Below are positions 1 through 64,000 of a stretch of 64,000 nucleotides of DNA, one piece after another. Both the position numbers and the translations under genes were made by a program. A model generated the notes under the pieces. The model did no database searches and had not been told where the DNA came from. It saw nothing but the letters and a program-made list of their open reading frames with translations. Within the stretch, counting starts at the first letter, position 1; the number at the start of each line of letters is the position of its first letter. The stretch is from Mobula hypostoma (Eukaryota). The stretch lies in NCBI RefSeq assembly GCF_963921235.1, contig NC_086104.1:64232001-64296000 (forward strand). Direction: 5' to 3'.

Positions 1-473
1 ATAAATAACTCTACAACGATCCATTTAGAACTGATCCCACTTGAGCTCTTCCTGCTGGGAACACCTCCTGTGCATAAGTGCATAGAAATCTCTCTGTTCT
101 CTCCACCAAGGCTTCTAGTGCAGCAAACAGCCCCTAAAGACTGCTGTGCTGGTCCATCACTCGTTTGCTGAGTCATCATCACCTCCACAATTACTTTCAC
201 CATTTCTTGCAACTGCAATGCATCTGCTCTTTTGCAGACAGGTTTTGAGCAATTCAGGCTAGCTTGAACTGATACTTGTCTTTCATATAATTGTGCCCCT
301 GCTGATGTGCTAAGGCAAGCAATAGTTAAGCTGTATGGTTGACGGAGTCATTAGAATGAAAAACAGTGATAGAGAAGCTTATCTTGCTCTGGTTTTCAGC
401 AGGGTTCCCAAATTGTGAGTCTACGTGTTAATGTGAAGGGGCAATGAAGGAAGAAATGGCACTTAAAGAGAAA

Positions 474-1928
474 AACACACATAAAGTACTGGAGGAGCTC
501 AGCAGGTCATGCAGTATCTATGGAAAGGATTAAAGAGTCGATGTTCCGGGCAGAGACCTTTCATCAGGAAGGAGGAAGGTGCCAGAATAAAAAGGTAGGG
601 GGTGGGGAGAGAGTCTAGCTGGAAGGCGTTAGATGAAGCCAGGTAGGGGGGAAAGGTCAAGGACTGGAGAAGAAGGAATCTGAGAAAAGAGGAGAGTGGC
701 CGATAGGAGAAAGGGAAGGAGGAGAGGACCCAAGGGTAAGTAATAGGCAGGTGAGAAGAGGTAAAAGGCCTGAGTGGGGAATAGAGGAGTGCAGGGAGGG
801 AGGTAAATTAGTTTACTGGAGGGGGGAGTAATAGGCAGGTGAGAAGAGGTAAGAGGTCAGAGTGGGGAATAGAGGAAGTGGGGTTTTTTTTACCAGAAGG
901 AGAAATCGATATTCATGCCATCAGGTTGGAGGCTACTCAGATGGATAGAAGGCATAGCACCTCCACCCTGAGGGAAGCCTAATTTTGGCACAAGAGGAGG
1001 CCATGGACCGACATGTCAGATTGGGAAATGGGAATCCGAATTAAAATGTTTGGCCACTGGGAAGTTCGGCTTTTGGCGGTTGGAGCCGAGGTGCTTGACA
1101 AAGCAGACCCCCAATTTATGATGGGCCTACCATATAGAGGAGATCACAACGGGAGCACTGGACACAATAGATGACCCAACAGATTCACAGGTGAAGTGTT
1201 GTCTCACCTGGAATGATGGGTTGGGGCCCTAAATGGAGGTAAGCGAGGAGGTGAGTAGGTGAATGGGCAGGTACAGCACTTAGGCCACTTGCAGGAATAG
1301 GTGCCAGGTGGGAGTTTAGTGGAGAGGGACGAATGGACAAGGGAATCATGGTGATCCTGTGAGGGGGGAGGGTAAAGATATGTTTGGTGGTAGGATCCCT
1401 TTGGAGATGGCACAGGTTGTGGAGAGTGATGTGTTGGATATGGAGGCTGATGGGGTGGTAGGTAAAGTCAAGAGGAACTCTATCACTGTTAAATTGGCAG
1501 GAAGAAAGAGTGAACGCAGATGTTCAAGAAATGGAGGAGATGTGGGCGAGGGAAACATCAATAGTGGAGGGAGGGAAACCATATTCTTTGAAGGAGGACA
1601 TCTCTGATGTCCTGGAACAGAAAGTTGTGTCTTGGCAACAGATGTGGCGGAGGCAAAGAAACTGAAAAAAAGGGAATAGCATTTTTACAGAAGATAGCGT
1701 GGGAAGAAATATAGTTGAGATAACCATGGGATTCAGTAGGTTTATAATAGATGTTGGTTGACAGTTTGTCTCCAGAGATGAAGACAGAAAGATCGAGAAA
1801 GGGAAGGAGGTATCCGAGATGGACTAAGTGAATTTAAGGGCAGGGTGGAAATTAGAGGCAAAGTTGAATCCTCCAGCATTTTATGTGTTGCTTTGGATTT
1901 TCAACATCTGCAGATTTCCTCATGTTTA
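474..1928 (-). mobile_element. Truncated Penelope-like retroelement: GIY-YIG region, pseudo-LTR with decayed hammerhead, inverted pseudo-LTR tail
   Basis: Minus-strand frameshifted peptides PGTYSCKWPKCCTCPFT and HFTCESV..VIYCVQCSRCDLLY; hammerhead-like CTGATGA..GGAACATCGACT at 535-569; inverted end at 1869-1927; possible TSD cacttaaagagaa (460-472) / catttaaagaaaa (1930-1942). Confidence 0.8.
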
Positions 1929-2159
1929 ACATTTAAAGAAAACCTGTAAGGACCAGGAAGGCCAGTTAACTTACATTGTCTGCACAGAATTACTGTCATC
2001 CAAGAACATCTGAAAATTCAAGAAAGTTGCAACAGCTACCACCCTCCACATAATCAATTTTAGAGTGAAATTCTATCCTGCTCAGCGTCTCCATAATGGA
2101 ATTATTCTGCTGCAGATTCTTTGTGATTCCTGTCTGTTTCTTGTATTTGCAGGTAACCT

Positions 2160-2300
2160 TTCTTTTTCTATCTTTCAGTTCAGATGAAAGATCTTGATGC
2201 CAAATGTTGACTTCCCTCCATAGATGCTGCCTGACGCTGAGTTCCTCCAGTGTATCTGGTGTTGTATCACATTCTAGCATCTGCTCTGTTTTAATTCTCC
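2160..2300 (+). mobile_element. Decayed Penelope pseudo-LTR fragment
   Basis: cagttcagatgaaagatcttgatgccaaatgttgact...ccatagatgctgcctgac...tcctccag, similar to 19327-19465. Confidence 0.6.
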
Positions 2301-2487
2301 ATTCAGTTTTGGGTCAGACCGTGCAATATGGTGTTCGAATCTCAGATGTAAGGTGTTTAGAAAAGTTTTGTTCTGCAATTTAAAGTTTGTGGCATAGAAG
2401 GGGATACAAATGTGGGAGACAGGTGATTAGAAAGAAGGAGTTGGAGGGATTGGATATTTTACACGTCAGCAGGATATGAATAAAAGT

Positions 2488-3095
2488 GCAGCACAGTCAT
2501 GTAGTGGCTGGTATAATGCTTTAAGGCGCCAGTGATTGGATTTCAATTCTGGTCACTGTCTTTAAGGAGTCTGTACATTCCCTCAAGACTCTATGGGTTT
2601 CCTCTGGGTGCTCCAGTTTCCTCCCATATTCCAGAGACATACAGATTAGAATAGGTTATTTATTTACTTATATAGCGTGGATTAGGCCCTTCCATCCCTA
2701 CAAGCTGTGTTGCCCAGCAACCACCGACAACCCCGATATAATCCTAACCTAATCAAGTGACAATTTACAGTGACCAATTAACCCACTCAGTACAGCTTTG
2801 GACTGTGGGAAGAAACTGGAGCACCATCACAAAACCCACGCAGTCCATGGGGAGGATGTACAGAGGCCACTGGGATTGAACTCCACATTCCAACACCCTG
2901 AGTTGTAACAGCATCGTGCTACCCACCATGCAACCATGGATTTGTTAGTTGTGGAGCTGATACGTTGGTGCAGGAAACATGATGACACTTGAGGACAGCC
3001 CCCGGCACATCCTCAGACTGCACTAGTCGTTAACACACAATGACACATTTCACTGCATGTTTCCCAGCATCAATGACAAACAAAGATCATCTTTT
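2488..3095 (+). mobile_element. V-SINE (HE1-like) interrupted by a second V-SINE in the opposite orientation (about 2655-2940)
   Basis: V-domain gggtttcctctgggtgctccagtttcctccca on + and its reverse complement tgtgggaagaaactggagcacc at about 2804-2826. Confidence 0.7.
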
Positions 3096-3418
3096 TGTGC
3101 TTGGAGTTTATGCCTGGACCAGGTCTGATTTCCTATGTATAAACCAGCCAGGAGATTGGCCTGTGAGGTGTCATGATATATTTCATCTCAGGTGTCTATA
3201 ATAAACAACAATGTACAGGGTAATTGATTATTCAGATAAGGCAGTAGATACAATTCAGTGTAAAGCTATGTACGGTAGTACATTTCTTGGCAAGGAACAG
3301 AGGAAGGTCGCAAATTGTTATCCTTACCTCATTTAAGTGGCTGATAATGACTTGATGGGAAATGTTAGTAAACTACTGACCAGTGAAAGAATTCACAATT
3401 ACAACCAATTCTGCTTCT

Positions 3419-4275
3419 TGAATTTGAATTGAATTGACTTTATTTCTTATACCCTTCACATACATGAGGAGCAAAAATCGTTATGTTACATTTCCATCTA
3501 AATGTGCAATCATTGTAATTTATAATAACTTATAATAAGTAGAACAGTCAATGTAATATAGAGTACACTCAAATCAGCGTGAGGTAATCAGTCTGATGGC
3601 TTGATGGAAGAAGTTGTCCTGGAGCCTGTTGGTCCTGGCTTTTATGCTGCTGTACCATTTCCTGGATGGTAGCAGCTGGAATAGATTGTGGTTGAGGTGG
3701 CTCGGGTCACCAATGATCCTTCAGGCCACTTTTTCACACCTGTCTTTGTAAACGTCCTGAAGCAGGTGAAGTTCACAACTACAGATGTGCTGGGCTGTCC
3801 GCACTACTCTCTGCAGAATCCTGCGATTAAGGGAGGTACAGTCCCCTTACCAGGCAGTGATGCAGCCAGTTGGGATGCTCTCAATTGTGCCCCTGTAGAA
3901 AGTTCTTAGGATTTGGGGGCCCATACCAAACTTCCTCAACAGTCTGCGGTGAAAGAGGCACTGTTGTGTGCTGGTGTGCACAGACCACGTGAGGTCCTCG
4001 GTGATGTGGATGCTGAGGAACTTAAAGCTGTTTACCCTCTCAACTCCAGATCCATTGATGTCAATAGGGGTTAGCCCATCTCCATTCCTCCTGTAATCCA
4101 CAAGCAGCTCCTTTGTTTTTGCGACATTGAGGAAGAGGTTGTTTTCTTGTCACCACTGTGTCAGAGAGATGATTTCTTTCCTGTAAACCACCTCCTTATT
4201 GTTTGAGATTAGGCCAATCAATGCAGTGTCATTGGCAAATTAGCAGATTAGAGCTGTGGGTGGCGATACAGTCAT
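3419..4275 (-). mobile_element. 5'-truncated Rex1/Babar-like LINE
   Basis: ORF 3847..4101 (VERVNSFKFLSIHITEDLTWS...FYRGTIESI); short (aattg)-repeat tail next to the polyA signal. Confidence 0.8.
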
Positions 4276-5866
4276 ATTCAGGAATATTCACAATATTAGG
4301 TATTTTAAGATAGCTCCATAGTTGTCACTTTTCTTCTTAACCTGGGGCTAATTGAAGTGTCTCTACCATTGCAGACCAAATCCAGAATAAAATAAATAAA
4401 CAAAATAATGCAAAAATTAAACCATTAGCATTGACAAACATAATTTGATTATTCCTGGTAGAAAATTTGTTGGCTTTCATGTGTTCAAGAACTATGAGAT
4501 TCTACACAATCCTGTCCCTAGAAAGATTTTCCTCCAGTTTCATTCAGCTGTTAACCATCATGCTTTAGTCTGAAATCTATTTCACAGACAGCATTTCGAA
4601 GAGAAGAAGGAAGAGGTCGGTTGCTTGACTGAAGTTTTTCCAATTTCAGATCATGCATACGTTGCTGCTTTCAGTTAGTTACGTACCTTAAAATTAAAAG
4701 CATGACTTTGGTCTCTACTACCTTACTGTTTCAAATAGTTTCATTCCAATTGGTTCGATTAAGTTATTATATTAACTTCATTAACTGGGCCAAAAAGACA
4801 GAAACGGTTTCAAAGCATTTCCTCACAACAAAAGGATGCATGGTCACATTAAAACACTGAAGTAATGAGATCACCCTTTTTTTGTGCAATGTCAACCAGG
4901 ACTATTTCGAATTTTGTTAAATGTTTGTTATAATTCAGATAAACTGCATAATTTACTTTGGCAGATTGCCAACAAATACTGTTTCCTAACAACCTTGAAG
5001 TATATATAATTGCTCCAAAGAATGAGAAAATTAGCAAGTGTTGGTTGGCAAAACATCCATGATTGTCCTGCATGAAGTCAGCAAACACCACAGATTGGGC
5101 TTACACCCAAAAGCCCTCCATATTCTTATTAGTACTGATTTTTTTTTGGTTGAGCTGGAGTGTTCATTTGAATTCCAAAACACATTGCCTTACAAAGATT
5201 AATATATAATACATGCCGAAATCCACTCGAGTTTACCTTCCACCCAGGTGAATATGACCGTAGTTAACAATGTACACCCAGTGGTTACTCCATTACACTG
5301 GGGTTAGAGGCCTCTGAGCGGACCATTTCTGTCAATTTAGCCACAGCTGAGAGAGAGCAGGCGCTGGGCACAGAATGAGGAGTGTGAAAGTGAATGAGTA
5401 TTTGAAAGATATTTTATAGCCATTAAACCTGTGAGTTAATACAATTAATGAGAAAGTGCCGAACTGAAACACATCCGATTACTTTCTGAAAGAGTACAAG
5501 TGATTTTTTTTGTACAGGAATTTTAAAAATATCTATACATGTACATGAGAATTACTGACAATACATCAGAGCAGATTTTCTTAGTGGTTACCAGGGATGC
5601 AAAGGCAACATTGTTGGATTAGAATTACAAACAGAGGTACATTATGCCTAACTGTCATTCAGCACTGATCTAACTGTCAAGTTGGGCTTTGTGCTGACAC
5701 TAGATGTCTCCATGAGTTTGTTAATATTGGAAATATCCACTGGTACAATGCAACATTTGTTCTCTTTGTTGCAGCTCTTCTGTGCTGTTCAAGATATTTA
5801 CTCTACCACAGAAACACTGCATCCAGGTCTACTTATACATATAATTTATGGATGTCCGTTGGTATG

Positions 5867-8580
5867 GAATCAGAATCAGAATCAGATTTATTATCACCAG
5901 CATGTGACGTGAAATGTGTTAACTTAGCAGCAGCAGTTCAATGCAATACATAATATAGAAGAGAAAAAATAAATAAAATAAAAAATGATAATAATAAATA
6001 AGTAAATCAATTACAGTATACGTATATTGAATAGATTAAAAAACGTGTTAAAAAACAAAAATACTGCATATTAAAAAAAGTGACGTGGTGTCCAAGGGTT
6101 CAATGTCCATTTAGGAACCAGATGGCAGAGAGGAAGAAGCTGTTCCTGAATCACTGAGTGTGTCTCTTCAGGCTTCTGTACCTCCTTCCTGATGGTAACA
6201 GTGAGAAAAGGGCATGCCCTTGGTGCTGGAGGTCCTTAATAATGGACACTGCCTTTCTGAGACACCACTCCCTGAAGATGTCCTGGATACTTTGTAGGCT
6301 AGTACCCAAGATGGAGCTGACTAAATTTACAACCCTCTGCAGCTTCTTTTGGTCCTGTGCAGTAGCTCCCCTCATACCAGACAGTGATGCAGCCTGTCAG
6401 AATGCTCTCCACGGTACATCTATAGAAGTTTTTGAGTGTATTTGTTGACATGCCAAATCTTTTCAAACTCCTAATGAAGTATAGCCACGGTCTTGCCTTA
6501 TTTATAACTACATTGATATGTTGGGACCAGGTTAGATCCTCAGAGATCTTGACACCCAGGAACTTGAAACTGCTCACTCTCCACTTCTGATTCCTCTATG
6601 AGGATTGGTATGTGTTCCTTCGTCTTACCCTTCCTGAAGTCCACAATCAGCTCTTTTGTCTTACTGACGTTGAGTGCCAGGTTGTTGCTGTGGCACCACT
6701 CCACTAGTTGGTATATCTCACTCCTGTACGCCCTCTCGTCACCACCTGAGATTCTATCAATAATGGTTGTATCATCAGCAAATTTATCAATGGCATTTGA
6801 GTTATGCCAAGCCACCCAGTCATGTGTATACAGAGGGTAGAGCAGTGGGCTAAGCACACACCCCTGAGGTGCACCAGTGGTAATCGTCAATGAGGGGGAG
6901 CTGTTATCACCAGTCCGCACAGACTGTAGTCTTCTGGTTAGGAAATCGAGGATCCAATTGCGGAGGGAGGTAAAGAGGCCCAGGTTCTGCAACTTCTCAG
7001 TCAGGATTGTGGAAATGATGGTATTAAATGCTGAGCTGTATGTAGTCGATGAACAGCATCCTGACATGAGTTTTGTGTTGTCCAGGTGGTCCAAAGCCGT
7101 GTGGAGAGCCATTGAGATTGCATCTGCTGTTGACCTATTGTGGCGATGGGCAAATTGCAATGGGTCCAGGTCCTTGCTGAGGCAGGAGTTCAGATCAGTC
7201 ATGACCAACCTCTCAAAGCATTTCATCACTGTCGATGTGGGTGCTACCGGGCGATAGTCATTAAGGCAGCTCACATTATTCTTCTTAGGCACTGATATAA
7301 TTGTTGCTTTTTTGAAGCACATGGGTCTTCTGCCGTAGCAGTGAGAGATTGAAAATGTCCTTGAATATTCCCATTAGCTGGTTGGCACAGGTTTTCAGAG
7401 CCTTACCAAGTACTGCATCAGGACCTTCTCCCTTGTGAGGGTTCACTCTCTTTAAAGCCAGTCTAACATCAGCCTCTGAGACAGAGATCACAAGGTCATC
7501 AGGTGCAGTAGGGATCTTCACAGCTGTAGTTGTGTTCTCCCTTTCAAAGTGTGCATAGAATGCGTTAAGTTCATCTGGTAGTGTAGCATCACTGCCATTC
7601 ATGCTAATGGGTTTTGTTTTGTAGGAAGTAATGTCTTGTAAACCCTGCCAGAGTTGCCATGCATCCGATGTCGCCTCCAACCTCATTCGAAATTGTCTCT
7701 ATGCCCTTAAATTAGCCCTCCACAAATCATACCTGGTTTTCTGGTACAGGCCTGGGTCGCCAGACTTGAATGCCACAGATCTAGCCTTCAGCAGATGATA
7801 TACCTCCTAGTTCATCCACAGCTTTTGGTTTGGGAATGTACAGTAAATCTTTGTAGACCACACACTCATCCACACAGGTTTTAATGAAGTCGGTAACAAC
7901 TGCAGCATACTCATCCAGATTCGAAGATGAATCCCTGAATACAGTCCATTCCACCGATTCAAAGCAGTCCTGTAGGTGCTCCTGTGCTTCCCTTGTCCAT
8001 ACCTTCTTGGTCCTCACTGCTGGTGCTGCAGTCTTCAGTCTCTGCCTATACTCAGGGAGTAGAAGTACAGCCAGGTGATCAGACTTCCCGAAGTGAGGGC
8101 GTGGAATAGCATGGTAGGCATTCTTGATGGTGGTGTAGCAATGGTCCAGTGTGTTGTTTCCTCTGGTATTGTAAGTGATCTGTTGATGGTAATTGCTTAG
8201 TGATTTTTTCAGACTGGCCTGGTTAAAATCTCCCAAAATGATGGTGAAGGCGTTAGGGTGCGCTGTTTTGTGCATGTTGATCCCATTGCTCAGATCATCT
8301 AAAGCCTGATTGCCATTGGTCTGAGGTGGAATATTTACTGCTACCAAAGTGACCCTGGAGAACTCTCGTGGTAGCCGAAAAGGATGGAACTTAACTGCTA
8401 GATATTCCAGGTCTGGTGAGCAGAACTGGGACAGCACCGATATATTTGTGCACCAAAAAGAGTTGATCATGAGGCATATTCCCCCACCTCTGGTTTTGAG
8501 AGACTGTACAGATCTATCCTGACAGTGTATAGTAAATCCATCGATCTGAATTGCTGCATCTGGTACAGAAGGGGTTAGCT
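5867..8580 (-). mobile_element. Rex1/Babar-like LINE, endonuclease plus RT, frameshifted
   Basis: ORFs 7781..8470 (ILGDFNQA, TLDHCY, GKSDH), 6540..7322 ([28 protein letters not shown]); (ATTCTG)n tail at 5867-5888. Confidence 0.92.
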
Positions 8581-9202
8581 TTATTTTGAGGCTATTTCAA
8601 CCCTCTTCCTTGTCTTTAGCCAGTTGGATTAATTAATATTAGGCTTTTAGACATATCCACTCTCACTTGCTGTAACCCTTACCAGTTCACTGTAATGAAG
8701 ATGCAGATTCTGTTCATAGCTCATTCAGATCAGGTCACTTCCACTCACCCACCCAGAGAGAAAAAGCTTCACATGTGTCAGGTGGGAAAACCCCTTGAAC
8801 AATAAAAAGATTATCACCTCTGAAGGCCCACATGAAGGCAATGGTGCTCCGTCTGTTTGTGTTCTTTTTTTCTCACTCTTTCAAGTTTACACTATGTAAT
8901 GCACTGACCAAGAAGGTATAGTTTTTTTTCAATATTACTTCCTTTTATATATTTTTGTCATGAATCAAGTATATTTTTGAAATTTAAAAATGTGTGTCAG
9001 ATACCCATTTTACACTGTGCCTACTTTTATACTTGACTGACTTAATGGACAAAAGAGTCTTAACTTGTGGGTTCGGCACCATTTGTCCTCATTATATAAA
9101 GCAGCTGCAGATTCATTAAAACCCATCTTGCACTATCACATGAAGTCAAAATTATCCCTTGTGGAGGTCAGTTTGATTAATTGACAAAAAATATCCACAA
9201 AC

Positions 9203-9305
9203 CTGTTGGTGTCCTTGATGTGAATTCAGGATCAAAGTGGAAAGTATCCTCTGGTCTTCCTACTGCTGGTTTAAACGGTGGTTTAATTTCCTTCCTGTAT
9301 AATTT
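9203..9305 (-). CDS. rps6ka2: RSK3 exon (103 nt): [38 protein letters not shown]-terminal tail
   Basis: CAG/GTTTGT boundaries. Confidence 0.95.
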
Positions 9306-10182
9306 CTGTTGATAAATAATGTACTTTTGTCACTCAAGATTAAGTAAGATACATTTTCATTTCTGCTGTTCTTGAATACCATGGCTAATACCTTTTATTA
9401 AACTTCAGTTAGTGCATTTTCAGCAGAGTAATTGATCTCTAAAATACACATTCTTCAGCATGGTAGGACTTTGTATAGAGAAAATTTAAATTTATTTCAC
9501 AACAAATTCACTTTCACCCTTAATTGTATTCAATACTGTATCTGCTACAGAAAGGTGTTTGCTACTATATAACTACAAGGTTAAATACTGCCAAATCCAA
9601 CAAAACATTTTTTATTACTGCATTTATTTCCAAATGAGAAATAACATATGAAAGGGAGCCTTGTGTCAGAAAAATGGTAAACTACTAAGGTGATAATTGT
9701 AAACTAGTTAGGGAGTTTCTTAAACCTTTTTTTAACATTGCCTTTTTATTATTCCTATGCCAACCTCCAAATGTCCGTCTCTTTTCCTGCAATCAGGCAG
9801 TGGCTGAAATTAGTAATATAGGATTCCAGATGGCTCTTATGATTTAATTGGTATTTAATTAACTCTGGTATCTCAAGGGATACTTATGTTGCTAATCTAT
9901 TGCTAATAACCTGGCCATAACAACGCTCTTTTCCCAGAAGGTCAGCTGTGATTATGCACCTTCACTGTCAGCAATCCTGACGATGAAAGTATCGTCCTTT
10001 TTTATCATTTAATTTTGCCTCTAACAAGCACTTGGACATAATTGGAGAAAAACTGACAGCGCTGAGTTACAAGCTGGTCATGCTAATAGAAATCTATATT
10101 GACTATCCCTATGGGCTCTTTCCTTCCTACTTATCACTTAAATATTGCATGTTCCCTTTCTCTCACAGTTGAAACACATTTT

Positions 10183-11846
10183 CTCCCACATCATGAAGAC
10201 CCTGGAGAGACCTGTTCTGGAGCTGCTCCGGCCTATGGTCAAGCCACACTTAGATCCCCTCCAGTTCGCCTACCAGCCCCGACTAGGAGTTGAGGATGTC
10301 ATCGTCAACCTGCTGAACCATGTCTACGCCCACCTGGACAAGCCAGCGAGCACTGTAAGGGTCATGTTTTTTGACTTCTCCAGTGTGTTCAACACCATCC
10401 GCCCTGCTCTGCTGGGGGAGAAGCTGACAGCGATGCAGGTGGATGCTTCCCTGGTATCATGGATTCTTGATTACCTGACTGGCAGAACACAGTACGTGTG
10501 CTTGCAACACTGTGTGTCCGACAGAGTGATCAGCAGCACTGGGGCTCCACAGGGGACTGTCTTGTCTCCCTTTCTCTTCACCATTTACACCTCGGACTTC
10601 AACTACTGCACAGAGTCTTGTCATCTTCAGAAGTTTTCGGATGACTCTGCCATAGTTGGATGCATCAGCAAGGGAGATGATGTTGAGTACAGGGCTACGG
10701 TAGGAAACTTTGTCACATGGTGTGAGCAGAATTATCTGCAGCTTAATGTGAAAAAGACTAAGGAGCTGGTGGTAGACCTGTGGAGAGCTAAGGTACCAGT
10801 GACCCCTGTTTCCATCCAGGGGGTCAGTGTGGACATGGTGGAGGATTACAAATACCTGGGGATACGAATTGACAATAAACTGGACTGGTCTAAGAAATTG
10901 ATTTCTTTCAATTCCCAATAAAGGAACAAGCAGTTCAAAGTCAATGTGCATAAATCAATAGGCGCTGTCTTATTGGAGATACTACACAGCCATCACAAGA
11001 ACCAAAATTACTTTGTCCCATAGATTTGCATTGTAATACTTATACTAAATTATGAATTCACATGTTTACTATCACTATATTATTTAGCTCTTGCAGATTA
11101 GTACTGCAGGCAGTTGGAATTAGGTGTTCAATACACAAAAAAAGGACAATAAACTGGACTGGTCAAAGAATACTGAGGCTGTCTACAAGAAGGGTCAGAG
11201 CCGTCTCTATTTCCTGAGGAGACTGAGGTCCTTTAACATCTGTCAGACGATGCTGAGGATGTTCTACGAGTCTGTGGTGGCCAGTGCTATCATGTTTGCT
11301 GTTGTGTGCTGAGGCATCAGGCTGAGGGTAGCAGACACCAACAGAATCAACAAACTCATTCATAAGGCCAGTGATGTTGTGGGGATGGAACTGGACTCTC
11401 TGACGGTGGTGTCTGAAAAGAGGATGCTGTCCAAGTTGCATGCCATCTTGGTCAATGTCTCCCATCCACTACATAATGTACTGGGTGGGCACAGGAGTAC
11501 ATTCAGCCAGAGACTCATTCCACCGAGATGCAGCACAGAGCGTCATAGGAAGTCATTCCTGCCTGTGGCCATCAAACTTTACAACTCCTCCCTCGCAGGG
11601 TCAGACACCCTGAACCGATAGACTGGTCCTGGACTTATTTCATAATTTACTGACATAATTTACATATTACTATGTAACTATTTATTACTATTTTCTATTA
11701 CTATTTATTATTTCTATGACTATTACTATTTACTAATAGTAACATTACTGTTACTATTTCTATTACTACTTATTATTTATGGTGCAACTGTAATGAAAAC
11801 CAATTTCCCCCGGGATCAATAAAGTATGGCTACTACTACTACTACT
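10183..11846 (+). mobile_element. 5'-truncated Rex1-like LINE, interrupted at 10897-11144
   Basis: ORF 10145..10921 (LDPLQFAY, FFDFSS, GAPQGTVLSP, KFSDD) resumes in 11124..11621; AATAAA and (TAC)n tail. Confidence 0.9.
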
Positions 11847-13659
11847 AAACCCAAATGCCAGAGAATTCCTTTGTCTTGCCACAAAGCATCAGTCCAAATT
11901 ATAAATTGTAATCTTGAGTATAAGCCTGAATCAATTTCTTTCTGACTTATATAATTGTACCAAGCTAATACCATTATGATCCACTAAGGTGATATAAAAC
12001 ACTGCACTTTATGTTCCAGTGTAACCACAGACTATTTTTTTTTTGAGTTCTTTGAGTAGAGCCATGCTCAACATTTACTTTTGCTTAGCAATGCAAGGTT
12101 CTGTAGATGGAAGGTCTGTTTAGGTTCATGGATAGTGGTGAGGGAGGAGGTATAGGGACAGGTGCTTCAATGCCTATTGCACCCAACAGAGGGCTCAGTG
12201 ATAGAGCAGGACATTGCTATGACTGAGTTGAGACACCTACTCTTAGAGCCTGCTTTAATGGAGATTGCTGGACTGTGGGAGAGAAAAGGAAATCTCAAGT
12301 TGTGTGTTACAAGGGGAAAATAAACAAAAATCAACTAAGTTATATGTTTAATTATTTATTCCACGCTTAATGTGTTCAATTATGGTTTTTAATTTATTTT
12401 CTTTTATTTATTTGGGAACAGCTCTGAACTGCAAATTACCAGAAATCAAAGGCTTCCAGAAAGATTTCAGGCTTATTTTGGTATAGAAATGCCTTGGGAA
12501 CGTATCCCATGAGGCCAGGTCTGCATATCATCTTAACACCCAGGTGAACTTGGCTTATGATCTATGGAAAGGTTTCAAAATTCCTATCCATGAAATTAAA
12601 GTTTCAAATCTTTGTTACAATCATTCTTAATCTATTGGAATTGAAATTGCCAATGCTCTTCTCTGAATCAATCTTCCCACACACAACCGAATAGATAAGT
12701 CAGAAGGTAGGCATTGAAAAATGTTGTTTAATGGGGAATTCGGCTTCTGTCACTTTCAGTTTCTTTGATCTGATCTTTTCTTTTATTTTGCAACATTGTT
12801 GCATTAACCATCCCCTCATTCAATCATTCTGGCTTTCTACTTTATCGCAAAACCTCCTTATTATAAGCAAACAAATTAGGAGTTACTTGGACTCTTACAA
12901 CTGCTCCACATTTTAATAAAACCATGGGTTGATCTGGTTGTAATCTCAATTTTACAGTCCTATCCACCCATTTTAACCTTTTACTCCCTTGTTTAGTGAG
13001 TATCTTCCTCTCCAGCAGAAAGTTTCAGAACTGGCTTCCATTGCTTGTCGAGGAATAGAGTTTCAAAGGCTCACATTTCAGTTTTAAATTGGAAACTCCT
13101 TATTCTTAAAAGGTAATCCCATAGTTCTACATTATCCCCAAGAGGGAAGTGCCTCTCCATATCTACCCTGCCAAATACCCACAATACAAGTTTGTTCTTT
13201 CCCCTACTTCCCTTTTCTGTCCCTATTTTAAATATTTTCACTTTCTAACTTTTTCCTGTTCTGTTGAAAAGGTAACTATGTTTCTCTATCTACAGATAAC
13301 TGACGTTCTGAGCATTCCAAGAATTTCTATATTTATTTCAGATTTCCCGAATCCACAGTACTTTGTTTTTGTATGAATAGATAAGCATATTAATATATAG
13401 ATAGTGAATGTGCAAACTTTCATTAAGGAAGTTTATAGCAATGCACTACTATGTTAAAAAGAGTTACTGAAGATTCAGAGTGAGCACCTAGAAAGTTACT
13501 ATTACCAATAGTAAATAATTAAAAAAAACATTTTGCCATATGTGAGTGACAAACTTAACTGGAAAACTACCAATTTTTAAAGAATTAGCAAATTAGTTCA
13601 AGATAATCTGTTACTTTTTATATAACTAATTTATTTCTGATTATTGAAACAGACTTCAA

Positions 13660-14945
13660 AACAACAACTTTAATTGTGGACTTGTAAGGTCTCTATCAAG
13701 TGAGAGACACAATGGAGCACTCATCTCAAATTTGGAAATCCATAAAAATTCATTTTCATTTTACATCAGCTGCAGGATGCAAGTTCCCATTTTAACAAGT
13801 GGGTGTACATAGTCCCAATGTAAACTGGTTTCAAGCAAGTCTGAGTCATTGCCTCAGTGCTTTGTACAATATTTCATACAGAATCATCTCAAACATGACT
13901 CCACCTATAGGAGATCTAACTTGTTGGGCGATTAGGAAAAGTAAACCCATGATGCTCCTGTTCCAGAACAAGGACATCTCAACTTCAGTCTGAGCTGACT
14001 CGCTGACCTGCGACGAAACCCTGCTTCTGTGGCCACAAATGCTGCCAGATCTTTTGAATGCTTCCACCATTTTATTATACATTTCAACTATTGAACAATG
14101 ATGTGCACAAATTTGGAGGCTGAGATACGAGCCATTGTCAACTCATTCATGGAAGCTTACAATAGAATAGGTTATAAACTTAACATCAATAAGACAAATG
14201 TCCCTGACAACTGCTCTTGTACAGCAGCACCTTACAAGCTAAAGGTACACGATAAGATCCAGAAAAATGTACCCATCGTCCCCCTCATATCTCAAGAGAA
14301 ATCTCTCAGTGAAGGCAGTGACGAAATTCCCTATTACCTATACTGCTCTGGCACAGCACTTGGCCACCTGAAGAAAAGTGTGTTGGAAGATCAAGAACTC
14401 AAGCCGAGGAGAAAGCTCATAGTCTACCAGGTAACAACAATCCCTGCCCTTCTAAGCTCTTCTGAAAGCTAGGCAACCAACAGCAGACACCTCAAAGCAC
14501 TAGAAAGATACTATCAATACTACAACTGCAAAATGCTGCCAAAATAAACAGGAGAGGCAAACCAGTGTCAGTATCCTCTCCCAGAACAACATCCCCATCA
14601 TCAATGCTCTAACTACCTTCCTTGGGTACATGCTGAAAAATAAATACTCTGATCCAAGCGGCATCGCTGCAGAAGATTACTAGGTGGGCAAAATAAAAAG
14701 ATTCAAAGATATTCTCAAAATATCCTTGAAGAAATGTAATGACTTATGGCCAACCTATGGGTTAATGATGGTTCAAAAGGGAAAACAGCATTTCGGACAG
14801 CACAGAGAACCTTGAATCCTTGCAGTGGAAGCACCAGCTCATGCATTATAAGCAACAGACTATGTCCCACACCACAACCCCATCCAACCTCAGACCACAG
14901 CTCCCACATTCGCCTCATTAGTCACCTCATAACCCACGGAACTAA
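13660..14945 (+). mobile_element. Old RTE-clade LINE fragment
   Basis: LEAEIRAIVNSFMEAYNRIGYKLNINKTNV and C-terminal SHIRLISHLITH zinc-finger remnant. Confidence 0.7.
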
Positions 14946-15196
14946 AGGCCTAGGGAATGTTGCAGAAAATACTTCATACCCATACCACTTTGCATTACGA
15001 CAACCTGATTATCCCATTTCATGAGACCCTCTAAAAACAACAAAAGCCAAAGTCTATCAAATTACTCTGCATAGCATAAACAAGGCATGTATTTTATTTT
15101 AAACAGTACTAATTGTAAATAAGCTGATTAGGAACATATAGTATTTTTCATTCGTAAGAGAAAAATTCAAACTGTTAGCCTTCATGATGCACTTAC

Positions 15197-15261
15197 ATTC
15201 CAGTCTATAGTTGCAAAGAAACAATGCCGTTTTATCTCCTCAACACCATCAGGTCCAGCAC
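15197..15261 (-). CDS. rps6ka2: RSK3 exon (65 nt): (G)AGPDGVEEIKRHCFFATIDWN
   Basis: AAG/GTAAGT boundaries. Confidence 0.95.
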
Positions 15262-15989
15262 CTTAAAACCACATAAAAATACAAGCAAAAAAACAGTGCT
15301 TCTGAAAAGTCATTGTTTAATAAAGTGCAACATTCTGATCTATGCATCACACAAATTGGAATTTGTATCTTTGGGACGTAGAGTCATTGAATCATACAGC
15401 ACACACAGAGGCTCTTTCATTCACTTCTGCACCCACCATCAAACACCTAACCAGATCCTTCCATTTCCCAGTTCTCAATGTGTGGACTTCTATGCAAAGG
15501 CTTTCTCAAGTGTCACCTTGAATGTACTTCTTAAAGTATTGTGAGAATACTCCACTACGCTAATCTGACCACGCATTCCAAATTTCACCCACTCTAAATG
15601 TAATGTGGCTCAAATGAAAGCTAATATCACATTCACAATTATTTTACTTCATGCTATATGATGTCAAAATCAGTATTCTCTTTAGAGCATTGTTTTTTTA
15701 ATGAAATATAAAGCTGCATTCTAAGTTTAAATATCTTCTTCATAATAAAAATGGCATGCGTAAAATGATTAAAAGACAACAATATAAGACTAACAAAATT
15801 AGACATGAGTTTCTCATTTTATTGTTCAGATCTCAATTTGATTTTAAGAAGAAGATTGTAAGATCAAATAATTTCCCATCTTTAGAAAGTGATTTTATGC
15901 TCTATCACTTTTGTTAATATAATGTTCTTTCTTTACCTGATAACTATTTTTATTTCTTTGGAAACATTGAGAAGAAAAAGCTGAAGAAA

Positions 15990-17587
15990 AGATACTTAAA
16001 ATAATTCAAGAAAGATGAGGCCAGGAGCAATTGGGATAAAAGGCAAAATATGTGCCTGGCGTCAGATGAGGTAGGAGAGGTCCTTAATGAATACTTTGTT
16101 TCGGTATTCACCAATGAGAAGGACCTTGACAAACATGAGGTCAGTGTAAAACAGGCTAATATGCTGGAACATGTTCAGGTTAAGAAAGAGGATATGTTGG
16201 AACTTTTCAAAAACACTAGGGTAGATAAGTTCCCAGGGTTGGATGGGATATATCCCAGATGACTACAGGAGGAGAGGGAGGAGATTGTTGCATAATTGGC
16301 AATGATCTTTGCATCCTCACTGGCCATGGAGGTTGTGTCAGAACATTGGAGGATTGCAAATGTTATTCCTTTGTTCAAGAAAGGAAATAATGGGAATTAT
16401 AGACCAGTGAGTCTTACATCAGTGGTTGGCAAACTATTGGAGAGGATTCTTAGTGACAGGATTTTAAAGCGTTTGGAGAAGCATAGTCAGATTAGGGATA
16501 GTCAGCATGGCTTTGTGAGGGACAGGTCATGCTTCATGAACCTGATAAATAAAGTTCTTGAGGAAGTGACAAAACAAGTTGATGAAGGTAAAACAGTGGA
16601 TATGGTGTATTGTATTTTAATATGGCATTTGCAAGGTTCCCCAAGGTAGACTCATTAAGAAACTCTGAAGCAAGAGATTCATGGAAAGTTTGCCATGCGG
16701 ATTTGGAATTGCCTTGCCCACAGAAGGCAGAGGATGGTAGTAAATTGAGAATATTCATCCTGGAGGTCCATGACTAGGAATGTTCCAAGGGATCCATTCT
16801 AGGACTTTGCTCTTTGTGATTTTTATAAATGACTTGGATGAGGAAAGGAAAGGGCTAGTACATTTGCAGATGGCATAAAGGTTGTTGGTGTTGCAGATAT
16901 TGTAGAAGATTGTCGTAGATTACAATAGGACATTGACAGAATACAAAGCTGGGCTGAGAAGTGGCAGGTAGAGTTACATCCAGTGATATACTTAGAAAGG
17001 TCGAACTTGAAGGTTGGTTTAATGGCAAGATTCTTAGCGGTGAGGGGGAACAGAGGAACCTTGAGGTACAAGTCCATAAATCCATCAAAGATGCTGTGCA
17101 AGTCGATCAGGTGGTTAAGAAGGTTTATAGTATGTTGGCTTTCATTAGTTTAGGGATTGAGTTCAAGAGCCATGAGGTAATGTTGCAGCTCTATAATATT
17201 CCAGTTGAACCAGTCTTGGAATATTGTCTTCAGTCCTAGGCACCTCATTAAAAGAAGGATGTGGACAGTCATTGCATTCTTCCCCGGGAGGTAATAGCTA
17301 ATATGAGGACATACTTTTGAGGTGTTTGAAGGAAAGTGGAGGGTGGGATATCAGAGGCAAGTTTTTAAAACTCAGAGTGTTAAGTACATCTGAATGCACC
17401 ACCAGGGGTAGTGCTAGGGGTAGGTGCATTTGAGACATTTAAGAGACTCTTAGGCACATGGATGAAAGAAATATAGAGGGCTATGTGTGAGGGAAAGGTT
17501 AGATTAATCTTGGAATGGGTTAAAAGGTCAGAATAACATCCTGAGTAGAAGACTCTGCACTGTGCTGTTCTTTCCTATGTTCTGTGT
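15990..17587 (+). mobile_element. CR1 LINE fragment (RT to 3' end)
   Basis: KFPGLDGIYPR, WRIANVIPLFKKG..NYRPVSLTSVVGKLLE, SQHGFV; ttcctatgttctgtg tail. Confidence 0.88.
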
Positions 17588-17936
17588 TTTTTAAATTTCC
17601 TTAACCAATGAAACTGATCATTTCAAAATGTATGCTCATTTACAAAAGAGAATAAAATAATGACAGATAAATCAGTTTCCTTTATCTTAATTCCATTAGA
17701 AAAATCTTTCAATGGCAAGAGCTATGAATCACAACTAAATGGAAATATACTAATTAACTTCTTTCACAGACCCCAAATGTGTCAGCTGTTCTCTGCTTTG
17801 ATGTCTATGAATAAATTAGCAATGCTCTTTGGTAAAGTGTACAAATTAATATCATATAATTAAGAATGGTTAATTTCCTGATCTACACTTCCAGTTGGTC
17901 TTGCAATTTTACAGGGACAATATAAACCATATCTAC

Positions 17937-18025
17937 CTAGTCTGTTACAAGGATTCCGCTTGAAAAGTGCTCGTAAAAGGCTTTGGGCTTCTGGGCTTAA
18001 GAATTGTGGCATTCCCAGTTTTGCT
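17937..18025 (-). CDS. rps6ka2: RSK3 exon (89 nt): [29 protein letters not shown](G)
   Basis: Visible in ORF 17860..18060; TAG/GTAGAT boundaries. Confidence 0.96.
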
Positions 18026-19225
18026 CTAGAAAACAAACATGACAAATATCTCTCAGTCATTAAAGCAAACAGAATTATTTTAAAACAGTTTGGGGAAATG
18101 TATTTCCTTTCTCCTCTGACTTCCCTCTTATTCCTTATCTTTCAATTCCTCTCCTGATAACAATCTTGCCCAAAGGATGGACCCCGGTGATACTTTGGTT
18201 AAACAATCATTTGGGAACTGAGGACCAAGAGAGATAATGACAGGAACCTGATGAGTCACAGTTGTCAATCCAACTGATAATATCCTCTGCATACTTGCGT
18301 AAGCACTCTCCAGGAGACGTTACAAGTTGGCAGTTAGGAACAAGTATTCTGACCGACTCTCTTCTTAGGCCGAGAACATTAAATGGAATTGTTATATCTA
18401 TACCCAGGCCAAAGTCAGCTGTCTGAATTTAGGTCACAGTTTAAATTTGGAACATCCCAGGTTTATGCTGCTTTATAATTTTTTGCCTATCCAACCAAAG
18501 TCATACAGAATTTTACTAACTGTCATTCACTTTGTACCTCATAATGCAGCATGCTTTATTTGCCTTAGAAGCAATCTTAGATTATACTTTTATGTAATAA
18601 ATAATGTCTGAGAACCTTTGGAATAAACAATAAGATATATGAAAAATTCTAAACAGATTCTAGAGAAGGAAGTAAACTGATCAGTTACAGTGTTTATTAA
18701 TAGAGCCTGATTTTTTTACCTTTGTATGGCATAAATACAGAAATGGGAGCTCTTTAAATCGTTTTTATTATACTGCCACATTTAAGTGAACAAGCCCTTG
18801 TTTGATCATGGAAGTGCCCAATCTTCACTTAATATTTCTTTTCAAAATAGATCTGAGGACAGAATTTGCTTTTTCAGATATTTGGGGAACTCTTTCACGA
18901 CCTTGAAAACTGGCTGCTCGCTCCTCTGCCATGCTGTCTGGTCCAGTGTGGTTCTGACACAGTATTTTACTGGGAGCCCATTCCCAGCACATCGGTGTGG
19001 CACGGTTCGCTCAGCACAAACAGGCTGCTGCAATCATATAATAGCTTTGACAGTTAGTAGTGCTCTGTAGTAGGTGACCTAACCTTGTAAGCTGGGAAGC
19101 ATGTGAAAGTCTGCAGCTACTTTAGACCAACTCCAGAGTGGGAAAATAAGAGCTTTTGTGAGGAATACCAGGCAAGACAAGATGGAATTGATGATATCAG
19201 AGCAAAAGATCTAATAATGCAGTGA

Positions 19226-19465
19226 CACACATCAAAGTTGCTGGTGAACGCAGCAGGCCAGGCAGCATCTCTAGGAAGAGGTACAGTCGATGGTTCAGGC
19301 CAAGACCCTTCGTCAGGACTGTTAGGACAGTCCTGACGAAGGGTCTCGGCCTGAAACGTCGACTGTACCTCTTCCTAGAGATGCTGCCTGGCCTGCTGCA
19401 TTCACCAGCAACTTTGATATGTGTTGCTTGAATTTCCAGCATCTGCAGAATTCCTGTTGTTTTCG
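19226..19465. mobile_element. Miniature fold-back Penelope-derived element (two inverted pseudo-LTR/hammerhead arms)
   Basis: 97-nt arms 19226-19322 and 19327-19423 with 5 mismatches and a 4-nt loop; perfect 15-bp TSD ctaataatgcagtga at 19211-19225 and 19466-19480. Confidence 0.88.
19327..19366 (+). ncRNA. Minimal type I hammerhead ribozyme motif
   Basis: ACAGTC-CTGACGA-agggtctcggcct-GAAACGTC-GACTGT: helix I ACAGTC/GACTGT, both core boxes present, palindromic ACGT in place of helix III. Confidence 0.8.
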
Positions 19466-19847
19466 CTAATAATGCAGTGAGTTGCTTTGGTACGAAGAGT
19501 AATGGAGCAAAAGTGCCCGACAGATATCCCTACTACTATATCCTAGACTGAGAATGGCTTTGAGTAGTAGGGCAAATAGAAAAGTGTGTTTCAGTACATA
19601 CATTTAGACATGCAGAGACATGGGGAAGTAAGCCACATGATCCAACCCCATTAAGCACTTAGGTTACTGCAATTGTACGGTATAACTCAGTTAAAAGCAG
19701 CAGCTTCTCATTATACATGAAAAATAGGATATTGGTTCAGATATAATCGCTTGTGCTTTTCCTTTCTTCCAAAGCATCAGGAGTTATTCTTCATCGTGCA
19801 CGGAGGCTAACCAGACAAAGCAGTGATGATTCTCACACAAAACTTAC

Positions 19848-19918
19848 TTGAGGATAAGTGCCATGGTTTCCTTTCTGTCCTTTCCTTGAAAAGGCAATGA
19901 CCCCGTCAACATTTCAAA
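19848..19918 (-). CDS. rps6ka2: RSK3 exon (71 nt): FEMLTGSLPFQGKDRKETMALIL(K)
   Basis: TAG/GTAAGT boundaries. Confidence 0.96.
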
Positions 19919-20099
19919 CTAGGCAATAAGGTTAAAACAGGTACGTTAGAGACATCACCAATGTTCAAATAGCTCTGCCAACATGATCTGCATGCTTCAT
20001 TTGGCTGTTCAAATCAGTCACCCAATCAGTAACAAAGTGAAGATATTTACCAAACAAATAACCTGTTGGACTTTCATAAATATGGTTTGTACGTGAAAA

Positions 20100-20117
20100 T
20101 CTCTCTCTCTCTCTCTC
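20100..20117. repeat. (CT)n microsatellite
   Basis: tctctctctctctctctc. Confidence 0.9.
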
Positions 20118-20429
20118 AATAATTGTTGGGTTGAATAGGGACAATACTAATGGAAAAGATAGCTTATTAAACAGGCTCTATGGTGATTATGGAAAATCAT
20201 GAACAAAGCTGTATAGTGTGCTAGTCCGAAATTAGCTTCTGCAGAAAGATTCTGTGATTTCATAGACAAAAGGCTTTTGTTTGGTTTCAAATTGATACAA
20301 ACATGGAAAGTTGCCAGTTTTTAAGCCTCAGGTCTGTCTTGAGCACAAGGATCTCATATTATGTCATTATAATATACTTACTCATTTATCATTTCACAGG
20401 TATTTAATGTTCTTTTACTAAGCTATCTT

Positions 20430-21250
20430 ACAGGGCAAGACGTGGTGAAAAAAACATTCTAATACGAAAAATGAGGTAGTGGTCAGGGGTTCATAGACTG
20501 TTCGGAAATCCGAGAGCGGAGGGAATGGAGCTGAGCCTGTGTCTTCATGTTCCTGTCTCTCCTCCCCTTCCCAGATTACTGTAATAAGAAAAAGGCATGT
20601 CTTAGATGGTGAGGGTCTTTAATGATGGATGCTGCATCTTTTAAATATGACCTCAATGGTGGAGAGGCTTGTGCCAATGAAGGAGCAGCTGAGTGTACAA
20701 CCCTTAGGTCATAATGCTTTCTACGGTGCTTCTGCAGAAATTTCTCATCTTTGGTGATCCCTTTTCACTCCTAATGAAGTATAGCTGCTGGATGCCTTCT
20801 TCATATCGCATCAGTATGCTGTGTGCAGGATAGATCCTCTCAGATCAGGAACTTGAACTGCTCACCCTTACCCCTGCTGACCGCTCAGTGAGTGTTCTCC
20901 CAAACACCCCTTCCCCAATTCCACAACCAATCCCTTGGTCTTGCTGACGCTGAGTCAAGGTTGTTGTAGCAGAACTACTCAGTTATCTGATCTATCTCAC
21001 TCCTATACACATCCTCATTGCCATCTGAGATTCTGCCAACAACGGTAGTGTCATCAGCGAATTTATAGATGGTGTTTGAGCTGTCCCTAGCCATGTAGTG
21101 ATGAGTGTAGCCGAGACACATAGTGATGAGTGCAGAAAGAGTAGAGCAGTGGTTAAGCACACATCCTTTAGATGTCCTGTGTTGCTGGTCAATGAGGAGA
21201 AGTTGTTATTACTGAACTGCACTGACATGTGATCTCCCGATGAGGAAGAA
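20430..21250 (-). mobile_element. Decayed Rex1/Babar-like LINE fragment
   Basis: SSNTIYKFADDTTVVGRISDGNE in ORF 20975..21160. Confidence 0.8.
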
Positions 21251-22944
21251 TTTGCTATCCTTACACTGACAGCCCTCAAATTAATGGTTTCTACAACACC
21301 TGGACAAAGAGGTGCAAAAAGACAAATGTAAAAGAAATAACAAAATATTGAGATAAAGGAAATGAAAAGGATTGGATTTACTAATGTAAAATAATGAAGT
21401 GGATACTATGGTAAATCTGATAAGAACATATTTTCTTCATTCAAAACTTACAATGCATTAATTGTGTGGAGACACATTAAAACTGGCTAAGAAAAGAACA
21501 TATATCCAAATAATCAACCCATACTTTTGCAGCCACAACAAATTTATCCTCTTTCTTTCCTTCTAGGTTTAACAGATTCTTTTTAAGACTGGGTGGCTGG
21601 TAATCTCAAGCATCACTGGAAATTTCTATCCAATGAACTTTGCAGCTCTATATAATGGACTATTGTTCAGGTTTCAGTTATATTTCAAACAATTATTTTC
21701 AAATTGCTCCCTTGAAACAATTGCACCTTGTTTTTCCATGTGCATTTCCCTAATCCGTCATTTGGAAACAGTTTAAATTGGCCATGTACTAAAATCATTC
21801 CAAAATAAACTGCTAGATTAAAAACTAAAATATGCCATTCTAGTGAATGTTAAGAATCACATATTTAGTTTGCCAAGAATATTTAATGTTTGGATAAGCA
21901 TTTCCAAGGTCTGCTGGGAAGAAAGAAAATAATACTCAGCATGTCAGTGGTTATATCTTAGCTGTTTAATAATTTGTAGTGAGGATGAATCAAGATAATA
22001 GACAATATAGTTCAGATGACTGTTGACAGTGTATGAATAGTGGCAGATGTGTCCTGGATTAATGAAGAATATATCACTACACACAGTCAACTAGTAGCAT
22101 TTACTACCTTGCTGAGCATGGTGCAGTGCTCCAAGATACGGAGAGAATATTCGGTCAAAAGTTTTATTTTACTTCTATGACAGTTTGTTCTTAAATGTTC
22201 AAGGTTAGATTCTGATGTTCCCTTCCTTAAAAAGATTTATCTATTAATTCACTAAATTCCATAATACACTATCTGCTAAAACTAACAACACTGCAACTAA
22301 AAATAAAGTGTTACAAACAATAATGAAAAAGATATATTCTGCCTACTCTCTGCCATTCATTAAATGTTAATGTTTTTCATGCAGCATGAAAATAAAACTG
22401 CAGGCACTGTCATTTGACCTCATGTTGTATAATATCTCTGCAACCGAGTACATGTCAGCTGAAAATGATGCTGATTTCTGACACTGTTCACAGCTCTGTT
22501 AGACAAGAATCAAACCACAGGCTTGGTGAGTGGGCAGTACACAGCTTGCTTCCCAAAGCTGAGCTTTGAAGCATGAATATTAAACATGTAGACTCATTGG
22601 TAATGAGTATACTGCATGGATTTTAAAATAAATTAAAATTGAAATTCTATATATTTTCTATTCAACATAATACACATTTCCTCCAAGTCACCAGGACACA
22701 TTCATTTTCCACAGAGGTTTTAATGAGAATGTGCTAAACACCAAGAGGGGCTGAGTTAAAAACAGACAATTTAAAGAACTGTGGTCACTACTTTTGCACA
22801 TAGATGACTTGCAGACTATTTTGGAGGGCAACATAATGACAGCGATACATCAAACAGGAGCTTAAGCCTCAATCCTAAAATGGTACTCTAACATAAATCT
22901 TGATTTGCTAAGATACCATATTCGCAGTCCTTTAATTTCAGTAA

Positions 22945-23613
22945 TGTGAATGTGGACAAATTTGTGGATGATACAAAGGTTCTTGGAGGGGCAGGTAGTG
23001 TTGAGAAAGCAGAGAGTCTGCAGAAGGACTTGGACAGATTAGGAGAATGGGAAAGAAGTGGCAGATGGAATGGGAAGTTTATGGTGATGCACTTTGGTGT
23101 AAGGAATAAAGATGTGCTGGAAGTGGAGAGGGTCCAGAGAAGATTCATAAGAATGATGCTGGGATGAAAGGTTTAATGCACAAGGAGCACATCATGGCTC
23201 TGGGCCTGTACTCACTAGAGTTTAGGGGAAATCTCATTGAAACCTACTGAGTATTCAAAAGCCTAGGCATGGTGTATGTGTAGAGGATGTTTCTCATGGT
23301 GGGGGAGTCTAGAAAAAGAGGGTACAGTTTTAGAATAGAGGGGTGTTCTTTTAGAAGGAATAAGGAGGAATTCCATCAGCCAAAGCATGTGAATATGTAG
23401 AATTCACTGCCACAGATGGCTGTTGAGGCCAAGTGATTGGATATATTTAATGCAGTGGTTAATAGTTTCTTGATTAGTAATGGTGTCAAAGGTTATATGG
23501 AGTAGGCAGAAGAATTGTATTGAGAGGGATAATAAATCAGCCATGATTGATTAGCAGAGCAGACTCAATAATCCAAATGGTTTAATTCTGCTCTGATATC
23601 ACATGGTCTTATG
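22945..23613 (+). mobile_element. CR1 3' fragment with internal deletion
   Basis: KFVDDTKVLGG...LERVQRRF-like peptide; atggtcttatgg tail. Confidence 0.82.
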
Positions 23614-24439
23614 GAATACACTGGACTGCAGTATAATGAAGGCATAATAGCTGATTCTGGACAAAGGCTGCTGATAGGTCTAATGACAGATTTGTTGATT
23701 CACACTATCTCTGAACAGTGATTAAATGCAAATATTCCTGTTTATACAAGGCAGAATTAAAATGAGAAGCACTGATTTTCACGAATGACTGATCCTTGAT
23801 AATGAAACAATCCATATTCACTCACACCAAGAGTTGTACACTGAAAAGTGAGGGAAAACGTTCTCACCACTCTATTGCCAGCTTCCAACAAGAGAGCACT
23901 TAGTCTTCCTTTTAAGAGGCCACCCCTTCAAATTTTTCTTGACCAAATCAAACGTGGTCCCAAAAAAATGCCCCAATTAATTCAAGCACGAAATCTTACT
24001 CGTAAACCAGAATCCACTTGCAAAACAGACCAACATACATTTGATTTGCCTTTCTAATTACTTGCTGTATCTTCATGTTAACTTGTAGAATTTCTTGAAC
24101 CAGCACACTGGAAAGTCATGGTATACAAACATTTACCAATTCAAAACTAATCAAATTATGTTGACCAAGAACTTAGTTGGCATTGTTAAGCAGTCACTAT
24201 GCAGTAGGCCAACTAATAATTTGCAGTCAATACCACGAGTAGGAAGTTCAACTTAAGCTACAAATGTTTCTTAAATGGGATGATGGTGTCTGGAACAGGT
24301 GGTGACAGTTGAGGAAAGTTCACTTAATTGGGAAACATTGAAGGATAGCTGAGAATGGGATACAGTGCCACCACAGGTCTTGGATAAAAAGATGCCATAA
24401 GGTCTTTCAGGAAAATACCAAGAAGTGCACGATTGAGTC

Positions 24440-25066
24440 AGGCTTATTATCACGAACATATGTCATGAAATTTGCTGTTCTGAGGCAGCAGTACATGGCG
24501 GTACATACAAAAATGCTATAAGTTGGAATAAGAAATTTTTTAAATAAATGAAGTAAGAGAGCACAATAGTTTTCATGGATCATTCAAGTACTTGATGGCA
24601 GAGGGGAAGAAGCTGGTCCTAAAATGATGAGTGTGTGGCTTCAGGCTCCAGTACCACCTCGCTGATGGCAGTAATGAGAAGAAGGTGTGTCCTGGATGGT
24701 GAGATGCCACCTTCTTGAGGCTTCACCTTTTGAAGACCAGCTCGATAGTGGGAGGTAGGTGCCATGGCTGAGCCGGAAGCATTGACCGATCCTGTGCATT
24801 GGAGCCTCCATACCAGACAGTGACACAAACAGATAGAATCCTTTCCCCCGTACACTTGTGAAATGTCTTTGGTGACATAACAAGTCTCCTCAAACTTCCA
24901 ATGAAATATAGCCACTGGTGTGCCTTCTTCGGAATTACATCAATATGGGTTCCAGGATAGGTCTTCAGAGATGATGATGCCCAGTAACTTGAAGCTATTC
25001 ACTCTTTCTACTGCTAAACCATTGATGATGACCAGTGTAAATTCTTCTGACTTTCTCTTCATGAAG
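24440..25066 (-). mobile_element. Rex1/Babar-like LINE 3' fragment
   Basis: VERVNSFKLLGIIISEDLSW; 3' UTR similar to 5890-5945. Confidence 0.72.
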
Positions 25067-26086
25067 TCATAAGAACATAAGAAATAGGAACAGGAGTAGG
25101 CCATCCGGCCCATCGAGCCTGCCCTGCCATTCAATAAGATCATGGCTAATCTATCTGTAAACATAGCTCCACCTACCTGCCTTTTCCCCATAACCCTTAA
25201 TTCTCCTACTATGTAAAAATCTATCTAACTGTATCTTAACTATATTTAGTGAGGAAGCCTCAACTGCTTCCCTGGGCAAAGAATTCCACAGATTCACCAC
25301 TCTCTGGGAAAAACAGTTTCTCCTCATCTCCATCCTAAATCTTCTCCCCTGAATCTTGAGGCAATGTCTCCTAATTCTAGTCTCACCTACCAATGGAAAC
25401 AACTTTCCTACTTTTATTTTATCTATCCCTTTCAAAATTTTGTATGTTTCTATAAGATCCCCTCTCATTCTTCAGAATTCCAGAGAGTATAGTCCCAGGC
25501 AACTCAATCTCTCCTCATAGGTTAACCCCTTCATCCCTGGAATCAACCTGGTGAACCTCCTCTGCACTGCCTCCAAAGCCAGTATATCCTTCCTCAAGTA
25601 TGAAGACCAGAACTGCATGCAGTACTCCATGTGTGACCTCACCAGTACACTGTATAGTTGCAGCATGACCTCCCTGCTCTTCAATTCAATCCCTCTAGCA
25701 ATGAAGGCCAACATTTCGTTTGCCTTCTCAATAACCTGTTGTACCTGCAAGCCAACTTTTTACGATTCATGAACAAGCACTCCCAAGTCCCTCTGCACAA
25801 CAGCATGCTGCAGTCTTTCACCACTTAAATAATAATCTGCTCTTCTATTATTCCTTCCAAAGTGGATGATCTCGCATTTACCAACGTTGTATTCCATCTG
25901 CCAGACCTTGGCCCACTCACTTAACCTATCTATATCCTTCTGCAGACTCTCCACATCCTCTGTACAGTTTGCTTTTCCACTCAGTTTAGTTTCATCAGCA
26001 AATTTTGCTAAGCTACACTCAGTCCCCTCTTCCAAATCATCAATGTATATGGTAAACAGCTACGGGCCCAACACCAACCCCTGCGG
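25067..26086 (-). mobile_element. Relatively young CR1 3' fragment
   Basis: ORFs 25760..26035 (KFADETKL), 25472..25750 and 25151..25468; (TTCTTATG) tail. Confidence 0.9.
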
Positions 26087-28032
26087 AATCAGGGATTAGG
26101 GAGCCTATAGAACATTCTTGCAAGGAGAAGAGTGACATGGTCATAGAATAATCAATCATAGAAAGGTATACTCTGAAAGGCTATAGGATTTCACCATGGA
26201 ACTAAAAACCAAGTAATAGCATGCCACACCAAATCAGGATTTAACCCAAACCAATTAAGGTTCATGTACAAACATTCACAATCTTTTAACTATGAAGAAT
26301 CCATATTATTCTTTATCCGTGCACATCTCACTGGTAGTTTTCCATTCAGTTCTCTATCATTGGCTTATTCTATATACATCTTCAGAATGATTCAACAATA
26401 TATTGTGCCCATCACACGTGTCAACACTTTTAAAGAGACATTGAAGGAGGAAATTTCTGGAGTCAAGTGATGAATGGGGAGGGAAATTGAGGGACGAGGT
26501 AGAGCTTATGACTACAATTTAGAAAGCATAATGTTAAAAACTTCATGTGGACATAGTGCAGAAGCAGTGGATATTGGATTATAAGGTGCAACATTTTTAT
26601 CATTTAAACTGTTCTGAAATTACATAAATGATAGATTGAGGGTTTAAAACTCATTTTTATACAAACGGGGGTAGTTAAAGTATGTGATTGGTAGAATGAC
26701 CATTTCAAAAGTGTGTGACTGGATGGGATTAGGCTCATCAGTTTTAGGAAAGGCAGCACCAGCAGATTTTTGCTGCATCAACATCATTTCAATAAGGCCT
26801 GTGTGTCGTCACTGCATAGCTATTAAGAGATAAGAATTTTGCTACCCCTAACTCTTTGCAAATACTGCTGCTACTCAGTGTGAGTTAGGTTTAGTCCATT
26901 TAAGATTCTTTTAAAATCAGCTCTGAAAAGGAGGGGAGTGAGTGCAAACACAAGCAATGAAACAGAATATTAATTCAGAGCACAGATTTAACAAATATTC
27001 ACATACTACATGCTATGAAAATCAAATGCAGGATAGATTAGCAGATCAGGATGGCTTTGGAGAAGTGTCCTGCTTTCTGTGGCTGGGTTTTGGTCTTTTC
27101 CATGGTGCCTTATTTTTGCTTTTGGATCCTATGCCCCTGAAGGCTTTAGCAAACAGCTTCTCATTGCTTTAGACCAAATTGTTACGCTTTACAGATTAGG
27201 ATTATTACTTTTTTTACAAATGATTTTTAGCATTCCTGTCTCTGAATACTGCATAATTCCTTGTTGTTTTCCTTCTTGAATAAAACAAACATTAATCTTT
27301 GGTAAGAAGTTTGCAAATTCTACCATTCTGTGGCCTTAACTCCTAAATTGTGGGAGCCACTTAATGTCAAAGCCATTAATCCAGAGAGGCAACAAATGAG
27401 AATTCATGACCAGAATATGACATATTTTAATGACTTACAATACCTGTAACAACAGTTAAAATGCTTGTCACACTGATAGTAATTTATATTATACTTTCAT
27501 TAACAAATCAACAATTCATTGTTAAAACCTGGCATGACTCGGATTGACAGTTTTTTGCAAAGGTATTCAGGGTATCGTATTTGATGATAAATAAATAAAT
27601 TTTTGCAGATGCCATTGTGATTATTCCACAAAACCATTTGGCTATTCTGTCAGATTATTTTGAAAAACAGTCAAAACACATATTCAAGAGTTTCTCATGT
27701 CAAAACATTCACTGTTTCTTGGAGAACAGGGAAAGAAAGAAAACTATAACTTTAGAACCTAGCTTTGGTACTGATGTGAAATTTAATTAAATTTCACATT
27801 AATTTCATTCACTCCATTGCAGAGCCTCTGGCTTGCAAGATTAAGTCAATTCTCACAAGCAACTGCTGTATGCACTCATCCAACTGCCCTCAGAAGAAAT
27901 TAAATTTAACTACCAGCTAGAAAAATCAAATACACTCAACCTTATAATGGTCCCTTGGGAAATTAGATGATGAAAATCTGGAAAAAGAATCATTATCCCT
28001 TGTTATCACCAATAGAAGATGATTTTACTTAC

Positions 28033-28175
28033 CATTAAAACACCAAAGGACCACCAGTCTGCACTTTGTGTATGACCACGGCGATTGACGACCTCGGGAG
28101 CCATGTACTCTATTGTTCCACAGAAGGAATAGGCTCTCTTGTCATGGTCAACAGCTTCCTTGCTGAGCCCAAAGT
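28033..28175 (-). CDS. rps6ka2: RSK3 exon (143 nt): (D)[47 protein letters not shown], activation loop
   Basis: CAG/GTAAGT boundaries, DFG...APE, AYSFCGT PDK1 site. Confidence 0.97.
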
Positions 28176-28308
28176 CTGTGCAGCATAAATGACTTTTAAT
28201 AAAACTGAAACCTTGTCAGAGTGTCAGAAATGATGTGTGCAACTTGAACGTTCAATGTCAGTGCATTTCAGTTTGATATTCAAATTAATTAATCCAATCT
28301 GTACTCGC

Positions 28309-28346
28309 CTGTTATTTTAATGTGACCATCTTCATCTAGAAGGACA
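28309..28346 (-). CDS. rps6ka2: RSK3 exon (38 nt): (N)VLLDEDGHIKIT(D), GC donor
   Basis: CAG acceptor at 28347-28349, donor reads ACAG|GCGAGT; length and phase are exactly those needed to join the neighbouring exons in frame. Confidence 0.92.
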
Positions 28347-28473
28347 CTGAAATTTAAATAGCAAAAACAAACAATATGAGAAATCCTTTGGTGAAGGAAA
28401 GCACTTAAGATCATTTCCATATTTAAAACTCAAAAGTAAAAGTCCTTTCACATTGTCAACAGATACAAGAACC

Positions 28474-28608
28474 ATCTGATGACGGGTCTTGGCCTGAAAC
28501 ATTGACTGTTCATTTCCCTCCATAGATGCTGCCTGACCCGCTGAGCTTCTCCAGTAAATTTTTGTCCATTTATCCAGATTTCCAGCATATGCAGTTCTCC
28601 TGTGTTTC
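28474..28608 (+). mobile_element. Penelope pseudo-LTR fragment starting at the hammerhead core
   Basis: CTGATGAcgggtcttggcctGAAACattgactgt followed by ccatagatgctgcctgacc and the atttccagcat tail. Confidence 0.75.
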
Positions 28609-29794
28609 ATAATAAAGCACAGGATCTAATTTTCCAATTAATGTTTTCAATAAAGAGAGATTATATTGGGCTGAATGGACAATAGGCAACACATAGAAAT
28701 ACACTCACATTGTACTACAGTATTCCTATCCTAACAAGATGGTAATTAATAGTCTTCAGTCAGCTCAGTGATTCCAAATCTGCAGCTATAGCCATGTTGC
28801 TAAGCAGAGATAATGTTTTGTTGTTAATAAGTAGATTTTGGATCCTATACCAGGACTGTGACTAAAGGTTAACCAGCATATAGACATCAGATTCCCATAA
28901 ACTCATTCAATGTGTAAAATGTCTGTTGAGTTTATTTCCATTCATTCACAAATGAGTATGAAGTTTATTGAGAAAGTTAATCTTTATTGCCCATCCAGTA
29001 AGCTCCAGCAGGAAGTCTGAGCCAGCTTCTTGAAACACTGCAATCTGCATATTGAAGATATTTCCCTTTTAGTGTTGGGTAGGGATTGCAAGTATTTTGG
29101 CCTAATGAAGTTAAAGGAACATTACCGTATTTCAAGGACAAGATGACATTTGGCGTAGGTCGTTATTGGAGATGTCCAATGATTGGGACTCTGTGGTATG
29201 AATGTTTCATGTTACCGAGCAGCCTAACTTTCATATTGTCCAGATCTTACCATGAGCAGGAATGGAGTGCTTCACCATTTAACTTGTGAGTAAGATTACA
29301 TTGAATAATCATCAATAAATATCTCTGCTTCTCATATGAAATACTAAGTCTTTGATGAGGCAACTGAAACTGCCCTTAGAAACTTCAGAAATACACCCAG
29401 GGGCAGAGCTGATTGGCCTTCAATAATTACAATTACTTCCTTTTTCCTAATTGTGATTCACTCCAGCCGATATTCACATTCAAATAAATGAAATAAAACA
29501 TTGCACAAATAATTTACTTTCAAACTACTGCCAAGACTTAAATATGACAGTAAGAAGTGAAAATATGGCAAGTCTGTCAACATCTGAGCAGTAACAGACT
29601 TCAGATCTAACTGAGGATCTGCACATGAAGCACTTACTTGGCTGTTTTTGTGTCCAACATCTAAAATATTACAGCAGTGACAAAGCTTCAATACTTCAAT
29701 GGTCTTAGCAATGTTTGATGTTATAGCTCTTCATACATAAGTTTCACTCTGAGTTCACTTATTGAACTGCTGACTGCCTCTACTTCTTGAGTAA

Positions 29795-30165
29795 AAAAAT
29801 AAACTGCTCAGGGAGTCAAGAAGAATCTGTGTGGAATTGTTCATGTTTCAGGTTGAGACTGTGAATCAGGGCTGAGAGCAGAGAGGAAAGCAACACATCT
29901 TAATTTGGTAAAAGGTACACATTTACAAGGTGTTTTGAAGAAGACTAGGACATCTGCTGAAATTATCTTATGGATGGTATACATGTAGTGAACACAGAGT
30001 GAGTAAATATCTCGGCTTGAATTGCACTCTCCAACCCGGTCAGGGTCTTCACACAAAAAAAAAATCAACAACTCATGTCCACCACAAATGCTGCTTGACT
30101 TTATAAGTTACTTCAACAGTCTGTTTTTTTTAACCCAGATTTAGCATCTGCATTCTCTTGGGCTT
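29795..30165. mobile_element. Old Penelope-derived fold-back remnant
   Basis: Left tgtttcaggttgagac..atcagggctg and right agggtctt..aaatgctgcttgac..cagatttagcatctgca resemble the inverted arms of 19226-19465. Confidence 0.45.
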
Positions 30166-30970
30166 TCTTTTGAAAATCATTTTTGAAGAATTATACAATT
30201 TTCTGTCATTTAGCACTAAGAGAAAATCCTGCTCTGTACAATCATGGCTCAAGATGTTACATCGCTGGATCAGAATGAAAATATTACTAAGGCAGCAGTT
30301 TGCTTGAAACTAGTGGAACTGAGGTAAGAGATTTGATTAAAAGATAAAATCTCACAAAAGGGAATTCAATCTTCCATGTGGCCTACTGTTTCACAGGACG
30401 GAATTATCTTTAAAAGTGAAATATTATGCCATTTATTCAGTTGATACCATCCAGCAAAAGTATTTTCCGCATTCTTTAGTATTTAAGTTAAATATCAAAT
30501 TGCCGCACGGCATAGGAATTGTTCAGCTCTTTCCCTTTATTTTTAGAGAGCAATGAGATATAGATTGCATGCCCACTGTTTCAGGCTGATTGGAACTTGA
30601 GACTGCAGGTTCAGAAGCAGACTACACAGCTGCTTTTACATTGGTAGAGAGCCAGTGATGACAAATGATTGCCCTCCTGCGGTCAACAACTCTCGAGGAT
30701 TAACAACTGGTAGCAAGTGGTGTTACCACAATTATATCATGTGTCATATACAAGTGATTTATATATGCTGTATCTCCATCTGTTTAGCTGTTTTTACATA
30801 CTAACCTTCACAGACAAGAAGCTTATCACAGGCTTTCTTTAAAAGCAAAACATAATGCAGTTGAATATCATATGTTCATGTAATATTCAGTTGAATGCCA
30901 TGTGTTAACATTTACGTATGCAATTTGTGACTGTTAATCTTCTCATTGTAGAGAAAAGCAGCATTTCTTA

Positions 30971-31111
<141 letters not shown>

Positions 31112-31596
31112 TCAACCACACTAACATCAAATAAGGAAGGAAAAATAACAATTTTAAATAACTATTAATGGTTATTTAAAGGAATGGAACGTATAAATAA
31201 AGTGAAGTAGAAATAGTAGAAATATTTTTTTAATTTTAAAAACCTTCCTACTGTATATTTGAAATATTTCTCTCAGGGAACTAAAATATATATACTGTAC
31301 CAAGAAAAATAATTTACTTAGGGCCAGAAAGCATGCTGAGCAGTAATTATTCCATTAGGACTACATACAATAGTGCATAACTTCCAGATATTTCACACTG
31401 ACATTAGTTCATAATTATCTGAAGTTCAAATTAATTCTAGTGATTTTCCCTTGACTCTTGAAGATAGCAGTGAACTGTGCAGCCTGTAGAAGAGTGAATA
31501 ACTAACAGAAACTTCAGGATTTCCATGTTAAAATAGCATGCATTGAAATCCCAAAGCATTTATTAGATTAATGGTGTAATGATAGAAAACGCTGTT

Positions 31597-33895
31597 AGTT
31601 GGAATTGGTTTATTATTGTCACATGAGCCAAAGTACAGTCAAAACTTGTCATGCATACCGTTCATACATAAGAACATAAGAAATAGGAGCAAGAGTAGTC
31701 CACCTGGCCCGTCGAGCCTGCTCCATCGTTCAGTAAGATCATGAGTGATCTGGCCATGGACTCATCTCCAGCTACCTGCCTTCTTCCCCATAACCTTTAA
31801 TTCCTCTACTATGCAAAAATCTATCCAACCTTGTCTTAAGTATATTTACTGAGGCAGCCTCCACTGCTTCAGTGGGCAGAAAATTCCACAGATTCACCGC
31901 TCTCTGGGAAAAACAGTTCCTCCAACAGATTAATTCATTACATAAAATATAATGTTGCACCAATGTTTTAACCTATTCCAGGTTGAATCTAGCCCTTCCC
32001 TTCCACATAATCCTTCATTTATCTTTCATCCGTGTGCCTGTGTAAGAGTCTCTTAAATGTATCTGCCTCCACCATCACCCTGGGAAGCATTCCATGCACT
32101 TGATAATCTCTGTGCAAATAAAAACTCTGACACTTTCCTCCCATCACCTAAAAATTATGCCCTCTCTTACTGCTGCCTAGGGAACAAAGTGCCAGCTGTT
32201 CATTTTGTCTTTGCCTCTTATCATCTTAAACACCTCTATCAAGTCACCTCTTAACCTCCTTTGCTTCAGAAAGAAAAGCCCTAATAAGACATGCTTTCTA
32301 ATCCAGACAGCATCCAGACAAATCTCCTCTGCACCCTCTCCAGTGTTTCTACATCCTTCAAATAATGAGGTGAGCACAACACACTGTGTGGTCTGATCAG
32401 AGTTTCACACAGCTGTAGCATTACTTTGCAGCTCCTGAACTTCATCCCCTGACTAATGAAGACCATCGCACACGATATCTTCTTAACCACCCAATAACCT
32501 TGCAGGGCAACTTTCAGTGATCTAGGGACTACAGAAGCCATCTGTTCCTCTACAGTGCTAAGAATGCTGCCATTAACCTTGCACTCCACCTTTAAATCTG
32601 ACCTTCCAAAGCGTATCAATTCACCCTTTTCTGGATTGAGCTCTATCTGCCACTTCTCAACCCAGTTCAGCATCCTATGAATATCCAATTGTAACCTACA
32701 ACAACCTTCTACGCAATCCACAACACCACCAACCTTCTCGTCATTTGCAAACTTACCAACCGACCCTCCCACTTCCTCATTTAGGGCATTTATAAAAATC
32801 TCAAAGAACAGAGGTCCCGAAAGAGTCTAAACTACCTCCTGATTTCCATTGTGCACTTCCCTGAGTACATCTGTTCTCAACTTACACTTCCAACTTCCTG
32901 CCTAACAGCATCATAATTCACCCTCCTCCTTTTAAATACTTTCCCATTCCTTCTGATGCTATCCTTGTCTATGCTAAAGGCCTGTCCGCATATTTGTGTC
33001 AGGAATCCATCGTGGACACATTTAACAAATTCTGTCCCATTTAAACCTTTTGTACTAGGGATTTGCAATCAATATTATGGAAGTTGAAGTGACCCATGAC
33101 AAACACCTCATAATTTTTGCACCTTTTCCAAATGTGCCACCCCATCTGCTCTTCATTCTCTGACTTCCATCCACACTGACTCAGTAGACAACCCCTCCAC
33201 AACATCCTCCCTTTCTGAAGCTGTGATACCATCCCTGATTAGCAATGTCATTCCCCACCTCTTTCACCTCCCTCCCTGTCCCTTTTGAGGCATCTAAACT
33301 TCAAAGCATCCAGCAGCCATTCCTGCCTTTGTGATAGCCAAGTCTCTGTAATGGCTATGTCAGGCAGTGAGGTAGTACAAGGTAAGACAATAACAGAATG
33401 CAGAACAAAGTATAGCTGCAGAGAAAATGCAGTACAGACAGACAATAAGGGGCAAGTTCATTATAAGGTAGACTGTGAGATAAAGAGTCCATCTTATTGT
33501 ACTGGAGAACCACTCAATGGTCTTATACTAGTGGGGTAGAAGCTGTCTTTGAGTCTAGTGGAAAATGCTTTCAGGATTTTGTAACTTCAGCCTAATAGGA
33601 TAGTGGAGAAGAGAGAATGTCTGGGTGGATGGGGTCTTTGATTATGCTGGCTGCATTACTGAGGCAACAAGAAATATAGACAGAGACCATGGAGGGGAAG
33701 CCGGTTTCTGTGGTGTCACTACTTTCTGCAGTCTCTTGCAGTCACAGGCAAAGCAGTTGCATACCAAGATGTCATACATACAGATAGGATGCTTTCTATG
33801 GTGCACCAACCAAAACTGGTGAGGGTCAATGGGGACATGCCAGATTGCTTTCACCTTCTCAGGAAGTAGAGGCATTGGTAGGCTATCATTGCAAA
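31597..33895 (-). mobile_element. Nested cluster: Rex1/Babar-like 3' end interrupted by a CR1 tail (about 31667-31925) and an internally deleted CR1 (about 31960-33360)
   Basis: 31667-31923 closely matches 25067-25325; ORF 32281..32772 is CR1 RT; IAITETWL endonuclease motif near 33330-33358; Rex-like sequence resumes at about 33361 (CDCKRLQKVV). Confidence 0.75.
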
Positions 33896-34857
33896 GGGGT
33901 CTACATTGCTGTTTAAATGTAAAACTAGTATGCATCTACCTATTTAACTGGTCTGCTTGCACGTAGAACACATGTTGGATGGGGCAGAAAGGGTTCTGGT
34001 GGGAGGGAGCATAGTGGGGATCTTCAGATGTTAATTGTAAATTCTCAGATGTACCCTTGCACTTGTGAGCTGATACCCATTGACTGGGGTGAGAGCACTC
34101 TGCACTTTGCAATCCTGCTAGTGATGCCTCACCCTAACTTTATTAGCTGTCAAAGATTGAACATTTGTGAATAGTTTTGGTATCCAGGCAATGTTAAAAA
34201 CATAAAATTACCTGAAATAATTAAAATGGAAATCTTTAATATCGACCTTCTGGGTCTCCTTTATTTCATTTTTTTCAGCAACAGCTGTGTTCTCTGTTTC
34301 ACTGTTCCAGTATCTTTCTTTTTTGTTTCTTTCCTGTCTGTACTCCCTTGAGTAACATATGCTCCATACAGCTGCCATTGAAAATCTTCACCACCCGCTC
34401 TCAGTTGAGACTAACCTATTTCATCCATTTTCTCAGTCACCACTCAACCACAGACATTCTCTTTGTTGCCCCCACTCTTCCTAATTCCTGCTATTAAAAC
34501 ATGACTGTTGACTAAATCTTGCCAATTCTGTTGAAAAGCCATTAACCTGAAATGGTAACACTTGCTCTCTCCACAGATACTACCTGCCCTGCTGAGAGTT
34601 TGTAATATTTTCTGTTTTATTTCTGATGTACAGTATCACCAATTGTTTACTTTGCTATCAGAAAATTTCTTCTAACTGTTCTCCTTACAGTTATTTCTTT
34701 CAACTGAAATCAACGTGCCAGCAGTTATTATGGAAGATTAGGATGGAATAGGCTCAGTGGGCAAATTTCCCACCAAAAATGCCAGCAATTCTGCAGAAGT
34801 CTGCATTTCTCAGTTGGGCTACGTGAACAGCAGGAGCAGAAAAATGGGTTAAGATGG

Positions 34858-35140
34858 TAAAGTAAGTAAAGGCATCCGTTAGTCTTGCGAGACTGTGGAT
34901 CTGCGCCTGGAAAGTCTTCACTCTCCAGGGCGCAGGCCTGGGCAAGGTTGTATGGAAGACCAGCAGTTGCCCATGCTGCAAGTCTCCCTTCTACATGACA
35001 CCAATATTATTTACGGGAAGGGCATTAGGACCCATACAGCTTGGCACCAGTGTCGTCGCAGAGCAATGTGTGATTAAGTGCCTTGCTCAAGGACACAACA
35101 TGTTGCCTCGGCTGGGGCTCGAACTCATGACCTTCAGGAC
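34858..35140 (-). mobile_element. tRNA-derived SINE with CORE-like box
   Basis: Minus strand: B box gagttcgagccc, then tgtgtccttgagcaaggcacttaatc, a structured body and a (ttac) tail. Confidence 0.7.
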
Positions 35141-35169
35141 CTTTCTAGATCCGCAGAATTTCTTGTATT

Positions 35170-36300
35170 TGTAGAACAGTACGGTACAGGAACAGGCCCA
35201 GGAGCCCTCAATGTACTTGCCAACCACGATGCTAAATTTAACTAATCCCATCTGCATGCACATAGTCTACATCCTTCTAGTCCCTGTCTGTTATCTAAAT
35301 TCCTCTTAAAAATTATTAATTCCACTTCACCACCCTTGCTGGGAGCCTGTTAAAGGCATTTACACTTCCTGTGGGGGAAAAAATCCTTCCCTCATACACC
35401 TCCTTTAATCTTCCACTATAAAACAATGTCTGCTAGTATTTGACATTTCTACCATGGGAAAATATAAGGTTCTATAAGGTTGCATCTCAGCCTCAGACAT
35501 TTCTTGCCTATATACCCATCTAAAGTATATTCTGCTGTACTCTTTGACAATCTTCTTTACCATCAACAACCCCACTAAATGTTGTATTACTTTCAAACTT
35601 ACTAATCAACCCATCTGGATTTTTGAGCAGATCATTTATATATTTCACAAACAACACAGGTCTCAGCACTGCTCCCTGCAGAACAACACTGGTCATAAAT
35701 CAGAGAAAGACCATTTCACACAGATTTGAATTCATCCTAGCACATCAGTCTACCATGAGGGTCAAGGTTGAATGCTCTACTAAAGTCCATGTTGACAACA
35801 TCAAGTGCCCTTCCTTCATCAATTATCTTTATCATCTTCTTAAAAAACTTAGTCAAGTTTATAAGTCATGACCCACCCCACACGAAGCCAAGCTGACTAC
35901 CCCTAATAAGTCTATGTTTTTTCGGATGTGAGCAGACCCTATACTAAAAACCTTCTCAAACAATATCCCCACCATCGATGTAAGGCACACTAGCCTATCA
36001 TTTTGCAGTGTATCTCTATTGCCCTACGCAAAGAAATAAGCCACACTGCCTCATAGGTATGCCAATCATACTCTCCAGACCTTCGGGACTTACCTGTGAC
36101 TAAAGAGAATACAAAGATTTCTGTCAAGGCCCTAGTAATATTCTCCCTTGCCTCTATCAATAATTTGCAATATATCGCATCTGACCTTGTCCTCCTTGAT
36201 ATCAACTTGCCCTGGAATATTAGTACACTCCACACTGATCTCACTATCTTCCATGTGAATACCGGTGCAATGTATTCATTTTAAACCTCACCTCTTTCCT
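35170..36300 (-). mobile_element. Old CR1 fragment
   Basis: EARENITRALTEIFVFSLVTG; 3' end acagtacggtacaggaacaggccc. Confidence 0.7.
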
Positions 36301-36609
36301 CTGGTTTCAGGCTGTTGTGTTTTTATTCAGAATTCTTTAATATCTTCATCATCTTCTACTTTACCATCCATGCTGTCCCTGCCCCCAAGTTATAGTGATA
36401 GATTCCTCAAGGAATCTAATGGGTAATAACATAGCTTCAGAATTTTCAGCTGAGGCTGGACAATGTACCTAGCTGCTAAAACTATGGCAGATTAACTGGC
36501 AGGGCCACAGTTAAAATCAATGGAAAGAAACAACTTAATTTTATATGTATGTGAAAGTATCTTAAATAATTTAATTTTTTAATTTTAGCTTTTTCATTAT
36601 TACTTGATT

Positions 36610-36701
36610 AATATTTTGCCCTGTGCTTATTTGCACTGTACTGCTGCTGCAAAACATCAAATTTCACCAAATGTACATCAGTGATAATAAAGCTGATTCT
36701 G
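36610..36701 (+). mobile_element. Rex1/Babar-like LINE 3' tail
   Basis: tactgctgctgcaaaac..gtgataataaagctgattctga, same tail as 51455-51515. Confidence 0.6.
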
Positions 36702-37117
36702 AAATTCCCTCCTGTATGTGTTGCTAAGATTTCCTGGGTGATTTTTAATGTTCATGTTAGTGACATTTACATGGAACAGCTGATAGCAAAGGCAAGATTC
36801 GGTTCTGGCTGGAAGTGTGTCTGGGGGCTGGGAAGTATAACCAGTCACTTGCAATCTGAGAGTCCCTGTGCTACACTGCAATGAGCTGATGAGCTGGAAG
36901 CAAACTCATATTGCCGAAGTCTGCTCCTGGGACCATGCTGAAGAAACAGTGCGATCCTAGAGCGGGTGAGATCAGCAGCAAATCTGTGGCATTAACAATA
37001 TATGGACTTCTTTGCGTCAGAAGATATCAGATTGCAATAAAACGTAAAATAAAAGTGAAGGCACCAAGTTCTACCATAGACATCATAAAAACTTCCAAAA
37101 TATTATTAATACATTCA

Positions 37118-37411
<294 letters not shown>

Positions 37412-37784
37412 TTATTTGATTTCTAAATATTTGATTTTAAAGGAGGAACCACAAGGGAAATTATTTGAAAGGTAAGAAAGAAAAGCTGAGACAGGAAATG
37501 CACAAAATAATCATGAGTGACTAATAGAACAAAATAAACAAGGAGTGATGGAAAGGAAATGCAGTGATAGGCATTGAAATTAATTTTGTCAGAGAGGATA
37601 TCATTTCTGTAGGTTCTGGATGTCATAAAGAGACTACAATTATTAATCAGATAATATTTCAATGGCCCAGAAAATGACTGAAAAAAATACAGGAGAATAG
37701 TGAATATGCCCCTATGATGATAAAATTCAAAAAGAGAAAAAACTCAAGAGCTGAATACAATAACTTTAACATTGAAATGCTTGA

Positions 37785-38525
37785 GGTCATAAGGTCATAG
37801 TGTTGTACGGCAGAGAAACGGGCCCTATAACCCGGCATGTCCCTGCTGTTCTTTCTGTCCATCAACACTAATCACATGAGCCCACCTTAGGTCCATATTC
37901 TTTTTGCTTCAAGTGCCTGTCTTTCAACTTAAAATTATATCTGACTCTCACACCATCTCTGGTGAATCATTCCGATATCAACAATATTTCTTAAAAAGAA
38001 ACTTCTTCAAATTATTTTTTTCCTGCATCTTAAACCTATGTTTTTGATACCCCTACCATTAGCAAAACATTCAGACTATTAACCCTCTCTATGCCTTTTA
38101 TAATTTTATATATCTCCAACAGTTCACCTCCTCAGCTAGTGTCAGTCCAGGGGAAATAAGCCCTGATTCCAAACTCTCCCCATAATTGAAGTATTCCACA
38201 CTATTAGCATCCTGGTGACTCTCTTCTGTATTTTCTCCAACAGAACCAGTTCCTTCCCATAGTGCAACAACCAGAATTGCATGCAGTACTCCAAGTGAGG
38301 TCTAACCAGTGTTTTGTATTGCAATGTAATGCCCACACTTCTATATTCTGATCCCTGACTTATGAAGACAAGTATGCTATGTGCCTTCTTCATCACTCAA
38401 TCTACCTGTGTTGCCACTTTCGGGGAACTATGCATTTGAACCCCAAAGTCCTTCTTTCTTAGTGCCGTACAATTAATTGTATATTTCCTATATCTATTTG
38501 ACTTCCCAAAACACATCCCATCATA
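37785..38525 (-). mobile_element. CR1 3' fragment
   Basis: LQYKTLVRPHLEYCMQFW in ORF 38142..38396. Confidence 0.82.
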
Positions 38526-38907
38526 CAATAAAAAAATCAGGTGCTACCTTTTCATTCTAAAGTTAAGAGAGGGGAAATTAAGCATTATTTAAATTGGACA
38601 ATGATTTTAAGAAATGAAGGTTTCTTGGAAATGGCAGGTGAATTCAGGTCATCCAATGATAAAGAAACAATTATTATTCTTTCTTCTTTGTAACATACAT
38701 TACTTTAAATTTTCAACAGGATCAAATCAACAAATGACTCCTGACCTCTTTAGTGGACTGAATCTAAGTATCCATTGATCAAGTAACATACTTCAGATGG
38801 AAATATCAAGAGAAATTCACTTTAACTTGTGTGACTTACTTACTTTGTAGACTTTTGTTAGTTAACCAATACCAATAAAAGGTTTGAATGATAAGCACAA
38901 AACTTAC

Positions 38908-38988
38908 CGTAGTGCAACTTGACTATAAAAGGGTGATTGACTTCAGCCAAAATATCTCGTTCCATTTTTGATCTGACTCGATCACGCA
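38908..38988 (-). CDS. rps6ka2: RSK3 exon (81 nt): (V)[26 protein letters not shown]
   Basis: AG/GTAAGT boundaries, phase 1-1, alphaC helix region. Confidence 0.96.
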
Positions 38989-39146
38989 CTGAGGAGGCAA
39001 AAACGAACAAGATTAGTGTAACAACATGTGTTTAAACTATGTATCTAGTTTGGATTCTATTTTAGAATGATTTCTCAACTTATAATTAAATTCATGAAAT
39101 TAAATAGAGACACATGTTATTTCCAGATTCTTCATTGGAATCTAGA

Positions 39147-39600
39147 ATAACATGCAAAATGATGAAGAAATTTAGTGGGTCAGGCAGCATCCGTGGAGGG
39201 AAATGGACAGTTGATATTTTCAGGTTGGGACCCTTCATCTGGACTGAAAGATAGAGATGAGACAGTCAGTATAAAGAGGTGAAGGTAGGGGTAGAGCAAG
39301 AATTGGCAATAATAAGTGGACCCAGGTGATAGGTGGGGTTGATAAGCAGACAAGGGAGGGGAGATAGGGAATTTTGCTAGGGAGTGATATGTGGAAGTGA
39401 CAAAGGACTGAAGATAATGGAATCTGATGGGAGAGGAATCCTACCAACTCTTGCCTTCCCTTCACCTTTTCATTCTAGCTATTTCCTCTCTACATTTTAG
39501 TTTAGATGAGGCATTTTGACTCAAAATGTTGACTGTCAATTTCCTTCCAATAAATGCTGTACAGTCCACTGAGCTCCACCAGTAATTGTTGCATCAGGTC
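39147..39600. mobile_element. Decayed Penelope-derived fold-back element
   Basis: Left arm gtcaggcagcatccgtggagggaaatggacagttga..cccttcatctggactg inverted to right arm tagatgagg..aaatgttgactgtcaatttccttcca..tgctg. Confidence 0.7.
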
Positions 39601-39834
39601 TTGTTGCTCAACAAATAGCATATCATAGCAGACATCTCAGATAGGAGAAAATCAATGGTCCTTTAAGACTAAGTTGTGAAGTCTCCTTCAGATACAGTAC
39701 TTCCACGTGATTCATCAAGAATCATGATATCAGTCTCTAATTTGGGTATTGTCTGAATATGCTTCTAACATCCAGCTTCCAAACATTGATTTGCCTTACA
39801 ACTTTATCAGCATACTAAAAATGCCTTGAAAATT

Positions 39835-40523
39835 GTAGTTAAGCTTCTTAGGAGTTTGCGAAAATTCAGCATGACATCTAGAACTTTGACAAATTTCTAT
39901 AGATATGTGTTGGAGAGTATATTGATTGGCTGAACAACCTGGCATGGATACACAAATGCCTTTGAACAGAACATCCTAGAAAAAGTAGAGGATGTGGTCC
40001 TGTCCATCATGGATCAAGCCCTCCCGACTATTGAGCACATCTATATGAAATGCTGTCACAGGCAAGAAACATCATCATCAGAGACCCTTCCCTCAACCCA
40101 GGACATGTTCTCTTCTTGCTGCTGCCATTAGCAAGAAGGTACAGGAGCTTCAGGACTCAACCGCCAGGTTCAGGAACAGTTATTATCCCTCAACCATCAG
40201 GCTCATGAACCAGAGGAGATAGCTTCACTTGCCCCATCACTGAACTATTCCCACAACAAATGGACTCACCTTCAAGGACTCTTTATCTCATGTTCTTGAT
40301 ACTTATTGCTTAATTATTTATTATTACTCTTATTATATCTTTTTGTATTTACACAGTTTGTTGCCTTATACGTAATTGCTGTCTGCCCTGTTGGTGCAGT
40401 CTTTCAATGATTCTATTATGGTTATTGGATGTATTGAGTATGCCAGCAAGAGAGTAAACCTCAGAGTTGTATACGGTGACATATACAGTATGTACTTTGA
40501 TGATAAATTTACTTTGAACCTTG
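39835..40523 (+). mobile_element. Rex1/Babar-like LINE 3' fragment
   Basis: aggagtttgcgaaaattc..ttctatagat..gagagtatattgattggctg; aataaatttactttgaac tail. Confidence 0.75.
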
Positions 40524-40629
40524 AATTATTAACAGAATATGTTTTTTTCAACATTTGAGATATATAGGATCAACACTGTTTATTGAATTTCAGATACTGA
40601 TTCTGCCATTCTCACCTATATTACAGAAG

Positions 40630-40980
40630 GCAGAGGAAGAACTTTGATACTTTTGCAAGACTCCCTTGCAAAAGAAGTGACAACTTCACCAATTCAAGGA
40701 AATCCCTGGTAAATGGCCAATCAAAATGGTGATAGTGCCTTTGAGCAGGCATAGAGAACTTCAAATGTCTTCAATAGAAGTTACATGGAAGCCCAGCAAA
40801 AAAAAAAGCAGAAGAAGTGCATCATCTCCCGTACTAACCACTGGTCTACCCCATCAAGCATTTATTGCTTCACCTGTGGCAGAGCAAGTAAGTCCCATAT
40901 AGCCATCAAAAGCAACCTTAAAACCACAGAAATGAAATGAAAGAATATTATCCTTGATCCAGAGTGACTGCTTAAGAACC
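40630..40980 (+). mobile_element. Old RTE 3' fragment
   Basis: Similar to 14700-14945; cttcacctgtggcagag..tcccatat zinc-finger remnant. Confidence 0.5.
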
Positions 40981-41719
40981 AGAAACTTCCTCTGTTTTTG
41001 TCTTTTGATATTTCACTAGTTCTATTTTTCAAGTTTTACCTACCACCACCATCACTTTTGTCATCTACTCTCTCCTCACTTCCACACAGTCACAGATCTT
41101 CCACTTTGCTCTTTCTTCCTTTCCCAATTTTCCTGTAAATTCAAAATTTTTCCAATTTTGGACTGAAATTTTAATTATTTCTTCTCTTTTCACAGATGTT
41201 GCTTTACCTTCTGAGGTAACCTTCACCAGTTTTGCTCTTATTTAATAAAGGTGTTTAACACCTTTATTGTCCACACAGTCTCTTAAATATTAAGCATTTA
41301 AACATTATCTGATCCATTTTCTCAGTACTTCTGAAACTCTTAACACTTAAATATGTTCCTTTACTGTTTTAGTTTATCGGTTAGGCACGATCCAACATCA
41401 GTTAACTTTTGTTAAATTTTTTCAAATGCTATATATACAAGTATTCTCAAATGATTTCACATGTAGTGGATTATCTGTGCTACATTGCCAAAATGGTGTC
41501 ACAAAAGCAAAAATCTCCATTATAGCTGTCATCTCTGTTCTCGCTTTATACTCTTTCAAAATAGAGAGAGAGTCTTATGGTGGCCTGCAATATATTCCCA
41601 CTATTAATACTCTCCCTTTTTTATGACCATTTCCTTCTTTTCAGGAAAATATAATCCTTCTTTATAATCAAGATTAGCCTGCACTTGCCAACACAGTAAA
41701 GCAGCAGACTTTACAGACC

Positions 41720-42220
41720 AGCATTACAGTTAGACAGGGTGGTGAAGATGGCATTTGTCACTCTGGCAATGGTCACCTTCCTCAGTCAGGGCACAGAACA
41801 CAGAAGCTGGTATGTTATGTTGTAGCTTTGCAAGATGTTAGTGAGGTTTTCGTCACCCTGCTGCAGGAGAGATGCCATTAAGCTGGAAGGACTGCAGAGG
41901 AGATTTAAGAATAGAGTGGAAGAGCGACGGAAAGGATGCAGTGCAGGTAAATGATACGGTGTGAGCCAGCAGTGAAGCAGGCTGTGAGGCCACGAGTAAC
42001 TACACTTCAAAAGAACTCCAGGTGCTGCAAAAATGCTGCAACGAACACTCAGCCCATATTTTTCTGCCCGGGTACAATGTAAAAGGCATTCGGGCCTTTT
42101 GATGGATAGGAAAGGTTTGGAAGGATATAAGCCAAATGCAGGCAGATCAGTACAGAATGGCACTTGGTCAGATGGATGATTTGGGCTGAAGGGCCTCTGT
42201 GCTGTTTAACTCTATGACTC
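41720..42220 (+). mobile_element. CR1 3' fragment with its middle replaced by unrelated DNA (about 41913-42068)
   Basis: gtggtgaagatggcatttg..tgcagaggagattta on the left; ggatataagccaaatgcaggcag..ctctatgactc tail on the right. Confidence 0.65.
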
Positions 42221-42314
42221 AGATCTCTGGAATGGGTCTTGAATGAAGTTTGAAAGCTACAGACCTACAACAAGTACATGAGGATGGGTCCTAGCTCCAA
42301 TCATCCCCCAGGCA

Positions 42315-43460
42315 CACAGAATCACAGAGTGGTCACAGCACAGAAGGAAGTCCTTCAGCTCATCAAGTCCATACTGGCTTAGTGCAAAAGGACTCCAGTT
42401 AATCCCATTCCCTGCTCTCAAAAAATTTTCCAAGTGCTCGTCAGGTTCCCTTCTAAACATCACAATTTTCACAAGTGAATCTATATTCCAGATTCTCACT
42501 GCCCATTGCACAAAATAAATGTTCTTATATCATTCTTGCCTTTTGCTGCCCATTTTTATTCTTTGTACCCTAGGTCCATAAGACCACAAGACATAGGAGC
42601 AGAATTAGGTCATTTGGCCCATCGAGTCTGCGCCGTCATTCAACCATGGCTGGTCCTTTTATCGCCTCCTCAGCCCCACAACACTAACCCTTCAACACTC
42701 TTTCCTATCCCCTTCAACAATGGGAGCAGACTCTCTTAATCTGTGCTATTTATACTCTTCATGATTTCAAATAACTCTCTCAGAAACTTTCTCTATTCCA
42801 GCTTCTCCAAGTCATCTACATGGTTAAAGTCACTAGTTCTTGGAATCATTTTTGTAAATCTCTTTTCCATTCTCTCTGAAACCATTTGGTCTTTTCTAAT
42901 GTGTTGTAGCAAGAACTGGAAGTAACACCCTCATTGTAACCATGAGAGTTTTTTTGTACAGGTTCATTATAACTTCCTTATTCTTGTACTCTGCTTTCAT
43001 TTATAAACTCTAGGATCTGTAATGTTTTAATCAACTTATCAACGTGCTGTTCCACTTTCATGGTACTATGCATATACTCCCAAATCTCCCCAATCTTGTA
43101 CTTAATTTAGATAGATAGATAGATAGATATACTTTATTGATCCCAAGGGAAATTGGGTTTCGTTACAGCTGCACCAACCAAGAATAGAGCATAAATATAG
43201 CAATACAAAACCCACAAACAATCAAACAACAAAATGCAAACTATGCCAGATGGAAAATAAGTCCAGGACCAGTCTATTGGCTCAGGGTGACTGACCCTCC
43301 ACGGGAGGAGCTGCACGTTCGATGGCCACAGGCAGGAACGACCTCCCGTGCTGCTGTATTTATTCTGGTAGATACTGTATTTAGATACATTATCTACCTT
43401 TTTAGAGGCAATATTTGCCTCTTCTAATTCTTCCAATCAAAATGTAACAGTTCACTCATT
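42315..43460 (-). mobile_element. Old CR1 fragment with a nested CR1 tail (about 42577-42685) and a Rex1-like tail (about 43109-43350) ending in (CTAT)n
   Basis: ccataagaccacaagacataggagcagaattagg; 43129-43175 is inverted-similar to 11781-11827; (agat)n at 43109-43127. Confidence 0.65.
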
Positions 43461-43954
43461 TGGTAATGAACTTTAGCTGCTATCTATTGTATCTGCCCAT
43501 TATACCAACCTCTCTCTATCTCCTTGAAGTGTTTTATTACCTTCACAACTATTATAGTACTGAAGGATGGTGGAAGAGTTCAAACACTTTGACTGCACTG
43601 AGGCACCAGGCATTTAATTACCTCATAAAAGTAGGAATAACCAAATTAAAATTTGAGCATGCCTTGGACCTTTTACATTCCCATACAAAAGTCGATACTT
43701 AAAAATGCGTACACATCATTCACTGTCCAATGTTTTAGGCAGTACTTCCCCTGCTAGTACATTAGCACCTACTGTCATTTCAGGTTTGGGCAGCACAGAA
43801 ACTGTCTCTTACACCAGATGCTGGGAGTACTAGATTCATACTTGGTTAGGTAACAGGGTTCTCTGGCAGCCGACTGGGAGAGTGGTCTTTCATACTCATT
43901 TGCTTTCTTCTGGCAATTGCAAAGTTCCTTTCAGCAACTCCTTTACTTCAAAGC

Positions 43955-44110
43955 AAAAATACAAAATGGAAAATACCCAGCAGATCAGGCAGCATATGTG
44001 GAGAAAGAATTAGAGATAACATTTCAATGTGATGACCTCTCAATTCTGACTACAGATCCTTGGCCTAAAATGTTAACTCTGTTTCCCCCTCCATAGATGC
44101 TGCCTAACAA
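43955..44110. mobile_element. Old miniature Penelope-derived fold-back remnant
   Basis: tcaggcagcatatgtggag..agagataacattt inverted to aaatgttaactct..ctccatagatgctgcct. Confidence 0.6.
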
Positions 44111-44329
44111 CACTGATATTCCACTTCATCAGTTGGCCTTATCCCAAATCTGCTCAAGAAACATGCAGTTATTCTTAACATGGACTAGTTAACAATGCTT
44201 TAACTTGTTTAACAACAATTCATGCAAATGTAAAATAACTGGATCATGTTCGAAACAATCTGGATCCCAAATGTCTTCTAATGATCATTCCTGATTACCT
44301 GTACATGTGCAGCCAGACAAGACAGTGTT

Positions 44330-44648
44330 AAAGCTTATATGAAACTAATAGCTCCAGCTATTGGGTTTGATCAACCTCTGGCACTGAACCTATGGAGTTT
44401 ACACATTCTTCCAGTGATTTGTATTAACTTTCTCAAGGTAGTATGGTTTCCTCCCAACATTCCTAAAATTGGTCACTGCAAATTGCCTCTTGTGATCAGA
44501 TGAGTAGAAGAATCTAGATGTTGATGGGAACATGGGGAGAATAAAATAGGTTAGGATAGAATTTCTGTAAAAACTTGAGTTTAATGGTTTATGCAGATTC
44601 TATGGGTCAAGGAGCCTGTTTTTTTTTGCTCTATCTATTTATGACTAA
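44330..44648 (+). mobile_element. Decayed V-SINE
   Basis: tatggagtttacacattct..ggtttcctcccaacattcc. Confidence 0.5.
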
Positions 44649-45569
44649 CCAATTGATCATGGCATAAATTTGATCTTAGTTTATCTCAGTGTTTAAAAAT
44701 ATTGTAGAAAATCTTCTGAACAGATGTTGACTCCTGCTGTATAAAACTAATTTGAGATCCTCAGTGTTTAACTGTTAACAATGCCCTTAATTTTATTGTT
44801 ATCTTTATTGCTATACTATTTCATGGTTGGTTCCTATAATGGATTGATTAATCTGATGCTTCGAGCTTTACACTGTTAATGTGGTACTAATGAGCTCTTT
44901 ATGATTGTGATCTCTCCAAGAATGTCTCTATTTTGAAACAATGTTGCATCCTTGGAAAATCAGACTAATGTGTCCAATTCAGATGAAGGAGCTTGGTTGC
45001 TTTGACAAGTCCCCAAAATTTACTTGGTGATTTCTGGCTTCCCAATTCTTTCCAAACAGTAATCACAGATTTGATGTGAACAACAGTGTACTAATGTATG
45101 TATAATTTTTTTTTCATCTAGCACACATCTATCATATTTGAAATGAAACAGAAATCATCCTTTGTGAGGGAAACAAAACAGTTTGCATTAAATTAAACTG
45201 AGCTGGAGCATAAATTTCGCACTTTTCACGTTGCAGTGTCATTGTTAAACTACTTGATTTGAGGCTGTTTATGATTAACAGCAACTTGACACTATGGTTT
45301 TAGTTACAAAGCACTAGACAAATACATTGGCTATCTCAGTGATAGCACTGTTTATTTCAACATTATTCAACTGAACATTAATTTATATCTGTTCTGGAGT
45401 GAAGTACAATAATGACTTTTTCCAGCTTGTCAGCATCATATAAAAAAATGTGACCAGGTACTGGCAACTTGAGAGGGGAACCAACAAAGACAAACAGGCT
45501 AGTGAAATGAGACGATGGGTGGTGGAAGAAATTGAATGCTGAATGTTACATCTTATTAGGAAGAATAAG

Positions 45570-48500
45570 AAGTCACAATACAAACCACAGGACACAGTCC
45601 AAAAGAAGAAAAAAAGGGATGGGGGGAAAATGTAAATAGTCTTTTGGATGAGACATTGTCAATTCTGGGCTATGGAAGAAACCACAGGACCTTGTGGATT
45701 TGTATAAAACAGTGGTTGAGTCATAGTCAGATGTTGTGTCCATTTCTGGATACAGCTTAAAATGGAAGGATGGGTAAGGCTTACTAAAATGCTTCCATGG
45801 ATGAGAGACTTTGGTACTTAGGATACACTGGAGAAGATGAAGTTGTTCTTCTTGGAAGAGAAGAGAATAAAGATTATTGGCAAAAGAACCAAGAGTCACC
45901 AGCTTGTGCTGGAAAACACAGAACACTGGATGAGTCTTTATTGATAGTGGTAGGCACAATCTATATGAGACGTTTTTGATAGCTTTCTCCACTATGAATA
46001 GTCCCACATAGTGTGGTGCCAACTTGTGACTCTCAGCTTTTAAAGGAGGATCTTTAGACACCAGCCAGACTTTCTCCCCTGGCCTAAGAGACCTCACCTA
46101 TCAGTGGAGCTGATCAGCCTGCCGGGCATATTGTTTCTGAGTGCACAGCAGAGACGCCCTGGCTCATCTCCACGTGCACTTGTAGCATTGGACCAACTGT
46201 TCAGCAGCAGGAATCCCAAAGTCAACCTCTTGGTCAGGGAAATGCAGTGGCTGGAATCCCTTCTGGCATTCAAAGGAGGAGAATGAGTGGAGATTGTTGT
46301 GGGAAATCTCTGCCCAAACCATTTGGGAGCTCCAGGTCATGGGGTTGGAAGAGACAAGGCAGCAGAGGGTTGTCTCCATCTCCTGATTCACACTCAGTCC
46401 TCAGTCTGGCTGCTAGATTTGGGGTGAAACCAGATGACAGACTGGCTGTGGCTTGAAAAATAAAGCAGAAAGCACTCCAAAAATATGACATGAACTGTGC
46501 TCCTCAATCAGACACTAGATATCGAGGGAAGTCGTGCAGCCTGAGCACATGCTGAACCATGAGGGTGGCAGTCTCATGAGCCAATGGGAGCTGTGGAGAG
46601 CAATGAAGTGGCAGCCTGGAGAAATGGTCAACAACCACCGGAATGGTAATGTTTCCATCAGGCAGGGGCCAGCCAGTGATGAAATCACTAAGAAGTTAGA
46701 CCAGGGATGGTGAAGCACAGGCAGTGGGTAGAGCGGGTCCACAAGCCACTGATGTATTATCTTGTTCTAGGCACAAGTACGATGAGCTGAGATGAAGTTG
46801 TGGACATCCTGGGACATAGTCGCTCACCAAAATCATCTCTTTATAAATTCCACGGTCCATTGAATTCCCAGATGACCAACTAGATGGGAAGAATGACCCC
46901 ACTCCAACACTCTGGGGTGCACAATGGCAGGGAAAAACAGCTGGTTGGGAGAGCCCCCCCCCCCCCGCCCCACTTGCACCTGGTTCCGACAGTTGAATAG
47001 CCCTCACCTCTGCCTCTATTCCTCAAATCACTGGAGCAGCAATGCAAGAGCAAGGAAGGATGGGATCTAGACTGGCATTGTCCTCAAAGATGCCAAACTG
47101 GTGGGAGAGAGCATCGGCTTTGGTACTCTTGCTGCAAGAATGCTGAATGGTAGGTGAGGGTGAAACTAAACTGAGTGAAGAAGAGGGCTCAGTGGGCTTG
47201 GTGGGATTTGAGACTCCCAAATGTAGGAGAGGTTTTTGTGATCTGTCCATACCAGAAAGGGATGCTCTGCCCTCTCCAGCCAGTGTCACCACGCTTCCAG
47301 GGCCTCCATGACAGCCAGAAGTTCTCAGTTCCTGACATCATAGTTCCACTCGGCTAGAGTCAAGTGATGGGAAGGAGAAGAACAGGGGTGCAGCTGATTA
47401 TGCACAGAAGAGCACTGGGCAAGTACAGCTGCAATGTCGATGCCTGACAATGACAATGGCAAACCTTGACAATGAGTGACGTGATGGGTTTGAACGTTGC
47501 AGCACTGGGTAAATGGTGAAGTGTCACTTTAATTCTGAGAATGTTTGGTCTGCTTCATTTGCCCACAGGAATTCTGCAGGGGTCTTCTTAGTGAGTGCTT
47601 TTATTGGGGCCACGATGGAACTGAAGTTTCCGAAGAAGCGGCGATAAATGTTTGCAAATCCCATGAAACACTTCACAAGTTTGATTGTAGATGGTTTGGG
47701 CCACTTTGTGACTACCTGAAGTTGACATGGGTCCATCTGAACACTGGAAGGGGTGAGAATATAGCCTAATAACGTCATCTGCTCTTCGTGAAATGCATAC
47801 TTCTCTGGCTTGGCATAGAGGTTGTTCTCGAGGAGCCAACTGAGAACCCTCGAGACAGGCTGGACGTGTTCTTCGCAAAAGCAGGAATAAATAAGAATGT
47901 CGTCCAAATACACAAAAACAAACTGATTCAACATGTCCTGGAGCACATCATTTACCAGGGCCTGAAAAATAGGCAGGGCGTTGGCCAGACCAAATGGTAA
48001 TCATAGTTGCCAGTGGAGGTATTGAATATTAGTTTTCCCTTCTCAGATACAAACTGTGCAGATCTATCTTGGAGAATATGGTTGCTCCTTGGAGATGCTG
48101 AAACACAGAGGCAAGCAGGGGAAGAGGGTGGTTGGCCTCTTCACTATGATATTGTTGAGGGGCCGATAATTAATGCAGGGATGGAGCTTGCTGTTCTTCT
48201 TGCTCACAAAAAAGAAGCCTGCTCCTGCCGGTGATAAATTCTAAATCCGATGCCTCCTTGATGTACTCTTCAATGGCCATCGTTTCTGGATGAGAGAACG
48301 AAAAGAGCCGGCCCCCGGGAGAACCAGTACTGAGTAAGAGGTGACTGTCATAATTGTATGGCTGGTGTGAAGGCAGGGAGGTACCTTCTACGCACTGAAG
48401 ACCTCAAGAAGGTCATGATATTTAGCCAGAATGCCAGGTCCACAGTAGCGGTTCACACCAAAGTGGATATGCTGACAATGGTTTGAGCTGGTCTCAGACA

Positions 48501-49628
48501 GGTAGAAGACATGCCAGCCCCCACTCTTGGAGTGCCTTTAGGGACCAATCCATCCACTGGTTATGTCGAGATAGCCAGGGAGGGCTAAGCACCAGTGACA
48601 GCTCAGGTGAATCCACAAGATGGAAGGAAAGCTGTTCCCTATGGTTGTCTTCTAGCTCAAGTGGAGGGGTTCTCTTGAAAGCTGGATCTTGCCAGTGCCC
48701 AGGGGCCAACCACCCAGTGCCTTGGTGTTGATATTCTGTCTCAGTTGCTGAGTTGGAACTCTCCACCTTCCCAAGAGTCAGTAAATGCCTGAAGCCCATG
48801 GGTCAGAGACCCCACGACAAGGAAGCTGGGAGCATTGCATGATTAGGGGACGCTGCTTGCGGGAAGAATTGACCCATTAGAATTCCCCACTTGCTGAAAG
48901 GGTACTTGGGACATGCTGCCCAGAAGTGTCCTTGGGTTGTCACAGAGGAGACAGGAACCTGTTCTCCTGCACTGATTTCAGTCCTCCTGAAATAAGTGCA
49001 TCATCATTGAACTGTCCTGGCTGGGCTTGGAAAGTTAGCTCACATTGTGTAATAAAATTCCTGCAGCCCTCAGGGTCACCAGGGTATCTGCCTGGTGGAG
49101 GAATACTCAGTTTTGGTCTGGATGCTGTCAATGGAGTCAAGGTATTAGATCCCGAGGCTGGTGAGGCCGTTAAAGAGGAGGATGTGTGAAATGCTGGAAG
49201 TGGGACTGAACTGGAGGAATTCTGCTGAACTGCGGCAGCGAGAGTGCTAATGGCTGCGACCTGAATCTGACTGTTGGTAGTTAGCTGCTGAACGACAGCC
49301 TTGAGAGCAGTAATTGCTGCCACCTGTCTGTGGTGAGCTGCTGAACTCTCACTGCGAGGGCTGATACCTGTTCTTCCTGCTTACACTGGGCATGCCGCTC
49401 TGAAAATAGCCGTCACACTGCATGAGTCACTTCTGCAAATGTAACCTCCACTGACTGTAACTTCTCCCATCTCTGACCAACCAACATCAGGGCCATGGTC
49501 AGCTGTTCTCTCTCTGCTGGGTCCATCTTCTTTGCTGCCGAGTTATGCTTACAAGGTGCAGTTAAGACGCAAGTGCAGAGAGATAGACACCGAAGCAGAT
49601 GAACAGTTCACTGACTTTTAATCAAAAC
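45570..49628 (-). mobile_element. Ty3/gypsy LTR retrotransposon (sushi-like), internally deleted and degenerate
   Basis: gag start MDPAEREQL near 49526; PPGRYPGDPEGCRNFITQCELTF; RT FVFVYLDDILIYS; integrase NQEMETTL..WAEISHN and KLAPHYVGLF; 5' LTR end with ATTAAA at about 49548-49628. Confidence 0.9.
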
Positions 49629-49639
49629 TGCCTTTTTGA

Positions 49640-51515
49640 AGGAGGTTCTGCAACAATTATACCAGTGCCTAAGAAGAATAATGTGAGCTGCCTTCAGGAC
49701 TATCGCCTGGTAGCACTCACATCGACAGTGATGAAATGCTTTGAGAGGTTGATCATGACTAGACTGAACTCCTGCCTCAGCAAGGACCTGAACCTATTGC
49801 AATTTGCTTACTGCCACAATAGGTCAACAGCAGACGCAATATCAATGACTCTTCACATTGCCTTAGACCACCTGGACAATACAAACACCTATGTCAGGAT
49901 GCTGTTCATCGACTATAGCTCAGCATTTAACACCATCACTCCCACAATCCTGATTGAGAAGTTACAGAATCTGGGCCTCTGTACCTACCTCTGCAATTGG
50001 ATCCTCGACTTCCTAACCGGAAGACCACCATCTGTGCAGATTGGCGATAATATCTCCTCCACACTGACAATCAACACTGGTGCACCTCAGGGGTGTGTGC
50101 TTAGCCCACAGCTCTACTGTCAAAATACACATGACTGTGTAGCTAGGCATAGTTCAAGTACCATCCATAAAGTTGCTGATGATACAATCATTGTTGGTAG
50201 AATCTCAGATGGTGATGAGAGGGCGTACTGGAGCAAGATATGCCAACTAGTGGAGTAGTGCCGCAGCAACAACCTGGCACTCAACATCAATAAGAAGAAA
50301 GAGGTGACTGTGAACTTCAGGAAGTGTAAGACGAAGGAACACATACTAATCCTCATAGGGGGATCGGAAGTGGAGAGTGAGCAGTTTTAAGTTCCTGGGT
50401 GTCAAGACCTCTGAGGATCTACCCTGGTCCCAACATATCGATACAGCTATAAAGGAGGCAATACAGTGATTATACTTCATTAGGAGTTTGAAGAGATTTG
50501 GTATCAGTACTTCCAGTTGAACTGTCTTTTTGTGTGTTTCCCCCTAGTCGTCAGTCTGTGGTTTTGTATTGCCATGTGCTCCTGTCCCCACTCCTGCTCT
50601 ACTCCGGCCCCTGTATTACTGTGTACTCCGTCTCTCATCTGTTTCTCATTATTACCTGTTTTGCTGCCACCTGTGTCTCATTGTGCTCCACCTATCATCT
50701 GCCTCTCTGTTTATTGCTCAGTGTATTTCAGTCCTGTGTTTTCACCTGTTTGTTGTCAGGTTGTCGCAGTGAATTTGCTGAGCCTTTCTAGCATTGTATC
50801 TGTACTCTGTCCATCTGAATATTGACTGTGTGTTTTCTGATTCTGGTTTTTGGATTTTGCTGGATGTTTTGATCTCTCCCTGAACTTTGACACTGACTTT
50901 GTTTGCACGTTGGGATTTGTTACTCAATTAATATCGCTGTGTGCACAGTACTGGGTCTGTGATTGGATCCCTGCCCCAGCGGCCTGACAATTTGGTATGC
51001 CAACAAAATCTTCTATAGATGAACCGTGGAGAGCACTCTGACAGGCTGCATCACTGTCTGGCATGGGGGGTGGGCTACTGCACAGGACCAAAAGAAGCTG
51101 CAGAGGGTTGTAAATTTAGTCAGCTCTATCTTGGGTACTAGCCTACAAAGTATCCAGGACAGCTTCGAGGAATGGTGTCTCAGAAAGGCAGTGTCCATTA
51201 TTAAGGACGCCCAGCACTCAGGGCATGCTTTTCTCACTGTTACCATCAGGTAGGAGGTACAGAAGCCTGAAGGCACACACTCAGTTATACAGGAATAGCT
51301 TCTTCCCCTCTGCCATCTGATTCCTAAATGTTCATTGAAGCCATCAACACTACCTCACTTTTTAAACATTTATTTCTCTTGCACAATTTTTTAATCTATT
51401 CAAAATACATAGTGTAATTGATTCATTGTTTTCTTCTATATCATGTATTGCATTGAACTGCTGCTGCTAAGTTAAAAAATTTGGCACATGCTGGTGATAA
51501 TAAATCTGATTCTGA
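49640..51515 (+). mobile_element. 5'-truncated Rex1/Babar-like LINE, same family as 5867-8580, interrupted by a solo LTR
   Basis: ORF 49599..50258 is near-identical to ORF 6540..7322; ORF 51026..51253; taataaatctgattctga tail. Confidence 0.92.
50502..50989 (+). mobile_element. Solo LTR (488 bp)
   Basis: Termini tatcag...ctgaca (TGTCAG inverted repeat, one mismatch); ATTTGG direct repeat at 50496-50501 and 50990-50995; the LINE is continuous once it is removed. Confidence 0.85.
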
Positions 51516-52081
51516 ATTAAAGCAAAAACAATAAACACTAGGTCAACAGGGCCATTCAATAAAACACTCAATCTGAAAGCTAATGTTGGTACCATGGTTC
51601 ATAAGCAGTAACTTAACAATAAAGAAGTACTGCTTCTTTCCAGTGTCAATCTTAATGGTAGTCTTCTTTCCCAGAACAAGGACAAGGGTAAGCAGGGAGT
51701 GGTGACATTGCTGTGCTTTCAGTCAAGCCTCAACAAGACTGAAATGAGAGGAAAGGAGTTAAATAGCACTACATGAAAACACTAATTGGCTGGAATGTGC
51801 ATTCTCAGAAGCACAATTGTCAACCATGTTCTGCAGCCCACAAGTATGGGTGCCCAGATCCTGCAGCAGTGTCCCTGATTGTGACACCCATGCCAAAATA
51901 AGAAGCAAAAAGACTCATTCTTTTAAGTAAATTTAGTAATAAAGAAATTTTATGCTCCTTACTATTAAATTCATGTACTAGGCTCAACCTGCAGAATTCC
52001 ACCAAGAGGACTTGTACATAATTCAGTTTTAAAAAAAAAGATCAGTTTCTAAACAGTGAATGTCATAGATAGGCATTGATG

Positions 52082-52340
52082 TGGGCACTCTCAAGCTGAT
52101 TGTAGAAGCTTTTGGTCTCACTCTCAGGTGCTACACAGCCATATATTTCACTTCTGGATGAGCTTTCTTACCTCTCAGGTACATATCAATGCCCCAACAT
52201 TTTTCCAAAGAATAGGAGAATTCTTCTAAGTTCCCAGGAACAGTTTATTCATAAACCACCAAGACTTAAATAGCATGACCATTGTTTTGAGGGACGTACT
52301 GTGTTTAAGATGACTACAGTACTTCTTCCACAGCAATACT
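52082..52340 (+). mobile_element. Possible ancient Deu-domain SINE remnant
   Basis: ctctcaggt..aagaataggagaattct..tttattc..attgttttgagggacgtactgtg..acttcaaaa resembles the SacSINE1/AmnSINE1 body as recalled. Confidence 0.4.
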
Positions 52341-52362
52341 TCAAAACTTCTCTTTGGTTTTA

Positions 52363-53110
52363 GCATAGAACATAGAACCAGACAAGAGTGTTGTACAGGA
52401 ACAGGCCCTTTGGCTCATGCTGATCAGGTTGCCAAATTAAACCTATCTGCCCGCACGTGATCCACATCTCTCCATTCCACGCATGTTCCTGTGCCTGTCT
52501 GAATGCCTCTTCAATGCCACTATCAATTCTGCTTCTGGTGGAGCAATCCAGCACTTAACTCGCTGTGTAAAAAATCTTAACTGGCACATTTCCTTTAAAC
52601 TTTCCCCTTCTTTTCTTAAAGCTGTCTCCTCCGGTATTTGACATTACTACTCTGGGAAAAAGACTCTATTTACCCCATGGATACCTCTCCTAATTTTATG
52701 AGCCTTTCTGGGTTGTACCTCAGCCTCCAAAAAAACAATCCAAGTTCATTCAACCTATCCTTATATTCACTCATCCAAGCAGCATCCTGGTGAACGTCTT
52801 TTGTATCCTCTCCAAAGCCTCTATACCTTTTCTGTAACGAGATGACTGGAATTACACTCTGTACTCCAAATTTATACAACAACAGCATGACTTCCTGGCT
52901 GTTAGATTGAAAGCCCCATCCAATGAAGGGATGATTGTCTTCTTTACTGCCCTAATCATGTGTTGCTACTTTCAGGGAACAGGGAACCAGGACCCCAGGA
53001 TCCTCCTGTACATCAAATCTTCCTAAAGGTCCAGCATTTAATGCATTCTCTCCCTCCCTCCACCCCCTTATATTTGTCCTCCCAAAGGGCAACACCTTTT
53101 GAAAATATCT
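52363..53110 (-). mobile_element. CR1 3' fragment
   Basis: MLLLYK.. and YKDRLNELGLF peptides; catagaacatagaac tail. Confidence 0.78.
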
Positions 53111-54542
53111 TGGGATGTTCTGAGAGTACCTCTCTTCATTCATTCTGCTAGGATATATTTTTCAGCAGCAGAAGATAAGAAATTGTTTATCATCATAAAT
53201 GAGGATGCTAACACACTTTAATGAAGTTATGGATATGCAAAAAGTGAATTTATCCCAGGAGAATTTACAATTCAATTCCCAATCTTTGCTGAAGTAGGTG
53301 ATCTGGCTGAGACTTATAAGTTATATTCTTAAATGTCCCACAGAGAGCAAAATTTGTCCATTTATGTACATTTCAGTTTTTGACTTGCTTTCCCGAGAAA
53401 GAACATTCTGGCAAGCATCCATATCAGTGAAGGAATTCCAGCCAAATCCACATGCTTGGTCAGTCACAAGTTCATCAACAATATCAAAGTCTTTTGAGCT
53501 AATCTGGGTAAATCAGGAGGCCAAAATAGGCTAGAGCAAAGGCAGAATAGCTGAAGTCATCGAAAGATGGTAGACTGTATGCCTCAAATGCTCGAGGATT
53601 ACGACAGGCCAACCATTCACTGTAGTCTATTTCTTCAAGTAATTCCTCTCCTTATTGTGTGGAACGAATAAATTTCATTTACTGTCTGTGATCAGTCGGC
53701 ATCCAAAATAATGCAGAAGTAAGGAATTAATCATTGGTGAGAATCAGTCGACAGTAGTCAATGGCTCTGAATAACTTAGCAGCACTGAGAAGCATGCACT
53801 CACCCTTCACCATTCAAAAACAACTTCTTTGCTGAAAATCATGTTTCTGGACTTTCTGGATGCAAATCCCATGAGGTTGTGTGTCAAAACAAGCCCAGAC
53901 ATGTTGCTGCAACTTTGATCACTGCTTAAATCTTGCTGTTCGAAATGTTCTTAACCCAAATGTATCTCATTCCATGTGCCTTTATGCTCTGGAGTGCGCT
54001 TCAGAGTTGGAACTTATATGAAGTTGGAATATTTTTACAAAGTTAAACAGAATACATACATCAGTAAGTTATGCAGTGCAAGATTGAAGGCTACAATGTA
54101 AACTAGAGTCAAATCAATTTTAAAAAATGATTGAGATTCTCAAAGTACATAATTATACCTCAGCTGTTGGCAACACTGATATTTTTCTGTACTGTGCCGG
54201 TATCAAGATTGATTGACAGGGATTTTGCCAGATATAATTCTGCCAGGATGTTTTCGATATGGTTTTTACTTCCATCAGTGGAATAAAGATACATTAAAAG
54301 TGCAAGTTAGTTTTGGAAGGAGCACGCTGGCCTTCCTTCTTTTATTTTCCTCTCCAGTATAGATCTGCTATAATCTGCAAATGTTATTATTGAAACAGTT
54401 GAGCTGTAATTATTTAAACAGGACAAAAAGGGTCAAGATTTTTGTAGTTACAAACATAACGAAGGGCAAGCTGTCTCATTAGGCAATGATATAGAGCTTA
54501 CACCTTGACATAGGAGCACGATGTGAACGGTGCCTTGCTCAC

Positions 54543-54624
54543 CTTTCAGAGTGGCCTTCTTCAGAACCTTCATAGCATAGAGTTGCCCAGCATCAGAACC
54601 TTTGATTTTCTTAACAAGAAATAC
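54543..54624 (-). CDS. rps6ka2: RSK3 exon (82 nt): [27 protein letters not shown], contains the ATP-binding lysine
   Basis: AG acceptor at 54625-54626, GTGAGC donor from 54542, kinase subdomains I-II. Confidence 0.96.
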
Positions 54625-55103
54625 CTTGGAGGAAGAAATACAATAAAAAGTTAATGTAGATACTCCTCACAACCTGTTATTTTTCCATTTATATGAAAAT
54701 TATATTGAACTTCTAAAAATTTGCCCTCAATCCTAATTGTCAATTAAACTACATTTGCTGTATGTCTGGAGATACCTACCAGTTTCAGTCAAGAATAATT
54801 CATATTGTCTGGAAGAAATACATATTTGTACAGCATATTTTGTTAATATGAACCTTTTGCACCTTAAACTATGACATAGTATTGGAGAAAAATGTCTTAT
54901 GCAGTTCTTAATGCTTTGATTTTCCCCCTTCTTTGCTTGGCATTGGTTTTCTAATTCAATATTGTGAAGAAGATTGAGACATGTTTTAGTTAAAGGGATT
55001 TGTTAAAGGAGAGTTGTAACCATTTATCTAAATATGTAAACATTTGGAAAAGCATTTTAGTCCCCTCAGTAACACCAGCATTATGCTGATAAAGGGAGAT
55101 ATA

Positions 55104-58100
55104 CATCCAGTGGCCACTTTATTAGGTACTTCCTCTACCTAATCAGTAGCAGGAGCAGGCCACAGTGACAATGCTCCTCACGGGTCAGCAACGCTTGTTT
55201 AAAAGTACAGAAAGGACAAGTGGGGCGGCCATTGTTGGGAATAGGCCAGTGGTAAGAGTAAGAGTATCAAGCTTTGGCTCAAAAGAGGCTTCAGCTCGAA
55301 AGAGGCATTGGTTCTGGGTAAGCTTCTGTTACGGTTCCTATTTATCCCTCTTACTGCACCTAGTGTGGTAAATGGCCGTTGTGTGTTCTTCCAGGGAACT
55401 ACATCTATGTGAACTACATCCAGCTGCAGCTCCTTGAAGACTGCGTTAGGGATTTGGAGCAACAGCTGGACGACCTTTGGTTTGTACGGGAGAGTGAGGA
55501 GATAATCGACAAACAGTCACCTTGAAGTTGCAGGAGGCGAGTAGCTGGGTAACTGTCAGGAGAAATGGAAACGTGAGTAGACAGTTAGCGCAGAGCACCC
55601 CTGTGGCCATTCCCCTCAATAATCAGTATACCATTTTGGATACCGTTGTGGGGGATGACCTCCCTGGGGAATGCCATGGAGACCAGGTTACTGGCACTGA
55701 GCACATTTCCATTGTGCAGAAAGGAAAGAGGGAGAAGAGGGGAGCGGTAGTGATAGGGGACTCAATGGTCAGAGGAACAGACAGGAGATTCTGTGGACAT
55801 GAATGGGACATCCAGATGGCATGTTGCCTCCCAAGTGCCAGTGTCAGGGACGTCTTGTATTGTGTCCTCAATATTTTGGAGAGGGAGGGAGAACAGCAAG
55901 GTGTCTTGGTATATATTGGTATCAATGTCATAGGAAGGAAAAACAAAGAAGTATTGAAAAGATAATTTAGAGAGCTAGATAGAAAGCTGAGAAGCAGGAC
56001 CTCCAGGATAGTAGTTTCTGGATCGCTACCTGTGCCACGCGCCAGTGAGGGGTGAAACAGGATGATTTGACAAATTAATGCGTGGCTGAGAAGCTGGTGC
56101 AGGGGGCAGGGCTTCAGGTCCTTGGTCAATTGGGATCTCTTCTAGGGGAGGTATGATCTGTTCAAAAGTGACGGGTTGCACCTGAACCCGAGGGGACCAA
56201 TATTCTCATGGGCAGGTTTGTTAGAGCTGTTGGGGAGGGTTTACAGTGATTTGGCAGGGAGGGTGTGAACCAGAGTGAAGGGGCTCAGGACAGGACAGAT
56301 GGTAAAAAAGCAAAGATAACGTGCTAGGAAGGGTAGGCAGATGATTGGCCATGGTAGTTGTAACCAGCAGGGTGATTATTAGTGTATTTGGGATGCAGAA
56401 TCAAAAAGGGTAGCAAATACTGTACTCAAAGTGTCATATCTCAATGCACAGAGTATAAGAAATAAGGTGAATGACCTTTGTTGCACTATTACAGATTGTC
56501 AGGTATGATGCTGTGGCCATCATTGTATCGTGGCTGAAGGATGGTTATAGTTAGGAGCTAAATGTCCAAAGTTACACGTTGTATTGTAGGGATAGGAAGG
56601 TCGGCAGAGGGGGTGGCGTGGCTCTGCTGGTAAAGAATTGCATCAAATCAGTAGAAAGATGTGACAGAGGATTGGAAGATGTTGAATCCTTGTGAGTTGA
56701 GTTCAGAAACTACAAGGGTAAAAGGACCCTGATAGCAGTTATATACAGGCCTCCCAACAGTAGCCGAGATGTGCGCCACAGATTACAACAGGAAATAGAA
56801 AAGGCATGTCAAAATGGTAATGCTATGATAGTCATGGGAGATTTCAACATGTAGGTCGATTGGGAAAATTATGTTGGTAACGGATCTCAAAAGAGTGAGT
56901 TTGTTGAATGCCTATGAGATGGCTTTTTACAGCAGTTTGAAATTGAGCCAACTAGTGGATCAGCTATACTGGACTGGGTGTTATGTAATGAATCAGAGGT
57001 GATTAGGAAGCTTAAGGTAAAAGAATCCTCAGGAAACAGTGATTGAGTTCAACTTGAAATCTGATAGGGAGAAAGTAAAGGCTGATGTAGCAGTATTTCA
57101 GTGGAGTAAAGGAAGTTACAGTGGTATGAGAGAGGAGTTGGCCAAAGTAAATTGGAAGGAGATTCTGGCAGGGATAACAGCAGAGCAGCAATGCCATGCA
57201 TTTCGGGGAAAAATGAGAAAGATGCAGGATAGATGTATTCCAAAAATGAAGAAATACTCAAATGGCAAAATAGTACAACCATGGCTGACAAGGGAAGTGA
57301 AAGCTAACGTAAAAGCAAAAGACAGGGCATACAGCAAAGCAAAAATTAACAGGAAGATAGAGGTTTCGAAAACTTTTAAAACCCTACAGAGAGCAATGAG
57401 AAGTATCGTTAGGAGGGAAAAGATGAAATATGAAAGCAAGCTAGCAAACAATATCAAAGTGGATTGTAAAAGCTTTTTCAAGTATGTAAAAGATAAAAGA
57501 GAGATGAGAGTGGATATAAAACTGCTAGAAAATGATGCTGGGGAAATAATAAGGGGTGCAAGGAAATGGCAAATGAAGTAAATGAGTATTTTGCATCAGG
57601 TTTCACTATGGAAGGCACTAGCAGTGTGCCAGATGTTGAAGGGTGTGATGGAAGGGAAGGGAATACAGTTACTATTACAAGGGAGAAAGTGCTCAAAAAG
57701 CTGAAAGACTTAAGGGTGCGTTAGTCACCCTGGCCAGAAGAACTGCACCCTAGAGTTCTGAAAGAGTCAGCAGTAGAGATTGTGAAGGCATTAGTAATGA
57801 TCTTTCAAAAATCATTGGACTCTGGTATGGTGGAAAATTGCAAATGTCACTCCACCCTTTAAGAAAGGATGAAGGTACCAGAAAGAAAATTATAGACCAG
57901 CTAGCCTGAACTCAGTGATTGGGAAGATGTTGGAGTCTTTTTATAAGAATGAGGTTATGGAGTACTTGGTGACACAGGACAAGATAGAACAAAGTCAGCA
58001 TGGTTTCCTTAAGGGATAATCTTGCCTGAGGAACCTGTTGGAATTCTTTGAAGAGATTACACATAGGATAGATAAAGGGGATGCAGTGGATGTTGTATAT

Positions 58101-59827
58101 TTGGACATCCAGAAGGCCTTTGACAAGGTGCCACACATGAGGCTGCTTTCCAAGTTAAGAGCCCATGGTATTACAGGCAAGTTACTAACATGGTTAGAGC
58201 ATTGGCTGATTGGTAGGAGGCAGCAAGTGGGAATAAAAGGATCCTTTTCTGGTTGGCTGCCAGTGACTAGTGGTGTTCCGTAGGGGTCGATGTTGAGACC
58301 ACTTCTTTTTATGCTGTATATTAAAGATTTAGATTGTGGAATACATAGCTTTGTTGCCAAGTTTGCAGATGATACGAAGATTGGTGGAGGGGCAGTTAGT
58401 GTTGAGGAAACAGGCAGGCTGCTGAAGGACTTAGACAGATTAGGGGAATGGGCAAGAGAATGGCAAATGAAATACAATGTTGGAGAACGATGGTCATGCA
58501 CTTTGGTAGGAGAAATAAATGTGCACACTATTTTTCTAAACAAGGAGAAAATCCAAAAATCTGAGATGCAAAGGGATTTGAGAGTCCTTGTGTGGAACAC
58601 CCTAAAGGTTAACTTGCTGGTAGAGTTAGTGATGAGGAAGGCAAATGCGATGTTGACGTTCATTTCAAGAGGTTATAATTACAAGAGTAGGAATGAGATG
58701 CTGAGGCTTTGTAAGTCACTGGTGAGGGCTCACCATGAGTATTGTGAACAATGTTGGGCTCCTCATCTCAGAGAAGATGTGCTGGCATTGGAGATGGTTC
58801 AGAGGAGGTTCACAAGGATGATTCCAGGAATGAAAGGGTTATCATACAAGGAACGTTTGATGGCTCTGGGTCTGTACTCGCTGGAATTTAGAAGGATGGG
58901 GTGGGGAGGGGGATCTCATTGAGACCTTTTGAATGTTGAAATGCCTTGGCAGAGTAGATGTGGAAAGGATGTTTCCCATGGTGGGGAAGTCTAGGTCAAG
59001 AGGCCTCAGCCCCAGGATAGAGGGGTGTCCATTTAAAACAGAGATGCGGAGAAATTTATTTAGCCAGAGGGTGGTGAATTTGTGGAATATATTAGCACAG
59101 CCAGCTGTGGAAGCCGGGATGTTGGGTGTATTTAAGACAGAGCTTGATAAGTTCTTGATTGGACATGGCATTAAAGGTTAGGGGGAGAAGAACGGGGAGT
59201 GTGGCTGAGGAGGAGAAAAAAGGGTCAGCCGTGATTGAATGCGGAGCAGACTCAATGGGCAAAATGGCCTGATTGTGCTCCTATGCCTACGGTCTACTGG
59301 TCTAACAAAGAGGCCACTGAGTGTGCGTCTATGGTGTTTTGCTGCTGCAGCCGATCACCTCAAGCTTCAATGAGTTGTGCGTTCAGAGGTGCTACCCTGC
59401 ACACCACTGTAGTAACTTATGATTATTTGAGTTACTGTTGCCTTCCTGTTAGCTTGACAGTCTGACCATTCTCCTCTGACCTCTCTCATTAACAAGGCAT
59501 TTTCACCCACAGAACCGCCGCTCATTGATTTTTTTTAAACTACATCAATTTCTGTAAACTCTAGAGACTGTTGTATGTAAAAATCCCAGAGGATCAGCAG
59601 GATCTGGGATTCTCCAACCACCTATCTGGGACCAACAATCATTCCATGGTCAAAGTCACTTAGATCATATTTCTTCCTTCCTTCTGATGTTTGGTCTGAA
59701 CAACAACTGAACCTCTTGACCATGTCTGCATGCTTTTATGCACTGATTTGCTGCCAAATGTTTGGCTGATTAGTTATTTACATTAACAAGCTGGGTAAGG
59801 GGTACCTGATAAAGTGGCCCCTGAGTA
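55104..59827 (-). mobile_element. Non-autonomous Tc1-like DNA transposon split by a CR1 insertion
   Basis: TIRs cagtggccactttattaggtac (55108-55129) and gtacctgataaagtggcccctgagt (59802-59826); TA at 55102-55103; transposase N-terminus DLSDFDHGMIVG..TTVSRVY on the minus strand at about 59550-59670. Confidence 0.8.
55144..59304 (+). mobile_element. Near full-length CR1 LINE (ORF1 esterase, ORF2 endonuclease-RT), degenerate
   Basis: ORF1 AVVIGDSMVRGTDRRFCG (SGNH/GDSL-like); YLNAQSIRNK, IYRPPNS, MGDFN; VYLDIQKAFDKVPH, KFADDTKIGG; 3' tail at about 59280-59304. Confidence 0.93.
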
Positions 59828-60989
59828 CAAATACCAATGGTTAAATAACAAAACAAAAGCATCTAGTGCCCAAACAGAGCAGTATGTATTATTGGAGAGA
59901 ACACGTACTCCAGCACATGCATGCATTGAACAATTGATAATATACTTTACACATTATATTTCTTCACTTGACAAACATGAGGGTCTACAAGGAATACATA
60001 TCAAAGACTTAGATTAATTCTACAAGTTCTCTAGTTTAAGTCTCATGAATACTGGAAGTTATTTGTAAACTTAACTGCCTCCCTTCCTACCCCAAATGAA
60101 GTTCGATATTCTCTCCAAATTCTTCTTCTGATGCTCAAAGAATAATGACTCTTTTGAGGAGAGAACAATTTTCCTGAGAGAAGCAGAGTGCCTAATTATA
60201 AATCAAGAAAGGGAAAGGTTTGATGGTATAGATTATGCTTTGAGTTTTGGTAGAGATAGTTTGAGAAGGCTAATTTAAAATCAACAGAGTTTGCCTGAGG
60301 TCTGTTCATTTTAAAACATAGCAAGTGACTTCATTTCAAAGGAACTAATATCTAGATGACAGAGCAGAAACTGATGGGACAAATGTGGATCACAGATGCT
60401 ACTATATATTTGCATGAAAGGGAAATGAATCAAGAGTATGAGATAGGTCTATTACTAAATAAGTTAGTGTACATGTGTGGGAGATGGTGGAGATGAAAAT
60501 GGGTGCTATAGGACCATCTCATATTGTCATGGTAATATTCTGTGAGTCAAATTAGACAGTGATGAATATGACTCACTCTTGTGCTCTTAATATTTGTTAC
60601 AATACTACATGACTGAGAATAATCACATCTCTTCTTGATGCTAAAATAGTACAACCAAGTACTATTTTGAGATTTACAAACACTCTTGGGTTTGATCATG
60701 CAGTTAAAAAAAAGCACAAATGACTGCCCAAAAAAGCTGCATTTAGGATGAGCACATTGACTGGCCAGAGTGGAGTTATCTGGTAAACCTCTGTCAATCA
60801 ATCTTGATGACCGCACAGCATTGAAAGGCTGAGGATAGTTTCAGTTGCAGAATTTACATGTAACTATTCTTCACTCCATTTTACTGGCAAAATCACTCCT
60901 GAAGGAAGTTGCTTAATGTTTTGGTTGATCTGGTCTTTAAACAAATTCTGTTTTCTGAGTAAATTGACTTTGTTGCCTACTTGGACAGT

Positions 60990-62230
60990 AAAGAAAGCAA
61001 CAGGAGTAAGCCATCTGGCCCTTCATGCTTCCAATGTCATTCATCAAGATCATAGCTGATATACGACCGAGTGATTTTCTGCCTTCAAATCCTTTATTCA
61101 TTTAATGTCCAGAAATCTTACAATCTGTAATTTGCATGAACAAAATGACTAAGCTTCTATTATCCACTGGAGCAGAAAATTCCAATAGTTAACTGTGCTT
61201 TGAGTGAAGATATTTTTTCCTTACCTCACCCCCAAACAATCTTCTGTGTATTCTGAAACTATTCCCCCTGGTCCTTGAAGCCTCAGCTAGAGGAAACACA
61301 CTCTCCACATCCGGACTGCCTGATGATCTCACTCTTCCAGACTGCAGAGAAAGTAGTCCCAGTCTACTCAGTCTAACATCACATTTCTGTACCCGAATTG
61401 CTTTCAAACTCTACAACTTCTCTACTACTATTCTTTGACATATATTCATTTCCTTTATTTCCTCATTCTCACAAGACCCATGATTCACTAATAAATCTGG
61501 CAGGCTTTGTTTCTTCTTCCAAGAAGTCAGCCACAAAGTTCAACTACCATTTTATTATCATCCATTAAAAATTCTCTTGACCTTATCTATCCTTGATACA
61601 GTTTCATAAATATTTGCAAAATCCCCTGCTATCCATTTTTATGTTTCTCGTCAGTCCATTCTCAAATTCTGCATTGCTGTTCTTTATCAATTTCTTTTTC
61701 TGCCTTTGCTGAGTTCTAAATTGATTGCAATCCTCAGGCCTATCGCTATTTCAGGCAATTTTATAAACTTGTTTTTTGCATTCCACACTACCCAACGTTT
61801 CTCTTGTTAGCCATGGATGAATCACTCTAGTTACAGGGTTTTGGACTTTAAAGATATTTTATGCAACTTACTCATTATCCATTTAATTTTGAATCATTGC
61901 AGATCCATCATGATCTCTTTCGATGTATTCTCCGAAAGTACTGTAGCCAACACTCCACCCAAGCCTTTCTTTATTTAGATTTAAGATACTAGTTTCACAT
62001 TGATTTACACTTTCAATATCAAATTCTATTGCACGATAGTTACAATTCCCCAAATGCCCTTTGACATCAAGATTATCAATTATTCTTCTTGTATTACACT
62101 AAACTAGATCTACAAAAGCCTTCTCCATAATTGGTTCATCAACATATTGTTCCAGGAAAACACCTCAAGTAAATTCCATGAATTTAACTTCCACTTTTTT
62201 ACAGGAAATCGGATTTGTTCCGTCTCCACG
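60990..62230 (-). mobile_element. Old, internally deleted CR1
   Basis: DVESVFPLAEASRTRGNSFRI; 3' end caggagtaagccatctggccc; endonuclease-region remnants to about 62230. Confidence 0.6.
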
Positions 62231-62232
62231 TA

Positions 62233-62900
62233 CAGTGCCTTGAGGAAGTATTCAACCTCCAAACCTTTGTTTACATAAATGATTATTGCAACCAGGCACT
62301 TAGATAAATTTAACTGAGATTTTTTATTTGTGAATCACATGCTCTCTTTTTCACAGTAGAGCCCAAACAACAGGGAAATTGTACCTCATGAATAACTAAA
62401 AGTTCAAAACCTGAAATGTTAGCAGTTCAAAAGTATTCAGCCCACTTTGCTCAGTACTAAGTTGAACCACCTCTCACATCTATTACAGCCAGTAGTCTTT
62501 TTGGATAAGTCTCTGTTAGCTTCGATGAACTTTTCCAATTCTATTAGCTCTTCCCATTCATTGTTGCGAAATTGCTCAAGCTGTGCCAGGTTATTTGGGG
62601 AGCAGCAGTAGACAGCAACCTTGAGGTCTTGCTAAAGATGTTTGATCAGGTTAAGGTCAGGACTCTGACTGGGCCATTCAAGGAGATCAATTTTCTTCAT
62701 TTGAAGAAACTTCTATGGTTGCTCTGGGTCATTTTCCAGCCGAAAGATGAACTTCCTCCCTAGTTTAGGCTTTCTGGCAGAGACTAACAGGTTTTATTCC
62801 ATGATTTCTGAATTTAGCATTATTCATATTCCCATCAGTCCTGACCAGATTTCCAGTCCCTGCTGCTGAAAAGCATCCCCATACCATAATGCTCACTCCA
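62233..62900 (-). mobile_element. Tc1 transposon fragment (one IR/DR end plus transposase C-terminus)
   Basis: TA+CAGTGCCTTG..AAGTATTCA terminus, with the inner repeat aaaagtattca at about 62429; minus-strand SIMVWGCFSAAGTGNLVR and EWPSQSPDLNLI. Confidence 0.85.
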
Positions 62901-64000
62901 TCCCAAGCTACCTTGAACAATTTCCCGAAAGGATACTGGTCTAAGCACTGCTAGATGGAACCCTTCTAATTTCTGCAAATCCCACTTTGTTTCAGTGCCT
63001 CAGAAATCTGAAACCACAGCATCTCTCCCACCACTCCTTCATCAGATCTTCCACTCCTACTCAAATTTTGCTGGCATATAACTAATTAGCTATGTGTGTT
63101 CTGCCTCCAGGACTTCATCCATTCTTCTTTTATTATTGATATTATGGACTATGATCTTTGCCCATGTTTGATCTTCAATGTAAAGAACTGCCAGGATTTC
63201 TTGCACATATACCAATATTCCACCACTTCTGATGGGTCATTCCTGCCACTGGGCCAAGATATAAATATTACAATATTCAAGCTGTTAGACATAGGTTCAT
63301 ACAGCACAAAAACATGCCATTCCAACTCACTAGTCAATGTTGGCTAAGATTTCCATCTGAGATAGTCTCATTTGTCTGTGTTTGATCCAAATTCCTCTAA
63401 ACCCTTGTTATTCAGGCACCTGTCCAAGTGTCTTTTGGACTTTGCTAAAATTCTTATTCCTATTTAATACCTCTCTTCTCACCTTAAATCTATACCCTCT
63501 GGTTCTTGATTCTCCAACCCTGGGAAAAAGGCTGTGTGCATTGACCATTGCTTGAAAAGTCAATAAGACAGCTCTCCCATTATAGACATCAAACTCCGAA
63601 TGTTTCTGGAAAAGAGCTAGCTACATCCAAACCAATTTTATCCTTCTTCCTATTTTAACACAGTGACTATGATACAACTGAATTTTCACTCGGTCATTTC
63701 AAAGGGAGTTTAAGAGTCAATCACTTGGAGTGCATCTCGAGTTACATTTCAGCTATTGAGAGCCAGATACATTTTTATGTTAATCAGGAGTTTCATAAAC
63801 ACTAACAGTAAAAATAAGTTTGTTTTGAAAATTTCAAGATTGAATTTAATTGAATAAAATAATTCAATGGACCATTTACTCCACTCAGGAAAGCAAATTC
63901 AGAATGTCAAATAAATTATGAATCTAAGTTGTCTGTTTATAATATAGGCCAAAACCAATTTCCTCCACTATTTGCTGAGACCTCACCACATTAAAACTGA

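What the first reader, a model, noticed from the sequence alone, without database searches (positions are those of the whole stretch)
19327..19366. Intact minimal hammerhead ribozyme inside an RSK3 intron
Seen: ACAGTC CTGACGA agggtctcggcct GAAAC GTC GACTGT, with a perfect 6-bp helix I, both conserved core boxes, a short helix II and only the palindrome ACGT where helix III should be. Known: Penelope-like elements carry minimal type I hammerheads in their pseudo-LTRs, and these are thought to cleave as dimers by pairing the palindromic helix III. Inference: the + strand RNA (antisense to the host gene) could self-cleave after C19360 when paired with a second copy.
Basis: partly seen in the sequence, partly recalled or inferred. 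Interest (0 to 1): 0.8.

Follow-up and report, generated by a model that had tools for sequence, protein, structure and literature searches.

The report
Penelope retroelement scrap carrying a hammerhead motif
The 40-base hammerhead ribozyme motif is real, but it is one copy among tens of thousands carried by a truncated, hairpin-shaped Penelope-like retrotransposon insertion in an RSK kinase intron, and nothing suggests it cuts RNA at this site.

Summary
At 19327-19366 (+) there is a complete minimal type I hammerhead: a 6-bp helix I, both core boxes, helix II, an ACGU palindrome in place of helix III, and a GUC cleavage site after C19360. It is the only intact one in the 64 kb window. Shuffled sequence gives 0.035 per window.

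It is not a free-standing element. It lies inside a 240-bp insertion (19226-19465) flanked by a perfect 15-bp target-site duplication. The insertion consists of two inverted 98-nt arms (95% complementary, 4-nt loop) and a 41-nt tail at one end only. This is the published signature of a 5'-truncated Penelope-like element (PLE) insertion, and PLEs are known to carry this minimal hammerhead.

The family is hugely repeated in this genome. The same insertion is present at the same site in a related species. The second arm carries a decayed copy of the motif.

Several things argue against activity at this locus:
- Any transcript spanning both arms folds into a hairpin of about -200 kcal/mol that buries the ribozyme.
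- No tandem partner is present.
- The conserved G10.1-C11.1 pair is G·U.
- The intact copy is antisense to the host gene.
- Two probable RNA runs cover only the repeat, not its flanks.

Verdict: a known kind, of low interest. This scan has already noted the same family many times elsewhere in this genome.

The parts
19211..19225 (.). Left copy of the 15-bp target-site duplication (CTAATAATGCAGTGA)
   Evidence: Perfect 15/15 direct repeat that exactly brackets the insertion (family D2).
19226..19322 (-). Inverted (minus-strand) 5'-truncated PLE copy without the tail. It carries a decayed hammerhead at 19283-19322 (-): loop CpG changed to TpG, A15.1 to C, G16.2 to A.
   Evidence: Inverted repeat I1, 98 nt, 95% complementary. 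The five arm differences are listed. Other family copies continue past 19225 into the tail sequence (loose-end consensus ending in TTCAAGCA).
19323..19326 (.). 4-nt junction (TAGG) between the two head-to-head copies
19327..19366 (+). Intact minimal type I hammerhead motif, with predicted cleavage between C19360 and G19361
   Evidence: No Rfam hammerhead model matches it at E up to 10.
19327..19424 (+). Direct (plus-strand) 5'-truncated PLE copy, forming the right arm of the fold-back
   Evidence: Family homology begins at about 19328-19329 (loose ends).
19425..19465 (+). Tail of 37-41 nt present at this end only. Family copies typically end at 19462-19464.
   Evidence: [quoted passage not shown]
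19466..19480 (.). Right copy of the 15-bp target-site duplication
18026..19847 (-). Host intron of an RSK (p90 ribosomal S6 kinase alpha) gene. Donor GT is at 19847-19846 and acceptor AG at 18027-18026.
28476..28607 (+). Older family copy that starts exactly at CTGATGA, so it lacks the helix I 5' strand. G16.2 is changed to A and C17 to T.
468..582 (-). Older family copy that extends upstream. A13 is changed to G, G16.2 to A, and helix I is broken.
39165..39262 (-). Older family copy that extends upstream. The core reads CAGATGA (U4 changed to A), and helix III and the cleavage site have decayed.
2168..2300 (+). Old, heavily decayed family copy with a pyrimidine tract and CAG just 5' of helix I

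Best explanation
The motif is the minimal hammerhead of a Penelope-like retrotransposon (PLE) family that is extremely abundant in this cartilaginous-fish genome.

A PLE reverse transcriptase/GIY-YIG endonuclease cut an A/T-rich intronic site with a 15-bp stagger. It then copied only the last ~140 nt of its RNA: the hammerhead, the start of the element's 3' region, and the tail. The insertion was completed as a head-to-head fold-back, either by self-priming or template switching, or by priming from both nicked strands. One end has the tail and the other lacks it.

The result is a 240-bp insertion that was dead on arrival. The hammerhead on the + arm is intact only because its three CpGs and core have not yet mutated. 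The twin on the - arm has already lost its core.

At this locus the motif most likely does nothing. In any transcript covering both arms it is buried in a 98-bp hairpin, and it has no partner for the dimeric helix III.

What is shown: the motif, the TSD, the fold-back with its tail, the repeat abundance, presence of the insertion in a sister species, and the arm divergence.

What is inferred: the enzyme responsible and the order of the integration steps.
For: - Motif and statistics.
- Perfect 15-bp TSD, 98-nt inverted arms and a 41-nt one-sided tail.
- Published PLE hallmarks. High 5'-truncation, an adjacent inverted 5'-truncated copy, and a 30-40 bp tail often at one end only (PMC8557442). 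Inverted pLTR, 31-bp tail, TSD and palindromes at the inverted junction, read as self-priming (PMC3846280). A PLE protein that cleaves and extends both strands at A/T-rich sites, with two internal RT start sites that define the tail about 85-130 nt downstream of the hammerhead (PMC11167929). Here the two ends lie 64 and about 102-105 nt past the cleavage site.
- Repeat family. 73,077 and 46,389 contigs from two DNA runs pile onto 19225-19465, while the flanks sit at 16x and 7x. Five further diverged copies lie in the window.
- Age and neutrality. In a species whose flanks differ by about 1.5%, contigs cross both junctions. The arms differ at 5 of 98 positions, 3 of them CpG transitions, and these destroy the minus-arm ribozyme.
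- Sequestration. The + transcript folds at -203 kcal/mol, z = -23. The active dimer is disfavoured energetically.
- No flank coverage in two probable RNA runs.
Against: - No PLE reverse transcriptase or GIY-YIG ORF lies in this window, so the family cannot be tied to an autonomous PLE here. The RVT_1 ORFs found look LINE-like. The PLE assignment therefore rests on architecture and on the ribozyme type.
- The exact symmetry of the two arms, both truncated at the same base just 5' of helix I, is not predicted by two independent priming events. It needs self-priming or a template with a defined 5' end.
- Only assembled contigs were available, not raw reads. RNA ends at 19360/19361 could not be examined, and the 'RNA' label of those runs is a guess.
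- Thermodynamic folding ignores tertiary contacts and protein assistance. The Anolis PLE hammerhead cleaves only with its protein present.
Confidence: 0.85

Rival explanations
1. The 240-bp fold-back is itself a propagating non-autonomous unit. A short RNA of about 100-140 nt with a defined 5' end at helix I, or the hairpin as a whole, would be repeatedly copied by PLE machinery. The symmetric truncation would then be a family property rather than a one-off accident.
For: - Both arms stop at the same base.
- Another in-window copy starts within 6 nt of the same point (28476).
- Many contig joints land at 19328-19333.
- Unchecked scan notes describe similar 124-242-bp units elsewhere in this genome.
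Against: - Many family copies continue upstream of 19329 with shared sequence (loose-end consensus; copies at 468-582, 39165-39262 and 2168-2300).
- The joints have short sides (20-27 nt) and are biased by the palindromic reference.
- No second fold-back exists in this window.
- Self-priming explains the symmetry without requiring a special template (PMC3846280).
Confidence: 0.08
2. The intact + strand hammerhead is a working ribozyme at this locus. It would cleave an antisense transcript of the RSK gene, with helix III supplied in trans by a transcript of another family copy.
For: - The core, helices I and II, and the GUC site are intact.
- Family sequences appear in contigs of probable RNA runs.
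- PLE hammerheads can cleave when dimeric or with protein help.
Against: - The motif is sequestered in a hairpin of -203 kcal/mol.
- The active dimer (-18.1 kcal/mol) loses to -28.6 and -36.9 for the alternatives.
- The 10.1-11.1 pair is G.U.
- The monomer MFE pairs core bases GACG with CGUC.
- There is no transcript signal on the flanks.
- The twin arm decayed neutrally.
- Published min-HHRs show no activity as monomers and only low activity as dimers.
- No cleavage-site read ends were seen even for an active Anolis PLE.
Confidence: 0.03
3. The relevant feature is the hairpin, not the ribozyme. The host pre-mRNA (minus strand) contains a 98-bp near-perfect double-stranded RNA 382 nt into the intron. 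This could be processed into small RNAs against the PLE family, or edited by ADAR.
For: - The minus-strand hairpin folds at -198 kcal/mol.
- Rfam microRNA-precursor models align to it purely by its hairpin shape.
- It lies in the sense transcript of an expressed-type gene.
Against: - All Rfam microRNA scores are far below their gathering cut-offs (46 against 100, and 38 against 60).
- The arms have drifted apart at 5 positions with no compensation.
- No small-RNA or intron coverage data were available.
- Such hairpins are an expected by-product of PLE integration.
Confidence: 0.06
4. It is a non-LTR retrozyme, meaning a circular-RNA-forming tandem repeat with hammerheads.
For: - It has a type I hammerhead.
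- It is small and non-coding.
- Retrozymes are derived from PLE pLTRs (bioRxiv 10.64898/2026.07.22.740005).
Against: - Retrozymes are head-to-tail tandem repeats of 150-450 bp with canonical hammerheads in every unit (PMC7229834).
- Here there is one direct and one inverted copy, no tandem unit, and only one cleavage site per strand, so no monomer could be excised.
Confidence: 0.02

Closest known systems
Minimal hammerheads (min-HHR) of metazoan Penelope-like elements (Cervera & de la Pena 2014, PMC4209133)
   Same: Both are type I with the CUGANGA and GAAA cores and no helix III stem-loop. [quoted passage not shown] Both occur massively as single motifs in truncated copies, sometimes as close pairs on opposite strands. 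For both, a dimeric mode of action is proposed and activity is weak.
   Different: The 10.1-11.1 pair here is G.U, not the highly conserved G-C, and apparently so in this whole subfamily. Helix II is 4 bp with two wobbles, against 6-8 bp in the Schistosoma and Drosophila examples. No cleavage assay exists for this sequence.
PLE insertion architecture: pLTR, inverted 5'-truncated copy and one-sided 30-40 bp tail (Arkhipova 2013 PMC3846280; Craig 2021 PMC8557442; Frangieh 2024 PMC11167929)
   Same: It has a TSD-flanked, head-to-head inverted copy with the tail at one end only. The target is A/T-containing. The hammerhead lies about 100 nt from the 3' end.
   Different: This is an extreme miniature. 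It has no ORF and no full pLTR, only about 98 nt per arm. The TSD is 15 bp, against 8-10 bp in the rotifer examples. The arms are exactly symmetric.
Non-LTR retrozymes and newt satellite 2 hammerheads
   Same: Both have a type I hammerhead with an unstable helix III that works as a dimer, and both have a PLE-related origin.
   Different: [quoted passage not shown] This is a single inverted pair with no tandem neighbour.
Conserved intronic hammerheads of amniotes (Rfam HH9 and HH10 type)
   Same: A hammerhead motif located in a vertebrate intron.
   Different: Those are single-copy, lie on the sense strand of the host gene, have a stable helix III and are conserved across orders. This one is antisense, belongs to a repeat family and is decaying. 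No Rfam hammerhead model matches it.

Membership tests
PLE minimal hammerhead (min-HHR) | Catalytic boxes C3-U4-G5-A6-N7-G8-A9 and G12-A13-A14, with a cleavage triplet ending in U-H | tested here: met
   CTGACGA, GAAA and GTC are present.
PLE minimal hammerhead (min-HHR) | Helix I of about 4-6 bp that is open-ended (type I topology) | tested here: met
   ACAGTC pairs with GACTGT over 6 bp. The outermost pair uses A19327, which appears to be a junction base rather than a family base.
PLE minimal hammerhead (min-HHR) | Unpaired nucleotide between A9 and position 10.1 | tested here: met
   A19340 is unpaired in the MFE fold, and helix II is GGGU/GCCU. The copy at 28476 has C at this position, which excludes the alternative A-U register.
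PLE minimal hammerhead (min-HHR) | Highly conserved G10.1-C11.1 pair | tested here: not met
   G19341 pairs with T19352 as G.U. Four of the six in-window copies have T here. No variant reaching 10% appears at 19352 among family contigs.
PLE minimal hammerhead (min-HHR) | No helix III stem-loop, and a palindromic 15.2-16.2 that allows a dimeric helix III | tested here: met
   ACGT at 19356-19359. A pseudoknot-free domain-swapped dimer can be drawn, at -18.1 kcal/mol.
PLE minimal hammerhead (min-HHR) | Resides in a PLE pseudo-LTR or in a truncated PLE copy | tested here: inconclusive
   The architecture (TSD, inverted copy, one-sided tail) matches the published PLE hallmarks. No RT or GIY-YIG ORF of a PLE was found in the window to link to it.
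PLE minimal hammerhead (min-HHR) | Family-wide covariation in helices I and II | tested here: inconclusive
   Six in-window copies are 77% paired, with one double change, no better than shuffles. This is too few copies, and they are mostly dead. Genomic copies outside the window could not be fetched.
PLE minimal hammerhead (min-HHR) | Self-cleavage at the predicted site, as a dimer or with protein | not testable with these tools
   Only assembled contigs were available, and these cannot show RNA ends (table 6 empty).
Rfam hammerhead families (Hammerhead_1, Hammerhead_3, Hammerhead_II, HH9, HH10) | Covariance-model score at or above the gathering cut-off | tested here: not met
   No hammerhead hit at the gathering threshold, nor at E up to 10 on 451 nt, nor on 51 nt. 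This is expected, because those models require a helix III hairpin.
Non-LTR retrozyme | Head-to-tail tandem repeats with a hammerhead in each unit | tested here: not met
   There is one direct and one inverted copy and no tandem unit. The nearest same-strand copy is 9 kb away and broken.
microRNA or hairpin-RNA precursor | Match to a curated precursor family, or evidence of small RNAs | tested here: not met
   The mir-789, mir-2766 and similar hits are shape-only and lie far below their gathering scores. Small-RNA data were not available.

The most novel reading that the evidence does not exclude
The fold-back is not a one-off integration accident. Instead it is a member of a self-perpetuating class of miniature PLE parasites: short RNAs that begin at hammerhead helix I and end at the PLE reverse-transcription start sites. 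These would be inserted as 'tail-out' palindromes carrying hammerheads of both polarities. Intronic copies like this one would feed double-stranded RNA from host pre-mRNAs into silencing of the family.
Probability: 0.08. Interest if true: 0.45.

Novelty: new member of a known kind. Interest (0 to 1): 0.15.

Why it matters
It matters little on its own. Minimal hammerheads in Penelope-like elements, and their dispersal as thousands of single motifs in truncated copies, have been described since 2014.

The copy is useful as a clean, datable miniature of the PLE integration signature: a 15-bp TSD, a head-to-head fold-back, and a tail at one end. That signature fits the recent in vitro finding that a PLE protein nicks and extends both strands and starts reverse transcription at two internal sites.

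It also adds a small point to an open question about what PLE hammerheads are for. An extremely successful subfamily appears to carry G.U at the otherwise conserved 10.1-11.1 pair. This is in line with reports that hammerhead catalysis is dispensable for insertion.

Tried and rejected
- **Rfam.** I ran a gathering scan of the whole window and permissive scans of 451 nt and 51 nt. There was no hammerhead hit. The only hits were sub-threshold microRNA models that respond to the long hairpin.
- **RNA ends at 19360/19361.** Both run searches returned only assembled contigs, so starts, ends and strand cannot be read. The single read-laying run showed zero coverage of the unique flanks in two probable RNA runs. 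The repeat itself drew heavy pile-up from other family copies that cannot be assigned to this locus.
- **Covariation.** The six in-window copies gave nothing beyond shuffles.
- **Link to an autonomous PLE.** ORFs of 110 aa or more gave LINE-like RVT_1 and endonuclease hits and a Tf2-type SH3, but no GIY-YIG. A BLAST of the sequence upstream of the longer copies against each other found no shared long body.
- **Spliced template.** I considered that the truncation at helix I reflects a spliced template, because the family has a pyrimidine tract plus CAG there. I rejected this for this copy because it retains the CAG.
- **Retrozyme reading.** Rejected on architecture.
- **Scan look-ups.** Look-ups by sequence and for a full-length PLE note were blank.
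- **Start codon.** An ATG 21 nt past the cleavage site stays open to the end of the tail in the 28476 copy. It hits a stop in this copy. Two copies are too few to call it the PLE start codon.

Full report
**Observation**

The stretch at 19327-19366 (+) reads ACAGTC, CTGACGA, A, GGGT-CTCG-GCCT, GAAA, CG, TC, GACTGT. In hammerhead numbering this gives:
- a 6-bp helix I;
- the C3-A9 box, with N7 = C;
- an unpaired A;
- a 4-bp helix II (G.U, G-C, G-C, U.G) closed by CUCG;
- G12-A14;
- A15.1-C15.2-G16.2-U16.1 with no loop, which is the ACGU palindrome;
- C17 at 19360.

The core pattern is unique in the window, with 0 expected by chance. A min-HHR descriptor that I ran on both strands returns only this site. 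The mean in 200 dinucleotide shuffles was 0.035. The motif is therefore real and not a chance match.

No Rfam hammerhead model recognises it, even at E up to 10 on a 51-nt query. This is expected for a motif with no helix III hairpin.

The motif is the first 40 nt of the right arm of a 98-nt inverted repeat. The arms are at 19225-19322 and 19327-19424, are 95% complementary, and are separated by a 4-nt spacer. Beyond the right arm lies a 41-nt extension. The whole 240-bp block (19226-19465) is bracketed by a perfect 15-bp direct repeat, CTAATAATGCAGTGA. This is an insertion with a target-site duplication.

The left arm is the same sequence on the minus strand. Its hammerhead has lost A15.1 (now C) and G16.2 (now A), plus a loop CpG. 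The arms differ at 5 of 98 positions, and three of those are CpG transitions.

**The family**

Five further, older copies lie in the window, at 28476-28607 (+), 468-582 (-), 39165-39262 (-), 2168-2300 (+), and a tail fragment at 1865-1927. None has an intact ribozyme.

I laid contigs of public runs on 18700-20000. The flanks sit at single-copy depth (16x and 7x). In contrast, 73,077 and 46,389 contigs pile onto 19225-19465 in the two DNA runs. Other copies typically end at 19462-19464 and are followed by dissimilar, A/T-rich flanks. Many continue upstream of 19329 with shared sequence, so this copy is 5'-truncated.

In a second organism whose flanks differ by about 1.5% (17 differences over about 1,115 nt), contigs cross both insertion junctions. 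The insertion therefore predates that species split. This agrees with the 5% divergence between the arms.

**What it is**

The published hallmarks of Penelope-like element insertions are:
- strong 5'-truncation;
- an adjacent inverted 5'-truncated copy;
- a 30-40-bp 'tail' at one end only;
- short TSDs;
- palindromes at the inverted junction, attributed to self-priming;
- a hammerhead near the 3' end of the pseudo-LTR.

These are described in PMC8557442 and PMC3846280. Frangieh et al. (PMC11167929) showed that a lizard PLE protein cleaves and extends both strands at A/T-rich sites. It starts reverse transcription at two internal sites downstream of the hammerhead, and the interval between those sites is the tail.

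In this insertion the tail-less end lies 64 nt past the cleavage site and the tailed end about 102-105 nt past it, a gap of about 37-41 nt.

The ribozyme type also matches the metazoan PLE min-HHR of Cervera & de la Pena (PMC4209133). It has no helix III, a palindromic 15.2-16.2 and an extra nucleotide before 10.1. That paper also notes mostly single motifs in truncated copies, and pairs 100-700 bp apart on opposite strands. One listed hallmark is not met: the 10.1-11.1 pair is G.U, not G-C. Four of the six in-window copies share the U, and no variant reaching 10% is seen at that position among family contigs.

I could not link the family to a PLE coding region in this window. The reverse-transcriptase ORFs present look LINE-like, and one fragment is Ty3/Tf2-like.

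**Does it work here?**

Four lines of evidence bear on this.

1. Folding.
   - The isolated 40-mer prefers a fold in which core bases GACG pair with CGUC at the cleavage site (-14.3 kcal/mol). The hammerhead-competent fold scores -10.3.
   - The domain-swapped double hammerhead scores -18.1 kcal/mol. Two monomers score -28.6, and the best dimer scores -36.9.
   - Any + strand transcript that spans both arms folds into a hairpin of -203 kcal/mol, z = -23. The minus strand, which is the host pre-mRNA, does the same at -198.
2. Partner. There is no intact same-strand copy anywhere in the 64 kb.
3. Orientation. The host gene is an RSK-family kinase on the minus strand, with exons found and best solved-structure matches to RPS6KA3, RPS6KA1 and RPS6KA6. 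The intron runs from 19847 to 18026. The intact motif is therefore antisense to the host, and the sense-strand copy is the broken one.
4. Expression. Two probable RNA runs of this species and its relative cover only the repeat, and coverage of the flanks is zero. These are contigs, so RNA ends cannot be read.

Published work also tempers expectations:
- Min-HHRs show no activity as monomers and low activity as dimers.
- The Anolis PLE hammerhead needs its protein, is dispensable for insertion in vitro, and leaves no detectable read ends at its cleavage site.
- PLE clades without hammerheads proliferate well.

**Mechanism proposed (inferred)**

The steps would be as follows:
1. Staggered cleavage of the intronic target, 15 bp apart.
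2. Target-primed reverse transcription from the tail-proximal start site on one strand.
3. Truncation just 5' of helix I.
4. Formation of the inverted arm. This could occur by self-priming or template switching onto the nascent cDNA. Alternatively it could occur by priming from the second nick at the tail-less start site on a template ending at the same base.

The exact symmetry of the arms favours self-priming or a template with a defined 5' end. I could not distinguish between these.

**Rivals**

- A re-copied fold-back unit or defined short template (about 8%).
- Processing of the intronic hairpin into small RNAs, or editing of it (about 6%).
- A ribozyme acting in trans at this locus (about 3%).
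- A retrozyme (about 2%), which is contradicted by the lack of tandem units.

**Earlier notes of this scan**

A search of the scan's notes for 'hammerhead' and 'Penelope' found 406 notes. They describe the same family many times in this genome, which one note calls a devil ray. One follow-up on another 242-bp fold-back reached the same conclusion as mine. I treated these notes as leads only. The architecture they describe (tail-out palindromes, 14-15-bp TSDs) is what I verified independently for this copy.

**Verdict**

The inference that the ribozyme functions at this locus is not supported. This is a new member of a known kind and of low interest.

Noticed in passing
window 2140-2180 (+) and 39246-39262 (-): In longer family copies, a pyrimidine tract ending in CAG sits immediately 5' of hammerhead helix I, and it looks like a 3' splice site. 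Cervera & de la Pena report that the Drosophila virilis Penelope intron ends exactly at the 5' end of helix I. The same arrangement may be conserved in this vertebrate family.
   Followed up: partly
window 28526-28609 (+) and 19381-19431 (+): An ATG lies 21 nt downstream of the hammerhead cleavage site. In the 28476 copy it opens a frame that runs to the end of the tail (28 codons). In the 19327 copy it hits a stop after 16 codons. It could be the start of the PLE ORF, which in other PLEs begins inside the pLTR.
   Followed up: partly
window 19225-19424, minus strand: The host pre-mRNA would contain a 98-bp near-perfect double-stranded RNA hairpin (-198 kcal/mol), 382 nt downstream of the 5' splice site. 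This is a potential ADAR or Dicer substrate. No RNA data were available to check it.
   Followed up: no
window 19352 and the family as a whole: The subfamily appears to carry U at 11.1, giving G.U in place of the conserved G10.1-C11.1 pair. The ancestral C11.1-G12 is a CpG. One older copy, at 543-567 (-), still has the C.
   Followed up: partly
window 6540-8470 (-): LINE remnant. ORFs match RVT_1 (E = 6e-23) and weakly match an AP-type endonuclease-reverse transcriptase family. It lies in another intron of the RSK gene.
   Followed up: no
window 10145-10921 (+) and 49599-50258 (+): Two further reverse-transcriptase ORF fragments (RVT_1, E = 5e-21 and 5e-24). The element type was not determined.
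   Followed up: no
window 45573-46097 (-): ORF with a Tf2-1-like SH3 domain (E = 1e-11), which is a fragment of a Ty3/gypsy-type LTR retrotransposon integrase region.
   Followed up: no
window 734-876: A tandem duplication of 88 nt (two 55-nt cores, 91% identical) in G-rich sequence, lying just upstream in element orientation of the old family copy at 468-582 (-).
   Followed up: no
window 2587-2845: Inverted repeat of 59 nt (73% complementary) whose arms look like two oppositely oriented copies of a SINE-like repeat.
   Followed up: no
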